Positions 1 to 64,000 of a stretch of 64,000 bases of DNA are shown here, piece after piece. The notes beneath the pieces were generated by a model, which had not been told where the DNA came from, searched no databases, and worked only from the letters and a program-made list of their open reading frames with translations. The position numbers were made by a program, and so were the translations under genes. The DNA is from Ostreococcus lucimarinus (taxonomy: Eukaryota), in NCBI GenBank assembly GCA_000092065.1, contig CP000596.1; one strand, written 5' to 3'. Positions within the stretch are counted from its first letter, which is position 1. Each line of letters opens with the position of its first letter.

Positions 1-194
1 CGTCACCAGCACCACCGCGCCGTGCTCTTCGCATCGCGTCGCGATCGTCGCGGCGTCGCAGTCGCAGTCGTCGTATCGACGCGCGTCGCCCACGCGCTCG
101 AGCGAAGTCCAGTCGAGCGCGTCGTCGAAGTCCACGCGCGAAGCGTTGACGACGACGATCGTCGCGCGCGAATCCATGGCGCGCGCGGCAAATA

Positions 195-1586
195 ATGACG
201 ACGGCGGATCGCGGCGCGACGACGATGCCGCGGTCGATCGCGCGCGAGCGCGAGGCGTTCGCGCGATGGCGCGACGCGCACGCGACGCGCGCGACGTCGC
301 CGACGCGCGAGCGACGCGACGGGAGGTTCGAACGCGCGGCGGATTACCTCGCGCACTACCTGAAGCGGTCGAGGCGACGCGCGAGCGAGGACTACGAGGC
401 GTACTGCCTGTGCATGTGCGAGCGCGCGAGGGACGAGAGAGACGCGGAGGAGGAGTTTTATTACTACGGCGAACTCGTGCGGGCGGGCGCGCGAGGGGCG
501 CGGCGGGCGGGGCGACGGGGCGAGGGCGAACGCGAGCGAGGCGGCGCGCGAGAGCTCGTCGATTTACGGTTGAGACGGGTGATGGATTTAGGTTTCGCGT
601 TGGAGGGGACGGACGCGAGCGCGGGAGCGCGGATGCACTTGGTGGCGAGCGAGTATTACGCGTGGTTTCGCGAGGATTGCTCGGAGGCGGCGCTCGAACA
701 CGCGGGACTGGCGCTGCGATTGGCGAAGGCGTCGGCGGACGGCGCGGCGGCGGTCGAGCAACAGATCGACGCGCTCAGGGTGATGAAGAGCACGCAGGCT
801 CGGGAGGGGAACATGTACGAAGCCGTGGCGCTGGGAGCGCGTTTCGTCGCGCTGGCGCGAAGCGCGTACCACGCCGAGGATGGCGACGAGCGAACGGTGG
901 ACGACACCGTGCGCTTCGTCAAGCGACTGTTCGAGCACGCGATGATGCTTCGCGGATGGCGCGAGCGACCGGCGAGACCGTTGACGGCGCCCGAGTTAGA
1001 GCGATATGCCGCCGATATCCTCAAAGAGGCGAAATCCGCGCTCGAGGAGGCACCGGCTCACGCGTCCAAGGATTGGCGCAGTCACGCCGGCGCGCGCAAG
1101 CTGTACGTCGCCGTGCTGTGTCACCTCGCAGACTTGTGCGAAAATCACCTCGATTCGAGCCACGTCATCGTCGAAGACGACGACATCGAGGCGTTTTCGC
1201 ACAAGAGCCATCGTCTGCACCGCGCGCTCGCCGTCGGCTACCGAACCCTCGCGAGCACCGTCGCGCCGCGCTTATTCGAGCGTCCGTGCTGCTTCTGCGG
1301 TCTTCCCCTCGTCAAGAGTGGTACATGCATTCTCGACGACGCCTTCGACTCCGACCGCGACGCCGTCGCCCTCGTTACCCTCGCGTGCGACGCGCGCGAG
1401 CCGCACCACTTCCACGTTCGATGTCGTCTCGCCGCCGTCGACGCCGACGAGGCCCACGCGGACCGTTCGTTGGAGCGCGGTTTACCCTGTCGTTTCTGCG
1501 TCCACGGCGACGACGCGAGCGACGAAGACGAAGACGAAGACGAAGACGAAGACGAAGCGAGCGACGACGACGCGCGCTCGCCGTAG
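195..1586 (+). CDS. Hypothetical protein with C-terminal RING-like zinc finger (C-x-C ... H-x-H-x2-C ... C-x2-C) and acidic (DE)n tail
   Basis: 463-aa ORF with ordinary (non-Arg-biased) amino-acid composition. The cysteine/histidine cluster CCFCG...HHFHVRC...CRFCVH sits near the C-terminus. A (GACGAA)n repeat at about 1500-1560 encodes the acidic tail. The overlapping 146..1591 ORF is a GC-frame artefact. Confidence 0.5.
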   Translation: MTTADRGATTMPRSIAREREAFARWRDAHATRATSPTRERRDGRFERAADYLAHYLKRSRRRASEDYEAYCLCMCERARDERDAEEEFYYYGELVRAGARGARRAGRRGEGERERGGARELVDLRLRRVMDLGFALEGTDASAGARMHLVASEYYAWFREDCSEAALEHAGLALRLAKASADGAAAVEQQIDALRVMKSTQAREGNMYEAVALGARFVALARSAYHAEDGDERTVDDTVRFVKRLFEHAMMLRGWRERPARPLTAPELERYAADILKEAKSALEEAPAHASKDWRSHAGARKLYVAVLCHLADLCENHLDSSHVIVEDDDIEAFSHKSHRLHRALAVGYRTLASTVAPRLFERPCCFCGLPLVKSGTCILDDAFDSDRDAVALVTLACDAREPHHFHVRCRLAAVDADEAHADRSLERGLPCRFCVHGDDASDEDEDEDEDEDEASDDDARSP

Positions 1587-1756
1587 ATTAGATAGCGCAT
1601 AGCACGTAGCGGACGCCGCGGCGGGGCCTGAAAAAAATATTCACATCTCAAATCTCGCCACGCGTCAAATCCGCGGAAAAGCGCCGTCGTCGACGCGAGA
1701 TCGCGATCTTAAATAGAGTTTCATGGCCTTCGACGCGCACTGAATACGTAAACAGC

Positions 1757-1798
1757 GATCGACCGCGCTGACGCGGAATCGCGTCAGCGCGGTCGATC
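1757..1798. other. Perfect 19-bp inverted repeat with 4-nt loop (hairpin) downstream of the first gene
   Basis: gatcgaccgcgctgacgcg-gaat-cgcgtcagcgcggtcgatc. Confidence 0.8.
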
Positions 1799-2076
1799 GA
1801 CGCGGACGCGACGCGCCGCACGACGCGACGCGCGAACGTGCGCGCGGTCGACGGCGGTGAAGGCGCGAGCGCGTAAATACGCGGACGCGGCGCGCGGACG
1901 CGGAGACGCGAATCGCGGAGAAGCGACGCGCGCGGACGCGAATCGTGAAGGACAATCACCCCCGCGTCGCGAACGAGACGGATTCGATTGACGCGGACTG
2001 TCGCCGACGCGACGACGGGCGACGCGCGGGAGACGCGGGAAACGAAGGGCGGAAATAGTGCGAATTTTGGACGCGG

Positions 2077-3645
2077 GTGAGGGCGAAAAGACGCGGGACG
2101 ACGATGTCGAACGGGTTCGGCTTCGGCTTCGCCCCGAGCGGGGCGGCGACGGCGACGCCCGCGGCGCGCGAGGAACGCGGACGAGGGGCGAATGATCTGA
2201 GCGCGATGTTTGAATTGGCGGCGGGAATGCCGTTTCCGAGTAAGGAACACGTTGGGGAATCGCTCAAGGCGCTGGGGGAGGTGTGGCCGATGGTGTTCGC
2301 GAGCCTCGTGGCGGCGTTTTACGTGCTGTGGCACCCTCGATTCGGGGCGCTCGCGCGAGGGTTTCGGATGCAGATGCTGACGAGTTCGTGGCCGGGGGCG
2401 CGGTGGACGTGGATGGCGGTGAGTTCGGTGGTGACGACGCGATCGATAGTGATTTGGTTGGCGCACCGGAACGTGGTGGTGAGGAGAATCGTGGAAGTCA
2501 CCGGTCTCGCCGTGGCCCTGGACGCGAGGAGAGGTCGAAGACAATCGAGGAATAAGGAGCACTCGTCTAAGCGGTGTCACCAAGATAAGTACTCCGATGT
2601 CGGACACGAGCCGACGACTTTCGCGAGCGGAGTTACGGACGTGGTGCAAAGGATCGATTACGAGCGATTCAAAGCGCGCATAGGGTGCCTTCCGGCGGGC
2701 GTGCCTCGCGAAGACACGGGCGAGTGGCAGCTGATGATGGATCGTACTGAGGAAACGAATAATTGTCACTACAAGGCTTGGAGACACATTCTGCCGTACG
2801 GTGGCACGGAATATCTCTCGGTAAGCTTGTTCGAGAACGCCACGGCGGAGGAGATTTGTGACTTTTACAACTCTGACGTGACTCGTGAAAAATGGGACGG
2901 GTTGCTTCTGAAGCAACATTGCATCGACAAGGATCCGCGAACGGGCGCGGAGGTCTTATTCTGGGAGCGTCAGCTTCCAGTCATTAGCAATCGCGATTAC
3001 GTCTTTAGTCGACGTACGTGGAAGGATGGCGAGTGTTACTTCACCATCACAAAGGGCTTGCATCACCCGAGTCAACCAGAGAATCCGAAAGTGATTCGGG
3101 TCGATCCGTACTTTAGCGCTTGGCGCATGCGCACGATTCCGGGGAAAGTCCCCGGCACGTTCGCGGCTGAGTGCGTGTTGCTGCACTTTGAGGAACAAAA
3201 AGTGCAGCAAGACGTGGCGCGCATGGCGGTGAGACATGGAATGTGGGGCGTGGTGAAAAACCTGTGCTCGGGATTCCGTGACTTCCAAGACACGCGTAAT
3301 CAAGAAGAAGCGACGCAAGACGCTGGTGGCGTGAGTCTTAGACGCCCAGACGACTTGAGTAAGGAAATGAGAGGTTTCCGCACACGCATGAAGAAGACGA
3401 TTGGTTTCGCGCTACCCGTCCTCTTGGGCGTTTTGATCGCCCAGCAAGGCACTGGCAACCTCTTCGACGTCTTCACACATGCAAAACGTGGCTTAGTGGT
3501 GGTTCAATCCGCCCATCGGCGACGACGCACGCTCAAGGCTCTTCAAACAGCCGGCGTGGTCGCCGCCGCCGCAGTGGCCGAACGCGTCGGCGAACGAGCG
3601 GCGGAAGACTCGGCCGGGGAAGACTTCTCGGTTGAGCAAGTTTAG
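2077..3645 (+). CDS. START (StAR-related lipid-transfer) domain protein with N-terminal transmembrane segment
   Basis: 522-aa ORF. The middle and C-terminal region has START-like blocks (DYVFSRRTWKDGECYFTITKG, RVDPYFSAWRMRTIPG, FAAECVLLHFEEQ). A hydrophobic N-terminal helix (VWPMVFASLVAAFYVLW) is present. The antisense ORF 1648..2919 is R/P-rich and rejected. Confidence 0.7.
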   Translation: MRAKRRGTTMSNGFGFGFAPSGAATATPAAREERGRGANDLSAMFELAAGMPFPSKEHVGESLKALGEVWPMVFASLVAAFYVLWHPRFGALARGFRMQMLTSSWPGARWTWMAVSSVVTTRSIVIWLAHRNVVVRRIVEVTGLAVALDARRGRRQSRNKEHSSKRCHQDKYSDVGHEPTTFASGVTDVVQRIDYERFKARIGCLPAGVPREDTGEWQLMMDRTEETNNCHYKAWRHILPYGGTEYLSVSLFENATAEEICDFYNSDVTREKWDGLLLKQHCIDKDPRTGAEVLFWERQLPVISNRDYVFSRRTWKDGECYFTITKGLHHPSQPENPKVIRVDPYFSAWRMRTIPGKVPGTFAAECVLLHFEEQKVQQDVARMAVRHGMWGVVKNLCSGFRDFQDTRNQEEATQDAGGVSLRRPDDLSKEMRGFRTRMKKTIGFALPVLLGVLIAQQGTGNLFDVFTHAKRGLVVVQSAHRRRRTLKALQTAGVVAAAAVAERVGERAAEDSAGEDFSVEQV

Positions 3646-3772
3646 ACAATCTTATGACGTCGTAGCACATTCACGCACGCTATTTCACGCACATATCGCG
3701 ATGTCATGTACCAATAGCGCTTCCGTATTGAATACAAGAATTACACTCTCGTTGCACTCCTATTTGTTGTAG

Positions 3773-4663
3773 CTAAACGTCGCACTTGCGCTCGACGATT
3801 TCTATGAGCTCGCACAATTCAGAATCGTCTTCACCATCCGTTCGACGCTCGCGAGCCATTCCTTCCAACACGTTCAACAACCTGGGCGCCGTCGTGAACA
3901 CGTCTTCGTTTTCTTCATCCCCCCCCAGATCCTCTCCGTCCGCCGGCGGCGTCAACGCGTCCTCCACCGCCGCCGCGCGCTCCGCGCCTCGCGGTATCGT
4001 CAGCAACACCTCCGCTATCCTCCGCTCCGGCGCTACAGATTTCAAACTCTCGAACTCTTTCGCCCCGATCTTCGCCCGTCCCGCGATTTCCGTGATCGCA
4101 TTCCTTCGAGACGTCTCGTTTAACGCCGACTGCTTCGCCGCGTTCGACTCCCCCGTCGTCGCGAGCGCGCTCGCCATCGCCCCCCACCGTCGTCGCAATT
4201 CCTCGCCCTGCGCCGTCGTCAGCCCAGTCTCCGTCGTCGTTTCGTCCAGCATCGCTCCCGGAAGCGCGATCGCGGCGTTCGCGATGATCTCATCCATCGC
4301 GTACTCGGCGCGCGCCGCCGCCGCCGCGCACGTCTCGTCCAGCGCCCGCGCCTCGGCCGCTCTCCCCCCCCGCTCCAACGCGCGCACGCGCGCCTCCGCG
4401 ACGTCGAAGAACGTCACCGTGAGTCCATCGCGTCGCGCGCGCACCAGATCGTCGAACGCGCCGTCGCCCGCGTCCCGCGCGCGCGCGAGTTCGTCCAACA
4501 GCGTCGTCGCCGCCGTCGCGTCGTCGTCGTCGTCGTCGTCGCGTCGCGGCGCCGTCGCTCGACGCCGCGTCGACGCCGTCGCCGGCGCGCGCCTCGATCG
4601 CGCGCGTCGAGCGCTCGACGCATCGCCGCGCCTCGCGACGGCGTCGAGACGGGCGACGCGCAT
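3773..4663 (-). CDS. Hypothetical protein (no recognisable domain)
   Basis: 296-aa ORF with balanced composition, D/E-rich and ending ...ELCELIEIVERKCDV. The overlapping plus-strand ORF 3786..4775 is a Ser/Ala-rich frame artefact. Confidence 0.4.
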   Translation of the reverse strand: MRVARLDAVARRGDASSARRARSRRAPATASTRRRATAPRRDDDDDDDATAATTLLDELARARDAGDGAFDDLVRARRDGLTVTFFDVAEARVRALERGGRAAEARALDETCAAAAARAEYAMDEIIANAAIALPGAMLDETTTETGLTTAQGEELRRRWGAMASALATTGESNAAKQSALNETSRRNAITEIAGRAKIGAKEFESLKSVAPERRIAEVLLTIPRGAERAAAVEDALTPPADGEDLGGDEENEDVFTTAPRLLNVLEGMARERRTDGEDDSELCELIEIVERKCDV

Positions 4664-4976
4664 CGCCGCGTCGAGTGCCGGCGAACGCCCGTGGCGTGGG
4701 AAACCTTCGATGCGTTCGATTCGTTCGATCGATCGATCGAATCGAACGAACGAACGAATCGAATCGATCCAATGAATCGCTCGAATCGCTCGAATCGAAC
4801 ACTACCTATATCTTTATACGTACACATGACACATACTGTACACCACCTTAATACCAACAAACCATCTCGCGAGAACACCCCGCGCGCTTTTTCGCACCGC
4901 GGAACCCTTTTCACTAAGACGACGATACACGCGCGTCTCATGGCGTTCGCGCGCGTCTCAATACGCGACGCGCGCA

Positions 4977-7007
4977 TTGAGACGCGGACGCGCGTCGACC
5001 GCGAACGCGACCGCAGACGGCGCCGCGGCGCGCGCGCGCGCGATGGCGCGACGGAAACCGCGCGACGACGACGACGACGACGACGCGAAGACCGCGAGCG
5101 ACGACGACGACGCGCGTCGCGATGGGATCACGCGGGCGCGGGTGACGACGCGCGACGACGAAAGGGCGAGGGGGCGAGACGAGCGCGAAAAGACGCGCGG
5201 GACGTCGGCGACGGGACGCGGCGACGGGAGCGCGACGACGAGCGCGAAGAGCTCGGAGGCGGAGGAGATGGACATCGTGCGAGAGATGATCGATATATCG
5301 GTGGGCGAGGCGCGAGGGCGCGGGAAGGGGGGCGGGACGCGAGGGGACGCGCGCGCGGAGAAGGCGACGACGCGGTCGGGGACGGCGCGGGCGCGGGAGA
5401 TGGCGAAAGCGGCGGCGGAGACGACGGGGGGGGGTAAGGAGACGTCGGCGATGGGGAATTCGAGCTCGGGGAGCGATGATAATAACGCGACGGCGACGAC
5501 GACGCGGTTGGGCGAGGGGAAGTACGCGCTCGGAGGACACCGCGCGTTTTCGCCCGCGTTATCGTCCCCGCGCAGGATGAATTCCGTGCTGAAAGGGTCA
5601 CCGAGAAACGCAGAAAAGGTGCGGACGTTGCTCAGCCGCCGTACCGGGAAGGATCTCGCGCAAGGAGGCGGAGGGTTTGATTTTAGCGCGTCGCCGCTCA
5701 AGCGAAGCGAGTCGAGCGTGGACATGGCGATGAGCGACGTGAGCGACGGTAGCGAAGCGTCGGCGACGACGGTTGCGGGTCATTCCGAGCATCAACGCGC
5801 GAATTATCTCAGAGGAACGGCCAGCGCTTTGGATTTACGAGAGTTGACGAGACAGCAACCCGAAGTCGCGCCGCTGCAGTTGTCGCACATCGGAGGTCAG
5901 GAGCGCGCCAAGCAGAGAGAAAAGCCGAAGACGCGAGAGGAACAGCGCGGAAACTTGGGTAGCGAATTTGTCGAGGCTGAGTACGCAGAAGGTGTTCCAG
6001 ACTCAGGAATGATGAAAAACGCGACGTTCAGAGACTTCATCATCCTTCGCGAGCTCGGGCGTGGATTGTGCGGCACCGTGTACTTGGCCAAGTATCGCTT
6101 CACCGATCAACTCGTGGCGTTCAAGGTTATGCGAAAGCAAAAGCTCATTGACGTTGGAGAGATTCGACACGCCGTTCGCGAGCGCGAGGTGCACGCGACG
6201 ATAAATCAAGGCCCGTTCATCGATAAGCTTTTGCATGCGTACCAGGACAAATGGGCGTTGTATTTAGTGCTCGAGTACGCCCCGTGTGGAGACTTGTTTC
6301 AGGCGATGAATTATCACGGTTTGCCCACGCTGCAGGACGCTAAGATGTACACCACCCAATGTGCGCTGGCGCTCGATTATATTCACAGATGCGGGTACGT
6401 TTATCGAGATTTGAAGCCAGAGAATATTCTGTTGGACGTCAACGGGAGCGTGCGACTCGCTGATTTTGGCATGGCAAAGAAGTTGGACGACGGCGAACGC
6501 GCGTTTACAATTTGCGGTACGGCGCAGTACATGTCGCCAGAAGTACTGACGCACCGAGGCTGTCGATTTGAAGCCGACATATGGGCGCTGGGGGTTTTGA
6601 TTTACGAGTTATGCAGCGGCGGAACGCCATTCGGCGCGGACAAAGACTCTCGCCAGGAGCTCTATCGTCGATTGATGCATCACCGTAACGAAAGCATGAC
6701 ATTTCCGCCCTGGTTCGACGCCGATACGTGTTCCATCGTCAAGTCTTTCCTACACGAAGACGAAACGCAACGCTTAGGTTATGGTGGCGCTTTCTCGCTC
6801 ATCTTTGACCATCCTTGGTTCGCGCCCACGCGAGCCATGGACGTCTTGAGCGGGGCGCGCGCACCTTTGCTTCAGCCTCGTCGTCGTAACATCGTGTACG
6901 ATATGAAGCTTCGCGAATGCATCACTCAAGGCGAAATTCCATGGGAGTGCGGTTCTGTCGTCACCGACCCAGCCCACTGCGAAATCTACCGCACGTTTGG
7001 CGCGTGA
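4977..7007 (+). CDS. AGC-family serine/threonine protein kinase (PKA-like catalytic domain) with long disordered N-terminal region
   Basis: All kinase subdomains are present: GxGxxG (LGRGLCGTVY), VAFK, HRDLKPENILL, DFG, SPE, and the AGC-type C-terminal extension (FDHPWFAP). The N-terminal ~340 aa is low complexity, including poly-D from a (GAC)n repeat. The start codon is uncertain. Confidence 0.85.
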   Translation: MRRGRASTANATADGAAARARAMARRKPRDDDDDDDAKTASDDDDARRDGITRARVTTRDDERARGRDEREKTRGTSATGRGDGSATTSAKSSEAEEMDIVREMIDISVGEARGRGKGGGTRGDARAEKATTRSGTARAREMAKAAAETTGGGKETSAMGNSSSGSDDNNATATTTRLGEGKYALGGHRAFSPALSSPRRMNSVLKGSPRNAEKVRTLLSRRTGKDLAQGGGGFDFSASPLKRSESSVDMAMSDVSDGSEASATTVAGHSEHQRANYLRGTASALDLRELTRQQPEVAPLQLSHIGGQERAKQREKPKTREEQRGNLGSEFVEAEYAEGVPDSGMMKNATFRDFIILRELGRGLCGTVYLAKYRFTDQLVAFKVMRKQKLIDVGEIRHAVREREVHATINQGPFIDKLLHAYQDKWALYLVLEYAPCGDLFQAMNYHGLPTLQDAKMYTTQCALALDYIHRCGYVYRDLKPENILLDVNGSVRLADFGMAKKLDDGERAFTICGTAQYMSPEVLTHRGCRFEADIWALGVLIYELCSGGTPFGADKDSRQELYRRLMHHRNESMTFPPWFDADTCSIVKSFLHEDETQRLGYGGAFSLIFDHPWFAPTRAMDVLSGARAPLLQPRRRNIVYDMKLRECITQGEIPWECGSVVTDPAHCEIYRTFGA

Positions 7008-7545
7008 AGCGCGCCTTTATTCTTTCATTTTTCCCGCCGCATCAGCGTGCGGCACGAGCGAAACCACTACAGACGACGACGACGACACGTCTCGTCAATT
7101 TTCAACATTGATTCGATTTTTTCAACGTCTGCTGCGATGCATCACGCAGCAGACGTCCCACGACGAAGATGAAGACTACGGCGCTTCGCGTTCGCCGCTT
7201 CGTCCCGCCGCGCGGCGCGGCGTTAGACGCCCGCCCATTTTTGTATAGAATGTCAAACGCATTGTGCCACGCGTCGCGCCGTCGCGCATCGCCTTTCGTT
7301 CTCGCCCGTTTCCCTCGTCGTCGCTCGTCGTTCGCGCGCTCGACGCCGCGCGCGTCGTCGTCGAGCTCGAATCGTCCAATCGTCGCCGATCCGCGGCGAC
7401 CGCGTCCAGCGCTCGATCACGCGCGCGCGCGAGAAACCTCCGCGCGCGCGATCGATCGCGGCGTCGTGTGGGCAAACAGTTCGAGCGCGGCGACCGACCG
7501 GAAGATTTGACCGTTCGAAAAAAAACTCGCAGGCCCCGTGGCGCT

Positions 7546-7573
7546 GACGTCGCCGCGCGCGCGCGGCGACGTC
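7546..7573. promoter_or_regulatory. 28-bp perfect palindrome containing two CRE-like TGACGTC half-sites, about 20 nt upstream of the DEK_C-HMG-SWIB start codon
   Basis: gcTGACGTCgccgcgcgcgcgcggcGACGTCAaa. Confidence 0.6.
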
Positions 7574-7590
7574 AAACCCGCGCGCGCGCC

Positions 7591-8683
7591 ATGGACGCGA
7601 ACGAACACGACGACGCGATGGAGGACACGCAGCGCCAGATCGCGAGACTGCTCCCGGACATCATCCGCGGCGCAGACTTGGAAAAGGCGACCGTGCGGAC
7701 GCTGCAAAAGTCGCTGGAGGATTCGTTGGGACGGGATTTGGGCGAACACAAAAACTTTATACGCGCCGAGGTGCGAGCTCGAGCGCGCGCGCGATCGAGA
7801 AGAGACGCCCGCGCGATGATTGATTCGCGGTTTGGTGCGGTTTGGGAGGGATTCGACGCGCGACATCGACGACGTTGCGTGAATTTTGGTTTAAGATCGT
7901 TGAGAGGAATGATTGAATTCGCCGCGCGACGACGGCGGCGCCGGCGCTCTCGGACGAGCGCGCGGTGTGGAACGCTCGATGACTGACGCACGCGATGCGC
8001 TTTAACCGTGGCAGGTGGAACACTTCTTGAAGGGTGCGGTAACGAAGAAAAGGGCGGCCTTGGATGAGGAGGGTTCGAAGGGCAAAAAGGCCAAGGCGCA
8101 GAAAAAAACGGGTCGGGGCAAGACGAAGGAATTAGTGGACCCAACTCGACCGAAAGGACCGAAAGGGGCGTACATGTGTTTTGTGAGTGCGCGAAGATCA
8201 CAAATTAAGGATGCAAACCCCGATATGACGTTCCCAGATATCGCTCGCGAGCTCGGTGTGGAGTGGAAGACGATGTCGGAGGCGAGTCGCCATCGGTACG
8301 AACAAATGGCAGAGTTGGATAAAGATCGATACACGCGGGAGATGTTGTCCTACGTTCCCTTGAGTGATGAAAAGATGCAGGAATTGAGAGAACAACAAAG
8401 CAGGCGAAAGGCCGCGGGGGGTCTCCAAGTCATGTACCACTGTTCGCCCGAGCTCACAGCGTTTCTCGGCGGCGCGAAGACGATAAACCGCAAGGAACTC
8501 ACGACGAGAATCTGGAAGTATTTCCGTGAGCATAATTTGATGGATCCAATCAACAAGCGATTCATTGTCCCAGATACGAAATTGTCCAAGCTTTTGAAGC
8601 TTCAAGACGGCGAAAGATTCCTTGCGTTCACCGTCAGTCGCTACCTCAATCCGCACTTGGTGAAGAAAGTTGAGAGTCAGTGA
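7591..8683 (+). CDS. Chromatin protein with DEK_C + HMG-box + SWIB/MDM2 domains; two exons (7591..7770 and 8015..8683)
   Basis: Exon 2 (8015..8683) has an HMG box (PKGPKGAYMCF...RYEQMAELDKDRYTREM) and a SWIB domain (ELTAFLGGAKTINRKELTTRIWKYFREHNLMDP...). Exon 1 encodes MDANEHDDAMEDTQRQIARLLPDIIRGADLEKATVRTLQKSLEDSLGRDLGEHKNFIRAE, which is DEK_C-like. A GAG|GTGCGAG donor at 7770/7771, a CTGAC branch about 28 nt before the CAG acceptor at 8014, and an in-frame phase-0 join support the splice. The ORF downstream of the donor degrades to R-rich text. Confidence 0.65.
7771..8014 (+). other. Intron (GTGCGAG donor, gACTGACg branch, CAG acceptor), about 244 nt
   Basis: Read directly from the sequence. 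The flanking exons join in frame to give a DEK_C-HMG-SWIB protein. Confidence 0.6.
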
Positions 8684-8962
8684 TACCAACATTGGTCACT
8701 ATTTTTAAGAACCCTAGGGTGCGAGTAATGAGTTTTCAGTTTGACTTGCGGTAGCATGAGTTTGAGTCGACGAACCAAGTTTTGAAATAAACACCGATTG
8801 AGCACCATATCCACCAAGCCCTCCTTCATTCGACATTCCGAGGTGTTGTCGCCAACGACGCGTTTCCTCGTGAATACGCGAGGGAGCTTCACTCCAAGGC
8901 TCGTCGACCTGAATTCAGTTTCGTGGCGACTTAATCTTGATAATACGATCATTCCTGGCATT

Positions 8963-10714
8963 ATGCACGTTCCACCGGCGAAATCACCGCCGAAATCGTC
9001 GTCTTGGAGAGCGTTCATGTTTTCCTTTGTCTTCACGCTGTTTGCGTTGGGAGTTTTCACACACCCAAAAACCATGGTTGTGGCACACGAAGCGGTCTCG
9101 CGCGCGTCAACGCAGGGAAAAATGTTGCATAAAATCGTTACCGATCCTGAGCGGAGACAAGAGGCGTGGATGAGCGCGAACGAGCGAGCAAATGTCATCA
9201 GCGAGGGCATCACCGCTGTGCGTTTTCTTTGGATTTCGCCGTGCGTGCAATTTGCCGTCGGCGTGCTTGCCCTTCTCTCGTCGCTCGTCGCTGCGGACAG
9301 ATTCTTTCACTGCTATGTTGCATTCTATTGGCGGTATATATCGCGCAAAAGCGCTCTCAAAAGGTTCGACTATTTCGAGTTGGAGGGCGACGAGGCTAAG
9401 TATCCGTCCGTCGTCGTTCAGCTGCCCATGTTCAACGAGACGGACGTCTGCGCGCACGTGATACAGTGCGCTCGTGAAATCCAATGGCCAAGAAATAAGT
9501 TTTTGATCCAAGTTCTCGATGATTCCACGTGCGCTGAGACGCGCGAGACGATCGAAGAGTGTTTGCATACGTGCAACGAGCAAGGTGTGCAAACCCAATA
9601 TCGATGGCGTTCCAATCGAACCGGCTACAAAGCGGGAGCGATGGCAGAGGCGATGGATGACATCGTAGATTACGACTACGTGTGCGTTTTCGATGCAGAT
9701 TTCAGTCCCGAGCCAGACTTCTTACTTAAGACGATACCGTGGATCCATTCGAACCCCCAATGCGGTTTCGTTCAAGCGCGTTGGGTGTATGCAAATGCGT
9801 CTGAAAATCTGTTGACGCGCGTGCAAAGTATTTCGCTCAACTACCACATTCGTTGCGAACAATTCGCTCGATTTTCAGCAGGTCTTTTCTTCAACTTTAA
9901 CGGTACCGCGGGAGTTTGGCGGAGAACGTGCATCGAGGACGCAGGAGGCTGGGATTGTCGCAGCACGGTGGAAGACCTCGACTTGTCCTTGCGCGCGCAT
10001 CTTCGTCGATGGAAGTTCATTTTCCTCGATCACGTCACGTGCTTAAACGAAATACCCGCGCAGTACGACGCATTTCGTAAGCAACAGCATCGCTGGAGCG
10101 CCGGACCGATGGCGCTTTGGCGCAAAGCTATGACATCGATTTGGGAGGCGGACATTCCGTTCGCGTCAAAGCTGTATTTGAACATTTTCTTCTTCGGCAC
10201 TCGCATGGCGGCGACGCACTTGGTTTCGTTTTTCTTCTACCTCTTGCTCATCCCCCTTTGCGCGACGATGCCCGAAGTCGTCGTCCCGTTCTGGGCGTTG
10301 GTCTACGCCCCCGTGCTCGTCACGATCAGCACGTGCACGTTCACGAAAAATGGCTTATTGTACGCGATACCGTACGTTTTATTCGAAAACGCCAACACTC
10401 TGGTCAAGCTCAACGCCATGATCAGTGGCTTACTCGGCTTGGAGCACGCCAACGAGTGGGTCGTCACCACGAAACTCGGCAAGTGGGTCGCTCAAAAAGT
10501 GGAACGAGCCAAAACCACCCGTCTCGCCCGGCGTCTCGCCCCGACGCTCCGCGCCAAACCGTTTCACTTCAAAGAGCTCCTCATGTCCGTCTTTTTCCTA
10601 TTTTGCGCCGTTTGGGGCGTCCTCAGGCATCGTCTCTTCGGTTACAGCGTCTTTTTGTGTCTCCAATCCGTCGTCTTCGCCGTCTTCGGCTTCAACGTCG
10701 TCGACGCCCTGTGA
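8963..10714 (+). CDS. Family-2 glycosyltransferase, cellulose-synthase-like A (mannan/glucomannan synthase-like)
   Basis: D,D,D,QxxRW signature: VVVQLPMFNE, QVLDDSTC, VFDADF, QQHRWSAGP, with flanking TM helices. The ORF track's start at 8798 is a TTG with an in-frame TGA just upstream; the first in-frame ATG is near 8963 (MHVPPAK...). Confidence 0.8.
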   Translation: MHVPPAKSPPKSSSWRAFMFSFVFTLFALGVFTHPKTMVVAHEAVSRASTQGKMLHKIVTDPERRQEAWMSANERANVISEGITAVRFLWISPCVQFAVGVLALLSSLVAADRFFHCYVAFYWRYISRKSALKRFDYFELEGDEAKYPSVVVQLPMFNETDVCAHVIQCAREIQWPRNKFLIQVLDDSTCAETRETIEECLHTCNEQGVQTQYRWRSNRTGYKAGAMAEAMDDIVDYDYVCVFDADFSPEPDFLLKTIPWIHSNPQCGFVQARWVYANASENLLTRVQSISLNYHIRCEQFARFSAGLFFNFNGTAGVWRRTCIEDAGGWDCRSTVEDLDLSLRAHLRRWKFIFLDHVTCLNEIPAQYDAFRKQQHRWSAGPMALWRKAMTSIWEADIPFASKLYLNIFFFGTRMAATHLVSFFFYLLLIPLCATMPEVVVPFWALVYAPVLVTISTCTFTKNGLLYAIPYVLFENANTLVKLNAMISGLLGLEHANEWVVTTKLGKWVAQKVERAKTTRLARRLAPTLRAKPFHFKELLMSVFFLFCAVWGVLRHRLFGYSVFLCLQSVVFAVFGFNVVDAL

Positions 10715-10795
10715 CGTCGGCGCCGCGTCGTCATCCGCGTCGACATCACTTCGACCGCTCGCGCGCCCGCTTCCGCGCGCGCGCTCGAGTCGACG

Positions 10796-12349
10796 GTGGT
10801 CAACGTAGTCACGCGTCATCCCATCCATCGCACATCCGTTCCAGTACCGTTTCCCGTCCCTGATCGCGCGCACATCGACGTATTCAAACCCCGGTTTCCC
10901 GCGACAAAGGCGCCGATCGCGCTCCGCGCGCGCCTAGCATCGCGATCCGCCGTCGCGCGCGCGTCGCCGCGCGTTTGCGATCCGCGGCGAACCCTCGCGC
11001 GCGGCGGAGCGCGACGCGCGCGTTCGAGCGCCGCGTCGTTCGCGCCGACGTCGAGCGCGAATCGCGACTCGAGCGCGCGCGCGACGGTGACGCGAACGAC
11101 GACGGACGCGATGCTCGCGCGCGCGACGCTCGCGACGCGCGCGACGCGCGCGACGACGACGACGACGACGACGCGGCGAGCGCGACGCGATGGGCGAGCG
11201 CGCGCGACGGCGGCGACGCGGGCGACGACGAGGACGCGCGCGAAGGTCGAGGGGCGGGACGCTGACGACGACCGAAGCGCGATGGTGCGGACGCGCGGGA
11301 CGACGCGCGGGACGACGCGCGCGCGCGGGACGCGAGGGACGGCGACGCGCGCGGTGCTGGGAAGCGGCGACGCGGACGAGGACGACGCGGCGGCGACGCG
11401 AGCGACGAATCAAGGACGGTTGCTGCTGGTGCTGGTGGCGATGGCGTACGGATCGCTGAGCGTGTCGTTGAAATTGGTGTTCGAATCCGCGGGCGCGCCC
11501 ACGGCGGGCGTGCTCGGCGGCGTGCGAGGTTTGATGACGATTTTGTGCTTCGCGCCGATGTTGATGGCGAAGGATTCGAAGGGGGGGGAAGGTTTCGAAA
11601 CCGGCGCTGGATTTTGGCGAAGCGCGGCGGAGTTGGCGTTTTGGAATCTCGGGAATCAGGGATTGTGTAACGTCGCGCTGTTGTTCACCGACGCCACGCG
11701 CGTGAGCTTCTTCACGCAAGCCTCCATCGCGTTCACGCCCTTCATCGCGAGCTTGGGGGGCGATAAGGTGAAGTCCATGACGTGGCTTGGGTGCGCGTTG
11801 GCGTTCTGCGGCGTCGCCGTGCTCGGCATGGATGGTGGCGCGGCGGCTGAACTCGGTGGGAATTTCAATCTCGGCGATTTACTCGCGCTCGCGGGCGCGG
11901 CTTCGTATTCCATGTACGTCTATCGCATCGGGCAATTCGCCAAGCAGGGGTTTTCCGGACAAGGATTGCAGGTGTGGAAAAACGTTTTTCTGGCGGCGAT
12001 GTACGGCGGTTGGATGCTGTATGATGTGTTCGCCTTCACTTCTGGCGTGCCTGGAGCCGCCGTCCCGTGGGCTGGTTGGCAAAATTTGAAGATTTGGGTC
12101 CTGCTCGCCTTCACCGCCATCGTTCCCGGTTGCCTCGCCGATTTGGGGCAAGCCAAAGGGCAAGAAACCGTCTCGGCTTCTGAGAGCTCGGTCTTACTCG
12201 CGGGCGAACCATTGTTCGCCGCCGTGTTCGGTGCTGTCACTTTAGGAGAAATCCTCGGCCCTATGGGTTACGTGGGAGGAGCGCTCATCGTCTTCGGTGG
12301 GCTGGTCGCCGGCGACGTGTTCGCGTCGAAGAAATCTTTGACCAAGTGA
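10796..12349 (+). CDS. EamA/DMT-superfamily membrane transporter (N-terminal ~200 aa low complexity, start uncertain)
   Basis: The C-terminal ~320 aa has about 10 predicted TM helices with EamA-like duplicated halves (LLLVLVAMAYGSLS..., ...LAGEPLFAAVFGAVTLGEIL). The N-terminal A/R/T-rich part may be a transit peptide or non-coding. Confidence 0.6.
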   Translation: MVNVVTRHPIHRTSVPVPFPVPDRAHIDVFKPRFPATKAPIALRARLASRSAVARASPRVCDPRRTLARGGARRARSSAASFAPTSSANRDSSARATVTRTTTDAMLARATLATRATRATTTTTTTRRARRDGRARATAATRATTRTRAKVEGRDADDDRSAMVRTRGTTRGTTRARGTRGTATRAVLGSGDADEDDAAATRATNQGRLLLVLVAMAYGSLSVSLKLVFESAGAPTAGVLGGVRGLMTILCFAPMLMAKDSKGGEGFETGAGFWRSAAELAFWNLGNQGLCNVALLFTDATRVSFFTQASIAFTPFIASLGGDKVKSMTWLGCALAFCGVAVLGMDGGAAAELGGNFNLGDLLALAGAASYSMYVYRIGQFAKQGFSGQGLQVWKNVFLAAMYGGWMLYDVFAFTSGVPGAAVPWAGWQNLKIWVLLAFTAIVPGCLADLGQAKGQETVSASESSVLLAGEPLFAAVFGAVTLGEILGPMGYVGGALIVFGGLVAGDVFASKKSLTK

Positions 12350-12443
12350 AGTCACCTTCATTCGTGAGAACCATTTTTGTACGCATCATACGATTGCATA
12401 TTATTTCTAGTTCTAGGTGACAATAGATTGATAGATCAGTTTT

Positions 12444-14246
12444 CTAATCGATACAACGTATGTCTAATACCGCCTCATTACCTAGTATCGTCGGACACTC
12501 GACGACGCCCCGTTCATTTGGTTTTAATTGGCCGTGCTTGTTCGAGCCGAACCCCCACACGCGATTGGTTTCATCGACTCCTACGACATGTTTCGTACCG
12601 GCGCTCACCGACACCAACTTGGGGAGGCCTTCGAGCTTCTGAGGCACGTACACTTTCGACCCGACATGCCCGCACGCATAGTCGTCGTTCGAGCCCCACG
12701 TGAAAAGCTCGCCTTCGTCCGTGAGGCACGCGGAGTGCGCCCCACCCGCCGCGCACGAAACAATCCGATCCGAAACGTCGATTATCGCCATCGCTGGCCA
12801 ATTCCTAGGGCCATCTCGCCCGAGCTGTTTCATCGAGTTGTCGCCCCACGAGTACAAGGCGCCGTCGGTCGTCACCGCCAACGTGTGCTTGGCGCCCATG
12901 TCAAAATCAACCACGCCGTCGATCGTCGCGACGAGCACTGGAGTGTCTCGCACGCATAAGTTATCACCAAGTCCTAAGTTTCCATTTCGATTGTCTCCAA
13001 AGCAATAAAGTCTACCGTCGATGGTTTGGCAGCCCGAGGAATACCGGCAAGCCCGTATTTTAGCGATACGTTTATCCTCGAGCGCGACAATCTGTCTCGG
13101 TGCGCTCGGTGTGTCGAACAATAAAAAGCTCTGGTGCGGTGGCGGCGAACCGCCGCCGTACGTGCGCGATTTTCGTCTACCACCGCCAGCCGTCGGGGAC
13201 CCGCCCAGAGAGATGCGAGACATCGCTTCGCCCATGCGAAACCTCCCGTGGCCGCATTGCCCAGCGGCGTCGCCGCCCCACGACCACACTTTCCCATCAT
13301 CCGTGAGCGCTAAAGCGTGCACTCGTCCCAGCGCAAGCTGAACCACACGTGCGTTTGGACCACCAAAATCACGAGGCGACGGCGGCGTCAGGAGCCCCCG
13401 CAGCTCGTCGCGCACCGCGGACGAGTGCCCAAACATCCCCGGTGGCGAGCCCCTCCGCCCGAAACGCGCCTCGTCGTTGGCGCACTCTGTCGCCGTGACT
13501 AAAACCTCACCGTTATGATTCACTCGAATCACGCACGCGTGTCCAGCCACCGCAATCATCGCGCGACCTAACGCGTCGTCGTCCGCCTCGGTCCCGCAGC
13601 CTCGCGTTCGCGTTCGCCCATCCCTCGTCGTCGTCGTCGTCGCGTTTTCGTTCGCCACCGCCACGACGTTTGGAACATTTTTATCGTCCCCCCACATCCG
13701 CTCTCGCGCCTCGACGAACTTCAGAACATCGATCCACGTCTCTCCGCGTCTCGGCGTCTCCTCCGCGCCGCGTCTCCGCGCGCGCCGCTCCGCCGCGCGC
13801 GCCGCGTCTTCCCCGAACCCCATCCGCGCCAGCGTCGCCAGCGCGTCCGCCGCGCAAAACGACAGCGCGTGTATCCGCACGTCTCTCGGCAGCGCGTCGA
13901 GCGCGCCGAGCTCGGGCGCGTCGTCGCCGTCGCGTCGTTCGTTATCCCGGCCGCGTCGTCCACCCCTCGACGTCGTCGCGGCGTCCCCATCGCGCGCGCG
14001 CGCGTCGTCTCGACGCAGACTCGCGCGAAGCATCGACCGCGCCGTCGACGCGCGCGCGCGTCGCGTTCCGCCGTCGCGCGCCGCGTCGACGGCGCGCGCG
14101 CGCCGAACGAACGGACGCCGCGCGAGGCGAAAATCAGCCGCGATCGCGCGTAACGAAGCGTCGAAACGGCCCATGCGAAACCGCGGCGCGCGGAACGATA
14201 AAAAGTGACGCGCGGCGCGTTCGGGGCGCGGCGAGTCACGGTTCAT
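12444..14246 (-). CDS. F-box-like + RCC1-repeat protein
   Basis: Several RCC1 blades are present (HTLAVTTDGALYSWGDNSMKQLG, SAGTKHVVGVDETNRVWGFGSNKHGQL, HALALTDDGKVWSWG). An N-proximal LDALPRDVRIHALSFCAADALATLARM is F-box-like. Confidence 0.75.
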   Translation of the reverse strand: MNRDSPRPERAARHFLSFRAPRFRMGRFDASLRAIAADFRLARRPFVRRARAVDAARDGGTRRARASTARSMLRASLRRDDARARDGDAATTSRGGRRGRDNERRDGDDAPELGALDALPRDVRIHALSFCAADALATLARMGFGEDAARAAERRARRRGAEETPRRGETWIDVLKFVEARERMWGDDKNVPNVVAVANENATTTTTRDGRTRTRGCGTEADDDALGRAMIAVAGHACVIRVNHNGEVLVTATECANDEARFGRRGSPPGMFGHSSAVRDELRGLLTPPSPRDFGGPNARVVQLALGRVHALALTDDGKVWSWGGDAAGQCGHGRFRMGEAMSRISLGGSPTAGGGRRKSRTYGGGSPPPHQSFLLFDTPSAPRQIVALEDKRIAKIRACRYSSGCQTIDGRLYCFGDNRNGNLGLGDNLCVRDTPVLVATIDGVVDFDMGAKHTLAVTTDGALYSWGDNSMKQLGRDGPRNWPAMAIIDVSDRIVSCAAGGAHSACLTDEGELFTWGSNDDYACGHVGSKVYVPQKLEGLPKLVSVSAGTKHVVGVDETNRVWGFGSNKHGQLKPNERGVVECPTILGNEAVLDIRCID

Positions 14247-14312
14247 GACTCGTCATGTGTGTAGGTACTCTCTCAAGGGGCGATATACATTTTTCCGGCG
14301 AGATCTCGAGTA
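14237..14312 (+). repeat. Copy A (5'-truncated, diverged TATACAT) of an ~87-bp promoter-associated dispersed element
   Basis: cacggttcatgactcgtcatgtgtgtaggtactctctcaaggggcgatatacatttttcc. It overlaps the ATG of the RCC1 gene (atgaaccgtg on the minus strand). Confidence 0.8.
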
Positions 14313-14630
14313 TTTTCGACATTTTTTATCACGGTTAAACAGTCTTAACAGGTGATATAGTACGTACATACAAAATGATAAAAAGTTGCTTCCCGGTGTG
14401 ATTTAGCCACCCCCAGATCTCGCGTCGACGTAACTTTTTATCGATCACGAGATACGCATTGAAGTATCATCCGAGACCATGTATATAAAGTAAATCGTAC
14501 AACATTCGGTGATGCTCGAGCAAACAGTCCGCGAGTGGTTTGAAACTCGCGGTCGGACGGACATCGCGATGCACACGCGCGCGCGACGCTGACGTCTGCG
14601 TAAACAGTGTGTTCGGACATGCGGTGAGTG

Positions 14631-14722
14631 GTGTAAAATACGTACATATCCACGGTTCATGACTCGTCATGTGTGTAGGTACTCTCTAAAGGGGCGATAT
14701 ATAAATTTTTCCGCGTCTCGGC
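14631..14722 (+). repeat. Copy B of the ~87-bp dispersed element with TATA box (gatatataaattttt) and CATGACtcGTCATG palindrome
   Basis: ggtgtaaaatacgtacatatccacggttcatgactcgtcatgtgtgtaggtactctctaaaggggcgatatataaatttttcc. It is near-identical to copy C at 29043..29128 (reverse complement), with one mismatch over about 87 nt. Confidence 0.85.
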
Positions 14723-14965
14723 ACCTCGCGCGGCGCGGTCTCGGCACACGACGACGCTCGACGACGACGCGAACGCGAACGCGAACGCGCGAACGAGCGA
14801 ACGAACGAGCGAACGAACAGCGAACGAACGACGAACGACATGGCGCTCTCGACGACGGTGCGACGCGAGCGCGAACGCGCGAACGAACGCGACGCGAACG
14901 CGAAGATGCGCGAAGATGCGCTTTCGGTGCCCAGAAGGACTGACGGCGGACGCGCGACGACGCAG

Positions 14966-15719
14966 ATGGCGCGAGACGCCGATAGCTTTTTTCGTGACGT
15001 CTTCAGAGACGCCGACGACGTGCGTACGCGGTCGCGCGCGTGGGGGGGGCGAGGGCGAAGAACGCGCGAGGGTTCTTCGGTTCGACGTCTCGTCTCGACT
15101 CGTCTCGTCTCGTCTCGTCTCGTCTCGCGCGCGCGCGAGAAGCGATGCGCGATATTTCCTTTCACGGAAAAAACTTGATCAGAAAGGACATCAAAATGAC
15201 TTGATGACTTTGTTGATTTCTTCAGGCACAAGGGTAGAGATGGACTGACTGAATGCACGCATCGCTGCGCAGTGGTTTTCGAATTTTCATCTCGCGCCCG
15301 GAATGGGTAACCCGTGGATGCCGTTGGCGCAGCGCACGCCCGGGGCGAGCGGTGCGTTGGCTCCGCTTGCGGGCGGCTTGCGCGTCATTCCTGTCGACGT
15401 TTTAGAGGATGAGAAGTCTTACGTCTTGCGTGCGGATCTTCCCGGGATGAAGAAAGAAGACGTCAACGTCGAAGTTGATGGACAGATCGTTCGAATCAGC
15501 GCGACGAAGAAGGACACGAAGAAGTGGGAGGACGAAGGATACAAGTACCATCGCGCCGAACGCCGAGACACGATGGAGTACTCGCAACGCGCGTTGAGAA
15601 TGCCGCAAAATACTGATTTCAGCAAACTCGATGCGGCGTTCGACGATGGCACTTTGACCGTGACGTTCGGTAAGCAAGCGACCTCGACGCCGACGGCGAA
15701 GCAAATCTCAATCAAGTGA
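14966..15719 (+). CDS. Small heat-shock protein (HSP20/alpha-crystallin), probably two exons (14966..15019 and 15273..15719)
   Basis: The alpha-crystallin domain in 15303..15719 is clear (VIPVDVLEDEKSYVLRADLPGMKKEDVNVEVDG...GTLTVTFGK). An intron-like 3' end (gactgactgaatgcacgcatcgctgcgcag) finishes at about 15272, with an open in-frame continuation WFSNFHLAPG upstream of the ATG at 15303. A GAC|GTGCGTACG donor at 15019/15020 follows an 18-codon MARDADSFFRDVFRDADD exon with an sHSP-like N-terminus. The alternative ATG at 14840 is in the same frame. The 5' exon model is tentative. Confidence 0.8.
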
Positions 15720-15776
15720 CCTGCTTCGCGTTTGTGAGGGATCGAAATCAAGACCATGAGCCTCGATACGTCGTTA

Positions 15777-15965
15777 GCATCTTTTGTTTTTGATTTTTGA
15801 TTGTGATACACAAACGATCAGCACTTTTACAACTCCTAGAGAATTTCCTCTTCCTAATAACGTAACGGTGGCATCTTTTGTTTTTGATTTTGATACACAA
15901 ACGATCAATATTTTTACAAATCTCCTAAAGAATTTCTTCTATCTCTTCCTAATAATGTAACGCTC
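15777..15965. repeat. Tandem duplication (2 x ~94 bp, AT-rich) in the convergent 3' region between HSP20 and the sugar-transporter gene
   Basis: gcatcttttgtttttgattt(ttgat)tgtgatacacaaacgatca...cctaataa(c/t)gtaacg occurs twice in succession. Confidence 0.8.
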
Positions 15966-15974
15966 ACTCTCCAT

Positions 15975-17099
15975 CTAGCTACCCAATAGCGGAGCCGTAT
16001 CCATCGGTCCCCGCTTTGCACCAAACCACGAACGCGGCAAGCAGGGACAAATCGTGTCGCGAGAATATCCCTGACCTGGAACGCGGAGCGGAGCTTGCTC
16101 GTAGAATATACCGCACGTCATGATTGCTAAAATCGCGTACGTTCCTTCGATGGTCGTGTGCTTATCCCAAATCATCCAATTGACGAGTTCGGAGATGAAC
16201 TTGTTGCACGTCGCCACGACGGAGACTGAAGTCGCGGAGAGCGTCTCGCGGATCCACATCGTCGAAAAACTCATTCCCAGTCCCATGAAACACGTCGCAG
16301 TTAAAACACCAAGTGCCTTCGACGTTAATGTTGTGTCCATGAGCGCCGTGCTCTCGCCAGAGAGCGCAAACAGCACCACGGCGAGCGGGATGCTCAGCAC
16401 GTTGATGTTGAACGACCTCGACCAGTTGTTGAGCGGAATCTTATCAATCGTATGCTTGGCGATCAAGCCTTCCGACACCGCGGCGACGATGAAGAGTGCG
16501 CAGAACGCGTACGCGGTCGCCGTGGAGAAGATGTCTAGATTCACGTAAAATACCGCCCCGACGACGATGCCCACCAGCGCGAGCGCCGACTTGGGTGTCG
16601 GCAGCGCTCGACCTAGGAACAGATATTCATTCAACGAAAACACCACCGGCGTCAGCGACTTGACCGCGATGAATGTTTCTAACGGTGCGCGCTGCATCAC
16701 CTCCATGCCAGCCAGTAACAGCGCGAAAAAGCTCAACGTGAGGGGCAGGAACGCCAACGCAATCTCCTTTGTGAGCGGCTCCACGGTGACTAATTTCAAA
16801 CCGTGCGCCGCGAGCAAAAGCAACGTCGTCGCCGCGAACTGGCAAAACAAGATGAAGTTCGGTGCCGGTATCATCGTCACCGCTACCTTGTTTAAAACGC
16901 TCAGCGAGCTACCGATGGCGCAGTATAAAACGATAATCCCGAGCACGCGCGCGTTGGCCCACAAGTACGTCGTCGTTTGCGCACCGTCGCGTCGCTCACC
17001 ATTCGCGCTCGGCGACGTGGGCTCTAAATCAGAGTCATCGCTCTTGTCTTGCCGAATCGGCGCGTATTTCGCCATCTTCCGCGCGCGTGGCGTCGACAA
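15975..17099 (-). CDS. Nucleotide-sugar transporter (TPT/NST family, GDP-mannose transporter-like)
   Basis: 374 aa with about 10 TM helices. NST-like blocks: LNKVAVT, FILFCQFAATTLLL, FLPLTLSFFALLLAGMEVMQRAPLETFIAVKSLTPV. Confidence 0.8.
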   Translation of the reverse strand: MSTPRARKMAKYAPIRQDKSDDSDLEPTSPSANGERRDGAQTTTYLWANARVLGIIVLYCAIGSSLSVLNKVAVTMIPAPNFILFCQFAATTLLLLAAHGLKLVTVEPLTKEIALAFLPLTLSFFALLLAGMEVMQRAPLETFIAVKSLTPVVFSLNEYLFLGRALPTPKSALALVGIVVGAVFYVNLDIFSTATAYAFCALFIVAAVSEGLIAKHTIDKIPLNNWSRSFNINVLSIPLAVVLFALSGESTALMDTTLTSKALGVLTATCFMGLGMSFSTMWIRETLSATSVSVVATCNKFISELVNWMIWDKHTTIEGTYAILAIMTCGIFYEQAPLRVPGQGYSRDTICPCLPRSWFGAKRGPMDTAPLLGS

Positions 17100-17348
17100 G
17101 TGCCGTCAAGCCAAGCGCAAGAGCCAGGGTGTTGAGACCGGGACGACGACGAGACGATGACGCTTTGCGCGACTCGTCTCACGCGCGCGACGGACGATGC
17201 GACGCCGCGATGGCGAAGAAATTTTTATACGATTACTCGAGCTTACAACCTCGACTGAATCTACCGACTCCCACCACACTAAGAAAGAGCGCGAAGACCC
17301 GTGCTAATACGTGCGTCTTCGCGCGCGAGACTTTTGAATCCCGGACGC

Positions 17349-17876
17349 ACGACGCGCCTAGTAGTTCGTCGTCACGTGCTTCTTCTTGTCACCGCCGATT
17401 TCGAACATCTTGCAACGCTTGATCGGGTGCATGTGGACTTGTTTGCACGTACCGCACTGCAAGCGCAAGACAATCTTCTTCGTCGTCTTCGCCTTCTTGT
17501 GGAACACCGGCTTGGTTTGGCCACCGTACCCCGCTTGTTTGGAATCGTAACGACGCTTCCCTGTGTTCGGTGTGCGAATCGCGCATCGAGTCGTCAGTCA
17601 CGCGTGTCGACGAGAAGAATACGTTTCACGCGCGCGTCGTCGCGCGCGTCGCATCCGCGCCATAGCTCGAGCGCGCGCGCGATCGCGCGCGTCGACCGTC
17701 ATCCGTAGGGTTTTCGCGCGCCACGCACCTTGCGCGTACAGGCTCGCCTTGCCCGTCTTGTACTGCGTCACCTTGTGCGCGGAGTGCTTCTTGCACCCCT
17801 TGCAGAACGTCTTCTTAGATTTCGGCACCTGTTCGCGTTCGCGCGCATCGGATCCGTCGTCGTCGTCAGTCATCAC
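17349..17876 (-). CDS. RPL36A: 60S ribosomal protein L44e/L36a, two exons (17729..17876 and 17349..17560 on the minus strand)
   Basis: Exon 1 encodes [33 protein letters not shown]. Exon 2 encodes [71 protein letters not shown]|GTGCGTGG donor, a tgACTGACgactcgatgcgcg branch and a CACAG acceptor support the phase-1 join. Confidence 0.85.
17561..17728 (-). other. Intron of the L44e gene (about 168 nt) containing an AAACCCTA telo-box in sense orientation (17703..17712)
   Basis: Minus-strand read: gtgcgtggcgcgcgaaaaccctacggatg...gtgactgacgactcgatgcgcgattcgcacaccgaacacag. Confidence 0.8.
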
Positions 17877-18285
17877 CGTCTCGAGCGCGATCGCTCGCGA
17901 GCCCTAACGCGCGCGCGTCCCGCGCCGTCCCATCGCGCGCGCGCGCGTCGCGTCGCGCGTCGAGCCGCCGCGTCGAACGCGTCGAGTGCGTCGCCATCGT
18001 CTCGACGTACGTTCACCATTTTCTCAACCCCACGCGCGCGTCAAAGAGGCGTCACGCGGCGTCGCGCGCGCGCCATTTGTCGCGCCCGGGATGGACATTT
18101 GCTGAACCCTGGCGCGAGGTGAATTTCCAACGACGCCGCGCGCGTCACACGACGACGCGACGCGGCGGTGCGTCCGATCGTCCCGAGCGACGCGCGACGC
18201 GAGCGAAGAGCCGACGACGACGACGACGACGACGACGCGCGCGCGCATCGACGCGCGTTCGAACGCGCGATAACGCGCACGAAGC

Positions 18286-18726
18286 ATGGAGAAGCACCAC
18301 AAACTGCGACGACCGCAAGGGTCGTCCATACACGGGTGTAACATATGCGGGATCGAGGGACATCAGGCGGCGTTTTGCATGAATGGGAACGTGGATTGGG
18401 CCAATCGATGGCCGCGCGAGTGCTTCGTCATAGAGCCGCCGCAGAGCGCACCAAAGGCGAGGAAGGAGCCAGACTTTAGGAAGATGGCGCGCGAGGCCAA
18501 GGCGTACGCCAAGAAAAAGATGCGCAAGGAGGAACGAGAGAAGCGACGGGCGGCGGGGGAGGAGGTGTCTGAGAGCGAAGAAGAACCAGCAAAGACGGAA
18601 ACCGCGACGGGTGGTGCGAAGGGGGCGATGGTGGAGGGATGGGTGATGTATTACGACAAGCTCGGACGGCCATATTACCACAACAAGCTGACGAACAAGA
18701 CGCAATGGACGGCGCCTACGGCGTAG
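18286..18726 (+). CDS. CCHC zinc-knuckle + WW-domain protein
   Basis: CNICGIEGHQAAFC is a CCHC knuckle. EGWVMYYDKLGRPYYHNKLTNKTQWTAP is a WW domain. A basic K/E-rich linker joins them. Confidence 0.7.
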   Translation: MEKHHKLRRPQGSSIHGCNICGIEGHQAAFCMNGNVDWANRWPRECFVIEPPQSAPKARKEPDFRKMAREAKAYAKKKMRKEEREKRRAAGEEVSESEEEPAKTETATGGAKGAMVEGWVMYYDKLGRPYYHNKLTNKTQWTAPTA

Positions 18727-18875
18727 AGAACGCGATGTGGGAGAGTTTCGAGATGTGTATCGATAGTTAGATAGTCAAAGCGGAAGATCGAGTGTAAAAC
18801 GTTGAAAGCAACACGATTAAGGCTACAAATTCCCCGCCTCTTACACAAAGCTATTCGCGACGTCGCCGCGCAATT

Positions 18876-19643
18876 CTAAAGCATTCTCTTCAACAAATCG
18901 TGATGATCGGCGTCAAAGTATTCACCTAGCTCCTCTTTCGTCACCCACGCGTGCTCGACGTAACCATCTTGCAATTCTAACTCACCCTCGATGTATGAAC
19001 CGCGGTAATAAAATGTCGTGCCGTCGGCGGTTTCGTAGTGACCCTGCGGCGCATTCCCGACCACCCAACACTCTAAAGAATCTCCCGCGAAAGCTTTCAG
19101 CGATCGCTCAGCCGTTTGGCGCATCGTCTCTCCGTCATCGTGTTTAGACTTTGGGAAGCCCCACTTGCCGTCTTTTTCCTTGACGACGAGGAAGAGGAAC
19201 TCGGGAAGTTTGCGATGCAGCGTACTTCTGTCGCCCGTGCGATCCGCCTCCGTCTCTCTCGGTGCCGGCTCAAAATCCGGCAAGTTGTCTAATAAACCTT
19301 TCGCTTCGACTATTTGATCGGGGAGTTTCACCCTAAACTTGTCGCGTCGCGCTTCGCTCCATTCCTTGTACTCGCGCTCCCACGCCGGGGCTTCGGGAAT
19401 TACGACTGGGATGCGCTCGACGAGCATAGAGCCGTACAACGAGTTATTCGCCGCCGCGCTCGCCGCGACGTACGATCGTGCGCTTGACGCCGCGGTCGAG
19501 CGTCCATCGCGGCAGGCACCGAGCGCGGACGCCGCGCACGACGTCCCACGATTGGCGTTGGCATGACCACGACGCTGAGCTAAACTGTGACGAAACGCCT
19601 GCGCGCGAGCGCGTCGCGCGGCCTTCAGCGCCTGACGAAACAT
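18876..19643 (-). CDS. Mitochondrial ribosomal protein L46-like (Nudix-fold)
   Basis: A presequence-like N-terminus is followed by FLFLVVKEKDGKWGFP...GETMRQTAERSLKAFAGDSLECWVVGNAPQGHY, which resembles MRPL46. Confidence 0.55.
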   Translation of the reverse strand: MFRQALKAARRARAQAFRHSLAQRRGHANANRGTSCAASALGACRDGRSTAASSARSYVAASAAANNSLYGSMLVERIPVVIPEAPAWEREYKEWSEARRDKFRVKLPDQIVEAKGLLDNLPDFEPAPRETEADRTGDRSTLHRKLPEFLFLVVKEKDGKWGFPKSKHDDGETMRQTAERSLKAFAGDSLECWVVGNAPQGHYETADGTTFYYRGSYIEGELELQDGYVEHAWVTKEELGEYFDADHHDLLKRML

Positions 19644-19824
19644 GTTTTTGACAGTGCGCGCAGGCTACCGAGCTAGTATCGAATCCGTCGCCGACACGTC
19701 TCGAGTTGAAGAGTGAGGAGGCACTGAAGACCTCTGCCGCCCTACTTTGAGCTTGTCAAAATCGAGGACGCGCTGCATCTAAATCTTCTATGATTGATTT
19801 CATGGCTACGTCTAATTGATCAAT

Positions 19825-21582
19825 CTATGAATTTTCTTGCGTCGCTGTCTTCTCAAAGTCAGCGTACGCCTGAGGACGACGAGTTTTCTCGTCATCATAA
19901 AACGTCAACGCAGAATCAAACGCACCGAGCAGCGGCCTAAGGCGCTGAGAAGCGATATGTCGGTGGGCGGAAGGGAGCGAACTTTTCACTCCTTCGAGTT
20001 TATCGTACAAGATCTCGACGGATTTGCAGACCTTCGTCGCTTTCTCCCATCGCACAGACGTTATCATCGGCGTGGACATCCAGAACTGACGTAGCAGCTC
20101 CCCACCAGTCGCCGCGCTCCGTCTCAGTTGCTCGTTCACATTCTCAGGAAACGCAGCCACATCATCAGCGTTACTAAAACTTTGCTGTGACGCAAATTGA
20201 GCGCTCAAATCTTCAACTTTAGCGAGTGATTGCGTGACCTCTTTCAACACTTGCAGTGCGATGTCGGGATCCAATGCGCGTTTTTGCTTCTTTTCGGGAT
20301 GCTGGAGCGTACTCAGAGCCGACGTCACGGCCTCTTTGAACGGTTCGATGACGACATGCGTCTTCGAAGGCTTACTCACCACGGGTTCTTCCGCGATAGA
20401 TGAAAAGTATTGATGCGAATCACGAATTTTGAGCTCCTTTGGCGGCGCCGCGGGCTTCGGTGCGGCGAGGTCGTCAATCGAGTAATCGGGCTCTTCGAAC
20501 CCTATTCTCGCGCTCTCTGCGCTCTTTTCATGATCTCTTGCGGCGATCGCCGCGGTGCGAGCATCGACGATGTTCACTTGCGGCTGACCTCGAAGCACAA
20601 CGGCGGCGTGATGGTTGAGCTCCAAGAATACCTCGGGTAACGGACCAGCTTCTTTCGGTCGGCGATCATCTCGAGAGCCGTCTCGTAGCAAACCATATCC
20701 CTCTCCGAGCCCGTCATCGAGGTCCGCTTTTAAGTTCACACCGGGCTCGATCGCTTTGATTTGTGCCTTAACCGTGGTTGCATCTGGTGGTTTTCGCGCA
20801 AAGAGAGCCAAATCTGCAGCTTCCTCTTCTCCTTGCGGTGGTGCTCCCGCGCGCATCTGTTTGAAATACTCCGATCGTAAGAATCTCGTCCAAAACTCGC
20901 GTTCTGTCATCTTTTTTGGCACATTATTCAAAAATGCTTCGCGCACCGAAGGTCTTTCGGCGAAGATTCTGTGCATCTTTTCGTTCGTCAAGTTACACGT
21001 CACCGTGTCTGACATCCCATCGCGTGCGCCTTTGAGATCGCCATCTAGCGTATTTTCGATTCCATGTTTCTGTCCAGTCGCTTTTCTCGCCACTACGTCG
21101 CTGAATAAATTCCTACGTGCTTCCCAGAAGTCTTCATTGCTGATCACTCCGGCTTTCACCGTCTCCTCGTACAGCTGCGCAATCTCTACGTTCGTCTTCA
21201 GCAACTGGCTTCGCGCCTCCAGCTCCGCCGCGCTCGGCACGCCTTTCATCTCTTCCTCTAATTTTCTTATCTGCGCCTTTATCGCATCGCTTAACCCATC
21301 TCTGTCGCTCTCCGCATCGAACGTCAGCACAAGCGCCCGCTTGGCGTCGTTGTCCGGCACCAACCTCAGGCTCGCCGTGGCGCTACCCGGTTTATTCCTT
21401 TGGTGCGCGGTAACGCTTAGCAAAGTCACGGTCTTCGCACCGGTGAGATTCCCGGTATCCGCGGGCGTCCACGTCACCGTGCGCGTGCGCACGCACGCCT
21501 CACCGCGCGTCTTCGCCCCAGCCACCGTGGACGCGCACGCACAGCGGTGGAAGACGACGTCGTCCACGTCGGCGTCGATCAT
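19825..21582 (-). CDS. General transcription factor TFIIH subunit p62/Tfb1-like (PH-like N-terminus, two BSD domains)
   Basis: BSD motif: NEKMHRIFAERPSVREAFLNNVPKKMTEREFWTRFLRSEYF. A second FW-containing block is present. The likely start is MIDADVDD at about 21582; the ORF extends to 21735. Confidence 0.6.
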   Translation of the reverse strand: MIDADVDDVVFHRCACASTVAGAKTRGEACVRTRTVTWTPADTGNLTGAKTVTLLSVTAHQRNKPGSATASLRLVPDNDAKRALVLTFDAESDRDGLSDAIKAQIRKLEEEMKGVPSAAELEARSQLLKTNVEIAQLYEETVKAGVISNEDFWEARRNLFSDVVARKATGQKHGIENTLDGDLKGARDGMSDTVTCNLTNEKMHRIFAERPSVREAFLNNVPKKMTEREFWTRFLRSEYFKQMRAGAPPQGEEEAADLALFARKPPDATTVKAQIKAIEPGVNLKADLDDGLGEGYGLLRDGSRDDRRPKEAGPLPEVFLELNHHAAVVLRGQPQVNIVDARTAAIAARDHEKSAESARIGFEEPDYSIDDLAAPKPAAPPKELKIRDSHQYFSSIAEEPVVSKPSKTHVVIEPFKEAVTSALSTLQHPEKKQKRALDPDIALQVLKEVTQSLAKVEDLSAQFASQQSFSNADDVAAFPENVNEQLRRSAATGGELLRQFWMSTPMITSVRWEKATKVCKSVEILYDKLEGVKSSLPSAHRHIASQRLRPLLGAFDSALTFYDDEKTRRPQAYADFEKTATQENS

Positions 21583-21755
21583 GACGTCAAAGATCGATCG
21601 CGCGAGCGTCGTCGGCGGCGATCGACGCGCGCGATCGAATCCACGCGATTCGCTCCGCCGCGTCGGCGAGGAATGGGGTCGACCGCCTTGCGTCGCAAAC
21701 GAAAATCGAATCGCGCCTCGAACGCGCCGCGCCACTCGAGGCCGCGTCGCGTGCG

Positions 21756-22337
21756 ATGTTCGCGCCGATGACGTCGCCCACAGCCAACAGGGCGATGACT
21801 TGGAGCGCCAACAGGCGAGCGCCCGGTCGAACGCGAGGTCGCCCGACGTGGTCGTCCAACGGATCGAGGACGCGCATGGAGGGCGGGTGGGTGAAGAATA
21901 AAGCCACGGTCGTCGCCCCGGTGCCGATTCAAGTGGCGTGGGAGCTGTGGCAAGATCGAACGAGGATCCCGAATTGGATGCCTTGGATCTCCTCGGTGTC
22001 GTATTTGCCCGACGACAAGACGAAGACGAAGTGGACGCTGTCGACGGATCAATTCGGCCAGCACTTTGAGTTTTCGTGGCTCGCGCAAGATTTAGAACCG
22101 GTCAAGTACGAGCGGATCTCGTGGGAGTCTTTGGAGGGATTAAAGAACAAGGGCTCGGTGAACTTTAGCAAGGAACCCGCCGGGACGAAGCTGGAGATGG
22201 AGATTAGCTACGAAGTCCCAGCCCCGCTCGTGCCGTTCGGCGCCGCGGTGTCGCCGCTCGTGGAGTCCATCCTGAGCGCCGACCTCAAGCGGTTCTCGAC
22301 GTTCTCGGAGAAGGTGGCCAAGGCCATGTCCAAGTGA
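21756..22337 (+). CDS. SRPBCC (polyketide-cyclase/COQ10/START-like) small protein
   Basis: 193 aa with a Bet v1-like pattern (VKNKATVVAPVPIQVAWELWQDRTRIPNWMPW...). The presequence-like N-terminus is probably non-native (ORF-track start). Confidence 0.55.
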   Translation: MFAPMTSPTANRAMTWSANRRAPGRTRGRPTWSSNGSRTRMEGGWVKNKATVVAPVPIQVAWELWQDRTRIPNWMPWISSVSYLPDDKTKTKWTLSTDQFGQHFEFSWLAQDLEPVKYERISWESLEGLKNKGSVNFSKEPAGTKLEMEISYEVPAPLVPFGAAVSPLVESILSADLKRFSTFSEKVAKAMSK

Positions 22338-22339
22338 TG

Positions 22340-23304
22340 GACGGCCCCAGTAAGTAGAGTATCGCCGCGAATGACTTTATTATTATTGTAAATCGAATGA
22401 ATCATACACACAAGAGCTTGTCCGCGACCGCGACGCAAACGTTATCGAGCATCACAAAACGCTCACGAACGGGCGCGAAACGCGCCAGATTCGTATCCAC
22501 GTACACGCAAATAAATTTCAGTAAAATCTGAGACATACACGACCGAATTCTACACGCGATCGAAAGCATACGCTCGAGATGATAGTGTTCGTTTACTTCA
22601 GGCCGTGGAATTAATTAATTAATTCAATCACTCGCGCACGTGCTTCGACGAATGCGATAAACGACCATAAGCGCACAGACCTGTTCAAAAACAATAGTGT
22701 GGCACATAGATTTACTCAAAGCTCGCCCGAACGCGAGAGAAGTACGTGTCCGCGATGTACTTTGGATGAAATAATTCGAGATATTACTTGCAATTATTGA
22801 AATATTTTGTTTTTCACAGCGCCACTCGATGTTTACAGTGTGACGAAAATCCAGAGAGTATTCACACATGTCGTCATGGTAAGTGCGCGCTCTAAAAACT
22901 AATCTCGATCGTTTACGTCGTCTACGCGTGAGTTTTTAATAATTAATTGTTGTCCAGAATTTTATTAATTAAATGTGCGCTCACGCGCACAGCCACTACG
23001 ATCGACACGCGCTGCACGTGTTCGCCGTGTTCTACTTTCTCGGCACTTGAGCTCCAGTGCGTCTTCGGGTGCACGGGCGTCGTGTTGAGCGAAGAACACC
23101 ACTCACGTCTTTCGAGCAATATTTATTTCTTCTTTCGATGTGCAATTAATTATAGGTCCATCGTCACTTCTTCGTTGTCTACGCGCGTATGGACGCGAAA
23201 AGGCGCAGTTATTTATCCGACTTATATTAAAACCCAAGGCTGTGCGTGGGGCTTCCTTCGCTCGATCACGAGGACGCAAACAGTTTACGCTCGTTCTCAT
23301 TAAA
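22340..23304. other. AT-rich (about 40% GC) ~1-kb convergent 3' intergenic region with repeated AATTAATT/TTAATTAA motifs
   Basis: ggaattaattaattaattcaatc (about 22606..22630), taataattaattg (about 22935), ttattaattaaatg (about 22960), caattaattatagg (about 23135). Only short, low-quality ORFs occur here. Confidence 0.7.
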
Positions 23305-25404
23305 TTATTCGTCAACAGCGAACGGGTGTGTGTCTACGTCGTCTAAGTCGATATCGAACGCAGATGCGTTCTGCCGTGCGCTACTACTATCTTTAGGGAT
23401 CCCGAATACGTTACTTTTATCGTCTTGGCCGTAGTTCACGAAGAAGTTGGACAGGAGCGAATGAGGTTGCGAGCTGAACGTTTTCGCAACAGACCGAAGA
23501 CGGGCGCATTCGCCGCGGAGTTCGCTTGTGGGCTTGGGAACTGGGAATCCGATGGCGCACTTCACCCCTTTTGCGTCCTCGGGACCACAAAACCAAGATT
23601 CCGCTTTTAGCGCGATGTTCATATCCGAATCAAAGCTTTTCGCCGCGGGAGAAGATGCTTCGCTGTCAAACGCACAAAACGACGTCAACGCACCATCGAC
23701 GACGAGCACTCGCTCTCGGGCAGAGCCTAGAGATTTCAGAACCTGCGTGTCGGTCGCAAACGGACCGAGTGCGTATTTTGCTTCTGAATCTTTGTCTACT
23801 GTCGACACCTCCGCGACGCTGTTTCTTATGGCGTCTGACGTTCGCGCGTTGTCGAGAAACGACCACTCTCTAAAGTTTGCCCCACCCTTCTCCATCGCCG
23901 GCAGGTTCATGATGTGATCCTGCGGACATCCTACGAACGGTGGATGCAGGTAACCTATCGCGCACGAAGGTAACGCATGGCCCCAATACCTATCGCACAT
24001 GCACGTGATGCGTGGCAAAATCACCGTACGATTCAACACTCGACCGAGCGCTAGAAGGTTTCTAATCGAGGCGCGATACCACGCGGCGGCGAGGAGATGA
24101 TTATGCACGCCAGTCGCGTTCCAGACGCTCGGTAATTCATCGCTCATGGCGATAAAGTTGCCTTGTGTGTAATAATCGTCCTCTTCGACATCCCACAAAC
24201 CGTGCTCGCGGAAACGTTGGCGTTTGCCGTGTACTTGCGAAAATTGAAAAGTTGCGTGCGCGCACAGCGGCTGTTCATCCAGTCTTGTTTCGCGCTCGTG
24301 TAATCGTTGAACGAAATACGTGTGTCCCGAAGCGAAGAGACGCATTGGCAACAGCGCAAACTGAACGCCTCCCTCGAGTCGTTTCACGCGCACGCGCCTT
24401 TTGATCTCGCGCGATTCCGATGTGGAGGATCGTTTGATGAGCAGTTTATTGAAAATCTCTTGGTCTCTCTCCGTGGTATCTTCCGTGGCTTTTTCCATCC
24501 CATCGACCCAATCAGCTATGAACTTTTTCGCCGGCTCCGTGGCGTTAAAGTAAAGAATCCCCGTGTTTGTCGGCGCTCCCCAACACTTTCCTTCGTCGTC
24601 GTCGCGAGCGTTGAGACAATCCGTGCTCGCGGCGACGTCGACGTCTGTCATCGCCTCGCGCATCCATTCCCTGGGATCTCTCAACCAAGCCACGTCAGCA
24701 TCACTCACTAATACATCGTGTCCACGGTCGAGAAGATCGAGCAAGAGCTTCACCCGCAGCGTCGTCATTTCGCGCATCGCCTTGGCGGCTTCTGCCACGC
24801 TCGCCGCCTGTCGCGCGCCGGAAGCGTCGCCGAGCGCCGTGCCTCCGGTGGCCATGACCCCTCCTTTGTACCTATAATTCGCGCCCCCAAAACATGGCAT
24901 GGAGTGCCGCTCGCAAAATCGCTCCGTGGCTTCGTCCAGAGCGAGCATGACGATGTTCTCATCCTTTTCGTTCGGCTGCGCTCCCTTGGCCTTGCGCAAC
25001 AACTTCAGCCAATTCAACGCGAACTCGTGAAAGCCGTCCGAGACATAGGACACGAAAACCAAACCATCCCGCGCGAGCATCGCGCTCAAAACGTCACCGC
25101 TCGCATCGCTCTCGTTAAACTTCGCCACCGACTTCGTGACTTCCTCGCCGGCGGACGCGACGTCCTCGACAGTCGCCGCGTAGTCGACCTCGACTTCGAC
25201 TTTGCCCGCGCCTTCGCTCGCCGCCTCGCGCGTCGTCTTCCTCGTCGCCATCGCCGCCCCTCCCGCCCGTCTCTCGCGCATCGTCCACGCCACAAAGATC
25301 CCAACGCACATCACGAACAAAATTCCGCTCATTCGTCGTCGTCGTCTCCCCTGCGCCGGCGCCATCGCGCGATGGTTGGGATGTCCTTCGCTTCGACGCG
25401 CCAC
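23305..25404 (-). CDS. Type-II membrane glycosyltransferase, nucleotide-diphospho-sugar transferase family (GT77-like)
   Basis: N-terminal signal anchor (ILFVMCVGIFVAW). DxD-containing block HDVLVSDADVAWLRDPREWM. A Cys-rich C-terminal domain is present. Confidence 0.55.
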   Translation of the reverse strand: MARRSEGHPNHRAMAPAQGRRRRRMSGILFVMCVGIFVAWTMRERRAGGAAMATRKTTREAASEGAGKVEVEVDYAATVEDVASAGEEVTKSVAKFNESDASGDVLSAMLARDGLVFVSYVSDGFHEFALNWLKLLRKAKGAQPNEKDENIVMLALDEATERFCERHSMPCFGGANYRYKGGVMATGGTALGDASGARQAASVAEAAKAMREMTTLRVKLLLDLLDRGHDVLVSDADVAWLRDPREWMREAMTDVDVAASTDCLNARDDDEGKCWGAPTNTGILYFNATEPAKKFIADWVDGMEKATEDTTERDQEIFNKLLIKRSSTSESREIKRRVRVKRLEGGVQFALLPMRLFASGHTYFVQRLHERETRLDEQPLCAHATFQFSQVHGKRQRFREHGLWDVEEDDYYTQGNFIAMSDELPSVWNATGVHNHLLAAAWYRASIRNLLALGRVLNRTVILPRITCMCDRYWGHALPSCAIGYLHPPFVGCPQDHIMNLPAMEKGGANFREWSFLDNARTSDAIRNSVAEVSTVDKDSEAKYALGPFATDTQVLKSLGSARERVLVVDGALTSFCAFDSEASSPAAKSFDSDMNIALKAESWFCGPEDAKGVKCAIGFPVPKPTSELRGECARLRSVAKTFSSQPHSLLSNFFVNYGQDDKSNVFGIPKDSSSARQNASAFDIDLDDVDTHPFAVDE

Positions 25405-25682
25405 CGACTTCGTCCCGGTTCGCGCGGTCCTCGCGCGTCGCGCGCGCGTCGCCGACGCGGTTCGTCGGTCCCGGCGCGCGCGTCGCGTCGCGTCCCGTCA
25501 GCGACTCGACCGGCCATCGTCGCGCGCGCCGTGCGAGGGGCGCGCGCTGGCGCCTCGATCCCCATCGCGCGCGGCGTCGAACCGTCGAATCGTCGTGCGG
25601 TCGCGGATACGACGCGATCCGACGACGCGGGCGGATAACGCGATAAAACGAGACGCGACGACGCGAGACGCGCGGGTCGGCG

Positions 25683-26102
25683 ATGACGACGACGACGACG
25701 ACGACGACGACGATGATGATGCGTCCGACGACGCGCGCGACGACGCGACGGACGACGACGGCGAGGCGCGCGATGGCTTTGGCGAGACGCGAGACGCGCG
25801 CGATGGGCGTCGTCGCGCGCGCGCGCGCGGGCGCGGAGGAGAAGGTGGCGGTGACGTCGGCGTGCGGCGCGGTGGCGCTGGCGACGATCAACGCGATGTT
25901 CCCGGAACACGCGAGCGCGCTGTCGATTCGGGACCCGGTGTTCGGGGACATCGAGGTTTGGCAGTTCTTGGTGCTCACGGCGGGATACTTCATCGGGATC
26001 GAGATTTACTTGGATAAGAAGTACGACGATAACAACAAGACGGTGATGCCGACCGTGCAAAAGAAGAAGGAAAGCGACGAGGAGACGAGCGCGGAAGAGT
26101 GA
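25683..26102 (+). CDS. Small single-pass membrane protein with presequence-like N-terminus (unknown family)
   Basis: ...DPVFGDIEVWQFLVLTAGYFIGIEIYLDKKYDD... is followed by a K/E-rich tail. The poly-Thr start from an (ACG)n repeat is doubtful; the start is more likely MALARRE. Confidence 0.35.
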   Translation: MTTTTTTTTTMMMRPTTRATTRRTTTARRAMALARRETRAMGVVARARAGAEEKVAVTSACGAVALATINAMFPEHASALSIRDPVFGDIEVWQFLVLTAGYFIGIEIYLDKKYDDNNKTVMPTVQKKKESDEETSAEE

Positions 26103-26230
26103 ATCGGGGCGCCGCGCGGAAGAATGTAGAGTGAAAAGAAGAAATTTAGTTGTTATGGTTGAACTCGATTGCACACAAACGCCGCGTCGAACGATATATA
26201 CACACTTTACTCCGCACGAACGCGCGCTCC

Positions 26231-28873
26231 TCATCTCGCGAATGGGTTTGACGCGACTTTGGACTTTTTCGCCGCCTTTGAGGGCGTCGGCGTCGCCACA
26301 GCGTCTCTCTTACCTTCCACAGTCGCGCGCTCGTTTGAGTCTTTGTTTTCGTCGCCCGAGCTGACGAGAGGCGGCGCCGCGCTCTTACGAGCGAGCGGAT
26401 TGCCTTTGGGAGCCGTTGGCGTCGATCGAACCATCGGCGCCGGAGTGTAGCTTTCGGGTTGCGTGTACCCTTGCGTCGGTTCTGGGTCGATTGTCGTTTC
26501 GATGAGCTCATTGATTCGCTCGACGAGCTCGGGTTGACGCGCCACCGCCGGGAGCTTGAGCACCGCTCGCAAACTGTTCGGCTGTCGGAACGTCTCCGCG
26601 ATGTCTGACGCGCGCGAGAGCTTGTTCGCCTTGCAGGCGGTGTGAAAGAGCTTGATGGCTGCTTTTTCGTTTGCTCCCAAAGCCAATCGAGTGTCTTCTC
26701 CGGCACTTTGTGCGACGGACAAAGCCAAGCTCGCTCGGGCGGCTTCGTCTTCGAGGTCACCGACCGATTGTTCGGGAATGATGATCGGCAAAGACATCGG
26801 AAGCATAGAAAGCACAGGTCTTGGGTTCGGCACCGGTCCCGCGCTCGTTCTTGTGATGATGCAATATAAGGTGGAAGCGCAAGATGAAACAATCCAGTGG
26901 TGCTGACCATCCGTGGCCCGCGCTGACGAAGAACGGAAGACGGGCGTCCATGAGCCACCGAATGCGTCGGTGCGCATACGAACGACACCTGCACTATCGC
27001 GAGTAACCAACATGCCTTCCTCAGAAAAGCCCAAGTACGTTAAAGTCGATTGGGTAGATAAAGCAACGCGACCACGCGCGAGTTCCGAGGAGTATCGCAC
27101 GTTGTACACGGCGTACGCGAGAACTTGACTACCTGGGGCTGGTCCGATCGGCGCCGCTTCGTGCCAGACGACAGCCAACGCATCGTCGCTACCGGAAATT
27201 GACACCGCGTCACCTTCGAGGGAGATTATTTGTCGCTGCGCACCACCTAAAGAGTAAATGCGAAGGTAACGCTTGGACGTCACAGCGGCGACCCAAGTCG
27301 AGCCGGTGGCGATTGAAAGTATATCCTCTCCCGCTGGCATCGTCACTTGCCACTCACCATCGTTCGCCCAGTTGTCATACTGTTGAAAGTAAAGCACGCT
27401 TTCGTTTTCGGAATCCTTCATCGGACTCGCGAGCGCGCATCCCTTCTCCCCCGCGACGCCCATCGTGTACCCGTTGTAGTCGGTGATGGTAGGGATGCGT
27501 CCCATGCGCGACGTGTCGTGGAACTGGAATTCAACAGAGTTGAATCCTCCTTCGACAGTGCTCGTAATAGATCCAACCATGGTGTAGGATAAAAACCGAC
27601 GGTTGCTTCCCGGAACCGCGGCAACGGATCCACTTTGGAACGCCGGTTGCGGCTTGGGACCGGCTTCGACGTGCACCACCGACTGCTTCACGTGACTCTG
27701 ACGGCGTCCTTTGACGTCATCGTCGTCGTCGTATTCGACGAAGTCATCTTCTTCATCCAAATCTTCATCCATACCGTCTGCTTCATCGTCGACGAAATCG
27801 CTCGCATTCGTCTCATCGATAGCGCTCACAAAGTCTATCTCGGAAGGCGAAACCTTCGCCGAGGGCGACGAGTACTTGGATGGAACGACGTCGTTCCACA
27901 TCGCCCACTCGCCGTTAACGTTGATGAGCGCCAAAGAGTTACCAGTAGGGTCGAACGAGGCGCCGCAGACGAGCTCGGTGTCCGTCATCTTCGCAATCGC
28001 CAACTTTTTCTTGACGTCCCACACGATGACACTCTTGTCCGCGCTCGCCGTGACCAAGTATTTCCCGTTCGGGGACCAACGGATGAGGGAAATCGCGTCG
28101 GTGTGCCCTTTCAGCTCCCATTCAATCTGTTTAAACGTACCACGCTCGAAGAACGTCACGTCGTTCTCCCGCCCCGGCACGGCTAGGATTTGTCCATCCG
28201 GTCGCCACGCCACGGCGTTCAAAAGCGGCGACTCGCCCGTGGCCAACGGCGCCTCGGTGGCGTGTAGTTTTACATCCCCAGCCTCCTCGTCCTCGCTCGT
28301 GGGCTTCAACAGCCACACGACAACCATGCCGTTCTCATCCGTTGCCGCCAAGTAATCTCCTCGCGGATCGAACGCCACGCTCTTGATGCACTTGCTTCGC
28401 TGACACGGAAACACGTGCAAGACGGTTTTGTCCTCCATCTTGATGACTTTCACCTCGGCGTCCTCCCCCCCCGCGGCGACGTACTTCCCGTCCGCGCTCC
28501 ACGCCACGCAGTGCACTGGCAATGAAAATCTCGTCACGTTCGCCTCGAACGCCTTCTTTTCCAGCGAAAACAGCTTCACCGAGTAATCCGAGCTCGCCGT
28601 CGCCGCGAGCGTCCCGCACGGCGACGCCGCGCACGCGTTGACGCAGTCCGCGTGCGCGTCGTCGAAGTTCTGTTCCACCTCTCCCGTCTCCGCGTCTCGC
28701 ACGATCACGAACGAATCCGCGCCGCACGTCACGATCTTCTTCCTCCCATCCACCGCGCCGCGCGCGACGTCGCACGCCCCCGCGATGTGGGCGTATTCGA
28801 ACGCGCCCTCGCGCGTCTCGAGCGCCGTGACGACGGCGTTCGCACATCTATCCATCGCCCCGCGTTCGAGCAT
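26231..28873 (-). CDS. Ctf4/AND-1/WDHD1-like replisome protein (N-terminal WD40 propeller + Mcl1 middle domain)
   Basis: WD40 blades (VAWSADGKYVAAGGEDAEVKVIKMED, WSPNGKYLVTASADKSVIVWDV). The central region (VEFQFHD...ITDYNGYTMGVAGEKGCALASP) is typical of Ctf4/Mcl1. 880 aa. Confidence 0.7.
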   Translation of the reverse strand: MLERGAMDRCANAVVTALETREGAFEYAHIAGACDVARGAVDGRKKIVTCGADSFVIVRDAETGEVEQNFDDAHADCVNACAASPCGTLAATASSDYSVKLFSLEKKAFEANVTRFSLPVHCVAWSADGKYVAAGGEDAEVKVIKMEDKTVLHVFPCQRSKCIKSVAFDPRGDYLAATDENGMVVVWLLKPTSEDEEAGDVKLHATEAPLATGESPLLNAVAWRPDGQILAVPGRENDVTFFERGTFKQIEWELKGHTDAISLIRWSPNGKYLVTASADKSVIVWDVKKKLAIAKMTDTELVCGASFDPTGNSLALINVNGEWAMWNDVVPSKYSSPSAKVSPSEIDFVSAIDETNASDFVDDEADGMDEDLDEEDDFVEYDDDDDVKGRRQSHVKQSVVHVEAGPKPQPAFQSGSVAAVPGSNRRFLSYTMVGSITSTVEGGFNSVEFQFHDTSRMGRIPTITDYNGYTMGVAGEKGCALASPMKDSENESVLYFQQYDNWANDGEWQVTMPAGEDILSIATGSTWVAAVTSKRYLRIYSLGGAQRQIISLEGDAVSISGSDDALAVVWHEAAPIGPAPGSQVLAYAVYNVRYSSELARGRVALSTQSTLTYLGFSEEGMLVTRDSAGVVRMRTDAFGGSWTPVFRSSSARATDGQHHWIVSSCASTLYCIITRTSAGPVPNPRPVLSMLPMSLPIIIPEQSVGDLEDEAARASLALSVAQSAGEDTRLALGANEKAAIKLFHTACKANKLSRASDIAETFRQPNSLRAVLKLPAVARQPELVERINELIETTIDPEPTQGYTQPESYTPAPMVRSTPTAPKGNPLARKSAAPPLVSSGDENKDSNERATVEGKRDAVATPTPSKAAKKSKVASNPFAR

Positions 28874-29042
28874 CGCTCGCTCGGTCGCTCGATCGCTCGA
28901 TCGATCGCTCGCGATCCGTCGCGCGCGCGTCGCTGCGGCGTCGGACGCGCGTCCCGATCGACGCCCGTCGTCGTCGCGGATTCAAATCAATCGAATCGCG
29001 CGCGCGAGCTGTCCCGCGCGTCCGCGCGTCCGACCGGACTTT

Positions 29043-29128
29043 GGAAAAATTTATATATCGCCCCTTGAGAGAGTACCTACACACATGACGAGTCATGAAC
29101 CGTGGATATGTACGTATTTTACACCGTT
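29043..29128 (-). repeat. Copy C (reverse orientation) of the ~87-bp TATA-containing dispersed element, in the bidirectional promoter between the Ctf4-like gene and the coiled-coil gene
   Basis: Plus strand: ggaaaaatttatatatcgccccttgagagagtacctacacacatgacgagtcatgaaccgtggatatgtacgtattttacacc. This is the reverse complement of copy B. Confidence 0.85.
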
Positions 29129-29281
29129 TAGTGCCATCTACAATAGAGTATTCCTACCTCGGTGAAAAACACGTTCGCCTCGCCGGCGGACGGGAACGAG
29201 CGCGCGCGTCGCGGGCCGGGCGGGGCGTCGACGCCGACGCGAGTGCGCGACGCCGCGCGGCGAGACCGAGGCGCGCGAACG

Positions 29282-31090
29282 ATGACGGTGACGGTGACGC
29301 GAGCGACGACGTCGCGCGCGACGTTCGAGCGGCGACGCGCGCGCGACGGCGCGACGACGCGCGCGCGATGGACGCGGACGACGACGACGGGGGGACGAAG
29401 GCGCGCGGCGGTGACGACGCGAGCGACGACGGGGGAGGCGCTGCGAGCGCTGCTGGACGCGGCGAGCGCGAACGGGGAAGAGGGCGCGCGAAGCGTGGCG
29501 GAAGCGCGGGCGCTGATCGATCGCGCGCGGGCGGAACGAGCGCGGAGAGAGGTGACGGCGCCGACGAGCGCGCGATTGGCGGCGCTGGAGGGCGAGGCGA
29601 GGGAGTTACGAGCCGAGGTGCGACGATTGAAGGATGAGAATCGAGAGGCGATCGATGCGCTGCTCGAGGAAGCGGCGGAGTTGGCGGAACAAACGGCGCG
29701 GACGGAAGAAGTGGAGGGCGAACTCGAGGAGGCGCGACGAATGAACGCGCGACTGGTGAGCGCGGCGAAGGAGCTCGCGGAGCTCGTGGACGACGGCGCG
29801 ACGGAGGCTCTCGAGGCCGATCTCGCGGTGAAAGATGCGGAGATTGAGGTCTTAAAGGCGAGCATGCGTGAGCTTGAGCATAAACTCGAGGATCGCGACG
29901 CCTTGTTGGCGACGATTCGCGGGTTGGAAATCGAACTCGCCGACAGCGTCACGAACGCCGAGTTGATGGAACTTGCCGCGGGCAAGCTCAACTCGCCCGA
30001 TTTGATCATCGCCCTGGAGGCCGAAAACAAAGAAATGCGTGCACGCATAGCCGCTCTCCTCGCAGACGGCGGAGAGCTTCCGGCGGTGACGAAGAAGTAC
30101 GAGGCGGCGGCGCTCGAAGTCGTCACCCTCAAGTCGCGCATTCGCCTGCTCGAGGTTCAGATGGCTGACATGGTCGATCAAGAAGAGTTGAGCGAAATTC
30201 TCGAGCAAGAACGAAGCAAAGACTCGGAACTCGCAGAAGTCACTGCACAAAAAGATAGTTTATTGAAGCGCATTCGCGAATTGGAGGTGGCGATGTCCGA
30301 CATGGAGGAGGCCGACGTGTACCTCAAGGCGAAGAAGGAAGCGGAGTCGGCCAAGTTGCGCAACATGGACTTGTCTACGCTCATCGAATCGCTCACCGCC
30401 AAGCTCGCGGAGCAAGTGGATGCGACGCAAAAAGCAAAGATAGTGACAGACGAGGCATTGGCCAACGTTCGCGCCCTCGAAGGCGACATGGCGTACATGG
30501 ATTACGCTCCCGGTATCGCGAGCGCGATGAAGGCTGCGAAGCAAATGGAGAGCGCTGCAGAACGCGCGGTCGAGCTCGCTGCTGGGCTCCAGCAGTTGGA
30601 AGTTGGCATGACGAAGAAGAGCAGCAGTCGCAAGACGCCGTTCAAACGCGGTGGTGAGAGCTTTTCCCTTCGTAAAAAGGTCTTCAACGCGAGCGACGAG
30701 CAAGCGCCCGTCGACGGCGGTTTCAAACGCGCTCCTGCAGAAGCGTTCACCCTCCGCAAGCTCGACTTCACCAAGATCAAGGCCGAGTCATCCGTGAATA
30801 AAAGTCCATTCAAGCGCGCTCCGGAGAGTTCGTTCAAGCTGCGCAAGATGACGTTCCCATTCTCCGCTCGCACGGCCGCCGTGCCGAAGAGCGTGTTCCA
30901 GCGTACCGGCAACTTTGAGTTACGTCGGTTCATCTTCACCTCCGATCCCGTGGACGTCGTCGCATCGGCGTCTTTCGAACGAAACGGTGAGTTTACTTTG
31001 AGAAAATTAAAGTTCCCTCCGCCCAATCGCGGCGCGGACGGCGTGAAAACCTGGGACCGAGGCGAGAAGGGAACCGTCTTCAAATTTTAA
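29282..31090 (+). CDS. Coiled-coil protein with 5 C-terminal F-K-R-x-P-E-x-F-x-L-R-K-x-x-F repeats
   Basis: A long heptad-like central region (EVRRLKDENREAIDALLEEAAELAEQ...). The C-terminus has TPFKRGGESFSLRKKVF, GFKRAPAEAFTLRKLDF, SPFKRAPESSFKLRKMTF, VFQRTGNFELRRFIF, SFERNGEFTLRKLKF. The start is taken as the first ATG (29282); the ORF opens at 29162. Confidence 0.55.
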   Translation: MTVTVTRATTSRATFERRRARDGATTRARWTRTTTTGGRRRAAVTTRATTGEALRALLDAASANGEEGARSVAEARALIDRARAERARREVTAPTSARLAALEGEARELRAEVRRLKDENREAIDALLEEAAELAEQTARTEEVEGELEEARRMNARLVSAAKELAELVDDGATEALEADLAVKDAEIEVLKASMRELEHKLEDRDALLATIRGLEIELADSVTNAELMELAAGKLNSPDLIIALEAENKEMRARIAALLADGGELPAVTKKYEAAALEVVTLKSRIRLLEVQMADMVDQEELSEILEQERSKDSELAEVTAQKDSLLKRIRELEVAMSDMEEADVYLKAKKEAESAKLRNMDLSTLIESLTAKLAEQVDATQKAKIVTDEALANVRALEGDMAYMDYAPGIASAMKAAKQMESAAERAVELAAGLQQLEVGMTKKSSSRKTPFKRGGESFSLRKKVFNASDEQAPVDGGFKRAPAEAFTLRKLDFTKIKAESSVNKSPFKRAPESSFKLRKMTFPFSARTAAVPKSVFQRTGNFELRRFIFTSDPVDVVASASFERNGEFTLRKLKFPPPNRGADGVKTWDRGEKGTVFKF

Positions 31091-31405
31091 ATCTTTCAAA
31101 ACGCCCGACTCCCGAGCGCGCGCGTTGAAATTCCGCTGTAACGACTAGTCATTGGTTCACTCCACGAGCTTGCACGCAGCGTTTCTCGAATCATCCAATC
31201 ATCCACCCTCTCTCGATCGAGCGCGACGCGCGCGCGCGTGCACTCCGGACATTTTTCTGGACCCTAGGCGCCGCGCGCGCGCGCGACGTCTTTGCCTTGT
31301 TGTCGCCCATTTCCCACGCATCGCCTCCGCGTCCCCCCGCGACGATGTCAGACCGGCGCGCGCGTCTCGCTCGAGCGCCGCGCTCGAGCGCGTCGTTCGC
31401 TCGTC

Positions 31406-32035
31406 ATGGAGCGCGCGTTCGAGCGAATCAAGCCCGGCGAGGACCCGCCGCCGCCGCCGCCCGAGCTCTTGCAGTGGGCGCGCGAGACGACGTACGGATT
31501 GTGCGGTGGGATCGTCTACGGCGCGGCGTCGGCGCACTACGCCGAACGACGACGCGTCGTGGACGCGATGGAGAGCGCGACGAAGCGTAAACATCGAATC
31601 TGGACGCGAACGATCTCCGACGTCACCCTGCACGGGATGCGACTGGGAAGCTTTGTGTCCGTCTTCAGCGCGGCGCGCTTGGGATTGGAAAAGCGACGCG
31701 ACGCGAGGGACATGTGGAACGTCGTCGGGGCGGGAATGTTGACGAGCGCGCTCACGGGGATGGCCATACCGGGCGGTGTCGCGGTGCGAGCGCGAGGAGC
31801 GGCACTGGGCGTGGTCGTCGGCGGCGCTGCGACGCTGCCGTTCGGGTACGCGATGCAAGAGTTGGAAAAGCTCGTGCCGGAACTCGTCGCGCCGGCGGCT
31901 GCGGCGGCTATGAGTGAGGGCGAATCTAGGAAATTAGACGTAACTGAGATGTTCATAGAGCAAGTAGAAGCAGAATTAGAAGAGTACAGGCGAGAGGAGC
32001 GCAAGCGAAGACGAGGTTGGTTTTGGAAAAGTTGA
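31406..32035 (+). CDS. Tim17/Tim22/Tim23/OEP16-family small membrane protein
   Basis: G-x3-G rich helices (YGLCGGIVYGAASAHY, MWNVVGAGMLTSALTGMAIPGGVAVRARGAALGVVVGG) are typical of preprotein-translocase family members. Which subfamily is undetermined. Confidence 0.5.
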   Translation: MERAFERIKPGEDPPPPPPELLQWARETTYGLCGGIVYGAASAHYAERRRVVDAMESATKRKHRIWTRTISDVTLHGMRLGSFVSVFSAARLGLEKRRDARDMWNVVGAGMLTSALTGMAIPGGVAVRARGAALGVVVGGAATLPFGYAMQELEKLVPELVAPAAAAAMSEGESRKLDVTEMFIEQVEAELEEYRREERKRRRGWFWKS

Positions 32036-32097
32036 GAACCAAATGAACAACGGATTAGCGAACGAGCTCTTACCACATAGGTATCTAGGATTTTTTA

Positions 32098-33084
32098 TCA
32101 TTTAATCATCATGCCCGGCGACCATGGGAAATACCCATTATATAATCGCTGAGAACAAGTGTCGATGTGCAACCAGAACGCGCTGAGTATCTTCACCTGC
32201 GAACTGTATGGTGCGCCTTCGTTGAACGGATCGCGATCGAGACGCTTCGCCGCGAGTGCGCCTCGACATCCGAACGGATCCCGCGCGAACGCCTCGCGAA
32301 CTTTCACCTCGCCGGCCTCCATTTCCTTTTCATTCAACGCCTTGGTACCGATATACGTGAAATTGCTTTCCGGATACCCGATCGCCCGGAGATGGAGCTT
32401 CTGGAAACGGTCGCGCTTGCTTTCAAAACCCACGACGGTGATTTTTGACGGGAACTTTCGAGTGAGCTCAAAGAAGCGACACACGCTGAAAAGCAGATTC
32501 TCAAAGCTATCCCGTGCGTGTTCCTCCGTAAAGCTTCTAAGCTCCACCCCGGCGTCGACCCCAAACCAATCAAACGCCCTCGACACCTGCCAATACGAGC
32601 TCGCCTCGCTAATTGCGCCCGCCTCGCGTCTCGTCTTACCACCGCTAAATACGAGCATAGCGCGCGGATTCTTCGCCAACTCGCGCACACCGCGCTCCAT
32701 GTGCTCCATGAACGCCTTCGCCTCACCTTCTAGCAATTGATGAGGCTCTAACGCCCAGTTACTCTCGTCTTTTGCCTCCAAAAAATTATTACCGTAGTAC
32801 ACCGCGTGCCCCGGCACGACGACGAGTTCATCCACCCCGTCCACCTGCGCCGGCGTCTTTCGCTCCACCACGCTCCTTCGCATCACCGGCATCACTCCCA
32901 TCGCGCTCGGCACGCGATTCTCTTTCCCATCGAACACCGTCCGTCCGACGAATATCAACGCCAGCAACCCCAACCATCCCACGCGTTCGCCCCGACTTAT
33001 CGCCCGCCGCGCGCGCGCCAGCGCTCGCGTCGTCGCGCTCGCTCGATATTTCCCATTGTCGTGATCGTCCTTTCTTCGATACAT
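32098..33084 (-). CDS. DUF218 (YdcF/ElyC-like) domain protein with N-terminal signal anchor
   Basis: DUF218-like core: LVVVPGHAVY...RAMLVFSGGKTR...YWQVSR. The start is taken at MYRRKDD (about 33084) before a hydrophobic anchor; the ORF runs to 33873 through R-rich text. Confidence 0.55.
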   Translation of the reverse strand: MYRRKDDHDNGKYRASATTRALARARRAISRGERVGWLGLLALIFVGRTVFDGKENRVPSAMGVMPVMRRSVVERKTPAQVDGVDELVVVPGHAVYYGNNFLEAKDESNWALEPHQLLEGEAKAFMEHMERGVRELAKNPRAMLVFSGGKTRREAGAISEASSYWQVSRAFDWFGVDAGVELRSFTEEHARDSFENLLFSVCRFFELTRKFPSKITVVGFESKRDRFQKLHLRAIGYPESNFTYIGTKALNEKEMEAGEVKVREAFARDPFGCRGALAAKRLDRDPFNEGAPYSSQVKILSAFWLHIDTCSQRLYNGYFPWSPGMMIK

Positions 33085-34055
33085 CGGCAGCGTCTCGACG
33101 TCTTCCACCGTTCCGAATCTGTACGCGCTGAACGCCCGCGCGCGCGCCGCGTGCGTCGCGTTCGCGCGCATCGCGATTCGCGTCCGATGGGCTATCTCCG
33201 GCGCCCGCGCGCGCGCGTCCTCGCGTCCCGACCGTCGTTCGCGCGCGCGCGCCTCGCGATCGATCCTCGCGCGCGTCTCGCGCGTCCTCTCGCGCCGCCG
33301 CCCGTCGTCGTCGGCGCCGTCGACGAACGGACGCGTCGACGTCTCGCGACGCGCGACGCGCGCGACACCCGAACGACGCGCGCGGCGCCCGAACGACGCG
33401 CGTGCGAGTACGGGCTTTTTTACGTTACGTCTACGCATACAATCGCGATCGAGCGCTATGTCGTGATCGCGTCGTGTTGTGAAATAAACCACCGAGCCGT
33501 TGCCGCGGGCGCCGCGCGCTACGGCGCGTCCGCGTCCGCGCGCTGGCGGCGACGCGCGCCGCCCGGCGCGAGGTCCGCGATCTCGGCCTCGTAATCCCAC
33601 GCCTCGGGCTCGACCTCGGGCGGGTACAGGACGTGCTTGAGCTTCAACAGCGGCGGGACGCTGAACAGGAGCACGGAGAAGGCGAACATGAAGACGTACA
33701 CCTGGTTGTCGGGGTCGCCGTTGAGGTACGCGCCGAGGAGCGCGCGACCGCGGCGGACGACGGCGTCGGGCGACGGGGACGACGACGACGGCGCGGCGTC
33801 GACGGCGTCGACGGCGAGCGCGCGCGCGAGCGGTCGCATGGCGCCGCGCGTCGACGAGTGCGAGGGCGTCCACCGCCGAACGATCGGCGTCGATGGACGC
33901 CGATCGACGCGACGTCGATCGACGCGCGACGCCGATCGACGACGCGCGGGGCGGGCGGCGGGCGGTCGTCGTTTGACGCTTTGACTTCCTCGCGACGCGC
34001 GCGAGGGCGCACAGGACGACGACGAGGGCGCACAGGACGCGCGCGCGCGGCGGTG

Positions 34056-37000
34056 ATGACGACGTCGACGACGACGTTCACGCCGCCCGCGCCGTCGACG
34101 CCGACGACGCTGTGCGATTCGCAAAACGTCGCGTGCGTGAACACGGATGTCGCGGATGCGGAAGTTTTGAGCGCGTTCGCCGCGTACGTGTGCGCCGCGC
34201 TCGCGGTGTTGACCGCGTTCGGGATCGCGAGGAAATACGTGCCGATTTATACCGGTCGAGAACACCTGCGGTCGCTGAAGACGAGCGGGTGCGCACCGCC
34301 GCGATTCGACGCGAGCGCGAATCGCGGCGGCGCGCGAGAGGCGTGCTCGACCACGTACGGATGGATCGCGCACGTGTTGACGGTGGCAGATTCTGACATC
34401 GTGCACACGGCAGGATTGGATGCATTAGTATTCTTAAGAATTGCGCAGTTCGGGACGCAGTTGTTCGCGCCTTTAGCGTTGGTTGGAGTGCTGGCGCTCG
34501 CGCCGACACACCTGTCGAGATCGTATTACGAGACGACGACGACGAGCGAGTCGTCTGCGGCGCGCGAGAGCCACGTGTTGATGCGAATGACGATCGCAAA
34601 CGTGGAACCGACCAGTTCGTTGATGTGGATGCACGTAGTGATGTTTTGGGCGTTCACGGCGTATGCGCTGTGGTTGCTGACGGCCCACTATCGCTCTTAC
34701 GAGTTTTTACGTCAAGTGTACGGAACGACGACGGGCGAGTCGAATCCTTGGCGCGCGGTGCACATCCCGCAAACCGTGCTACAGAAGTTTTTACAGCAAG
34801 GAATAAACACAAACAGAGAGTTCATGACGGAGACTATTGAGGAAGAGGAAAGAGAGGGCGGACAGACTCCTGCGGCGAGAACCATGCCGACGACGATGCT
34901 TCTCGAAGCGTTGCTTGGGCCGAAACGCTCGAACGGTCAGATGTCGACCGAGCAGAAGCTCAGACGTTTTCCTAGGGCATCGTTCATTGAAAGCACTCGT
35001 GGACCATCGATGGCGACGCCATCAAGAGGCTATCACTCCCACTTCGGTCCCCTTCGAGTGACGGAGACGCCGCGTGAAGAATCGTCTCGATCGGTGTCGG
35101 AGATTTCCATGGCGTCCATGAGTGACTTTGACGAAATGTCCAAAGAACATCACTTAGATAAATTGACGAGCGATAGCGAGGATGTCGCGATAAGACACAA
35201 TTGGTGGGAAGGGTTAGACATCGCTGAAGAGGTATGGAGCGACCAATTGAGGAGTGGGAGCGACGGATTTGGATCGACCGATGCGCTCTCTGCTCCGCGG
35301 CAAATCAAAGTTGATATCGAGGGGCGATTTCCTTGCAACGACGCATCAACGTGCGATATTAACCCAGTACCATCGATAGATGATAGACGGTACGTCTCAG
35401 CCGTCGCGGACGAAGTCAGCGAAGACGGCAGCGAAAAGGAAGTGGTGGTCAGCGTGTTGGTGCAAAACTATTGCGTCTTGATGACAGACGTCGGTGGTAA
35501 TCTTCCCGAGGGGGCCGCGGATCCGTGGGAAGGTGTGCGAGCGGTGGAGACATTTTTCGGAGGCCTGTTTCCAGACGACTTCCTAATGGTGATTCCTTTA
35601 CAGGACTACCGCCCTGTGGACGACTTACTCATCGAGCGCGACAAGCTCAAGAATGAAATCGAGAAACAATCGATGTTGCAATCAAAACGGCATGGACACC
35701 GTCGTATGCGTAGAGGGAGCGGTTTTCGGGATGAAATCACGGGTTTACGAGACAGAGTAGCAATTTTAGACCACTTGGTTGTTCAGGAGCGCACCAGAAT
35801 TCTTCAAACCGAGCCCGGGTCGAGTTGTATCGTTGCTTTCAAAAGCCAGTATGCGGCGGCGTGCGCGGCGCAGTGCCGTATCACATCGCGTCAGCGTGAT
35901 CTTTTTGCGATCGAACCCGCGCCGGGACCCGACAATCTCAATTGGCAATCGGTATTACTTCGAAGACGTCAGCGTGAGATCCGATCGATGGTGATTTTCC
36001 CGCTCATTCTCACCATCATACTCATTCCGACGGGAATGTTCACTGGCGTGATGTCGTCGCTATGCGTAGCAAATCAATTCGGTGCAAATCACAACGACGG
36101 CTTGAAGTGGTACTGCTCGAGCGATTCCGCGCGGTATCTACGAATTCTAGTGCAAGGTATTTTACCACCCATTCTGCTGACACTCTGGGAAACGTTTGTC
36201 GTTTCGTTCGGAATGATGTATCTCGTTCAGGCACAGAGCAAGTATTCTAGTCTGAGTAAAACAGACGAGTCGTTTGCGGAGTACTACTTTCTGTGGGCGT
36301 TTCTGAATGTGTTTTTCGGCACTGTATCTGGTTACGCCATTCAACGATATTTGAACGCGCTCAACACGAAAGGTCCGGATGCCATGCTGCAACTTCTCGG
36401 TACGTCGCTGCCGCTCACAAGTAATTTCTTCCTACTTTGGATCGTATTCAGAGGGGTATACCTCCCCACTCAGCGGTTGATTTTCCCTCATCCCGGAGTG
36501 CTATGCATGATCGTCAATCGCTGGCTGTGCTGTTTGGGATGCAACGTGACCGCTCGAGATAGAACGATCAAATACAGCCCGAGATCGGTTCGCCTTGGTC
36601 GCGAAGTCGGTGTGTTCGCCATGGTGATGATGATTGGTCTCGTCTTTTCCACAGTCGCACCTTTGATCACATTACTCTGCACCGTATTTTTCGTCTTTAA
36701 TTTTGTCATATGGCGTTATCACGTCCTATATGTGTACGAACGCTCGTACGAAGCCGGCGGGGCGATGTGGACAACGTTTTGCAACTTGACGATTTACGCG
36801 CTGGTCATCGCGCAGAGCTTTTTGTCGTTTGTCCTCTTGTCCAAGCAAGCGTACGCCGGAGCACTCATTCTCTGGATCACTGTCTTACCGGTTCTAAGCA
36901 AAGCCAGTCACAGATTTCGATCGATCGCGAGCGAGCTTCGCTGGTCCGTGCCCCTACCACAGGCGTCCATCGCGCCTCGCGCCGAGTTCAACGCCGAGAC

Positions 37001-37130
37001 TTACATGCATCCAGCGCTCAAGCGCAACTCCATGGGATGGCACCCAGAAATCGGCAAGGTCTGGCGAGGGTACCCTAACGTCACCGTGAAAGAGACTCGG
37101 ATATTCAGAAGACGTCAACGACATAGATGA
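34056..37130 (+). CDS. OSCA/CSC1/TMEM63-family hyperosmolality-gated cation channel (RSN1_TM, PHM7_cyt, RSN1_7TM)
   Basis: The N-terminal TM region is followed by the cytosolic domain with SSCIVAFKSQYAAACAAQ (the conserved AFVTF-type motif). The C-terminal 7-TM region is present (FFLWAFLNVFFGTVSGY, LFSTVAPLITLL, YHVLYVYERSYE). The ORF track begins at 33633 in GC-rich text; the first plausible ATG is at about 34056. Confidence 0.8.
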   Translation: MTTSTTTFTPPAPSTPTTLCDSQNVACVNTDVADAEVLSAFAAYVCAALAVLTAFGIARKYVPIYTGREHLRSLKTSGCAPPRFDASANRGGAREACSTTYGWIAHVLTVADSDIVHTAGLDALVFLRIAQFGTQLFAPLALVGVLALAPTHLSRSYYETTTTSESSAARESHVLMRMTIANVEPTSSLMWMHVVMFWAFTAYALWLLTAHYRSYEFLRQVYGTTTGESNPWRAVHIPQTVLQKFLQQGINTNREFMTETIEEEEREGGQTPAARTMPTTMLLEALLGPKRSNGQMSTEQKLRRFPRASFIESTRGPSMATPSRGYHSHFGPLRVTETPREESSRSVSEISMASMSDFDEMSKEHHLDKLTSDSEDVAIRHNWWEGLDIAEEVWSDQLRSGSDGFGSTDALSAPRQIKVDIEGRFPCNDASTCDINPVPSIDDRRYVSAVADEVSEDGSEKEVVVSVLVQNYCVLMTDVGGNLPEGAADPWEGVRAVETFFGGLFPDDFLMVIPLQDYRPVDDLLIERDKLKNEIEKQSMLQSKRHGHRRMRRGSGFRDEITGLRDRVAILDHLVVQERTRILQTEPGSSCIVAFKSQYAAACAAQCRITSRQRDLFAIEPAPGPDNLNWQSVLLRRRQREIRSMVIFPLILTIILIPTGMFTGVMSSLCVANQFGANHNDGLKWYCSSDSARYLRILVQGILPPILLTLWETFVVSFGMMYLVQAQSKYSSLSKTDESFAEYYFLWAFLNVFFGTVSGYAIQRYLNALNTKGPDAMLQLLGTSLPLTSNFFLLWIVFRGVYLPTQRLIFPHPGVLCMIVNRWLCCLGCNVTARDRTIKYSPRSVRLGREVGVFAMVMMIGLVFSTVAPLITLLCTVFFVFNFVIWRYHVLYVYERSYEAGGAMWTTFCNLTIYALVIAQSFLSFVLLSKQAYAGALILWITVLPVLSKASHRFRSIASELRWSVPLPQASIAPRAEFNAETYMHPALKRNSMGWHPEIGKVWRGYPNVTVKETRIFRRRQRHR

Positions 37131-37252
37131 ATCATGTAAAGACGCGTGCGCCTCGCCTTTTCGCTCGCCGCCTCGCCGCCGCACAACGCGACGGCCGATC
37201 GATCTCATCTCGCATCGACGAATGTCAGCGATAACGTTTAAAAACTGAGACA

Positions 37253-38353
37253 ATGGCGACGACCGCTGTACCTGCGCGCACGCAGTGCCTCACGCGCGCG
37301 CACAGTCGTCGTAATCGCGCGGTTTCGTCGTCGTTCGCTTCGACGTGCATTCCGCTCTCTCGCGCGTTTCGGACGGCTGTGCGCGTCGATCGCGTCGCCC
37401 GCGAGCGCGATGCCGCGTCCAGAGATGGCGCGCGGACGATTGGCTTGTGTGCTCGGTCGCTGAAGCGCATCGTGCGCGCTAGGGCGAGCGAAGGTGTCAT
37501 CGAGCGCGGAGGGCCGAGCGAACCGACGGCCACGACGCAGCCGTGGTTTGATCGATTCCTCAAACTTCCGAGCGATGGAAGCGAGATATGGGAAGCGAAG
37601 TGGGGAATGAAGGTGATTATTCAAGTTATGGTGCTGTGGTTTTGCGCGTTTTGCGTGATAGGAAACGCGGTGTTCCCGTACGCCGCGGGCGTTCTCGGGT
37701 TCGACACGTCGAGCTTCACGCAGCGAGGATTGGCGACGTACAGTTTGTGCTTAGATTTCACGCAAATGCTCATGACTTGGTTCGTTTTGCGTCAATCCTT
37801 ACGTCCATTTCGGCCGTTCGGGGTGAATTGGTTCCCAGTGCGCTGGTTTGAGGACAGAAAGTACCTGAGAGACGTCGCCGTGGCGTGCGTGGCGTTTCCA
37901 TTCGTCGTGTGGTTGCACGGATTGAGCACGACTTTATTGGAGCACATCGGCTTGATTGCTTTCGACGAAACCGTCACCGCGGCGTGGGAACAAAGCATGA
38001 AGTCGAATGATATCATATCGAAAGCGTTCTACATGCTCTTGGCCTCATTCGCCGCCCCCGTGTGGGAAGAGCTCATCTTTCGAGGCTTCTTCTTCGCCTC
38101 CCTCACCGCCTTCACCGGCGCCGCGCGCGCCATGCTCATCTCCTCCACCCTCTTCGCCTGCGCTCACTTCTCCCTCGAGCAGTTCCTTCCCCTCACCTTC
38201 CTCGGCTGTCTCATGTGCGTCGTCTTCGTTCGCACGCGCAACCTCCTCGCCCCCGTGCTCGTGCACAGCGCGTGGAACGCCTGGGTCCTCGCCGGCGACT
38301 TTCTCCCGCCCCTCGACGTCGTCCTTCGCGCCGTGTTCGCCGCCGCGCCGTAG
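37253..38353 (+). CDS. CPBP-family (CAAX-protease/Abi) intramembrane metalloprotease, probably organelle-targeted
   Basis: Conserved EELIFRG...FACAHF...HSAWN motifs. A transit-peptide-like N-terminus and several TM helices are present. Confidence 0.7.
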   Translation: MATTAVPARTQCLTRAHSRRNRAVSSSFASTCIPLSRAFRTAVRVDRVARERDAASRDGARTIGLCARSLKRIVRARASEGVIERGGPSEPTATTQPWFDRFLKLPSDGSEIWEAKWGMKVIIQVMVLWFCAFCVIGNAVFPYAAGVLGFDTSSFTQRGLATYSLCLDFTQMLMTWFVLRQSLRPFRPFGVNWFPVRWFEDRKYLRDVAVACVAFPFVVWLHGLSTTLLEHIGLIAFDETVTAAWEQSMKSNDIISKAFYMLLASFAAPVWEELIFRGFFFASLTAFTGAARAMLISSTLFACAHFSLEQFLPLTFLGCLMCVVFVRTRNLLAPVLVHSAWNAWVLAGDFLPPLDVVLRAVFAAAP

Positions 38354-38689
38354 CGCGCGTCATCGCTGTCATCGCCGTCATCGTTTGTCACGGAATCCTC
38401 ATCCTCATCGCCGTTCGTCCTCGCGTTCGGCGCTCGCGTCGTCGTCTCGTCGTCTCGTGTCTCGCGTTCGGCTCGTCCGCGCTCGCTCGGGCGCCCGCGC
38501 GTTTGGTGGGCATGGCGAATGGCGATCGCGTCACATCGCGCCGCTCGTGACGCGCGAACGAGCGCCTCAGAGCACGCGCGTTTTCGCGCACGAACGAGAG
38601 CGCGCGCGCGCCTCGCGTCGAACGCCGTCGCGAATCGCACCGCGCGCGCGTCGTCGCCGACGTCGCCGACGTCGGTCGACGCCGCCGAC

Positions 38690-40043
38690 ATGGATGGGTC
38701 ATTCATAGGATCGACCATTTACCTCGTCTCGCACTCCGACATACGATACGAGGGCGTGCTGGTGAACATCGACCCGGTCGAGAGCACGCTGACGCTGCAG
38801 AACGGTGCGAGAGTGCGAGGCGAGACGACGCGGAGAGGGCGCGGAGGGCGGACGCGCGCGCGAGATCTGAGAGAGGCGACGATCGCGGACGACGAGGAGA
38901 GACTGACGACGGCGAACGTTGGACGCGAGCGCAGTGCGATCGTTCGGAACGGAGGGAAGACGGACGAATGGGGTGCAGATCCCGCCGAGCGTGGAGGTGT
39001 ACGAGTACATCACGTTTAAGGGGGATGATATCCAGGATTTGGAGATTGTCGAAAACGGCGCCTCGGCGGCGGCGCAGCAGCAACAGCACGCGCAGCAGCC
39101 GCAGTACATGCAACAGCCGCAGTACGGGCAGCAGCCGCAGTACGGGCAGCAGCCGCAGTATGGGTACATGGGCGCGCCGCAGCAGGCGTACATGGGATAT
39201 CCGCCGCAGCAGCAGTACGGGATGCCGCAGCAATACGGCGCTCCGCCGCCGGCGTGGGGACAACCGCCGCCGCAACAGCAGCAACCGCCGCCGCAACCGC
39301 CGATGCAACAGCAACCGCCGGTGCAGCAGCAGCAGCAGCAGCAACCGCCTGCGCCTGCGCCGAAGAAATCGGCGTGGGGTAACCCGAACCCGGCCGCGGC
39401 GGCATCCGAGGGCGTGATCCTTCCGGCGGCGCGGAACGCGCCCCCGGCCGCGGCCGGCGTCGCCAAGACCGCGGCTACGGTCGCCGCTCCGAAGGCCATC
39501 GCGAAGGCCGCCGCCCCCAAACCGAAACCAACCTCGTTTGCTGCCGCCGCTCTCAACGCGATGGCTCCCGAGGAAGTGGCTCGGCTCAGGGCTGCGCCCA
39601 GACCGGCGCCCACGCAGGGTGGCCGCGGGGTTCCGGCGCCGAGAACGGGCGGTCGTGGCGCCGGCGGTGGACGTGGTGCGGCTCCAGCGGTGCCGAAGGA
39701 AGCGTTCAACTTTGAGAAAATGTTGCAAAAATTCAACAAGGAAAAGTTAGCGCAATCTGCCGAGGCGAAGAAGCTCACGACCGAAGTTCAATCCAACCCG
39801 GTGTACGTCAAGGATGACTTTTTCGACACCATGAGCAGCGAAGCTACGGAGAAGGCTGCTGGGGGGAACAGAGGTCGATTTCACGAACAACGTCGCATGG
39901 ACGCCATGACGTTTGGCTTTGATGCGGTGAGCGCATCTCACGCCGCGCAACGCGCGGCCGCTGCCGGCAGAGGTGGCCGTGGCGGTCGAAGCGACGGGGG
40001 CCGAGGCGGCGGCCGAGGCGGCGGTCGAGGCGGTCGCAGATGA
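38690..40043 (+). CDS. LSM14: LSM14/Scd6/RAP55-like protein, two exons (38690..38804 and 38935..40043)
   Basis: The Lsm domain is split by the intron: [34 protein letters not shown] | [41 protein letters not shown]. An AAC G|GTGCGAG donor, a gagACTGACgacg branch and a gcgCAG acceptor give a phase-1 join. A Q/P-rich prion-like region, an FDF/TFG box and C-terminal RGG repeats follow. Confidence 0.8.
38805..38934 (+). other. Intron (130 nt) of the LSM14 gene
   Basis: gtgcgagagtgcgagg...gagactgacgacggcgaacgttggacgcgagcgcag. The 3' 16-mer ttggacgcgagcgcag is identical to the 3' end of the CAD-gene intron. Confidence 0.8.
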
Positions 40044-40210
40044 TAGGGAATCGGACAGAAAGGGAAGACGACGGAAACACAATAGTCTCTAGCGTGACTC
40101 ACTTCCAGTGACTCACTGAAACGATATGTGAATACGAATATTTCGTTCTCAAACTACAAATGCTGTGTGTGTTTATACAAATCAAAACGCCTCGCCGTCG
40201 TCCGCCGCCT

Positions 40211-40900
40211 TCATCGGTACATCGCCTCCGATTGCAAGTTTCTCGCGATCTCCTTCTCCCATCGATCACCGTTAGAGAGTAACTTCTCCTTATCGTACAG
40301 CAACTCCTCGTGCGAAAACGTCGCGTACTCAAAGTTTGGTCCCTCCACGATGGCGTCCACCGGGCACGCCTCTTGGCAAAACCCGCAAAAGATGCACTTC
40401 GTCATGTCTATGTCGTATCTCGTCGTTCGTCGACTTCCGTCCTCTCTCTCCTCCGCCTCGATCGTGATCGCTTGCGCTGGGCATATGGCCTCGCACAACT
40501 TACACGCGATGCATCTTTCCTCACCCGTGGGATACCTTCGCAGCGCGTGTTCGCCTCGAAACCTCGGCGACAGCGGTCCCTTTTCGAACGGGTAGTTGAT
40601 CGTCACCTTTTTATCGAAGAAGTACTTCAGCGTCAGCGACATCCCTCGCAGGAGCTCCGTGAGCACGAGCGTCTTCGCGCTCGCGTCCAGGACGCCCGCG
40701 AGATCGGTCGGCATCGCCTTCTCCGCGAGTTCGCGCGAGCGATCGGCGCTCGCGGTCGTCGCGGGCGATCGCGGGGTGGAGTCGCGATCGACGACGGCGC
40801 CCGCGTCGCGCGCGGTGTCGCTCGCGAACGCGCGAAGGGACGTCGAGGGCGAGCCCTCGGTGGCGCGCTTGAACGCGGCGCGCGCGCCGTGACGAAGCAT
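40211..40900 (-). CDS. NDUFS8: NADH dehydrogenase (ubiquinone) iron-sulfur protein 8 (TYKY/23-kDa subunit), mitochondrial
   Basis: Two 4Fe-4S ferredoxin motifs: [12 protein letters not shown] and [34 protein letters not shown] is present. Presequence-like N-terminus. Confidence 0.9.
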
Positions 40901-41009
40901 GGCGCGCGTCGATGTGCGGCGGACGTCGGCGTCGACGCGTTAGGTCTAGGCTGGTCGACGCCCGTCGACGCGACGCGCGAGCGAGGGAGTGTTTTACAGA
41001 TTACTACGA

Positions 41010-41492
41010 TCACGAGATGGCGATCTTATCCATGAGCGAACCGTGCATCTTCTCCAGTTTCATGAGCTGATCGTACACGTTCAAGATTTTATTCGTGTTG
41101 ATCTCGAGCACCAACCCCCCGACGATTGTCTCGTCGAGCACGGTGTACGCCTTCGGAGAGTTGAAAATCAAATCCAATTCGCACACGTTCTCGAACACCC
41201 GATCGAGGGTTTCGACGTAGACTTGAATCAGATCCAGCATCGCCAGCTCGCTCTCGCTTCGATCGCTCAGGATGCAAAAGTACAGCGTCGCGAAGTGTCT
41301 GTACACCAGCTTCGTGTCCGGGCCGAACGTCTTCTCGTCGTCCACGAACGAGCACAGGTGATCCGGTCGCCCCGTCACGAGCTTGTACACCGTCTGACAC
41401 AGCTCCGTCTGTTTATCCACCCCGAGCTGTTCGTAAAATCTACACAATCGCACCATGGCGTGGTTATTCACCACGATGAACGCCTTGATCAT
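41010..41492 (-). CDS. AP3S: AP-3 adaptor complex sigma subunit
   Basis: MIKAFIVVNNHAMVRLCRFY...KLVYRHFATLYFCILSDRSESELAMLDLIQVYVETLDRVFENVCELDLIF matches the AP-3 sigma signature closely. Confidence 0.85.
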   Translation of the reverse strand: MIKAFIVVNNHAMVRLCRFYEQLGVDKQTELCQTVYKLVTGRPDHLCSFVDDEKTFGPDTKLVYRHFATLYFCILSDRSESELAMLDLIQVYVETLDRVFENVCELDLIFNSPKAYTVLDETIVGGLVLEINTNKILNVYDQLMKLEKMHGSLMDKIAIS

Positions 41493-41555
41493 CGTCCTCG
41501 TCGTCCGACAACACCAATGGATTGACCACCCAAATCAACGCAGTGAATGAATGAT

Positions 41556-41800
41556 TCGTTTCGTTTCGTTTCGTTTCGTTCGCCGACGCGAGGTTCGCGC
41601 CGCGATCGTCGGACCCCGCGCGGCGCCGCGATCCGTCCTCGATCACCGCCACCGTCGCGCCCCCGTCCGACCGCGCGTCGGCGCGTCGGCGTGTCGCGCC
41701 CGCGCGCGATCGACGCGACGCGACGCGCGAAACACCGAAAAACCGAAAAACCGAAAAACCGAAAAATCGAAAAACCGAAACCGAAAACGAACCTCGACCG
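41556..41800. repeat. Microsatellites in the AP3S/COX6B intergenic region: (CGTTT)n at about 41556-41580 and (CCGAAAAA)n x6 at about 41735-41795
   Basis: tcgtttcgtttcgtttcgtt and accgaaaaaccgaaaaaccgaaaaaccgaaaaatcgaaaaaccgaaaccgaaaac. Confidence 0.85.
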
Positions 41801-42374
41801 CGACGATCTCGAGGGCGTCCGGGGTTCCGTCAAAACCCTACATACTGTTTCCCCACACGACACAAAAACCGGTCGGTCGGACACCCATGCGCGTCGCCCG
41901 GCGTCGTCGCGCGACGCCGCAAACCCGCACGCCGCGCGCGATGTCGAGCGACGAGGAAGAAGCGCCGGCGCCGGCGATGGAACACGGCGAGGAGGCGCGT
42001 CGACGACGACGCGCGCGAGCGATCGACGCGCGCGCGGAAGCGCGAGAACCGCGCGCGCGGGCGAACGACGGGCGCGGGACGAGGGCGCGCGCGCGATCGG
42101 GGGCGAGGCGGACGACGCGCGACGACGGAGAAAGAGGGACGGGACGGGAGAGGGCGACCGGACGACGACGACGACGCGAACGATGGGATCGCGATGATGG
42201 GGACTGACGGCGCGCGACGCGCGAATCGAGCAGGTTTCGGCGCCGGAGCCGACGGCGAGCGCGGGGGACGTGGAGGTGCGTTTGAAGGCGACGCGCGCGC
42301 GAGGGGCGGGGAGGGGGACGAAATCACGGCGCGATCGATGAGACTGACGACGATGCGCGCGCGGTGGTGGATGT

Positions 42375-42605
42375 TTGGGTTCACAGTTGAAGACGACGCC
42401 GTTTGATCCGCGATTCCCGCAGACGAACCAAGCGAAGCACTGCTACACGAGGTACAACGAGTTTCACAAGTGCCAAGCCGAAAACGGCGAGGGCGCGGAA
42501 GAGTGCGAACCGTTGGCCAAGTTTTATCGCTCCATCTGTCCGACAGAGTGGACCGAGAAATGGAACGAGGAAAGAGAGGAAGGCACGTGGCCGGGGCGCT
42601 ATTAG
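42375..42605 (+). CDS. COX6B: Cytochrome c oxidase subunit 6b (COX6B/COX12); 5' end unresolved (probable upstream exon)
   Basis: ...KTTPFDPRFPQTNQAKHCYTRYNEFHKCQAENGEGAEECEPLAKFYRSICPTEWTEKWNEEREEGTWPGRY is a CHCH fold. There is no in-frame ATG; the ORF starts at TTG. An intron-like 3' end (gagactgacgacgatgcgcgcg...ttcacag) finishes at about 42386. Confidence 0.75.
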   Translation: MGSQLKTTPFDPRFPQTNQAKHCYTRYNEFHKCQAENGEGAEECEPLAKFYRSICPTEWTEKWNEEREEGTWPGRY

Positions 42606-42778
42606 GAGGACTCGTGTGTGTGTAAATGTACGACGCGACGCGCTTTGGAAGCGCGCCAAGTCCGCGTCTTTTAGAAATCTAACCATGTAACGGCTGACAC
42701 ATTTCTGTTTGCGAAGCTAATGCGAACGGCGACGACGACTGTTTAAGCGCTACGCGTCGTCGTCGCGCTATGATCTAG

Positions 42779-43516
42779 CTATTTTCGAGCCCACTCCCCG
42801 CTCAGCATCCAACCGAACTGCACGACGACGCGATCCCACGCCGAACTCGGGCCGTCCAGCGCCGGTCGAACGTCCAGATGCATCGCCACGGGCGCGTTCC
42901 CACCGTACGGCACGGCGTTATAAAAATCAATCACGTATCGAACCTCGGTTCCGCATCTATCGACGATCCAATCGTGACGATCGAACGGCAGTTTGTATCC
43001 TAAAAAATTCAGAAACTGCGCCTTGGGGCTGTAATCCTTCGGCCGTCCTCGAAATTTCAACAGCTTGGGATCGGGGCACCGTTCGCAGTGTCGCCTCTCC
43101 CAGGCCATGACGTGCGCCCAGGCCTTTTCGTTCACCGCGTTGTGTATCTTTACCACGTGTTCCATGTCGTTCGCGCTCGGTTTCCACCCCTTGCGCTTCA
43201 TGGCGTTGTAAAACATCTCTTCGCTCGGGTACCGCCACGTCGCCTCCTCGCGCTGATGTTTCGGCAGCTCCGTGCGCGGGCTGATCGGGATCGAGCTCGA
43301 CTCGCGCGCGTCGCGCAGCGCTCGCGAGCGATCGCGCGCGAGCCACGTCCACGGCCGCGTCCAGCGCCGCGCGGGCGTCGACGTCGTCGCGTCCCCGTCG
43401 AGGCCGCGCGGGATGTTGTTCGGCGACGACGCGCTCGACGCCTCGGACGCGCCGTCGACGGGAGAGAGATCGCGCGCGAGCTTAGCGAAGAGCGTCGTCA
43501 CCTTGGGGTCGTTCAT
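42779..43516 (-). CDS. HCCS: Holocytochrome-c synthase (cytochrome c/c1 haem lyase, system III)
   Basis: YNAMKRKGW...VVKIHNAVNEKAWAHVMAWE...FRGRPKDYSPKAQFLNFLGYKLPFDRHDWIVDRCGTEVRYVIDFY is the Cyto_heme_lyase signature. Confidence 0.85.
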   Translation of the reverse strand: MNDPKVTTLFAKLARDLSPVDGASEASSASSPNNIPRGLDGDATTSTPARRWTRPWTWLARDRSRALRDARESSSIPISPRTELPKHQREEATWRYPSEEMFYNAMKRKGWKPSANDMEHVVKIHNAVNEKAWAHVMAWERRHCERCPDPKLLKFRGRPKDYSPKAQFLNFLGYKLPFDRHDWIVDRCGTEVRYVIDFYNAVPYGGNAPVAMHLDVRPALDGPSSAWDRVVVQFGWMLSGEWARK

Positions 43517-44378
43517 GGCGCGCTCTCGCGCGCGCGACGCGCACTGCGGCGAGGCGCGCGAACGCTCGGGACGGCGACGGCTTCGCGCGCCGCGCTACGC
43601 TACGTTTCCATTCTAAATCATCGAGCTCGACGCCGCGCGCACGGCGGCGTCGGCCTGGTACCAAACTAAATCATCCGAACTCTCATCGTCGCTCGCGTCG
43701 TCTCGGTCGTCGCTCGCGTCGCCGTTCACGACGACGCGAACGCGCCGGCGCTCGACGCGCGCGCGCTTCGCCGGCGCGAATCCCGGCTTGGGCGCGTATC
43801 CCTCCACCTCGTCCGTCGTCGCGCGCGCCTCGACGAAGAAAAACGCCCTCAATCCCGCGCTCTGCGGCGGATTTAACGTCGCCATCACCGGCACGAACGC
43901 CCGCACCGCTCGTCTCGACACCGCGTCCGCCGTCTCTTCGCGTTCGTCCTCGCGCGTCGTCGTCGTCTCCGCGTACGCCACCCCTCGCAGATCCATCTCG
44001 TACGCCTCCCTCGTCCGCGTCGCCGTCGTTCCCAGCGTCATCACCACCCTTCGCGGTCGCAATCGTTCGAACGCGCGCGCGTCGAACGCTCGCGCGAGCG
44101 CCCTTCTCGTCTCTCGCGCGCGTCGTCGCCGCGTTCGCTCGCCGCGCGTCCTCGCCCGCGTCCCGCGCGCGCGTCCCTCGTTTCGCCGTCTTCGTCGCGC
44201 GACGCCGACGGCGCGCGAATTGAACGCATCGTCGTCGTCGCGCGCGCCGTCGTCGTCGCGCGCGTCGTCGTCGCGCGCGTCGTCGTCGTCGGTCGTTTCG
44301 TCGTCGTTCGGCGCCGGTTCGCGCGCGCAGTCCCTGGCGTAGAGCGCGAACGCGAACGCCGCGCGCGCGGCTCTGGCG

Positions 44379-45560
44379 ATGACGAACGCGTCGCGCTCGC
44401 GGTGCGCGTCGCGCCGGAGCGCGAGCATGCGTGTGACGCGCGCGAAGAAGGCGAATCGCCGCGTCAGTCCACGACGCGTCATGCCGAGCCCGACGCGGAC
44501 GCCGACGACGAGCGCGGCGACGTTCACGCGCGCGCTGCGCGGAAGCGCGAGCGATCGACGTCGCGCGCGCGCGCGGCGCGCGCTCGCGGCGACGCGCGGC
44601 GCGCGCGCGGCGGACGCGGGCGCGGCGAGGGGGACGATCGCGCGTCGCGCGCGGGGCGTCGCGCGCGCGGACGCGCGATCGCTCGGCGGACGCGATGGCG
44701 CGGACGCGCGGCGTCGAGACGCGAGGCGTCGCGCGACGAGCGAGGAGAGCGAGGACGACGACGTGGATTGGGCGCGGGAGGTGGACGCGGGGGACGGCGA
44801 CGGCGAATTCGTCGTCGAGGCGTTCGATACGAGGGACGATCTGGCGCGGGCGCTGTGCCTGGAGGTCGAGGAAAACGCGCGGGGGTGCTTGCAGGAGCGA
44901 GGGGCGTTCACGATGGCGGTGCCGGGAGGGAGCGTGGCGAAGGCCCTGCGCGGGCTGCGCGAGGCGGAGGGATTGGATTGGGACAGGGTGCACGTGTTCT
45001 TCGTCAACGAGCGACCGGGGGAGCAAAAGTGCGCGAAATTGGCCAAGGAGACGTGGACGGAGGCGTGTGGGATTCCTGATGCGAACGTGCACTGCGTGAT
45101 GGCGAGCGATGACGTGGAAGCGTGCGCGGCGGATTACGAAAAGCAAATGCGGTCGCTCGACGAAAACCAAATGCCGATCGACGAGGAGAACGGAATGCCG
45201 GTGTTTGATTTGATCTTGCTCGGAATGGGGGCGGATGGACACGTGGGGAGTATTTATCCGAACTCTGCCGCGGCGAACGACGAGACCGGGGCGTGTGTGC
45301 TCGGAGTGGACATGCCGGGGAAGCGGACGGTGACGATGAGCATGGCGCTCATCAACACCGCCGATCGCGTCGTGCTCGCGGCGACTGGGAGTGAGAAGGC
45401 TGAGACCGTGCGAGCGGCGCTCGAGGACGAACTCGAGTGGGGGGAAATTCCGGGCTCCATGGTGGACGCGTTCTCGACGATTTGGTTCCTCGATCTCGCG
45501 GCGGCGTCCAAGTTGAGCGCCTACGAGGACATGGACATGGACACGGACGACGACGAATGA
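44379..45560 (+). CDS. PGL: 6-phosphogluconolactonase with long A/R/S/T-rich N-terminal (transit-peptide-like) extension
   Basis: GAFTMAVPGGSVAKAL, VHVFFVNERP, LLGMGADGHVGSIYPNS. An acidic C-terminal tail. The ATG at 44379 is a genuine ATG. Confidence 0.8.
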   Translation: MTNASRSRCASRRSASMRVTRAKKANRRVSPRRVMPSPTRTPTTSAATFTRALRGSASDRRRARARRALAATRGARAADAGAARGTIARRARGVARADARSLGGRDGADARRRDARRRATSEESEDDDVDWAREVDAGDGDGEFVVEAFDTRDDLARALCLEVEENARGCLQERGAFTMAVPGGSVAKALRGLREAEGLDWDRVHVFFVNERPGEQKCAKLAKETWTEACGIPDANVHCVMASDDVEACAADYEKQMRSLDENQMPIDEENGMPVFDLILLGMGADGHVGSIYPNSAAANDETGACVLGVDMPGKRTVTMSMALINTADRVVLAATGSEKAETVRAALEDELEWGEIPGSMVDAFSTIWFLDLAAASKLSAYEDMDMDTDDDE

Positions 45561-45727
45561 CGCGCGCGTCGACGACAGGCGACGACAAGGAACGTATTTT
45601 TATCGATCAAAGTTTGATAGTAATACGAGAAAATTTTCCCATGAGGTGGTGCATTAGATTGAGTTTGAAATTACATTTCAATGCGTACAACAAAAGACAA
45701 CTTTCGAGCGCCGCTCGAGTCGCGCAA

Positions 45728-46776
45728 TCACCAGTCTCCGCTTCCGATGGGCTGCTGCACGCCCTGCGCCGCGCGCATCATCTGCACCGCGCGTTCTCGA
45801 AGCTGCGCGACGTCCCAATCGAGATCGGTGATTTTATGCTCGTAGATGAAGCCCTTGGAATCGAGCTTGTACTCGGAGATTCCGTCGAACCTCGCCTCGT
45901 CGGCGCCGATGGAGCCGACGAGTCTCACCTTGCCGCGAACGCTCCAGCGCACGCGGATCGTTCGAAGGCCCGACGAACCCAAAGGGGACCAAATGCGAGA
46001 CACCTCCATCGTGCTCTGCGAAAACAACACGGCGGCGATGATACGAATGATCTTGAACACTCGTTTGTACTCGGACATGTTCGTCGCCATGACGCCGTTT
46101 CGTCCCTCTCTTCCCGGCCCCGCGAACGTCATCGTCTCGTCCAACAGCCCGATATCGTCCCTGTAGATCGTCCATCGAGGCTCTTTGGTCAACAAATACG
46201 GGTAGTCCTCGCGAAGGACTCGAATCGCCTCCCCAGACTGCGCGTAAAAATCGTCGTCCTTGCTCGAGCTCGGGCCGTCCTCGTCGCGTCCGCCCGACGG
46301 TCCCTTCGATTCCGTCGAATCCACGATCGCGGGCGTCGTGGACACGCTGTAATCTGTCCCACCCTCCACCGCGACGCATCGCAGCGCGCGCGCGCGCGTC
46401 GTCGTCGTCGTCGTCGTCGCCCTACTCCCCGTCGCGTTCGACCTATCCCGTTCGAATCCCCCCTCGCTCGTCTCGCTCGGCGCCTCGATCTTCACCGTCA
46501 CTCGCACCGCGCGCCCTCCGCCCCTGCACGCCGGACACGCCGTCACTCCCGTGTATCCACACGACCCGCATCCCTCGCCGTCGCCGCTCCATCGCGTGCA
46601 CGAGCACGCCGTTCGTCCGCTCCCCTCGCACTTCGGGCACGCCTCGTCCGCGTCGTCCCCGTCACTCGTCATCCGCGCGTACGCGCACAGGATCGCCCCG
46701 CACGTCGCCGCCTGCTCCGCCCACCACACCGCGTCGCCCGCGTGCGGCATCGCGCGCGTCCGCGTCGTCCCGCGCG

Positions 46777-46813
<37 letters not shown>

Positions 46814-46963
46814 GCGGTCCGCAATCACCGCGCGTTCGACCGCGCCCCGCGCGCGCGACGCGCGACGACGCGTCGCGGCGACGCGCGCCGTCGTCGCGCG
46901 CGCGCCGTCGTCGCGCGCGGTCGACCGCGCGGGCGCGATCGCGCGCGCGACCGCGCGCGCCAT
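45728..46963 (-). CDS. Protein with DnaJ-type CxxCxGxG zinc-finger and DUF2358-like C-terminal domain (probably plastid)
   Basis: CPKCEGSGRTACSCTRWSGDGEGCGSCGYTGVTACPACRGGG has four CxxC-G repeats. The C-terminal ~200 aa (YPYLLTKEPRWTIYRDDIGLLDETMTFAGPG...) resembles DUF2358. The N-terminus is (ACG)n-derived poly-T. Confidence 0.5.
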
Positions 46964-47004
46964 CGCAGATCCCCCGCGATTCGCCGCGACGTCGAGTGCC
47001 GACG

Positions 47005-47373
47005 GTCGACGCGACGACGGCTCGATCGCGCGATCGCGCGATCGCGACTCGATCGACGACGCGCGTTTCGACGCGCGCGCGCGATCGACGCCGCGAGGTT
47101 CGCGCGCGACCGCGCCGATCGATCGGCGTCGACGCGACGACGGCTCGATCGCGCGATCGCGCGATCGCGACTCGATCGACGACGCGCGTTTCGACGCGCG
47201 CGCGCGATCGACGCCGCGAGGTTCGCGCGCGACCGCGCCGATCGATCGGCGTCGACGCGACGACGGCTCGATCGCGCGATCGCGCGATCGCGACTCGATC
47301 GACGACGCGCGCTTCGACGCGCGCGCGCGATCGACGCCGCGAGGTTCGCGCGCGACCGCGCCGATCGATCGGC
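47005..47373. repeat. 123-bp tandem repeat x3 (minisatellite) in the bidirectional promoter region
   Basis: Unit: gtcgacgcgacgacggctcgatcgcgcgatcgcgcgatcgcgactcgatcgacgacgcgcg(t/c)ttcgacgcgcgcgcgcgatcgacgccgcgaggttcgcgcgcgaccgcgccgatcgatcggc. Copies begin at about 47005, 47128 and 47251. They appear as triplicated 41-aa peptides in overlapping ORFs of both strands. Confidence 0.9.
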
Positions 47374-47811
47374 GTCGGCCGCGGTCGCGCGCGCGACTCG
47401 CGCGACGCGCGCGCGAGACGCGCGCGCGGTGGACGATCGCGACGCGGGCGTCGACGCGACGGACGCGCGGTCGACGATCGATCGGCGCGCGCGACGGGCG
47501 CGAGGGAGGCGCGCGCGACGCGGGAGGCGCGCGCGGCGGTGCGGGTTCGGAGAGACGCGCGCGGCGGACGGACGCGCGGGGGCGCGGCGGAGGCGCGGAG
47601 ACGACCGAGGCGCGGTGAGGGAGTCGAGGGGATGCGCGCGCGAGCGATGGTGGGGGTCGAGGGGGGCGCGCGCGGGCGCGCGCGGGCGGTGGGACGCGAA
47701 AGAGGGAGGGACGGCGGGCGACGGCGACGCGCGGCGACGACGAGACGCGCCTCGGTCGTGGATTCCGACGCGGAGAGGGCGGGGAAGGATAAGGCGACGA
47801 AGGGATCGAAA

Positions 47812-48780
47812 ATGGTGACGAGCGTGGCGGAGGAGGAGGAGGATGGATTGGAGCACGTGTACGAGAAATCGCGGTGGTTTGAGATTCGGGACGTGGTTCG
47901 CCCGACGCAGGTGGCGCTGGGGTGGGATTGGACGTTTTATAAGCTCGCGAATTTTAAAGACGCCGACAGCGCCAAGGCGTACATGGCTCGGAAACCGATT
48001 CCGTACGTTAAATACCGAGGGTTGCGGTACGTGGTGGATCATCATCACACGCTCGCCGCGCTGAACCTGGCGGGTTGGGACATCGACGTTTACATGGAAG
48101 AGATTTTTGAGTACGACGACGACATCGGGGACGACAGGTTTTGGGGTAACATGGAGGGTAAAGGTTGGAGCTTCTGTTGGGATTCGGATTACTCTCGCTT
48201 GTCGCACGAATCTATCCCGAAATCGTTTGAACTGCAGGCGTTTAGAAACGACATCTTTCGCTCGCTCGGGGGGTTCTGCCGGAAAGCCAAGCTCCTCAAG
48301 CGCGGCAAGATGCTCGAAGAAAAATTATTTTTCGAGTTCCAGTGGGGATACTTTTTCTGGCTCCATAGAAACGACGCTTACGCGCTCTGGCCGTCGTCAC
48401 AACTGCAACGCGGTTTTGACCGTCTGCTCGCTATGATTGAGCAAACGGACGACAGCGAATACATCGGCGAGGGACATCTTGAGGCGAGTCGTGACGTCGC
48501 AGACATGATCTTTCTCTCGGACAAAGTTTTGCAACCGCTTTACGAAGTGCTCGTTGAGTACGTCGCGCCCCTGGCGTACGCGTACGCCACCTTGCCCGAC
48601 GACGCGCGCGTCGTCCACGGTTTGAGAAAGAGATTCGGCCGCGAGACTCTTCCCGGTTCCGTCATCACCGGCCAGTTTGACTTCTTAACCGAGCGTCAAA
48701 ATTTCACCATGCCCGAGGATGGGAAGAAGGACAAGTCTAAGGATGGAAAATCGAGCTCGAGCTCGAAGAAGAAGGACTAA
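47812..48780 (+). CDS. Conserved hypothetical protein, possible ParB/sulfiredoxin-like (ParBc) domain
   Basis: MVTSVAEEEE...RPTQVALGWDW...YVVDHHHTLAALNLAGWD weakly matches the ParB-like (l.Pt......yvvDGhHRl.Aa) motif. K/S-rich tail. The upstream part of ORF 46996..48780 is the repeat/GC-rich region, not coding. Confidence 0.45.
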   Translation: MVTSVAEEEEDGLEHVYEKSRWFEIRDVVRPTQVALGWDWTFYKLANFKDADSAKAYMARKPIPYVKYRGLRYVVDHHHTLAALNLAGWDIDVYMEEIFEYDDDIGDDRFWGNMEGKGWSFCWDSDYSRLSHESIPKSFELQAFRNDIFRSLGGFCRKAKLLKRGKMLEEKLFFEFQWGYFFWLHRNDAYALWPSSQLQRGFDRLLAMIEQTDDSEYIGEGHLEASRDVADMIFLSDKVLQPLYEVLVEYVAPLAYAYATLPDDARVVHGLRKRFGRETLPGSVITGQFDFLTERQNFTMPEDGKKDKSKDGKSSSSSKKKD

Positions 48781-48882
48781 AAGAACGCCGCCCACCACCC
48801 GCCCTCCCCACTAGCCGACGCGCTGCCTGACGTGCGAGCTGTAATACGCACCAAACACCACGCTTACAATACGCGAGCGCGC

Positions 48883-49374
48883 ATGGTACACACCGCGTCG
48901 CGCGCTCCGCTCGCGCTACGACTGGCGTCCCCGCGCAGCGTCAGGGACGGGGACGTTGTCCGCCGAGTCGCCAGCGCCGCGCCCGCTCGCGACGATCTAC
49001 CGCAGACCTCGCGCGCGTCCAACGCGTGCTCCACGCTCATCGCTATCGCGCTCACCGCCTCGGCGCCAGCGTGGGCTTTCGACGGCGACGCCGCTGGGGC
49101 GTTCTCCTCCAGAGGTTGCGTCGGGTGCCACGCCGCGGGCGGCAACGTCGTCGCCGCGTCGGCCACGCTCTTCGCTCGTGATCTCGAACGCAACGGTGTG
49201 GCGACCAAAGAAGATATTTCGAACTTGATAGAGCGAGGGAAAGGGAAGATGCCGGGGTACGGGGAGTCGTGCGCGCCCAAGGGCGCGTGCACGTTCGGCG
49301 CGCGTTTGGACGCCGAGGAAATCGACGCATTGGCGACGTACGTCCTCGATCGCGCCGCGGTCGATTGGAAGTGA
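48883..49374 (+). CDS. CYTC6A: Cytochrome c6A (c6-like, with Cys-containing loop insertion), thylakoid-lumen targeted
   Basis: CVGCH haem-binding motif and the Met ligand region. A 12-residue insertion GESCAPKGACTFGARL with two Cys is diagnostic of the c6A subfamily. A bipartite presequence ends in AxA (APAWA|FDGD). Confidence 0.8.
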   Translation: MVHTASRAPLALRLASPRSVRDGDVVRRVASAAPARDDLPQTSRASNACSTLIAIALTASAPAWAFDGDAAGAFSSRGCVGCHAAGGNVVAASATLFARDLERNGVATKEDISNLIERGKGKMPGYGESCAPKGACTFGARLDAEEIDALATYVLDRAAVDWK

Positions 49375-49459
49375 AACGAAATTGGATTGTTAGTTTTCAT
49401 CGTCGCCGAGCTTTGTATTTCAATTATAACTGTACAGGACATCTTGTCGAACGCTCGGC

Positions 49460-49915
49460 TCACCGCGTTGCGAGCGCTTCCGACGCCCCGCACGCCTCTC
49501 GAAGCGTCTCCACTAAGTGCATCATCTCCTCAGCGTCGCACATAAAATTCACGCGCTCGTCATTGCCCGAACCATCGCCTAAGACCCACGATATGTGAAA
49601 CGCCGGCTCGCGTCTATCTCCGTTGGCCGACGCGCTCACGACGTAATCCGCCCGACACGCGTGCGATTTCAACCGTTTCACCGCGCTCGACCGCGCGTGT
49701 CTTCGCAATTCCCGCTCTAACTCTCCTCTAATTTTCTCATATGCAGCTGCGACGCGCTGCGCGTTGGTTTTCGACGTTCCAGCGTCCCGCTCGAGCGTCG
49801 ACGCGACGTCGCCGCCGTCAAAGCCTCGTCTCGCCGCCTCCACGAACGTCACGGACACCCCCGCCACGGCGTCGCGCGCCTCGAGCGTCGACAATACCTC
49901 TCCAGCGTCTTCCAC
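49460..49915 (-). CDS. Hypothetical protein (possible COMM-like C-terminus)
   Basis: 151-aa ORF with ordinary composition and no confident domain. Confidence 0.3.
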   Translation of the reverse strand: MEDAGEVLSTLEARDAVAGVSVTFVEAARRGFDGGDVASTLERDAGTSKTNAQRVAAAYEKIRGELERELRRHARSSAVKRLKSHACRADYVVSASANGDRREPAFHISWVLGDGSGNDERVNFMCDAEEMMHLVETLREACGASEALATR

Positions 49916-50219
49916 CGTCGTCTTTGACGTGAGCGCGCTCGAGACGTGCGAGAGGACGGCGTTTAACGCGTTCGCATCGCACCGGTCGATGGATTCCAGT
50001 CGTTTTCGTACGCTCGCCTGCGCGCGTGAGAGCGATCGAGGTCGTCAGTCAGTGACGTGCGAAGCGCGATGAAACGCGACGTCGAGTCGAAATCGAATTT
50101 CAGGTCGAACGCGCGTTTCGTCGCACCCCGAGGTCCATGGCGTTGAGTTGTGCGGTGCGAGACGCCGCGCGCGCAGATTTTAATTTTTACTCGAACCACA
50201 CTACAATCGCTACTTTGAG

Positions 50220-51164
50220 CTAAACCGCTCGAACCGCGACATCGTCGTTGGCGTGAAATGTTGCGATCCAACCATGCTTGAGCACGACGCATTCGTGCCC
50301 GAAGAGATGCGCATTCTTTCTCGCGGATGTGGCGAACGCGCGCCGAAACGCCGGCGCGTCCTCGACTGCGCTCAAGAAGACTTTGTTGTGCCCGATGCAG
50401 AACGGTACGCGCGTGCCACCTTGTGCGAGGTACTGTCCAAGCCCACTGATGCATCCGGGCCAATCGGGATTGAAACAGTCGTCCAAGATAATGACGCCGT
50501 GAGCGTGTGAGCACGACTCGGCAAGGCGTAAATCAGCGAGCGTGCACTCAGCCGTGTGAGAACCATCGACGCTAAACATGCGCACATCGATCGCGTCGGC
50601 ACCATCGCCAACAACATCGCTCGGTTTTAAATCTGTCGAATTTCCCTGGATCACCTTGATGAAACTCGGCACGCCGTTTTCGTCCGTCGGCGTCCAACCG
50701 TCGACGTCGGCGCAAAACTTTCGGCAATTCTTTGTAAATTTACGCAAGTTCCCTCGTCCGCTTTCATCGACGTTAAAGTCTTGCTCCTCGAAGCAATCAA
50801 TCGCTATGCACCTTTCTTCCTCGCGCCTGCGTAGCGCCGTCAGAGCTAAAAACGACCGTCCATGATAGACGCCAATTTCGCACAACGCCGTCCTCTCCGC
50901 TGTCCCCAAACCGAACGCGTCCTGCTGCACCCTGTCGATAGTCTCGTACGCCTCCACGCATCCCAGCTCAAAGAACCCGCTCACAGACGTCAACGCTTCC
51001 ATCACCCGGCGCGTTCGCTCGCTCGCCGCGCTCGCGCACGACGCAGCGTGTTCGTTTCGTCGTCGCTCGGCGGCTGAACGAACTTTCGTGTCGTCGAACG
51101 ACGACGACGCCCGCGCGGTGGCGGTGCGCGCGCGCGCCGAGACGACGCGCGGGCACGATGACAT
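50220..51164 (-). CDS. Class-I SAM-dependent methyltransferase-like protein (Methyltransf_24/TylF-like)
   Basis: CEIGVYHGRSFLAL (E.GV.rG.S motif) ... DAIDVRMFSVDGSHTAECTLADLRLA...GVIILDDC. Confidence 0.45.
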   Translation of the reverse strand: MSSCPRVVSARARTATARASSSFDDTKVRSAAERRRNEHAASCASAASERTRRVMEALTSVSGFFELGCVEAYETIDRVQQDAFGLGTAERTALCEIGVYHGRSFLALTALRRREEERCIAIDCFEEQDFNVDESGRGNLRKFTKNCRKFCADVDGWTPTDENGVPSFIKVIQGNSTDLKPSDVVGDGADAIDVRMFSVDGSHTAECTLADLRLAESCSHAHGVIILDDCFNPDWPGCISGLGQYLAQGGTRVPFCIGHNKVFLSAVEDAPAFRRAFATSARKNAHLFGHECVVLKHGWIATFHANDDVAVRAV

Positions 51165-51425
51165 TTAAATTATGAATCGACACGACCGCTTGTTGAGAAC
51201 TTTGTTGAGTTATTACAACGACTCGCGTTGTGCGGCGAAGGACGCCGGCGTTGAGAAAACGCCGAGACGCGTCGCGGCTTGACGCTAGCGATAGATAGAC
51301 CGTGGGAAAATCTCTACTCGAAGAACGGGATTCTTCGTGGTAATGAGTGAAAGTTTATTGTTTCATTCGCGCCATCGCCCGTGATGCTCGCGAATGGGGT
51401 GGCTCGCGCGTCGTCGCGACGACGT

Positions 51426-52433
51426 TTACAACTTCGGAATGAAGGAGTTCGTCGGCGTGCACTCGCGCATGAAAACCATGGCGGCGCCGAGGTGCATGGC
51501 GCTCAGAGCGCGGCCCCAGGGCTGAACCATTTGCGGCGCCAAAGAAGTGGCGACGATGAGAAGCTCGAGGCACAAGAACAACGCGGCGCGTCGGGTGGAG
51601 TAGCCAGAGATGTAGCCCAAGGCGACGCACGTGCTGACGACGTGGTGCAGCGGGTGGAAGATCAAGCCGGCGACCGGGCCGAGGACGCCCGGACCGGTCA
51701 TGCCGGCGGCGGTGAACTTGGCCATGGACGAGCCTTGCATCATGAGGAAGCTCATCATCAAGCCCGGAACAGCGATCGCGAGCTTGCGAAGCGCGGCGGC
51801 TTGCTTGGAAGAAAAGTAGCCGCGCGCCTTGCGCGTCGTGAGCAACAAAAGAATGGCGTTCGAGTACTTGAACGCCATGGCGTTGCGAATGAACACATCG
51901 CGAACGCCGTGCGAAGAGCCGGCGATCATGGTGTTACCGCATAAGAATAAGCTCATAGCGGTGAAGAGCGCCGGAATGTCACTGTTCGACCCGATGCCCA
52001 AGATGGCGCCGAAACCGATGAGAAACTGCACGAAGCTCCAGTGCGCGCCGAACCACGCGGCGCCGACGGGCGCCAACGGCCCGGACGCTCCCTTCAACCC
52101 GAGCGACTTAAACATCGCCGCCGTGCCTCGTCCACCGAGCTCCGGCACGCCCGCGTACGCGATCGACGTCGCCGCACCGTACGCCCCGAGTCGTTCCAAA
52201 AACGTCTTCAACCCGCTCACCGACGTCAGCATCGTCGCCGTCGCCTTCGCGTTTCCGAGCACGTTCAAATTCACGAGCGTCGTCAACGGATTCCCGATCT
52301 TCGGCAAACTCGGAAGTTTAGACTTCGGGCTCGAGCGCGTGCTTCGCGCCGACTTCTTCGAGCTCGATCTCTTCGAAGGCGCGCGTCGCGCGCCCGCCAT
52401 GGTCGCTTCTCTCGTCGTTGAATTAATTCCCAC
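51426..52433 (-). CDS. Hypothetical multi-pass membrane protein (Gly-rich helices, presequence-like N-terminus)
   Basis: 335 aa with several hydrophobic segments (FVQFLIGFGAILGIG, LFLCLELLIVATSLAP) and no recognisable family. Confidence 0.4.
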   Translation of the reverse strand: MGINSTTREATMAGARRAPSKRSSSKKSARSTRSSPKSKLPSLPKIGNPLTTLVNLNVLGNAKATATMLTSVSGLKTFLERLGAYGAATSIAYAGVPELGGRGTAAMFKSLGLKGASGPLAPVGAAWFGAHWSFVQFLIGFGAILGIGSNSDIPALFTAMSLFLCGNTMIAGSSHGVRDVFIRNAMAFKYSNAILLLLTTRKARGYFSSKQAAALRKLAIAVPGLMMSFLMMQGSSMAKFTAAGMTGPGVLGPVAGLIFHPLHHVVSTCVALGYISGYSTRRAALFLCLELLIVATSLAPQMVQPWGRALSAMHLGAAMVFMRECTPTNSFIPKL

Positions 52434-52882
52434 GCGCGAATGTCAATTCGCCTCCTGAGGTCGCGCTCGCGCGTGTCCCGCGCTCGACCGCGCGTGAACC
52501 GCGCTTCGTGCGTTCGCGCGTGAAGCGCGTTCGTTCTCTCGCTTCGATGCTTCGATGCGTCGGTGGTCCTCGACGCGTCGTTCGCGAACGTTCGTCACGC
52601 GCGCGTCACGAAGTGTCGCGCCGCGCAACCGTCGCTTCGCGCGCGTGTCGCGTCGCGTCGCGTCGCGTCGCGTCGCGATCGTTCCCCTCTCGACGCGTAC
52701 TCTACGCGTTTTATCGCCATCGCGCACATTTTCCACACGTCCCCAAAGTGCGCGCGCCAGCGCATCGGTCGAGGGGAACGAGCGCTGACGGCGCGAGTCA
52801 CCGAATGTCCGAACCATCGCGCGTGATCACCGGTCGTGACTCAAAAAGAGTCATAATTCAATAAAATACGGTACGCGACGCA

Positions 52883-53548
52883 TTGAGAGTCACAAAAACC
52901 CTAAACGACCGAAACGTCGATCGGCGTCGACCGACGCGCCGCGCCGCGCGTCGATCGACGCGCGACGACGGCGCGAGATCGCGACGCGACGCGATGGCGT
53001 ACGCGGGCTACGCCCCGGGACACCGCGTCGTCGAGCGCACGCCGCTCGAGCGCGCGCTCCGCGCGATCGCGCGCCCGGAGACGCTCGATCTGCTCGAGCG
53101 ACTGAGCAAGAACGTCGCGCGCGCGCCGAGCGAGGCCAAGTATCGAAAGTTGAAGCGCGCGAACGCGACGATCGGGCGAGAGATATTCGACGACGAGCGC
53201 GCGATGCGGGCGATGATGACCATGGGGTGGATCGCGGAGACGATCGAGGGGTCGGAGTGCCTGACGCTGCCGAGAGGGACGACGACGACGATGCGAGAGG
53301 TGCGCGCGATGGACGAGGCGCGGACGGCGCTGCGACGAAGGCTGGAGGAGGAGATGCGGGCGAAGATACGAGCGAGAGCGATGGCGAATGATCCGCGGAG
53401 AGCGGCGCTGAGGGAGGCGGTGGAGGCGGATCGAGCGGAACGCGCGGTGAGGGAACCGGTGACGACGGGGTCGCGCGCCGCGGCGCGAGGGACGGGGACG
53501 ACGGTGACGGCGAAGGAGGTCGGCGCGTCGGGAAGCTCGGGGTGCTGA
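52883..53548 (+). CDS. PUB (PNGase/UBA-or-UBX) domain protein
   Basis: LDLLERLSKNVARAPSEAKYRKLKRANATIGREIFDDERAMRAMMTMGW fits the PUB-domain pattern (..N..P.e.KYRkir.sN..f...). Confidence 0.55.
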   Translation: MRVTKTLNDRNVDRRRPTRRAARRSTRDDGARSRRDAMAYAGYAPGHRVVERTPLERALRAIARPETLDLLERLSKNVARAPSEAKYRKLKRANATIGREIFDDERAMRAMMTMGWIAETIEGSECLTLPRGTTTTMREVRAMDEARTALRRRLEEEMRAKIRARAMANDPRRAALREAVEADRAERAVREPVTTGSRAAARGTGTTVTAKEVGASGSSGC

Positions 53549-54020
53549 GGATAATGCGCTATTACGCGACGGCGCGATGTGAGCGGACGAGACGCGGACG
53601 CACCCGCTCGCTCGCTCGCTCGCGCGCGCGCTCGTCGCGTAATAGTCGCGCCGCGGCGCGCGTTCCGCGCGTTCGATTGGAACGGTCGCGCGCGATCTCG
53701 CGAGGAATTCGTTCGCATCGTCGCCGTGCGAAAACCATGGCTTCGACGATGACGACCACGACACAGTCCTCGCGACTCGCGCGCTCGTCGTGACGCCAAG
53801 TCGAGTAACCGTCGAGCGTCTCCGCGCTCGACGTTCGTCTTCGCCGATAACCGCCGAACAATCGACGCGAACGCTCGCGTAAGATTTATCACATCATTCA
53901 TTTCACGCGCCATCATTCTTTGTACGTTGTTATACACTACACTCATTCATACGCGAACGCTCGCCTCGCCGCCGTCTCGTCTCGCGCCCGCCGCACTTTG
54001 TCCCTCGCGCGTTCGCCGTC

Positions 54021-54884
54021 ATGCCCATCATCGACGTCGCCATCGGCCCGTTGATCCAAATGGCCGAGGCCGCGTCGCTCGGCATGCCGTTTGAGGTCTG
54101 GAAGACCCGCATGGGTCGTAAGCGCGACGAGAGCACGCTCCGCGCGTTCGCAAACATTTACCGCGAGGGCGGCCCTAGCGCTTTTTGGCGCGGAACGCAG
54201 GCGAAAATGGTGGAAAGCGCGACGAAAGGGGCGATATTGATGTACGCGAAGGAAGGCATAAACGATGGGTTACTCGCGAGCGGATGGACGCCCGGAGCGG
54301 CGGGCGTGGCGGCGGGCGCGGGTGGTGGGATCGCGCAGGTGAGCGTCATGGCGCCGACGACGTACTTGGTCACGGGCGCGGTGAACTCGCCCGGCATGTC
54401 GACGATGGAGCGGATACGGACGACGTACGCGCGGGGAGGGATCGGAGGATTTTATCCAGGCGGTGTCGCCATCGCGTTCCGGCAAGCGACGAATTGGGCG
54501 TCGAGACAAGGATTCACAGAGATCGTTCGCGAAAAGGCGCGAACGGCGATTTACGGCGACGCCGAGGGCGCGAAATTGACCAAGTGGGAAGAAGTCGGGT
54601 GCGGGATCGTCGGTGGGACGTTGGCGTCGTGGAATCATCCGTTTGAAGTCGCGCGGATCGAGGCGCAGAGTCGTGGGAACGCCGGAATTCCCACCGGGAA
54701 CATGGTGAGCGTGATGCGCGACATCGTCAAGGAGAGCGGCGTCGGCGGTTTGTTTCGCGGCATCGTTCCTCGCATCGGATTGGGAATTTGGCAGACGCTC
54801 TTCATGGTGACCGGGGCAAAGATGGTGAAGGAGACTTTGAAAGAGAACGGGTATCTCGAGAACGCCGGTTCGGGCGGGCATTAA
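54021..54884 (+). CDS. Mitochondrial carrier family protein (substrate unknown)
   Basis: Three carrier repeats with P-x-[DE]-x-x-[KR]-like signatures: PFEVWKTRM, PFEVARIE. 287 aa with six TM segments. Confidence 0.75.
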   Translation: MPIIDVAIGPLIQMAEAASLGMPFEVWKTRMGRKRDESTLRAFANIYREGGPSAFWRGTQAKMVESATKGAILMYAKEGINDGLLASGWTPGAAGVAAGAGGGIAQVSVMAPTTYLVTGAVNSPGMSTMERIRTTYARGGIGGFYPGGVAIAFRQATNWASRQGFTEIVREKARTAIYGDAEGAKLTKWEEVGCGIVGGTLASWNHPFEVARIEAQSRGNAGIPTGNMVSVMRDIVKESGVGGLFRGIVPRIGLGIWQTLFMVTGAKMVKETLKENGYLENAGSGGH

Positions 54885-54968
54885 TCAATACGATCTTTTC
54901 GTCAGTCTTTGTTGAGCGCGACTCCTTTCTAATCCTCCGAAACATCACATCTCGTCGCGTCGTTCAAG

Positions 54969-56237
54969 ATGTCAATCCGCGCCGTGCTCGCGTCACTCAA
55001 CGATCCGCGCGATCGTCGATGCGTGCGCATCGTCTGCGTCGCGTTAATCGCGTTCGAACTCGCGTTGTGCGCGGTAATCATCGCCAAAGTTGCCTACACA
55101 GAAATCGATTGGATCGCGTACATGGAGGAAGTGCACGGCTATGCGCGAGGCGAGCGCGATTACACCAAACTGAAAGGTGGCACTGGACCTTTGGTATACC
55201 CAGCTGGGTTCGTGTACGCGTACAAGGCGCTGTATGATTTGGTGGGTGGGCTTGAACGCGGGACGAGCGCGCGCGGCGTGGCGACGGCGCAAGTCGTCTT
55301 CGCGTTAGTGTACGCCGCGCATCAAGCGCTGGTGTTCTCGATGTACGCGATGTGTGAAATTATACCACCGTGGGCGTACGCATTGTTGTGCCTGTCGAAG
55401 CGCGTACACAGTATTTTTGTGCTTAGAATGTTCAACGACGGCGTCGCGATGGCGTTGGCGTATGGCGCGACGACGTTGTTTCAACGCAAAAGGTGGATCG
55501 CGGGGAGCGTGGTGTTTTCTCTCGGAGTGTCGGTGAAGATGAACGTATTATTGATGCTTCCTGGGTTATTGGTACTGCTGGTAGGAGGTACGAGCGCGGG
55601 AACGGCCATCGGAGCTGTCGCGGCGATTGTGGGGACGCAAATCGCGCTCGGCGCGCCGTTTCTTGCGACGTATCCTCGCGAGTATCTAAGCCGCGCGTTC
55701 GAGCTCGGTCGCGTGTTCACGCACAAGTGGAGCGTCAACTTCAAGTTTGTGTCGGAAGACATTTTTGTGTCGAAGTCATTCGCAAAATACCTACTTCTTG
55801 CGCACTTGGTCTGCTTGTTTGTCTTCGCGCACCGACGGTGGTGCGCACGCGAAGGGGGATTTTTCTTCAATTTCGTGCGAGATTTCTTCAAACGCTTGCT
55901 CCTGAGGAACGTTGATGGCGTGCAATCGACGTTTACCCCCGCGCACGTCGCGCTGGTGCTGGCGCAGAGTAACTTGATCGGCATCGTTTTTGCGCGTTCG
56001 TTGCATTATCAATTTTATTCGTGGTACTTTCACACTATACCCCTGTTGCTTTGGTCCAACCCACGAGTGCCGGTGGGGGCTAAGCTCGCAATCATGGGTG
56101 CGATAGAGTGGTGTTGGAACGTCTACCCGTCCACGCCGACGTCGAGTAAGATTTTCGTCGTCATTCACCTCGGTGTTCTGGCAGTTGCTTACGCCGCGCC
56201 GACGGCGTCGAGACGTGGCAAACAAAAGAGCGCGTAG
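54969..56237 (+). CDS. ALG3: Dol-P-Man:Man5GlcNAc2-PP-Dol alpha-1,3-mannosyltransferase (ALG3)
   Basis: TEIDWIAYMEEVHGYARGERDYTKLKGGTGPLVYPAGFVYAY is the conserved ALG3 N-terminal block. Multi-TM topology. Confidence 0.85.
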   Translation: MSIRAVLASLNDPRDRRCVRIVCVALIAFELALCAVIIAKVAYTEIDWIAYMEEVHGYARGERDYTKLKGGTGPLVYPAGFVYAYKALYDLVGGLERGTSARGVATAQVVFALVYAAHQALVFSMYAMCEIIPPWAYALLCLSKRVHSIFVLRMFNDGVAMALAYGATTLFQRKRWIAGSVVFSLGVSVKMNVLLMLPGLLVLLVGGTSAGTAIGAVAAIVGTQIALGAPFLATYPREYLSRAFELGRVFTHKWSVNFKFVSEDIFVSKSFAKYLLLAHLVCLFVFAHRRWCAREGGFFFNFVRDFFKRLLLRNVDGVQSTFTPAHVALVLAQSNLIGIVFARSLHYQFYSWYFHTIPLLLWSNPRVPVGAKLAIMGAIEWCWNVYPSTPTSSKIFVVIHLGVLAVAYAAPTASRRGKQKSA

Positions 56238-56311
56238 TGTGAGTAGTGTGTAATAGCCTAGCTTAGAGCCCACAATTGTACAAAATGATAGATATATATA
56301 CAAAGCAGGTA

Positions 56312-57382
56312 CTAAATCTGAATCCCGAAGAAACGATCCCAAAACGTCGCCGTTCGCGTGACGTAGAAGCTTCGTCCCGACGGCGACGTCAAAGGTCCTT
56401 CGTAATCCACGGAGTCCGTCATCTCGCCGTAGCCTTTACCCGCGCCAGCCATGACGCGATCATCGTCGTATTCTTCTAGTAAGCCCGCTTCTTTGAGTTT
56501 ATCTTGAAGCTCCGACCGTCTGGCCTCCATGGTGAGCACCAAGTCGCCCAACGCGCGCGTGCGCTGACGATCAATTTGACGCAGCCTAGCCACCGCCTCG
56601 GCTTGCTGTTGTGCCTGTTGCAGCACGCTTCGCGTCTGTTCGATGAGTTCAAACTGCCCCTCGTCGTTTAATTCCTTAATCTCGACATTAATCGACACCG
56701 GTCGCTCGCCAATCAAATCAAACTCGTTTTCGCGTTGCTGCAACAAGCGCCGCACCGCCTGCAATTCTCGCTCCTTTTCTTGATGCTGCGCGTGCAAGTC
56801 CTGCATTTTCTGCGTCAACTCCTTCACGCGCGTGATCAAAACACCATTCTGATGCTCCACACTCCCAGGAAGCGCACCCCCGGTCTGCTCTACCGTCTGT
56901 CCCTGCAGCGCCGCCTTGCGCACCGCGCTCAAAGATTTCGCCGTCTCTCGCAATATATTCTCCGTCACCTCCCGCTTCATCGTCTCTCGCACCAGCGTCG
57001 CCTGCGTCTCAAACAACCTCTTCTCATTCGTCTCCACCTTTTCCTCCAAATTCATCTCCTCGTACCGCTTCAACGGCGTCCTCGACCGCGCGCTCGCGCT
57101 CGTCGCCGGCGTCCTCGTCGCCGTCTCTCCGTTCCCGCGCTCTCCGAGCGTCGTCAACCGTCCGTTCGTCGCCTCCGGCGCCGGCACCGGTCGCGATCCG
57201 ATCGCTCGCGGCCGATTCGCGGCGCCATCGACGACGCGTTTCGTCACCGTTCGCACCGGGATCTCGTCCACGGTTTGAATCGTCTTCACCGTGCGCGTCA
57301 CCGTGCGCGTCACCGTCGTCCCGTCCGCGAGCGTCTCGGTGTTTTCGTTCGTTTCGCGCGCTTTCGCGTCGCCCTCGCCCAT
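56312..57382 (-). CDS. Coiled-coil protein of unknown function
   Basis: 356 aa with a long heptad-like region (LQAVRRLLQQRENEFDLIGERPVSINVEIKELNDEGQFELIEQ...). Confidence 0.45.
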   Translation of the reverse strand: MGEGDAKARETNENTETLADGTTVTRTVTRTVKTIQTVDEIPVRTVTKRVVDGAANRPRAIGSRPVPAPEATNGRLTTLGERGNGETATRTPATSASARSRTPLKRYEEMNLEEKVETNEKRLFETQATLVRETMKREVTENILRETAKSLSAVRKAALQGQTVEQTGGALPGSVEHQNGVLITRVKELTQKMQDLHAQHQEKERELQAVRRLLQQRENEFDLIGERPVSINVEIKELNDEGQFELIEQTRSVLQQAQQQAEAVARLRQIDRQRTRALGDLVLTMEARRSELQDKLKEAGLLEEYDDDRVMAGAGKGYGEMTDSVDYEGPLTSPSGRSFYVTRTATFWDRFFGIQI

Positions 57383-57447
57383 GGCGGTCGTCGCGCCGTC
57401 GCGCGCGCGCGTGTGACGTCGTCGCCGCGAATCGAATCGGGGTGTCG

Positions 57448-57466
57448 GGCGCGCCGAACCCTAAAC
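57448..57466. promoter_or_regulatory. Telo-box-like element (AAACCCTAAACCCTAA) in the bidirectional promoter between the coiled-coil gene and the CAD gene
   Basis: gaaccctaaaccctaactaaacg, about 50 nt upstream of the CAD ATG. Confidence 0.5.
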
Positions 57467-57512
57467 CCTAACTAAACGCGCGACACTAATCGACGCGTCG
57501 TTCGATTCGCGC

Positions 57513-58801
57513 GAACGACGCGATGGCGACGAAAGCGCGCGCGGTCGGTGCGTGAGAGCGCGCGAGGGCGCGCGCGAGCGTCGACGCGACGCCTCGACGA
57601 CGACGACGACGACGCGGAAGCGCGCGGTCGATGAGATTCGTGACGATTGATTGATTTCTTCGTGACGCGACGCTTCCATCGGGACGCGACGCCTCGACGA
57701 CGACGACGACGACGACTGACGAGCGATGGATTGGACGCGAGCGCAGCGGCGACGAAGGCGAGCCTGGACGCGTTCGAGACGATCGACGTCGAGCGACACG
57801 CCGTCGGGGACGATGACGTGAGCTTCGACTTGGCGTATTGCGGTATATGCCACACCGACCTGCACTTCGCGATGAACGACTTGGGGAACACGCGGTATCC
57901 GATCGTTCCGGGACACGAGCTCATCGGAACGGTGACGGAGGTTGGTAAAAATGCGGCGTCGAGAGGTTTCGCGATCGGGGACGTCGTCGGCGTGGGATGC
58001 ATCGTGGATTCGTGCTTGGCTTGTAAATACTGCGCCTCGAACGAAGAACAATATTGCGAAGCGGGCATGACGATGACGTACGGCGGCGAAACGAAGCATG
58101 GGCGAGCCGGCCCGAACGGTCAAATCACCGTCGGTGGGTACAGTACCAAGCACGTCGTCGACTCAAGATTCGCGATTAAGATTCCCAAGGGCGTGGATGA
58201 CCTCGCTGCGTGCGCGCCCCTTATGTGCGCCGGTATCACGCTGTTTGATCCCATCAAGGCGTTCGGCGTGCGAGAGGGCATGCGAGTCGGCGTCGCGGGT
58301 ATCGGTGGATTGGGTCAAATGGGGATTAAAATCGCCGCCGCGCTCGGCGCCGAGGTCACCGCGATTTCTCGCACGAACGCCAAGGAGGCCAAGGCCAAAG
58401 CCGCCGGCGCGAAGCACTTCATCGCGTCGTCGGACGCCGAGGCGATGAAGAACGCCGCGGGCTCGCTTGACTTGATTCTTGACACCGTCTCCGCTAGCCA
58501 CGACAGCGAACCGTACGCGGCCATGCTCGATAAGAAGGGCACACTGTGCTTGCTTGGGTTACAAACGGCGCCCGTCGCGGTGAACGCGACGCAGTTTGTC
58601 TTCAACCGCATCGCCGTCACCGGATCGTTGATCGGTGGCATCAAAAATACACAAGAGATGATCGATTTTTGCGTCGAGAAGAAGCTGTATCCGGAAATCA
58701 AAATTATCGACGCGAAGGAAATTCCCGAAGCGCTCAAGAACTTGAACGACGGTAACGACGCGGGCGTTCGATACGTCATCGACTGCAAGACAATCAAGTA
58801 G
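57513..58801 (+). CDS. Zinc-type (MDR) alcohol dehydrogenase, cinnamyl/sinapyl-alcohol or mannitol dehydrogenase-like; two exons (57513..57537 and 57747..58801)
   Basis: YCGICHTDLH, GHELIG, GVGCIVDSC..C..C, GIGGLGQMGIK Rossmann motif. The large ORF has no in-frame ATG. An upstream micro-exon ATGGCGACGAAAGCGCGCGCGGTCG joins via G|GTGCGTGAGAG donor, gACTGACgagcgatggattggacgcgagcgCAG acceptor (phase 1). The product is MATKARAVAATKASLDAFETIDVERH..., a typical CAD N-terminus. Confidence 0.8.
57538..57746 (+). other. Intron (about 209 nt) of the CAD-like gene, introner-like
   Basis: gtgcgtgagagcgcgcgagggcgcg...gacgactgacgagcgatggattggacgcgagcgcag. The internal 29-nt segment gacgcgacgcctcgacgacgacgacgacg is duplicated. 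Confidence 0.7.
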
Positions 58802-58879
58802 ATGCGCGGATCTCTTTTATTTTTCAATCTTACGAAATTCTTTACTACAGCTCTGCATTTCAATTTCAAATCATTCGCG

Positions 58880-60466
58880 CTAAGACGAAGAATCCTCCGC
58901 CGTGACGCCTGACATCACCGTCGCTTCTCTTTCCAATCTCTCTAAAAGTCGAATCTTGTCCGCATATTTCCAATACGGATTGGCGTCGAGCGTGTTCACC
59001 GCCATCTTCGACATTTCGCGCAAGACGTTGTCTTTGTCGATGTCGGAGACGACGGCTTCGAGCGAGGCGCGTTCGGCGAGGAAGTTATCGCGGAAAGGAG
59101 ACAAACCCGCGCGCTTACGCATCAAACGTTCGTAATCGCGCTGCTGCGCTCTCGCCTCCACCGCTTCCTTCTTCAAAAACTCAAACTCTTCCTCGCTCTC
59201 CACCTCGGCGGCTTGCATCAGCCACTCCTTGTTCGCTTCGACGTACTCTTCGTCGCTCTGCGCTCGTTCTTGGCTCCCAAGGCGTGGCGTTTCGATGATA
59301 TGCGCAACATCGAGGTTTTCGTGGAACAAAAGCAAACTCTTACGATCGAACTCTTGCCTGTCATAATCGTAAGTCTTGTTCTCGGCTTGAAGCTGACGCG
59401 CGACGCGAATGCGCTCGGTGAGCGCCTGTTGAATCTTCGCGTCTTGCGCGTCGCCTCTCTTCTCGCGACGACGCGTCGACGGCGCAGCGCGTCTACGCTG
59501 TGCGATACCCATTCCCATGGCGCCATCCTTGCTACGTCGCGACGACGTGGATGCTAAAAGCGATGGATCAAACTTCAAATCATCCACCGAGCCGCCGTCG
59601 GTGCGTCGCTTGTAGCGAGGCACGAAAAATTTAACATTTTCTCGCCCCGCGGCGACGCGTTCGGCACGCCGCGCTTCAGACATCTCCCGCGCCTTTGCCT
59701 TCTGATCCATTAACTTTTCTGCTCGAATCTTGCGACGATTTGCAATCTCCGCCTCTCGCCTCTCCAACGCCTCCGCCGCCGCCTCCGCGTCCAACGGTTC
59801 GCCGTCGTCGCCGACGAGCGACGTCAAATTCTCAATCACTTTTCGCGACTTTCGCCTCGGCGTCGGTGACATCTCCTCAACTTCCCCTTCTTGCGGTTTC
59901 TTTGCCGCTAATCGCAACACCAACGCCCCCGGCGCGCCGTCCAGCGCCCCCAACTCGCCCTCGCTCGCCGCCGCGATCGCCTTCTCCGCGTGTTCCGCCC
60001 TCACGAAGCGCACCAGCCCGCCCGGCCACGGCCCCTCGGGATTCAGCGCTTTCGCCGATAATATCGGTCCATACTTTCTAAACGTCCGCTTCAGCATGTC
60101 CTCGTCCACGCCCGGCGGCATGTTTTTCACGTAGACGTTCGCCGCGTCCCGAGGCGACGGTTCGAGCCTCGCTCGCGTCTGCGCCGTCCGTCGTCGCGTC
60201 CGCCGTTTCGCCGTCTCCGCGTCCCGCGCCGTCGCGTCGTCACCCTCGTCATCGTTCGTCGCTCGCGTCGTCGTCGCGTTCGCGTCCTCGCCCGCGTCGT
60301 CGTCGTCGTCGCCGTTCGTCGTCGTCGTCGACAGAAACCTAAGCGCGATCGCGCGCCCGCTCGCGCGCGTCGCGCTCGCGCTCGCGCGATGCGACGCCTC
60401 GTCGGCGAAGCGCGCGCGCGTCAGCGCCTCCGCGAGCGCGCCGCGGGCGAGCGCGCGAAGCCGCAT
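58880..60466 (-). CDS. RRM-domain RNA-binding protein with long charged C-terminal region
   Basis: NVYVKNMPPGVDEDMLKRTFRKYGPILSAKAL...GLVRFVRAEHAEKAI is RRM-like. The rest is K/E/R-rich helical. The N-terminus is (GAC/GCG) low complexity. Confidence 0.5.
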   Translation of the reverse strand: MRLRALARGALAEALTRARFADEASHRASASATRASGRAIALRFLSTTTTNGDDDDDAGEDANATTTRATNDDEGDDATARDAETAKRRTRRRTAQTRARLEPSPRDAANVYVKNMPPGVDEDMLKRTFRKYGPILSAKALNPEGPWPGGLVRFVRAEHAEKAIAAASEGELGALDGAPGALVLRLAAKKPQEGEVEEMSPTPRRKSRKVIENLTSLVGDDGEPLDAEAAAEALERREAEIANRRKIRAEKLMDQKAKAREMSEARRAERVAAGRENVKFFVPRYKRRTDGGSVDDLKFDPSLLASTSSRRSKDGAMGMGIAQRRRAAPSTRRREKRGDAQDAKIQQALTERIRVARQLQAENKTYDYDRQEFDRKSLLLFHENLDVAHIIETPRLGSQERAQSDEEYVEANKEWLMQAAEVESEEEFEFLKKEAVEARAQQRDYERLMRKRAGLSPFRDNFLAERASLEAVVSDIDKDNVLREMSKMAVNTLDANPYWKYADKIRLLERLEREATVMSGVTAEDSSS

Positions 60467-60519
60467 CGCGCGCCGCGCGTCGCGATCTGCGCCGCGTCAC
60501 ATCGCGCCGCGTCATCGTC

Positions 60520-61443
60520 ATGACGCTCGCGCGGCGCGCACCGCGCGTCTCGGTCGCCCTCGCGCGCGACGAGGGACGATCGCGACGACGCGCGCCCGAG
60601 CGCGCCCGAGCGCGTCGCGGCGCGCGCGCGCGGGCGAAGGAATCGAGCGGAGACTTCATCACGGACGTCGTCGGGAAGATTTTCGGCGCCGACGCGCTCG
60701 CGGACCCCGAACCGTTCGGACTGAAGCGCATGAACAAGGACGAGTGGCCCGATCAGTGGCCCGCGGAGACGACGGCGTCGGCGGCGGCGCTGGCGAGCGA
60801 CGAGGGGGAGGTGAGGGAGATTCGACCGGCGCTGAAGCAGACGCAGTTGGAAAAGTTGGCGCTCGGGTGCGCGTACGACGCGAGGACGCACGGGTGGTCG
60901 GCGCGCGCGTTTCACACGCAACTCGACGGTCAGGGCGCGGCCGTGTTGGTCGGGAAGACGGCGGACGGGGAGACGTTCGGAGGATATAATCCGATCGGTT
61001 GGTTGGGATACGGCGAAGCGCGCGACGCCATCTCGGCGTTTTTGTACGTGCTCGATCGAAAAACGGGTAAAGCCGTCAAGCTGCCCAAGACGGGCGGGAG
61101 CGGCATGGCGATCATCGATGAGGATGGGAAAGGGCCGCAGTGGGGGCCGGACGGGTTGAAGATTTCGCTCGAGGGACGAAGCGCGAGGTCGCGGTTGGGG
61201 ACGTATTACGAAACCATGCCAGACGGCGGCGACTGCATGTTCGCGAACACCAAGCGCGGATCACCCGTGGAACTCACCGAGCTTCGCGTCTACGTGTCCT
61301 TAGAGGACACCGAGATCGCGAAAAATTACCAGCCGAACGCGTTGCAGTGGCAAAAGGGGGAACTGGAAGAGATTCGATCGAACGACGACGACCCAAACCA
61401 CATGGACGGGTTCTTCGGCAAACTCTTCGGCAAGAAAAAGTAA
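60520..61443 (+). CDS. TLDc-domain protein with presequence-like N-terminus
   Basis: ARAFHTQLDGQGAAVLVGKTADGETFGGYNPIGW...AISAFLYVL matches TLDc (TBC/LysM-associated) conserved blocks. Confidence 0.6.
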   Translation: MTLARRAPRVSVALARDEGRSRRRAPERARARRGARARAKESSGDFITDVVGKIFGADALADPEPFGLKRMNKDEWPDQWPAETTASAAALASDEGEVREIRPALKQTQLEKLALGCAYDARTHGWSARAFHTQLDGQGAAVLVGKTADGETFGGYNPIGWLGYGEARDAISAFLYVLDRKTGKAVKLPKTGGSGMAIIDEDGKGPQWGPDGLKISLEGRSARSRLGTYYETMPDGGDCMFANTKRGSPVELTELRVYVSLEDTEIAKNYQPNALQWQKGELEEIRSNDDDPNHMDGFFGKLFGKKK

Positions 61444-61512
61444 TATGTATTAGCGGCAGCTTTTAATCGATGTTGTACAACGCGTGCGCGCAAATAATAT
61501 CGATTCGTCAAT

Positions 61513-62196
61513 CTATTGCCCCTCCGGCATGGCGTCCGGCGGATTCTCCGCGAGCTCGCGCTCGAACGCCTCGAGCGCTTCCTCGTCTTCGCGTTTCAGC
61601 CGCATCCCTCTGTGCCCGCCCGGATACCGTCCCTCCACGAACGCCTTCGCCGCCGTCAGGCTCATCCGCATCTTAAACATCACGTACGCCACCGCCACCG
61701 ACGGCGCCTTCGACCGCCCGCTCATGCAATACACCAACACTCTCATCGGATAAGACTCGTACGCCCTCGCCGACCGCGCGTGCAGCGCCTGCAAGCGCTC
61801 GCACGCGTGTCTAAAATCCAACCCCCTCTCCGGCGGTTCCCTCGCGTTCAGCGTCACCACGCTCAAATACTTCCCACTGCAGCACGGCGTGCAGCTCGGC
61901 ACCGCGTTTATCACCGTTCGCACCCCCGCCGCGAGCAGCGCGCGTTCGCTCGACGTGTGCTCGAACGCGCCCACCAGCATGAACCTCTCGATCACCTCCA
62001 CCACCGTCGTCGACTGCGCGCGCGCCCGAGCGCCGCCGTCCCGCGTCGTCGCTCGTCCGCGCGCGTCGCGGGACGCCTCCGCGTCGCGCGCGCGCACGTG
62101 CCCGCACTCCGCGCACGTCGTCCCGCGCGCGTGGTAGTGCTCGCACGTCTCGCAGCGCTCGTCCGCGAGCGCCTCGTCGCTCGCGCGCTTGGGCAT
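61513..62196 (-). CDS. Dual-specificity-phosphatase-like protein with N-terminal CxxC...CxxC zinc ribbon; atypical P-loop (Y-C-M-S-G-R-S-K)
   Basis: DSPc fold: VRTVINAVP...VLVYCMSGRSKAPSVAVAYVMF. The zinc ribbon is CETCEHYHARGTTCAECGH. The start is taken at MPKRASDE (about 62196); the ORF continues to 62727 through GC-rich text. Confidence 0.55.
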   Translation of the reverse strand: MPKRASDEALADERCETCEHYHARGTTCAECGHVRARDAEASRDARGRATTRDGGARARAQSTTVVEVIERFMLVGAFEHTSSERALLAAGVRTVINAVPSCTPCCSGKYLSVVTLNAREPPERGLDFRHACERLQALHARSARAYESYPMRVLVYCMSGRSKAPSVAVAYVMFKMRMSLTAAKAFVEGRYPGGHRGMRLKREDEEALEAFERELAENPPDAMPEGQ

Positions 62197-62701
62197 CGCG
62201 CGCGCGGCGACGGCGACGCGATCGGCGTTCGATCGCGATCGCGTCGCGAGCCGACGCTTCGCGCGCGCGGCGCACTGGCGACGAATCGACGAATCGCCGC
62301 GCGTCGTCGTCGCGTCGCCGGACACGACGGCGCGCGCGCGAACGCCGAGCGACGACGCGCGAGACCGCGACGCGCGGCGATTCGTCGATTCGCGCGACGC
62401 GCCGGATCGCGCGACGCGCCGGATCGCGCGAGAGGACGCGAGAGGACGCGAGAGGACGCGCTTCGACGAGTCGGCACCGATGCCGCGATCGCGCGCGACG
62501 ACGCGCGACGACGACGACGCGTGCGATGCGAACGGCGACGATCCGTGCGCGATGGGGGCGCTGTTGCTCCTGGGGGCGCGCGACGCCGCGCGCGAGGGAC
62601 GCGGGCGCGCGGCGGGGGCGCGGCGGGAGCGACGCGGCGAAGGGACGCGCGAGGGAGCGAGGGACGACGATGGATCGGTAAAAATAAAAATCAACGAAAG
62701 C

Positions 62702-64000
62702 GCGCTGAAGATGAGGCTTGGGATCAAGAATGCGGATCATCGGCGGTTGATTTATAGGTGGACGAACGCGCTGATTCGCGCGGTGGGGTTGAAGGTGCCG
62801 ACGGGATTGGGGGCGATTGTTTTGCATAACGCGAAGAACAAGCGGGAGAAATTCGATAAATTTTTGTTGCATTACTACGGGAAGGAGTCGTTTTCGCCGG
62901 GGACGTATTGGTACTCGAACGCGAACGCGCTGGCATTTTTTAGCGAAATATTTTACGTCGCGACGAATGGACGCGTGCGGTGCAACGACGACGACATCAT
63001 GCAAATCTTTTCGAAATCCGATCCAAACAGGCAGGCGAGCACGTGGGTGACGTCGTCTGCTACGTTGGAGCGCTTTGGAATCACTCGCATGGAAGTTTTG
63101 GCGATTTATTGCGGTGAACCTCGCTTTGAGAACGGTTGGCCGAAGGGGCAACCGCTTCGCGTGCAGCCACCAAAAATCGTGGTGACTCAGCGCGATGGCT
63201 CGGTCACCGATAAATCTGACTTGACAAATGTGAAGACAAATACCGCTCTCGTCGACCCAGGGCGGGTGGCGCTCAAGCGCGAAAGATCGAAAAAGCACGT
63301 CGTCTCCGTGGTTGGTGTCGACCCGCGAGTCACCTCGTTGGGTTGGAAGCGACAGGCGGTGGAATCGGGACACGCGATGCAGAGGACGACGCTGCTGGAG
63401 CGTCAAGCGATTGAACTTTGCAAGCACATCGAGCCGAGCGAAGAAAACTCACCAATAATGATTATGCCTCTGATTTACGATCAGATTTTACGAGGCACAA
63501 AGTGCTGCGGACCGCGATCCCGACCTTGCGAGAGAAACAAATTTAACAAACACTACGGTAAACTTCTGTCTACCGACGTCTTCTTGCCTGAAGACGTCGG
63601 TGTCGCGCTGAAAATCAAAGACTCCGCGGTTGAAGTGCAAGAGCTTTTCAGGAAGTTCACCAACGCTTTCCTCAAGCTTAAAGTTGCCATGGCGGATTTG
63701 GACGAAGTGAGCGCTACGCGAGACTCAGTATCGACCACGTTAAACGGTGTACTCTCGGTCTTAAATACCGTGGCCGATACGAAAAGGAAAAGTGAACTCG
63801 AAGCCATCATCACCGAGCAACGAGCTCACTTTCATGGGCTCGAGTCGGAAGTCGCGCGCTTGAATAAAATTGTGGACAGCGTTCGCGTTGAGTTCGACAA
63901 GTCGGAGTCCGCGGCGCGTCAGCCCTATTTGGATATCGTACGTCGTTGCTACGAGCTCGGTAGTTTGGTGCAAGATCGAATGCAAAAGAGTATCAACGCA
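62702..64000 (+). CDS. Partial (3'-truncated at window edge) hypothetical protein, about 50% GC, with a RuvC/YqgF-like VVGVDPRVTSLGW motif
   Basis: I translated it by hand from the ATG at about 62702. The frame stays open to position 64000 (over 430 codons). It is not in the ORF track, presumably because no stop falls within the window. The antisense ORF 61811..63427 is R-rich and rejected. Confidence 0.4.

What the first reader, a model, noticed from the sequence alone, without database searches (positions are those of the whole stretch)
14237..14722. About 87-bp dispersed element with a TATA box and a TGAC..GTCA palindrome recurs at three 5' gene ends
Copies at 14631..14722 (+) and 29043..29128 (-) are identical except for one base. 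A third, 5'-truncated copy (14237..14312, +) overlaps the start codon of the RCC1 gene. Each copy contains CATGACtcGTCATG (a bZIP/CRE/AP-1-like inverted repeat) about 30 nt upstream of GGGGCGATATATAAATTTTTCC (a TATA box). All copies sit in divergent or 5' intergenic regions: RCC1 5' end, the HSP20 upstream region, and the Ctf4-like/coiled-coil bidirectional promoter. Near-identity over 87 nt argues for recent spread, either a promoter-carrying non-autonomous element or gene-conversion of a promoter module, rather than ancient conserved cis-regulation.
Basis: seen in the sequence. Interest (0 to 1): 0.55.

Follow-up and report, generated by a model that had tools for sequence, protein, structure and literature searches.

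The report
Leftover ends of a Mutator-like transposon
The repeated 87-base "promoter element" is the outer end of a Mutator-like jumping gene of the tiny marine alga Ostreococcus lucimarinus, left as one-ended stubs in three gene-upstream regions; this is ordinary transposon biology, not a host regulatory module.

Summary
Three near-identical copies lie in 5' intergenic DNA, against 0 matches expected by chance. The window is Ostreococcus lucimarinus CCE9901. The element is not a promoter cassette. It is the outermost 60-139 nt of the terminal inverted repeat (TIR) of a Mutator-like element (MULE).

- **Wild alleles.** Two of ten contigs of the RCC1-HSP20 spacer lack copies 1 and 2. The empty site shows a GGCGAG target-site duplication around copy 1. 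Copy 2 replaces about 290 nt of host DNA.
- **Family.** A metagenome scan found 25 distinct outer flanks, always after ...AAATTTTTCC.
- **Complete elements.** They carry this sequence at both ends, inverted, with 8-9-bp duplications.
- **Transposase link.** Their internal ORF is a remnant of a protein whose O. tauri homologues carry Ulp1 protease and MULE transposase domains.
- **Gene ends.** 14 of 15 termini face the 5' end of the nearest ORF, the known Mu-type preference.

The TATA-like box and the CATGAC-TC-GTCATG palindrome are TIR motifs. They most likely serve the element's own inward promoter or transposase binding. Outward promoter activity, as shown for maize Mu, is possible but untested. 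This is a new member of a known kind, of low to moderate interest.

The parts
14237..14296 (+). Copy 1. A one-ended MULE TIR fragment of 60 nt, with its outer terminus ...TTTTTCC at 14296. T at 14236 is filler.
   Evidence: Exact 37-mer. It is absent from alleles L001 and L007, whose empty site reads CGCGGCGAG|ATCTCGCG.
14230..14235 (.). Left copy of the target-site duplication GGCGAG of copy 1.
   Evidence: The filled allele reads GGCGAG-T-[TIR]-GGCGAG-ATCTCG. The empty allele has a single GGCGAG.
14297..14302 (.). Right copy of the target-site duplication GGCGAG of copy 1.
14634..14712 (+). Copy 2. A one-ended MULE TIR fragment of 79 nt (83 nt if the GGTG microhomology at 14630-14633 is counted), with its outer terminus at 14712. 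It contains the palindrome (14658-14671) and the TATA-like box (14698-14705).
   Evidence: In L001 and L007 the same interval holds about 290 nt of unrelated GC-rich host DNA between GGTGAGTGGTG and GCGTCTCGGCACC.
29043..29181 (-). Copy 3. A one-ended MULE TIR fragment of the 'B-end' type, 139 nt, with its outer terminus at 29043, 170 nt from the Ctf4-like ATG (28873) and reading towards it.
   Evidence: 139 nt at 97.8% to the B-end consensus. It is present in every contig of this locus that could be read. Allele L015 carries a two-ended 135-nt MITE form at the same place.
14309..14414 (.). An unrelated second MITE nested beside copy 1. Its left end is rearranged in this allele. It has an 8-bp duplication AGATCTCG at 14301-14308 and 14415-14422.
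   Evidence: The intact form in L003 has 38-nt TIRs. It is absent from L002, L006, L008, L009 and L010.

Best explanation
The repeat is the terminal inverted repeat of a recently active Mutator-like transposon (MULE) family of Ostreococcus lucimarinus.

**How it moves.** Complete, mostly non-autonomous elements carry the sequence at both ends in inverted orientation: 5'-GGAAAAATTTATATATCGCCCC...ACGAGTCATGAACCGTGG... and its complement ...TTTTTCC-3'. They insert with 8-9-bp target-site duplications.

**How the window copies arose.** The three window copies are solo-TIR remnants. A full or partial element inserted into open promoter DNA. One end was later lost, or was never integrated. Loss was by a deletion starting at or near the other terminus, sometimes taking flanking host DNA with it (about 290 nt at copy 2). 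What remains is the exact outer terminus, a truncated inner edge, a partial duplication and 1-5 nt of filler.

**What the motifs are.** The TATA-like box sits 8-15 nt from the tip and the CATGAC-TC-GTCATG palindrome about 42-55 nt from the tip. Both are conserved because they belong to the TIR. I infer that they act as the element's own inward promoter for the transposase gene, or as a transposase-binding site, or both.

**Shown and inferred.** Shown: the anatomy, the polymorphism, the duplications, the link to a MULE transposase, and the bias to gene 5' ends. Inferred: the order of events that made the stubs, and the role of the two motifs.
For: 1. **Empty and filled alleles.** L001 and L007 lack copies 1 and 2. 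The other eight contigs carry both, with GGCGAG duplicated around copy 1. L039 is the empty site for the 270-nt element of L052. L052 is the empty site for a 52-nt stub in L039.
2. **A dispersed family.** There are 25 distinct outer flanks, all starting right after ...TTTTTCC. The terminal 52 nt have a median pairwise identity of 98%.
3. **Complete elements.** L030 3842-4648 has arms 98.9% alike over 90 nt and the duplication TCGGATCG. L023 1366-2499 has the duplication CTCTTGACG. L031 with L045/L055 shows TTCTGAGAG. L029 is a 112-nt MITE and L015 a 135-nt MITE.
4. **One locus, two forms.** The same locus carries a complete element in L045, L055 and L022. In L031 it carries a solo TIR with both 9-bp duplication copies plus 'AT' filler.
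5. **The transposase link.** The ORF between the arms (L030 165 aa, L038 339 aa) belongs to a protein family. Its O. tauri members P0083 and P0085 carry Peptidase_C48 and PF10551 MULE (42.8-43.1 bits, cut-off 27.6).
6. **Gene 5' ends.** 14 of 15 termini with an ORF of at least 150 aa within 1.3 kb face its 5' end. Mu elements are reported to insert often in the 5' regions of genes (bioRxiv 10.1101/2023.06.05.543741).
7. **Negative searches.** No Rfam family matched, and no viral contig matched.
Against: - No autonomous copy with these TIRs flanking a full transposase was recovered. The O. tauri gene is flanked by 498-bp direct repeats, not by these TIRs.
- Duplications around the stubs vary from 3 to 9 bp, and some two-ended copies (L021/L048, L029) show none. 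The deletion or half-insertion scenario is therefore inferred.
- Metagenome contigs can be chimeric at a 90-140-nt repeat, so some combinations of flanks may be assembly artefacts.
- The scan required an exact 22-mer, which inflates the identity figure and misses diverged copies.
- ORF orientation was judged from crude ORF calls in an intron-containing region.
Confidence: 0.88

Rival explanations
1. The TIR stubs are working outward-reading promoters or enhancers that now drive, or modulate, the adjacent host genes. Copy 3 would act on the Ctf4-like gene and copy 2 on HSP20. It is compatible with the MULE origin but adds a host function.
For: - The TATA-like box reads outward 8-15 nt from the tip.
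- Copies 2 and 3 point at the sense strand of HSP20 and of the Ctf4-like gene.
- Copy 3 is present in every contig that could be read.
- 14 of 15 termini face gene 5' ends.
- Maize Mu insertions often supply an outward-reading promoter.
Against: - No transcript data were available.
- The box is nearly symmetrical (TTTATATAT on the other strand). It sits about 180 nt upstream of the element's own ORF, so an inward role explains it.
- HSP20 lies 590 nt away, and alleles without copy 2 exist.
- Copy 1 points away from RCC1.
- The 5' bias is equally expected from Mu-type target preference.
Confidence: 0.2
2. It is a host cis-regulatory module (a bZIP-type palindrome plus a TATA box) shared by several promoters and kept uniform by gene conversion.
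For: The position in 5' intergenic regions and the near-identity of the copies.
Against: - Presence/absence alleles with target-site duplications.
- A razor-sharp common boundary at ...TTTTTCC next to 25 unrelated flanks.
- The same sequence forms inverted termini around a transposase remnant.
Confidence: 0.02
3. It is the 3' tail of a SINE or LINE-like retroelement, with copies truncated at the 5' end by target-primed reverse transcription.
For: A constant 3' end, variable 5' truncation points (34, 52, 60, 73, 79 and 139 nt) and short duplications of variable length.
Against: - Two-ended copies carry the sequence inverted at both ends with 8-9-bp duplications.
- The internal ORF is MULE-related, not a reverse transcriptase.
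- There is no poly(A) or simple-repeat tail.
- A stub and a complete element occupy the same site with the same 9-bp duplication.
Confidence: 0.03

Closest known systems
Maize Mutator (Mu1/MuDR) and plant MULEs, including the Ulp1-protease-carrying 'KI-MULE' type
   Same: - Long TIRs (about 90-140 nt here) and 8-9-bp target-site duplications.
- A MURA-type PF10551 domain in the related full-length protein, fused to or accompanied by a Ulp1 (C48) protease domain.
- Many internally deleted non-autonomous derivatives.
- Insertion near gene 5' ends.
- A promoter-like sequence inside the TIR.
   Different: - The host is a 13-Mb picoalga described as TE-poor (bioRxiv 10.1101/2025.04.21.649811).
- Many copies are one-ended stubs.
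- No autonomous copy with these TIRs was recovered.
- The SWIM-like motif is degenerate.
- Promoter activity is untested.
MULEs reported in Ostreococcus tauri outlier chromosomes (bioRxiv 10.1101/2025.04.21.649811)
   Same: The same superfamily and a closely related transposase: P0083 and P0085 fall in one 90%-identity cluster with fragments from the O. lucimarinus-type contigs. Both are enriched in low-GC outlier regions.
   Different: That work describes O. lucimarinus as largely lacking TEs. Here the family is documented in O. lucimarinus populations, including stubs on a standard high-GC chromosome. The O. tauri locus examined has no matching TIRs.
MITEs (miniature inverted-repeat transposable elements)
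   Same: L029 (112 nt), L015 (135 nt) and L052 (270 nt) are short, non-coding, bounded by TIRs and polymorphic.
   Different: The three window copies have only one terminus, so they are not MITEs in the strict sense.

Membership tests
Mutator superfamily (MULE) | Long terminal inverted repeats | tested here: met
   L030 arms 3842-3931 and 4559-4648 are 98.9% alike over 90 nt. L023 arms are 100% alike over 90-92 nt.
Mutator superfamily (MULE) | Target-site duplication of about 9 bp (range 8-11) | tested here: met
   L030 TCGGATCG (8 bp), L023 CTCTTGACG (9 bp), L031 with L055 TTCTGAGAG (9 bp). The stubs keep 3-7 bp of it.
Mutator superfamily (MULE) | MURA-type DDE transposase (Pfam PF10551) encoded between the TIRs | tested here: inconclusive
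   The ORFs between the TIRs are N- and C-terminal remnants. Full-length relatives in O. tauri carry PF10551 (42.8-43.1 bits against a cut-off of 27.6) plus Peptidase_C48. No autonomous copy bounded by these TIRs was recovered.
Mutator superfamily (MULE) | Evidence of mobility (insertion polymorphism) | tested here: met
   Empty and filled alleles at the RCC1-HSP20 spacer (2 of 10 contigs empty) and at two sites compared between L039 and L052.
Host promoter module (bZIP/CRE site plus TATA box) | Transcription starts about 30 nt downstream, and expression depends on the motif | not testable with these tools
   No transcript or TSS data were available.
Host promoter module (bZIP/CRE site plus TATA box) | A stable, non-mobile component of the promoter across alleles | tested here: not met
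   It is absent from alleles L001 and L007. It is flanked by duplications, and it has the same sharp boundary next to 25 unrelated flanks.
SINE / non-LTR retroelement tail | A single orientation with a 3' poly(A) or simple-repeat tail, and a reverse-transcriptase partner | tested here: not met
   Inverted two-ended copies occur, there is no tail, and the internal ORF is MULE-related.
Known structured RNA (Rfam) | A match to a covariance model | tested here: not met
   No match at the gathering threshold in the window, and only chance-level hits around the copies.

The most novel reading that the evidence does not exclude
The solo TIRs may not be inert scars. Copy 3, present in every contig that could be read and 170 nt from the ATG, may have been exapted as the outward-reading core promoter or regulatory site of the Ctf4-like gene. 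The family as a whole may supply portable minimal promoters in an extremely compact genome. In addition, the inverted copies 1 and 3 may mediate a segregating 14.3-kb inversion, because one contig, L013, shows the junction expected of that inversion.
Probability: 0.12. Interest if true: 0.5.

Novelty: new member of a known kind. Interest (0 to 1): 0.3.

Why it matters
The result removes a tempting false lead, a shared bZIP/TATA promoter module, and replaces it with a concrete and testable object. That object is a recently active MULE family with polymorphic insertions in natural O. lucimarinus populations, a species currently described as nearly free of transposons. It gives population geneticists presence/absence markers. 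It also shows how one-ended TIR stubs and adjacent deletions remodel promoters in one of the most compact eukaryotic genomes. Beyond that it is ordinary transposon biology.

Tried and rejected
- **Introner-type intron elements.** The GTGAGT next to copy 2 prompted this idea. I dropped it because that sequence is host DNA present in the empty alleles.
- **snRNA-type promoter or small RNA gene.** No Rfam match. ARAGORN found only one unrelated tRNA-like call.
- **Prasinovirus-derived sequence.** No exact match in IMG/VR. The low-GC contigs carry host housekeeping genes such as MCM and SNF2.
- **LTR or solo-LTR, and Helitron.** The termini and duplications do not fit (reasoning from the sequences).
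- **LINE/SINE tail.** Considered seriously because of the 5' truncation. Rejected on the inverted two-ended copies and the transposase remnant.
- **Recovering the DDE part in O. lucimarinus-type data.** A second homology search gave only six fragments.
- **O. tauri locus of P0083.** It has 498-bp direct repeats and no matching TIR.
- **Inversion between copies 1 and 3.** Only the singleton junction in L013 supports it. The reciprocal junction was not found in 8 contigs. The look-up with the 600-aa RCC1 ORF found nothing.

Full report

Yes. The 37-nt core CACGGTTCATGACTCGTCATGTGTGTAGGTACTCTCT occurs exactly three times in the window, at 14237 (+), 14651 (+) and 29068-29104 (-). None is expected in 100 dinucleotide-preserving shuffles. 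The 24-nt TATA-containing end occurs twice. Copies 2 and 3 are 99% identical over 83 nt, 14630-14712 against 29043-29125 (I1). The palindrome CATGAC-TC-GTCATG (14658-14671) lies 27 nt before TATATAAA (14698-14705). The window is a GC-rich, gene-dense eukaryotic genome.

**2. Organism and setting**

The HSP20 protein is identical to XP_001421852.1 of Ostreococcus lucimarinus CCE9901 and sits on a 428-kb chromosome.
- Copies 1 and 2 lie in the 1-kb spacer between a divergent RCC1-like gene (-) and HSP20 (+).
- Copy 3 lies between the divergent Ctf4-like gene (-) and a coiled-coil gene (+).

**3. Natural alleles settle what it is**

Exact-protein look-ups returned the same loci from many metagenomes.

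*The RCC1-HSP20 spacer.* Two of ten contigs (L001, L007) lack both copies.
- For copy 1, the empty site reads CGCGGCGAG|ATCTCGCG.
- The filled site reads CGCGGCGAG-T-[CACGG...TTTTTCC]-GGCGAG-ATCTCGCG. This is an insertion with a GGCGAG duplication and one filler base.
- For copy 2, the filled alleles have the repeat in place of about 290 nt of GC-rich host DNA. That DNA is present in L001 and L007 between GGTGAGTGGTG and GCGTCTCGGCACC.
- A second, unrelated MITE (38-nt TIRs, 8-bp duplication AGATCTCG) is nested next to copy 1 in some alleles, including the window (14309-14414).

*The RCC1 start codon.* A 61-nt frameshifting indel segregates inside the long 'RCC1' ORF extension. The ATG at 14246 inside copy 1 is therefore not the real start codon.

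*Copy 3.* It is present in every contig of its locus that could be read. Its outer junction is variable: TTTTTCC followed by AAAG, CGAG or CCGCAAG. Allele L015 carries a two-ended form whose left end, GGAAAAATTTAGAT, is the reverse complement of the right end.

**4. Family-wide anatomy**

One scan of JGI metagenome contigs used the 22-mer GTCAYGTGTGTAGGTACTCTCT, which is conserved across the copies seen. It returned 35 stretches.
- Oriented alike, all copies end at exactly ...AAATTTTTCC, followed by 25 different flanks.
- The inner side varies. There are stubs of 34, 52, 60, 73 and 79 nt, and longer forms falling into a few classes.
- Most new loci are low-GC (45-50%) but carry housekeeping genes such as MCM and SNF2. 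That composition matches the low-GC outlier regions described for Mamiellales genomes, but the contigs were not mapped to a chromosome.

Several loci hold two copies tail-outward, which makes them complete elements:
- L030 3842-4648: arms 98.9% alike over 90 nt, 8-bp duplication TCGGATCG.
- L023 1366-2499: 9-bp duplication CTCTTGACG.
- L052 5860-6128, for which L039 is the empty site.
- L029, a 112-nt MITE.

L039 in turn carries a 52-nt stub that is absent from L052.

At one locus a complete element (L045/L055 at the left junction, L022 at the right) and a solo stub (L031) share the same 9-bp duplication, TTCTGAGAG. The stub keeps both duplication copies plus 'AT' filler. This suggests that stubs can derive from complete insertions through loss of one end.

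**5. Which transposon?**

The ORF between the arms is 165 aa in L030, 181 aa in L055 and 339 aa in L038. It has no Pfam hit above threshold. It does belong to a small protein family. That family's 90%-identity clusters include the O. tauri proteins XP_022840218.1 and OUS44268.1. Those proteins carry Peptidase_C48 (Ulp1) and the PF10551 MULE transposase domain, scoring 42.8-43.1 bits against a cut-off of 27.6, plus a ZSWIM-type RNaseH-like match.

The short ORFs are fusions of the N- and C-termini of this protein, which marks them as internal-deletion derivatives. In L030 the ORF begins about 195 nt from the B-end tip and stops inside the A-end arm.

Long TIRs, 8-9-bp duplications and a MURA-type transposase with a Ulp1 domain define a Mutator-like element. 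From my own knowledge, Ulp1-carrying MULEs are known in plants as KI-MULEs. MULEs are reported in O. tauri, while O. lucimarinus is described as largely lacking TEs (bioRxiv 10.1101/2025.04.21.649811).

**6. Mechanism**

Shown:
- Insertion with duplications.
- Segregating presence and absence.
- One-ended remnants that always keep the exact tip.
- Adjacent host deletion at copy 2.

Inferred:
- The stubs arise either from cleavage at one terminus followed by degradation and end-joining, or from half-integration of a broken element. Either route accounts for the partial duplications and the filler bases.
- The TATA-like box and the palindrome are conserved because they are TIR parts. The box is nearly symmetrical and lies about 180 nt upstream of the element's own ORF. 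An inward promoter, as in MuDR (my own knowledge), or a transposase-binding site is therefore the economical reading.

**7. The promoter idea**

Fourteen of fifteen termini with an ORF of at least 150 aa within 1.3 kb face that ORF's 5' end. The ORF calls are crude and the termini are not all independent. This fits the reported tendency of Mu to insert in the 5' regions of genes. It also leaves room for outward-reading promoter activity, which is documented for maize Mu (bioRxiv 10.1101/2023.06.05.543741).

Against a host role here:
- HSP20 is 590 nt from copy 2, and alleles without copy 2 exist.
- Copy 1 points away from RCC1.

No transcript data could be consulted, so the function stays open. 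I give it about 0.2.

**8. Other checks**

- No Rfam family matched.
- No viral contig matched.
- No further diverged copy is present in the window.
- One contig, L013, joins the RCC1 side of copy 1 to the Ctf4 side of copy 3, as an inversion between the inverted copies would. The reciprocal junction was absent from eight contigs, and a sister assembly has an N-gap at the repeat. I treat L013 as a probable scaffolding artefact.

**9. Verdict**

The 'promoter module, bZIP site, start-codon overlap' half is unsupported or wrong.

The thing is a set of MULE TIR remnants. It is a new member of a known kind, of modest interest mainly for Ostreococcus population genomics.

Caveats:
- Metagenome contigs may be chimeric at the repeat.
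- The scan needed an exact 22-mer.
- No autonomous copy with these TIRs was found.

Noticed in passing
window 14309-14414 (duplications at 14301-14308 and 14415-14422); L003 9016-9112: A second, unrelated MITE is nested beside copy 1. It has 38-nt TIRs (GGGGGTGGCTAAATCACACCGGGAAGCAACTTTTTATC) and an 8-bp duplication AGATCTCG. Its interior differs in the window, L003, L004 and L005, and it is absent from five other alleles.
   Followed up: partly
window about 14037-14097: A 61-nt frameshifting indel (alleles L002, L008) lies inside the long RCC1 ORF extension. The annotated-looking ATG at 14246 is therefore not the true start, and the region is 5' non-coding.
   Followed up: partly
L013 (JGI Ga0101440_100301), about 3790-3880 upstream of Ctf4: This contig joins the RCC1/copy 1 flank to the copy 3/Ctf4 flank, the junction expected of a 14.3-kb inversion between the inverted TIR copies. 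The reciprocal junction was not found in 8 contigs. A sister assembly (L012) has an N-gap exactly at the repeat.
   Followed up: partly
window about 29003-29015: A small palindromic inversion polymorphism, GGGACAGCTCGCG against CGCGAGCTGTCCC, segregates among alleles (L012, L017) just downstream of copy 3's tip.
   Followed up: no
window 47005-47377: Three head-to-tail copies of a 123-bp unit, 99-100% identical, lie in a very GC-rich stretch (repeat finder family D18).
   Followed up: no
window 44067-44158 (-): ARAGORN calls a 92-nt tRNA-Val(GAC) inside GC-rich, apparently coding or low-complexity sequence. It may be intron-containing or a false positive.
   Followed up: no
L021 7422-11312: A PIF/Harbinger-type DDE_Tnp_4 transposase ORF (597 aa) and an XPG-like nuclease ORF (701 aa) lie next to a MULE TIR copy. 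This suggests another transposon family in the low-GC region.
   Followed up: no
L056 5204-5701 and 9362-9859 (O. tauri CAID01000013.2): The O. tauri Ulp1 + MULE gene is flanked by 498-bp direct repeats (99.2% identical) rather than by inverted repeats.
   Followed up: no
L021 11509-11600; L022 8590-8673: Tandem partial duplications of the last 34 nt of the TIR occur at the element tip. In L022 the duplicated piece is separated by 7 bp (TTCTGAG) of the target duplication. This suggests repeated events at the same terminus.
   Followed up: no
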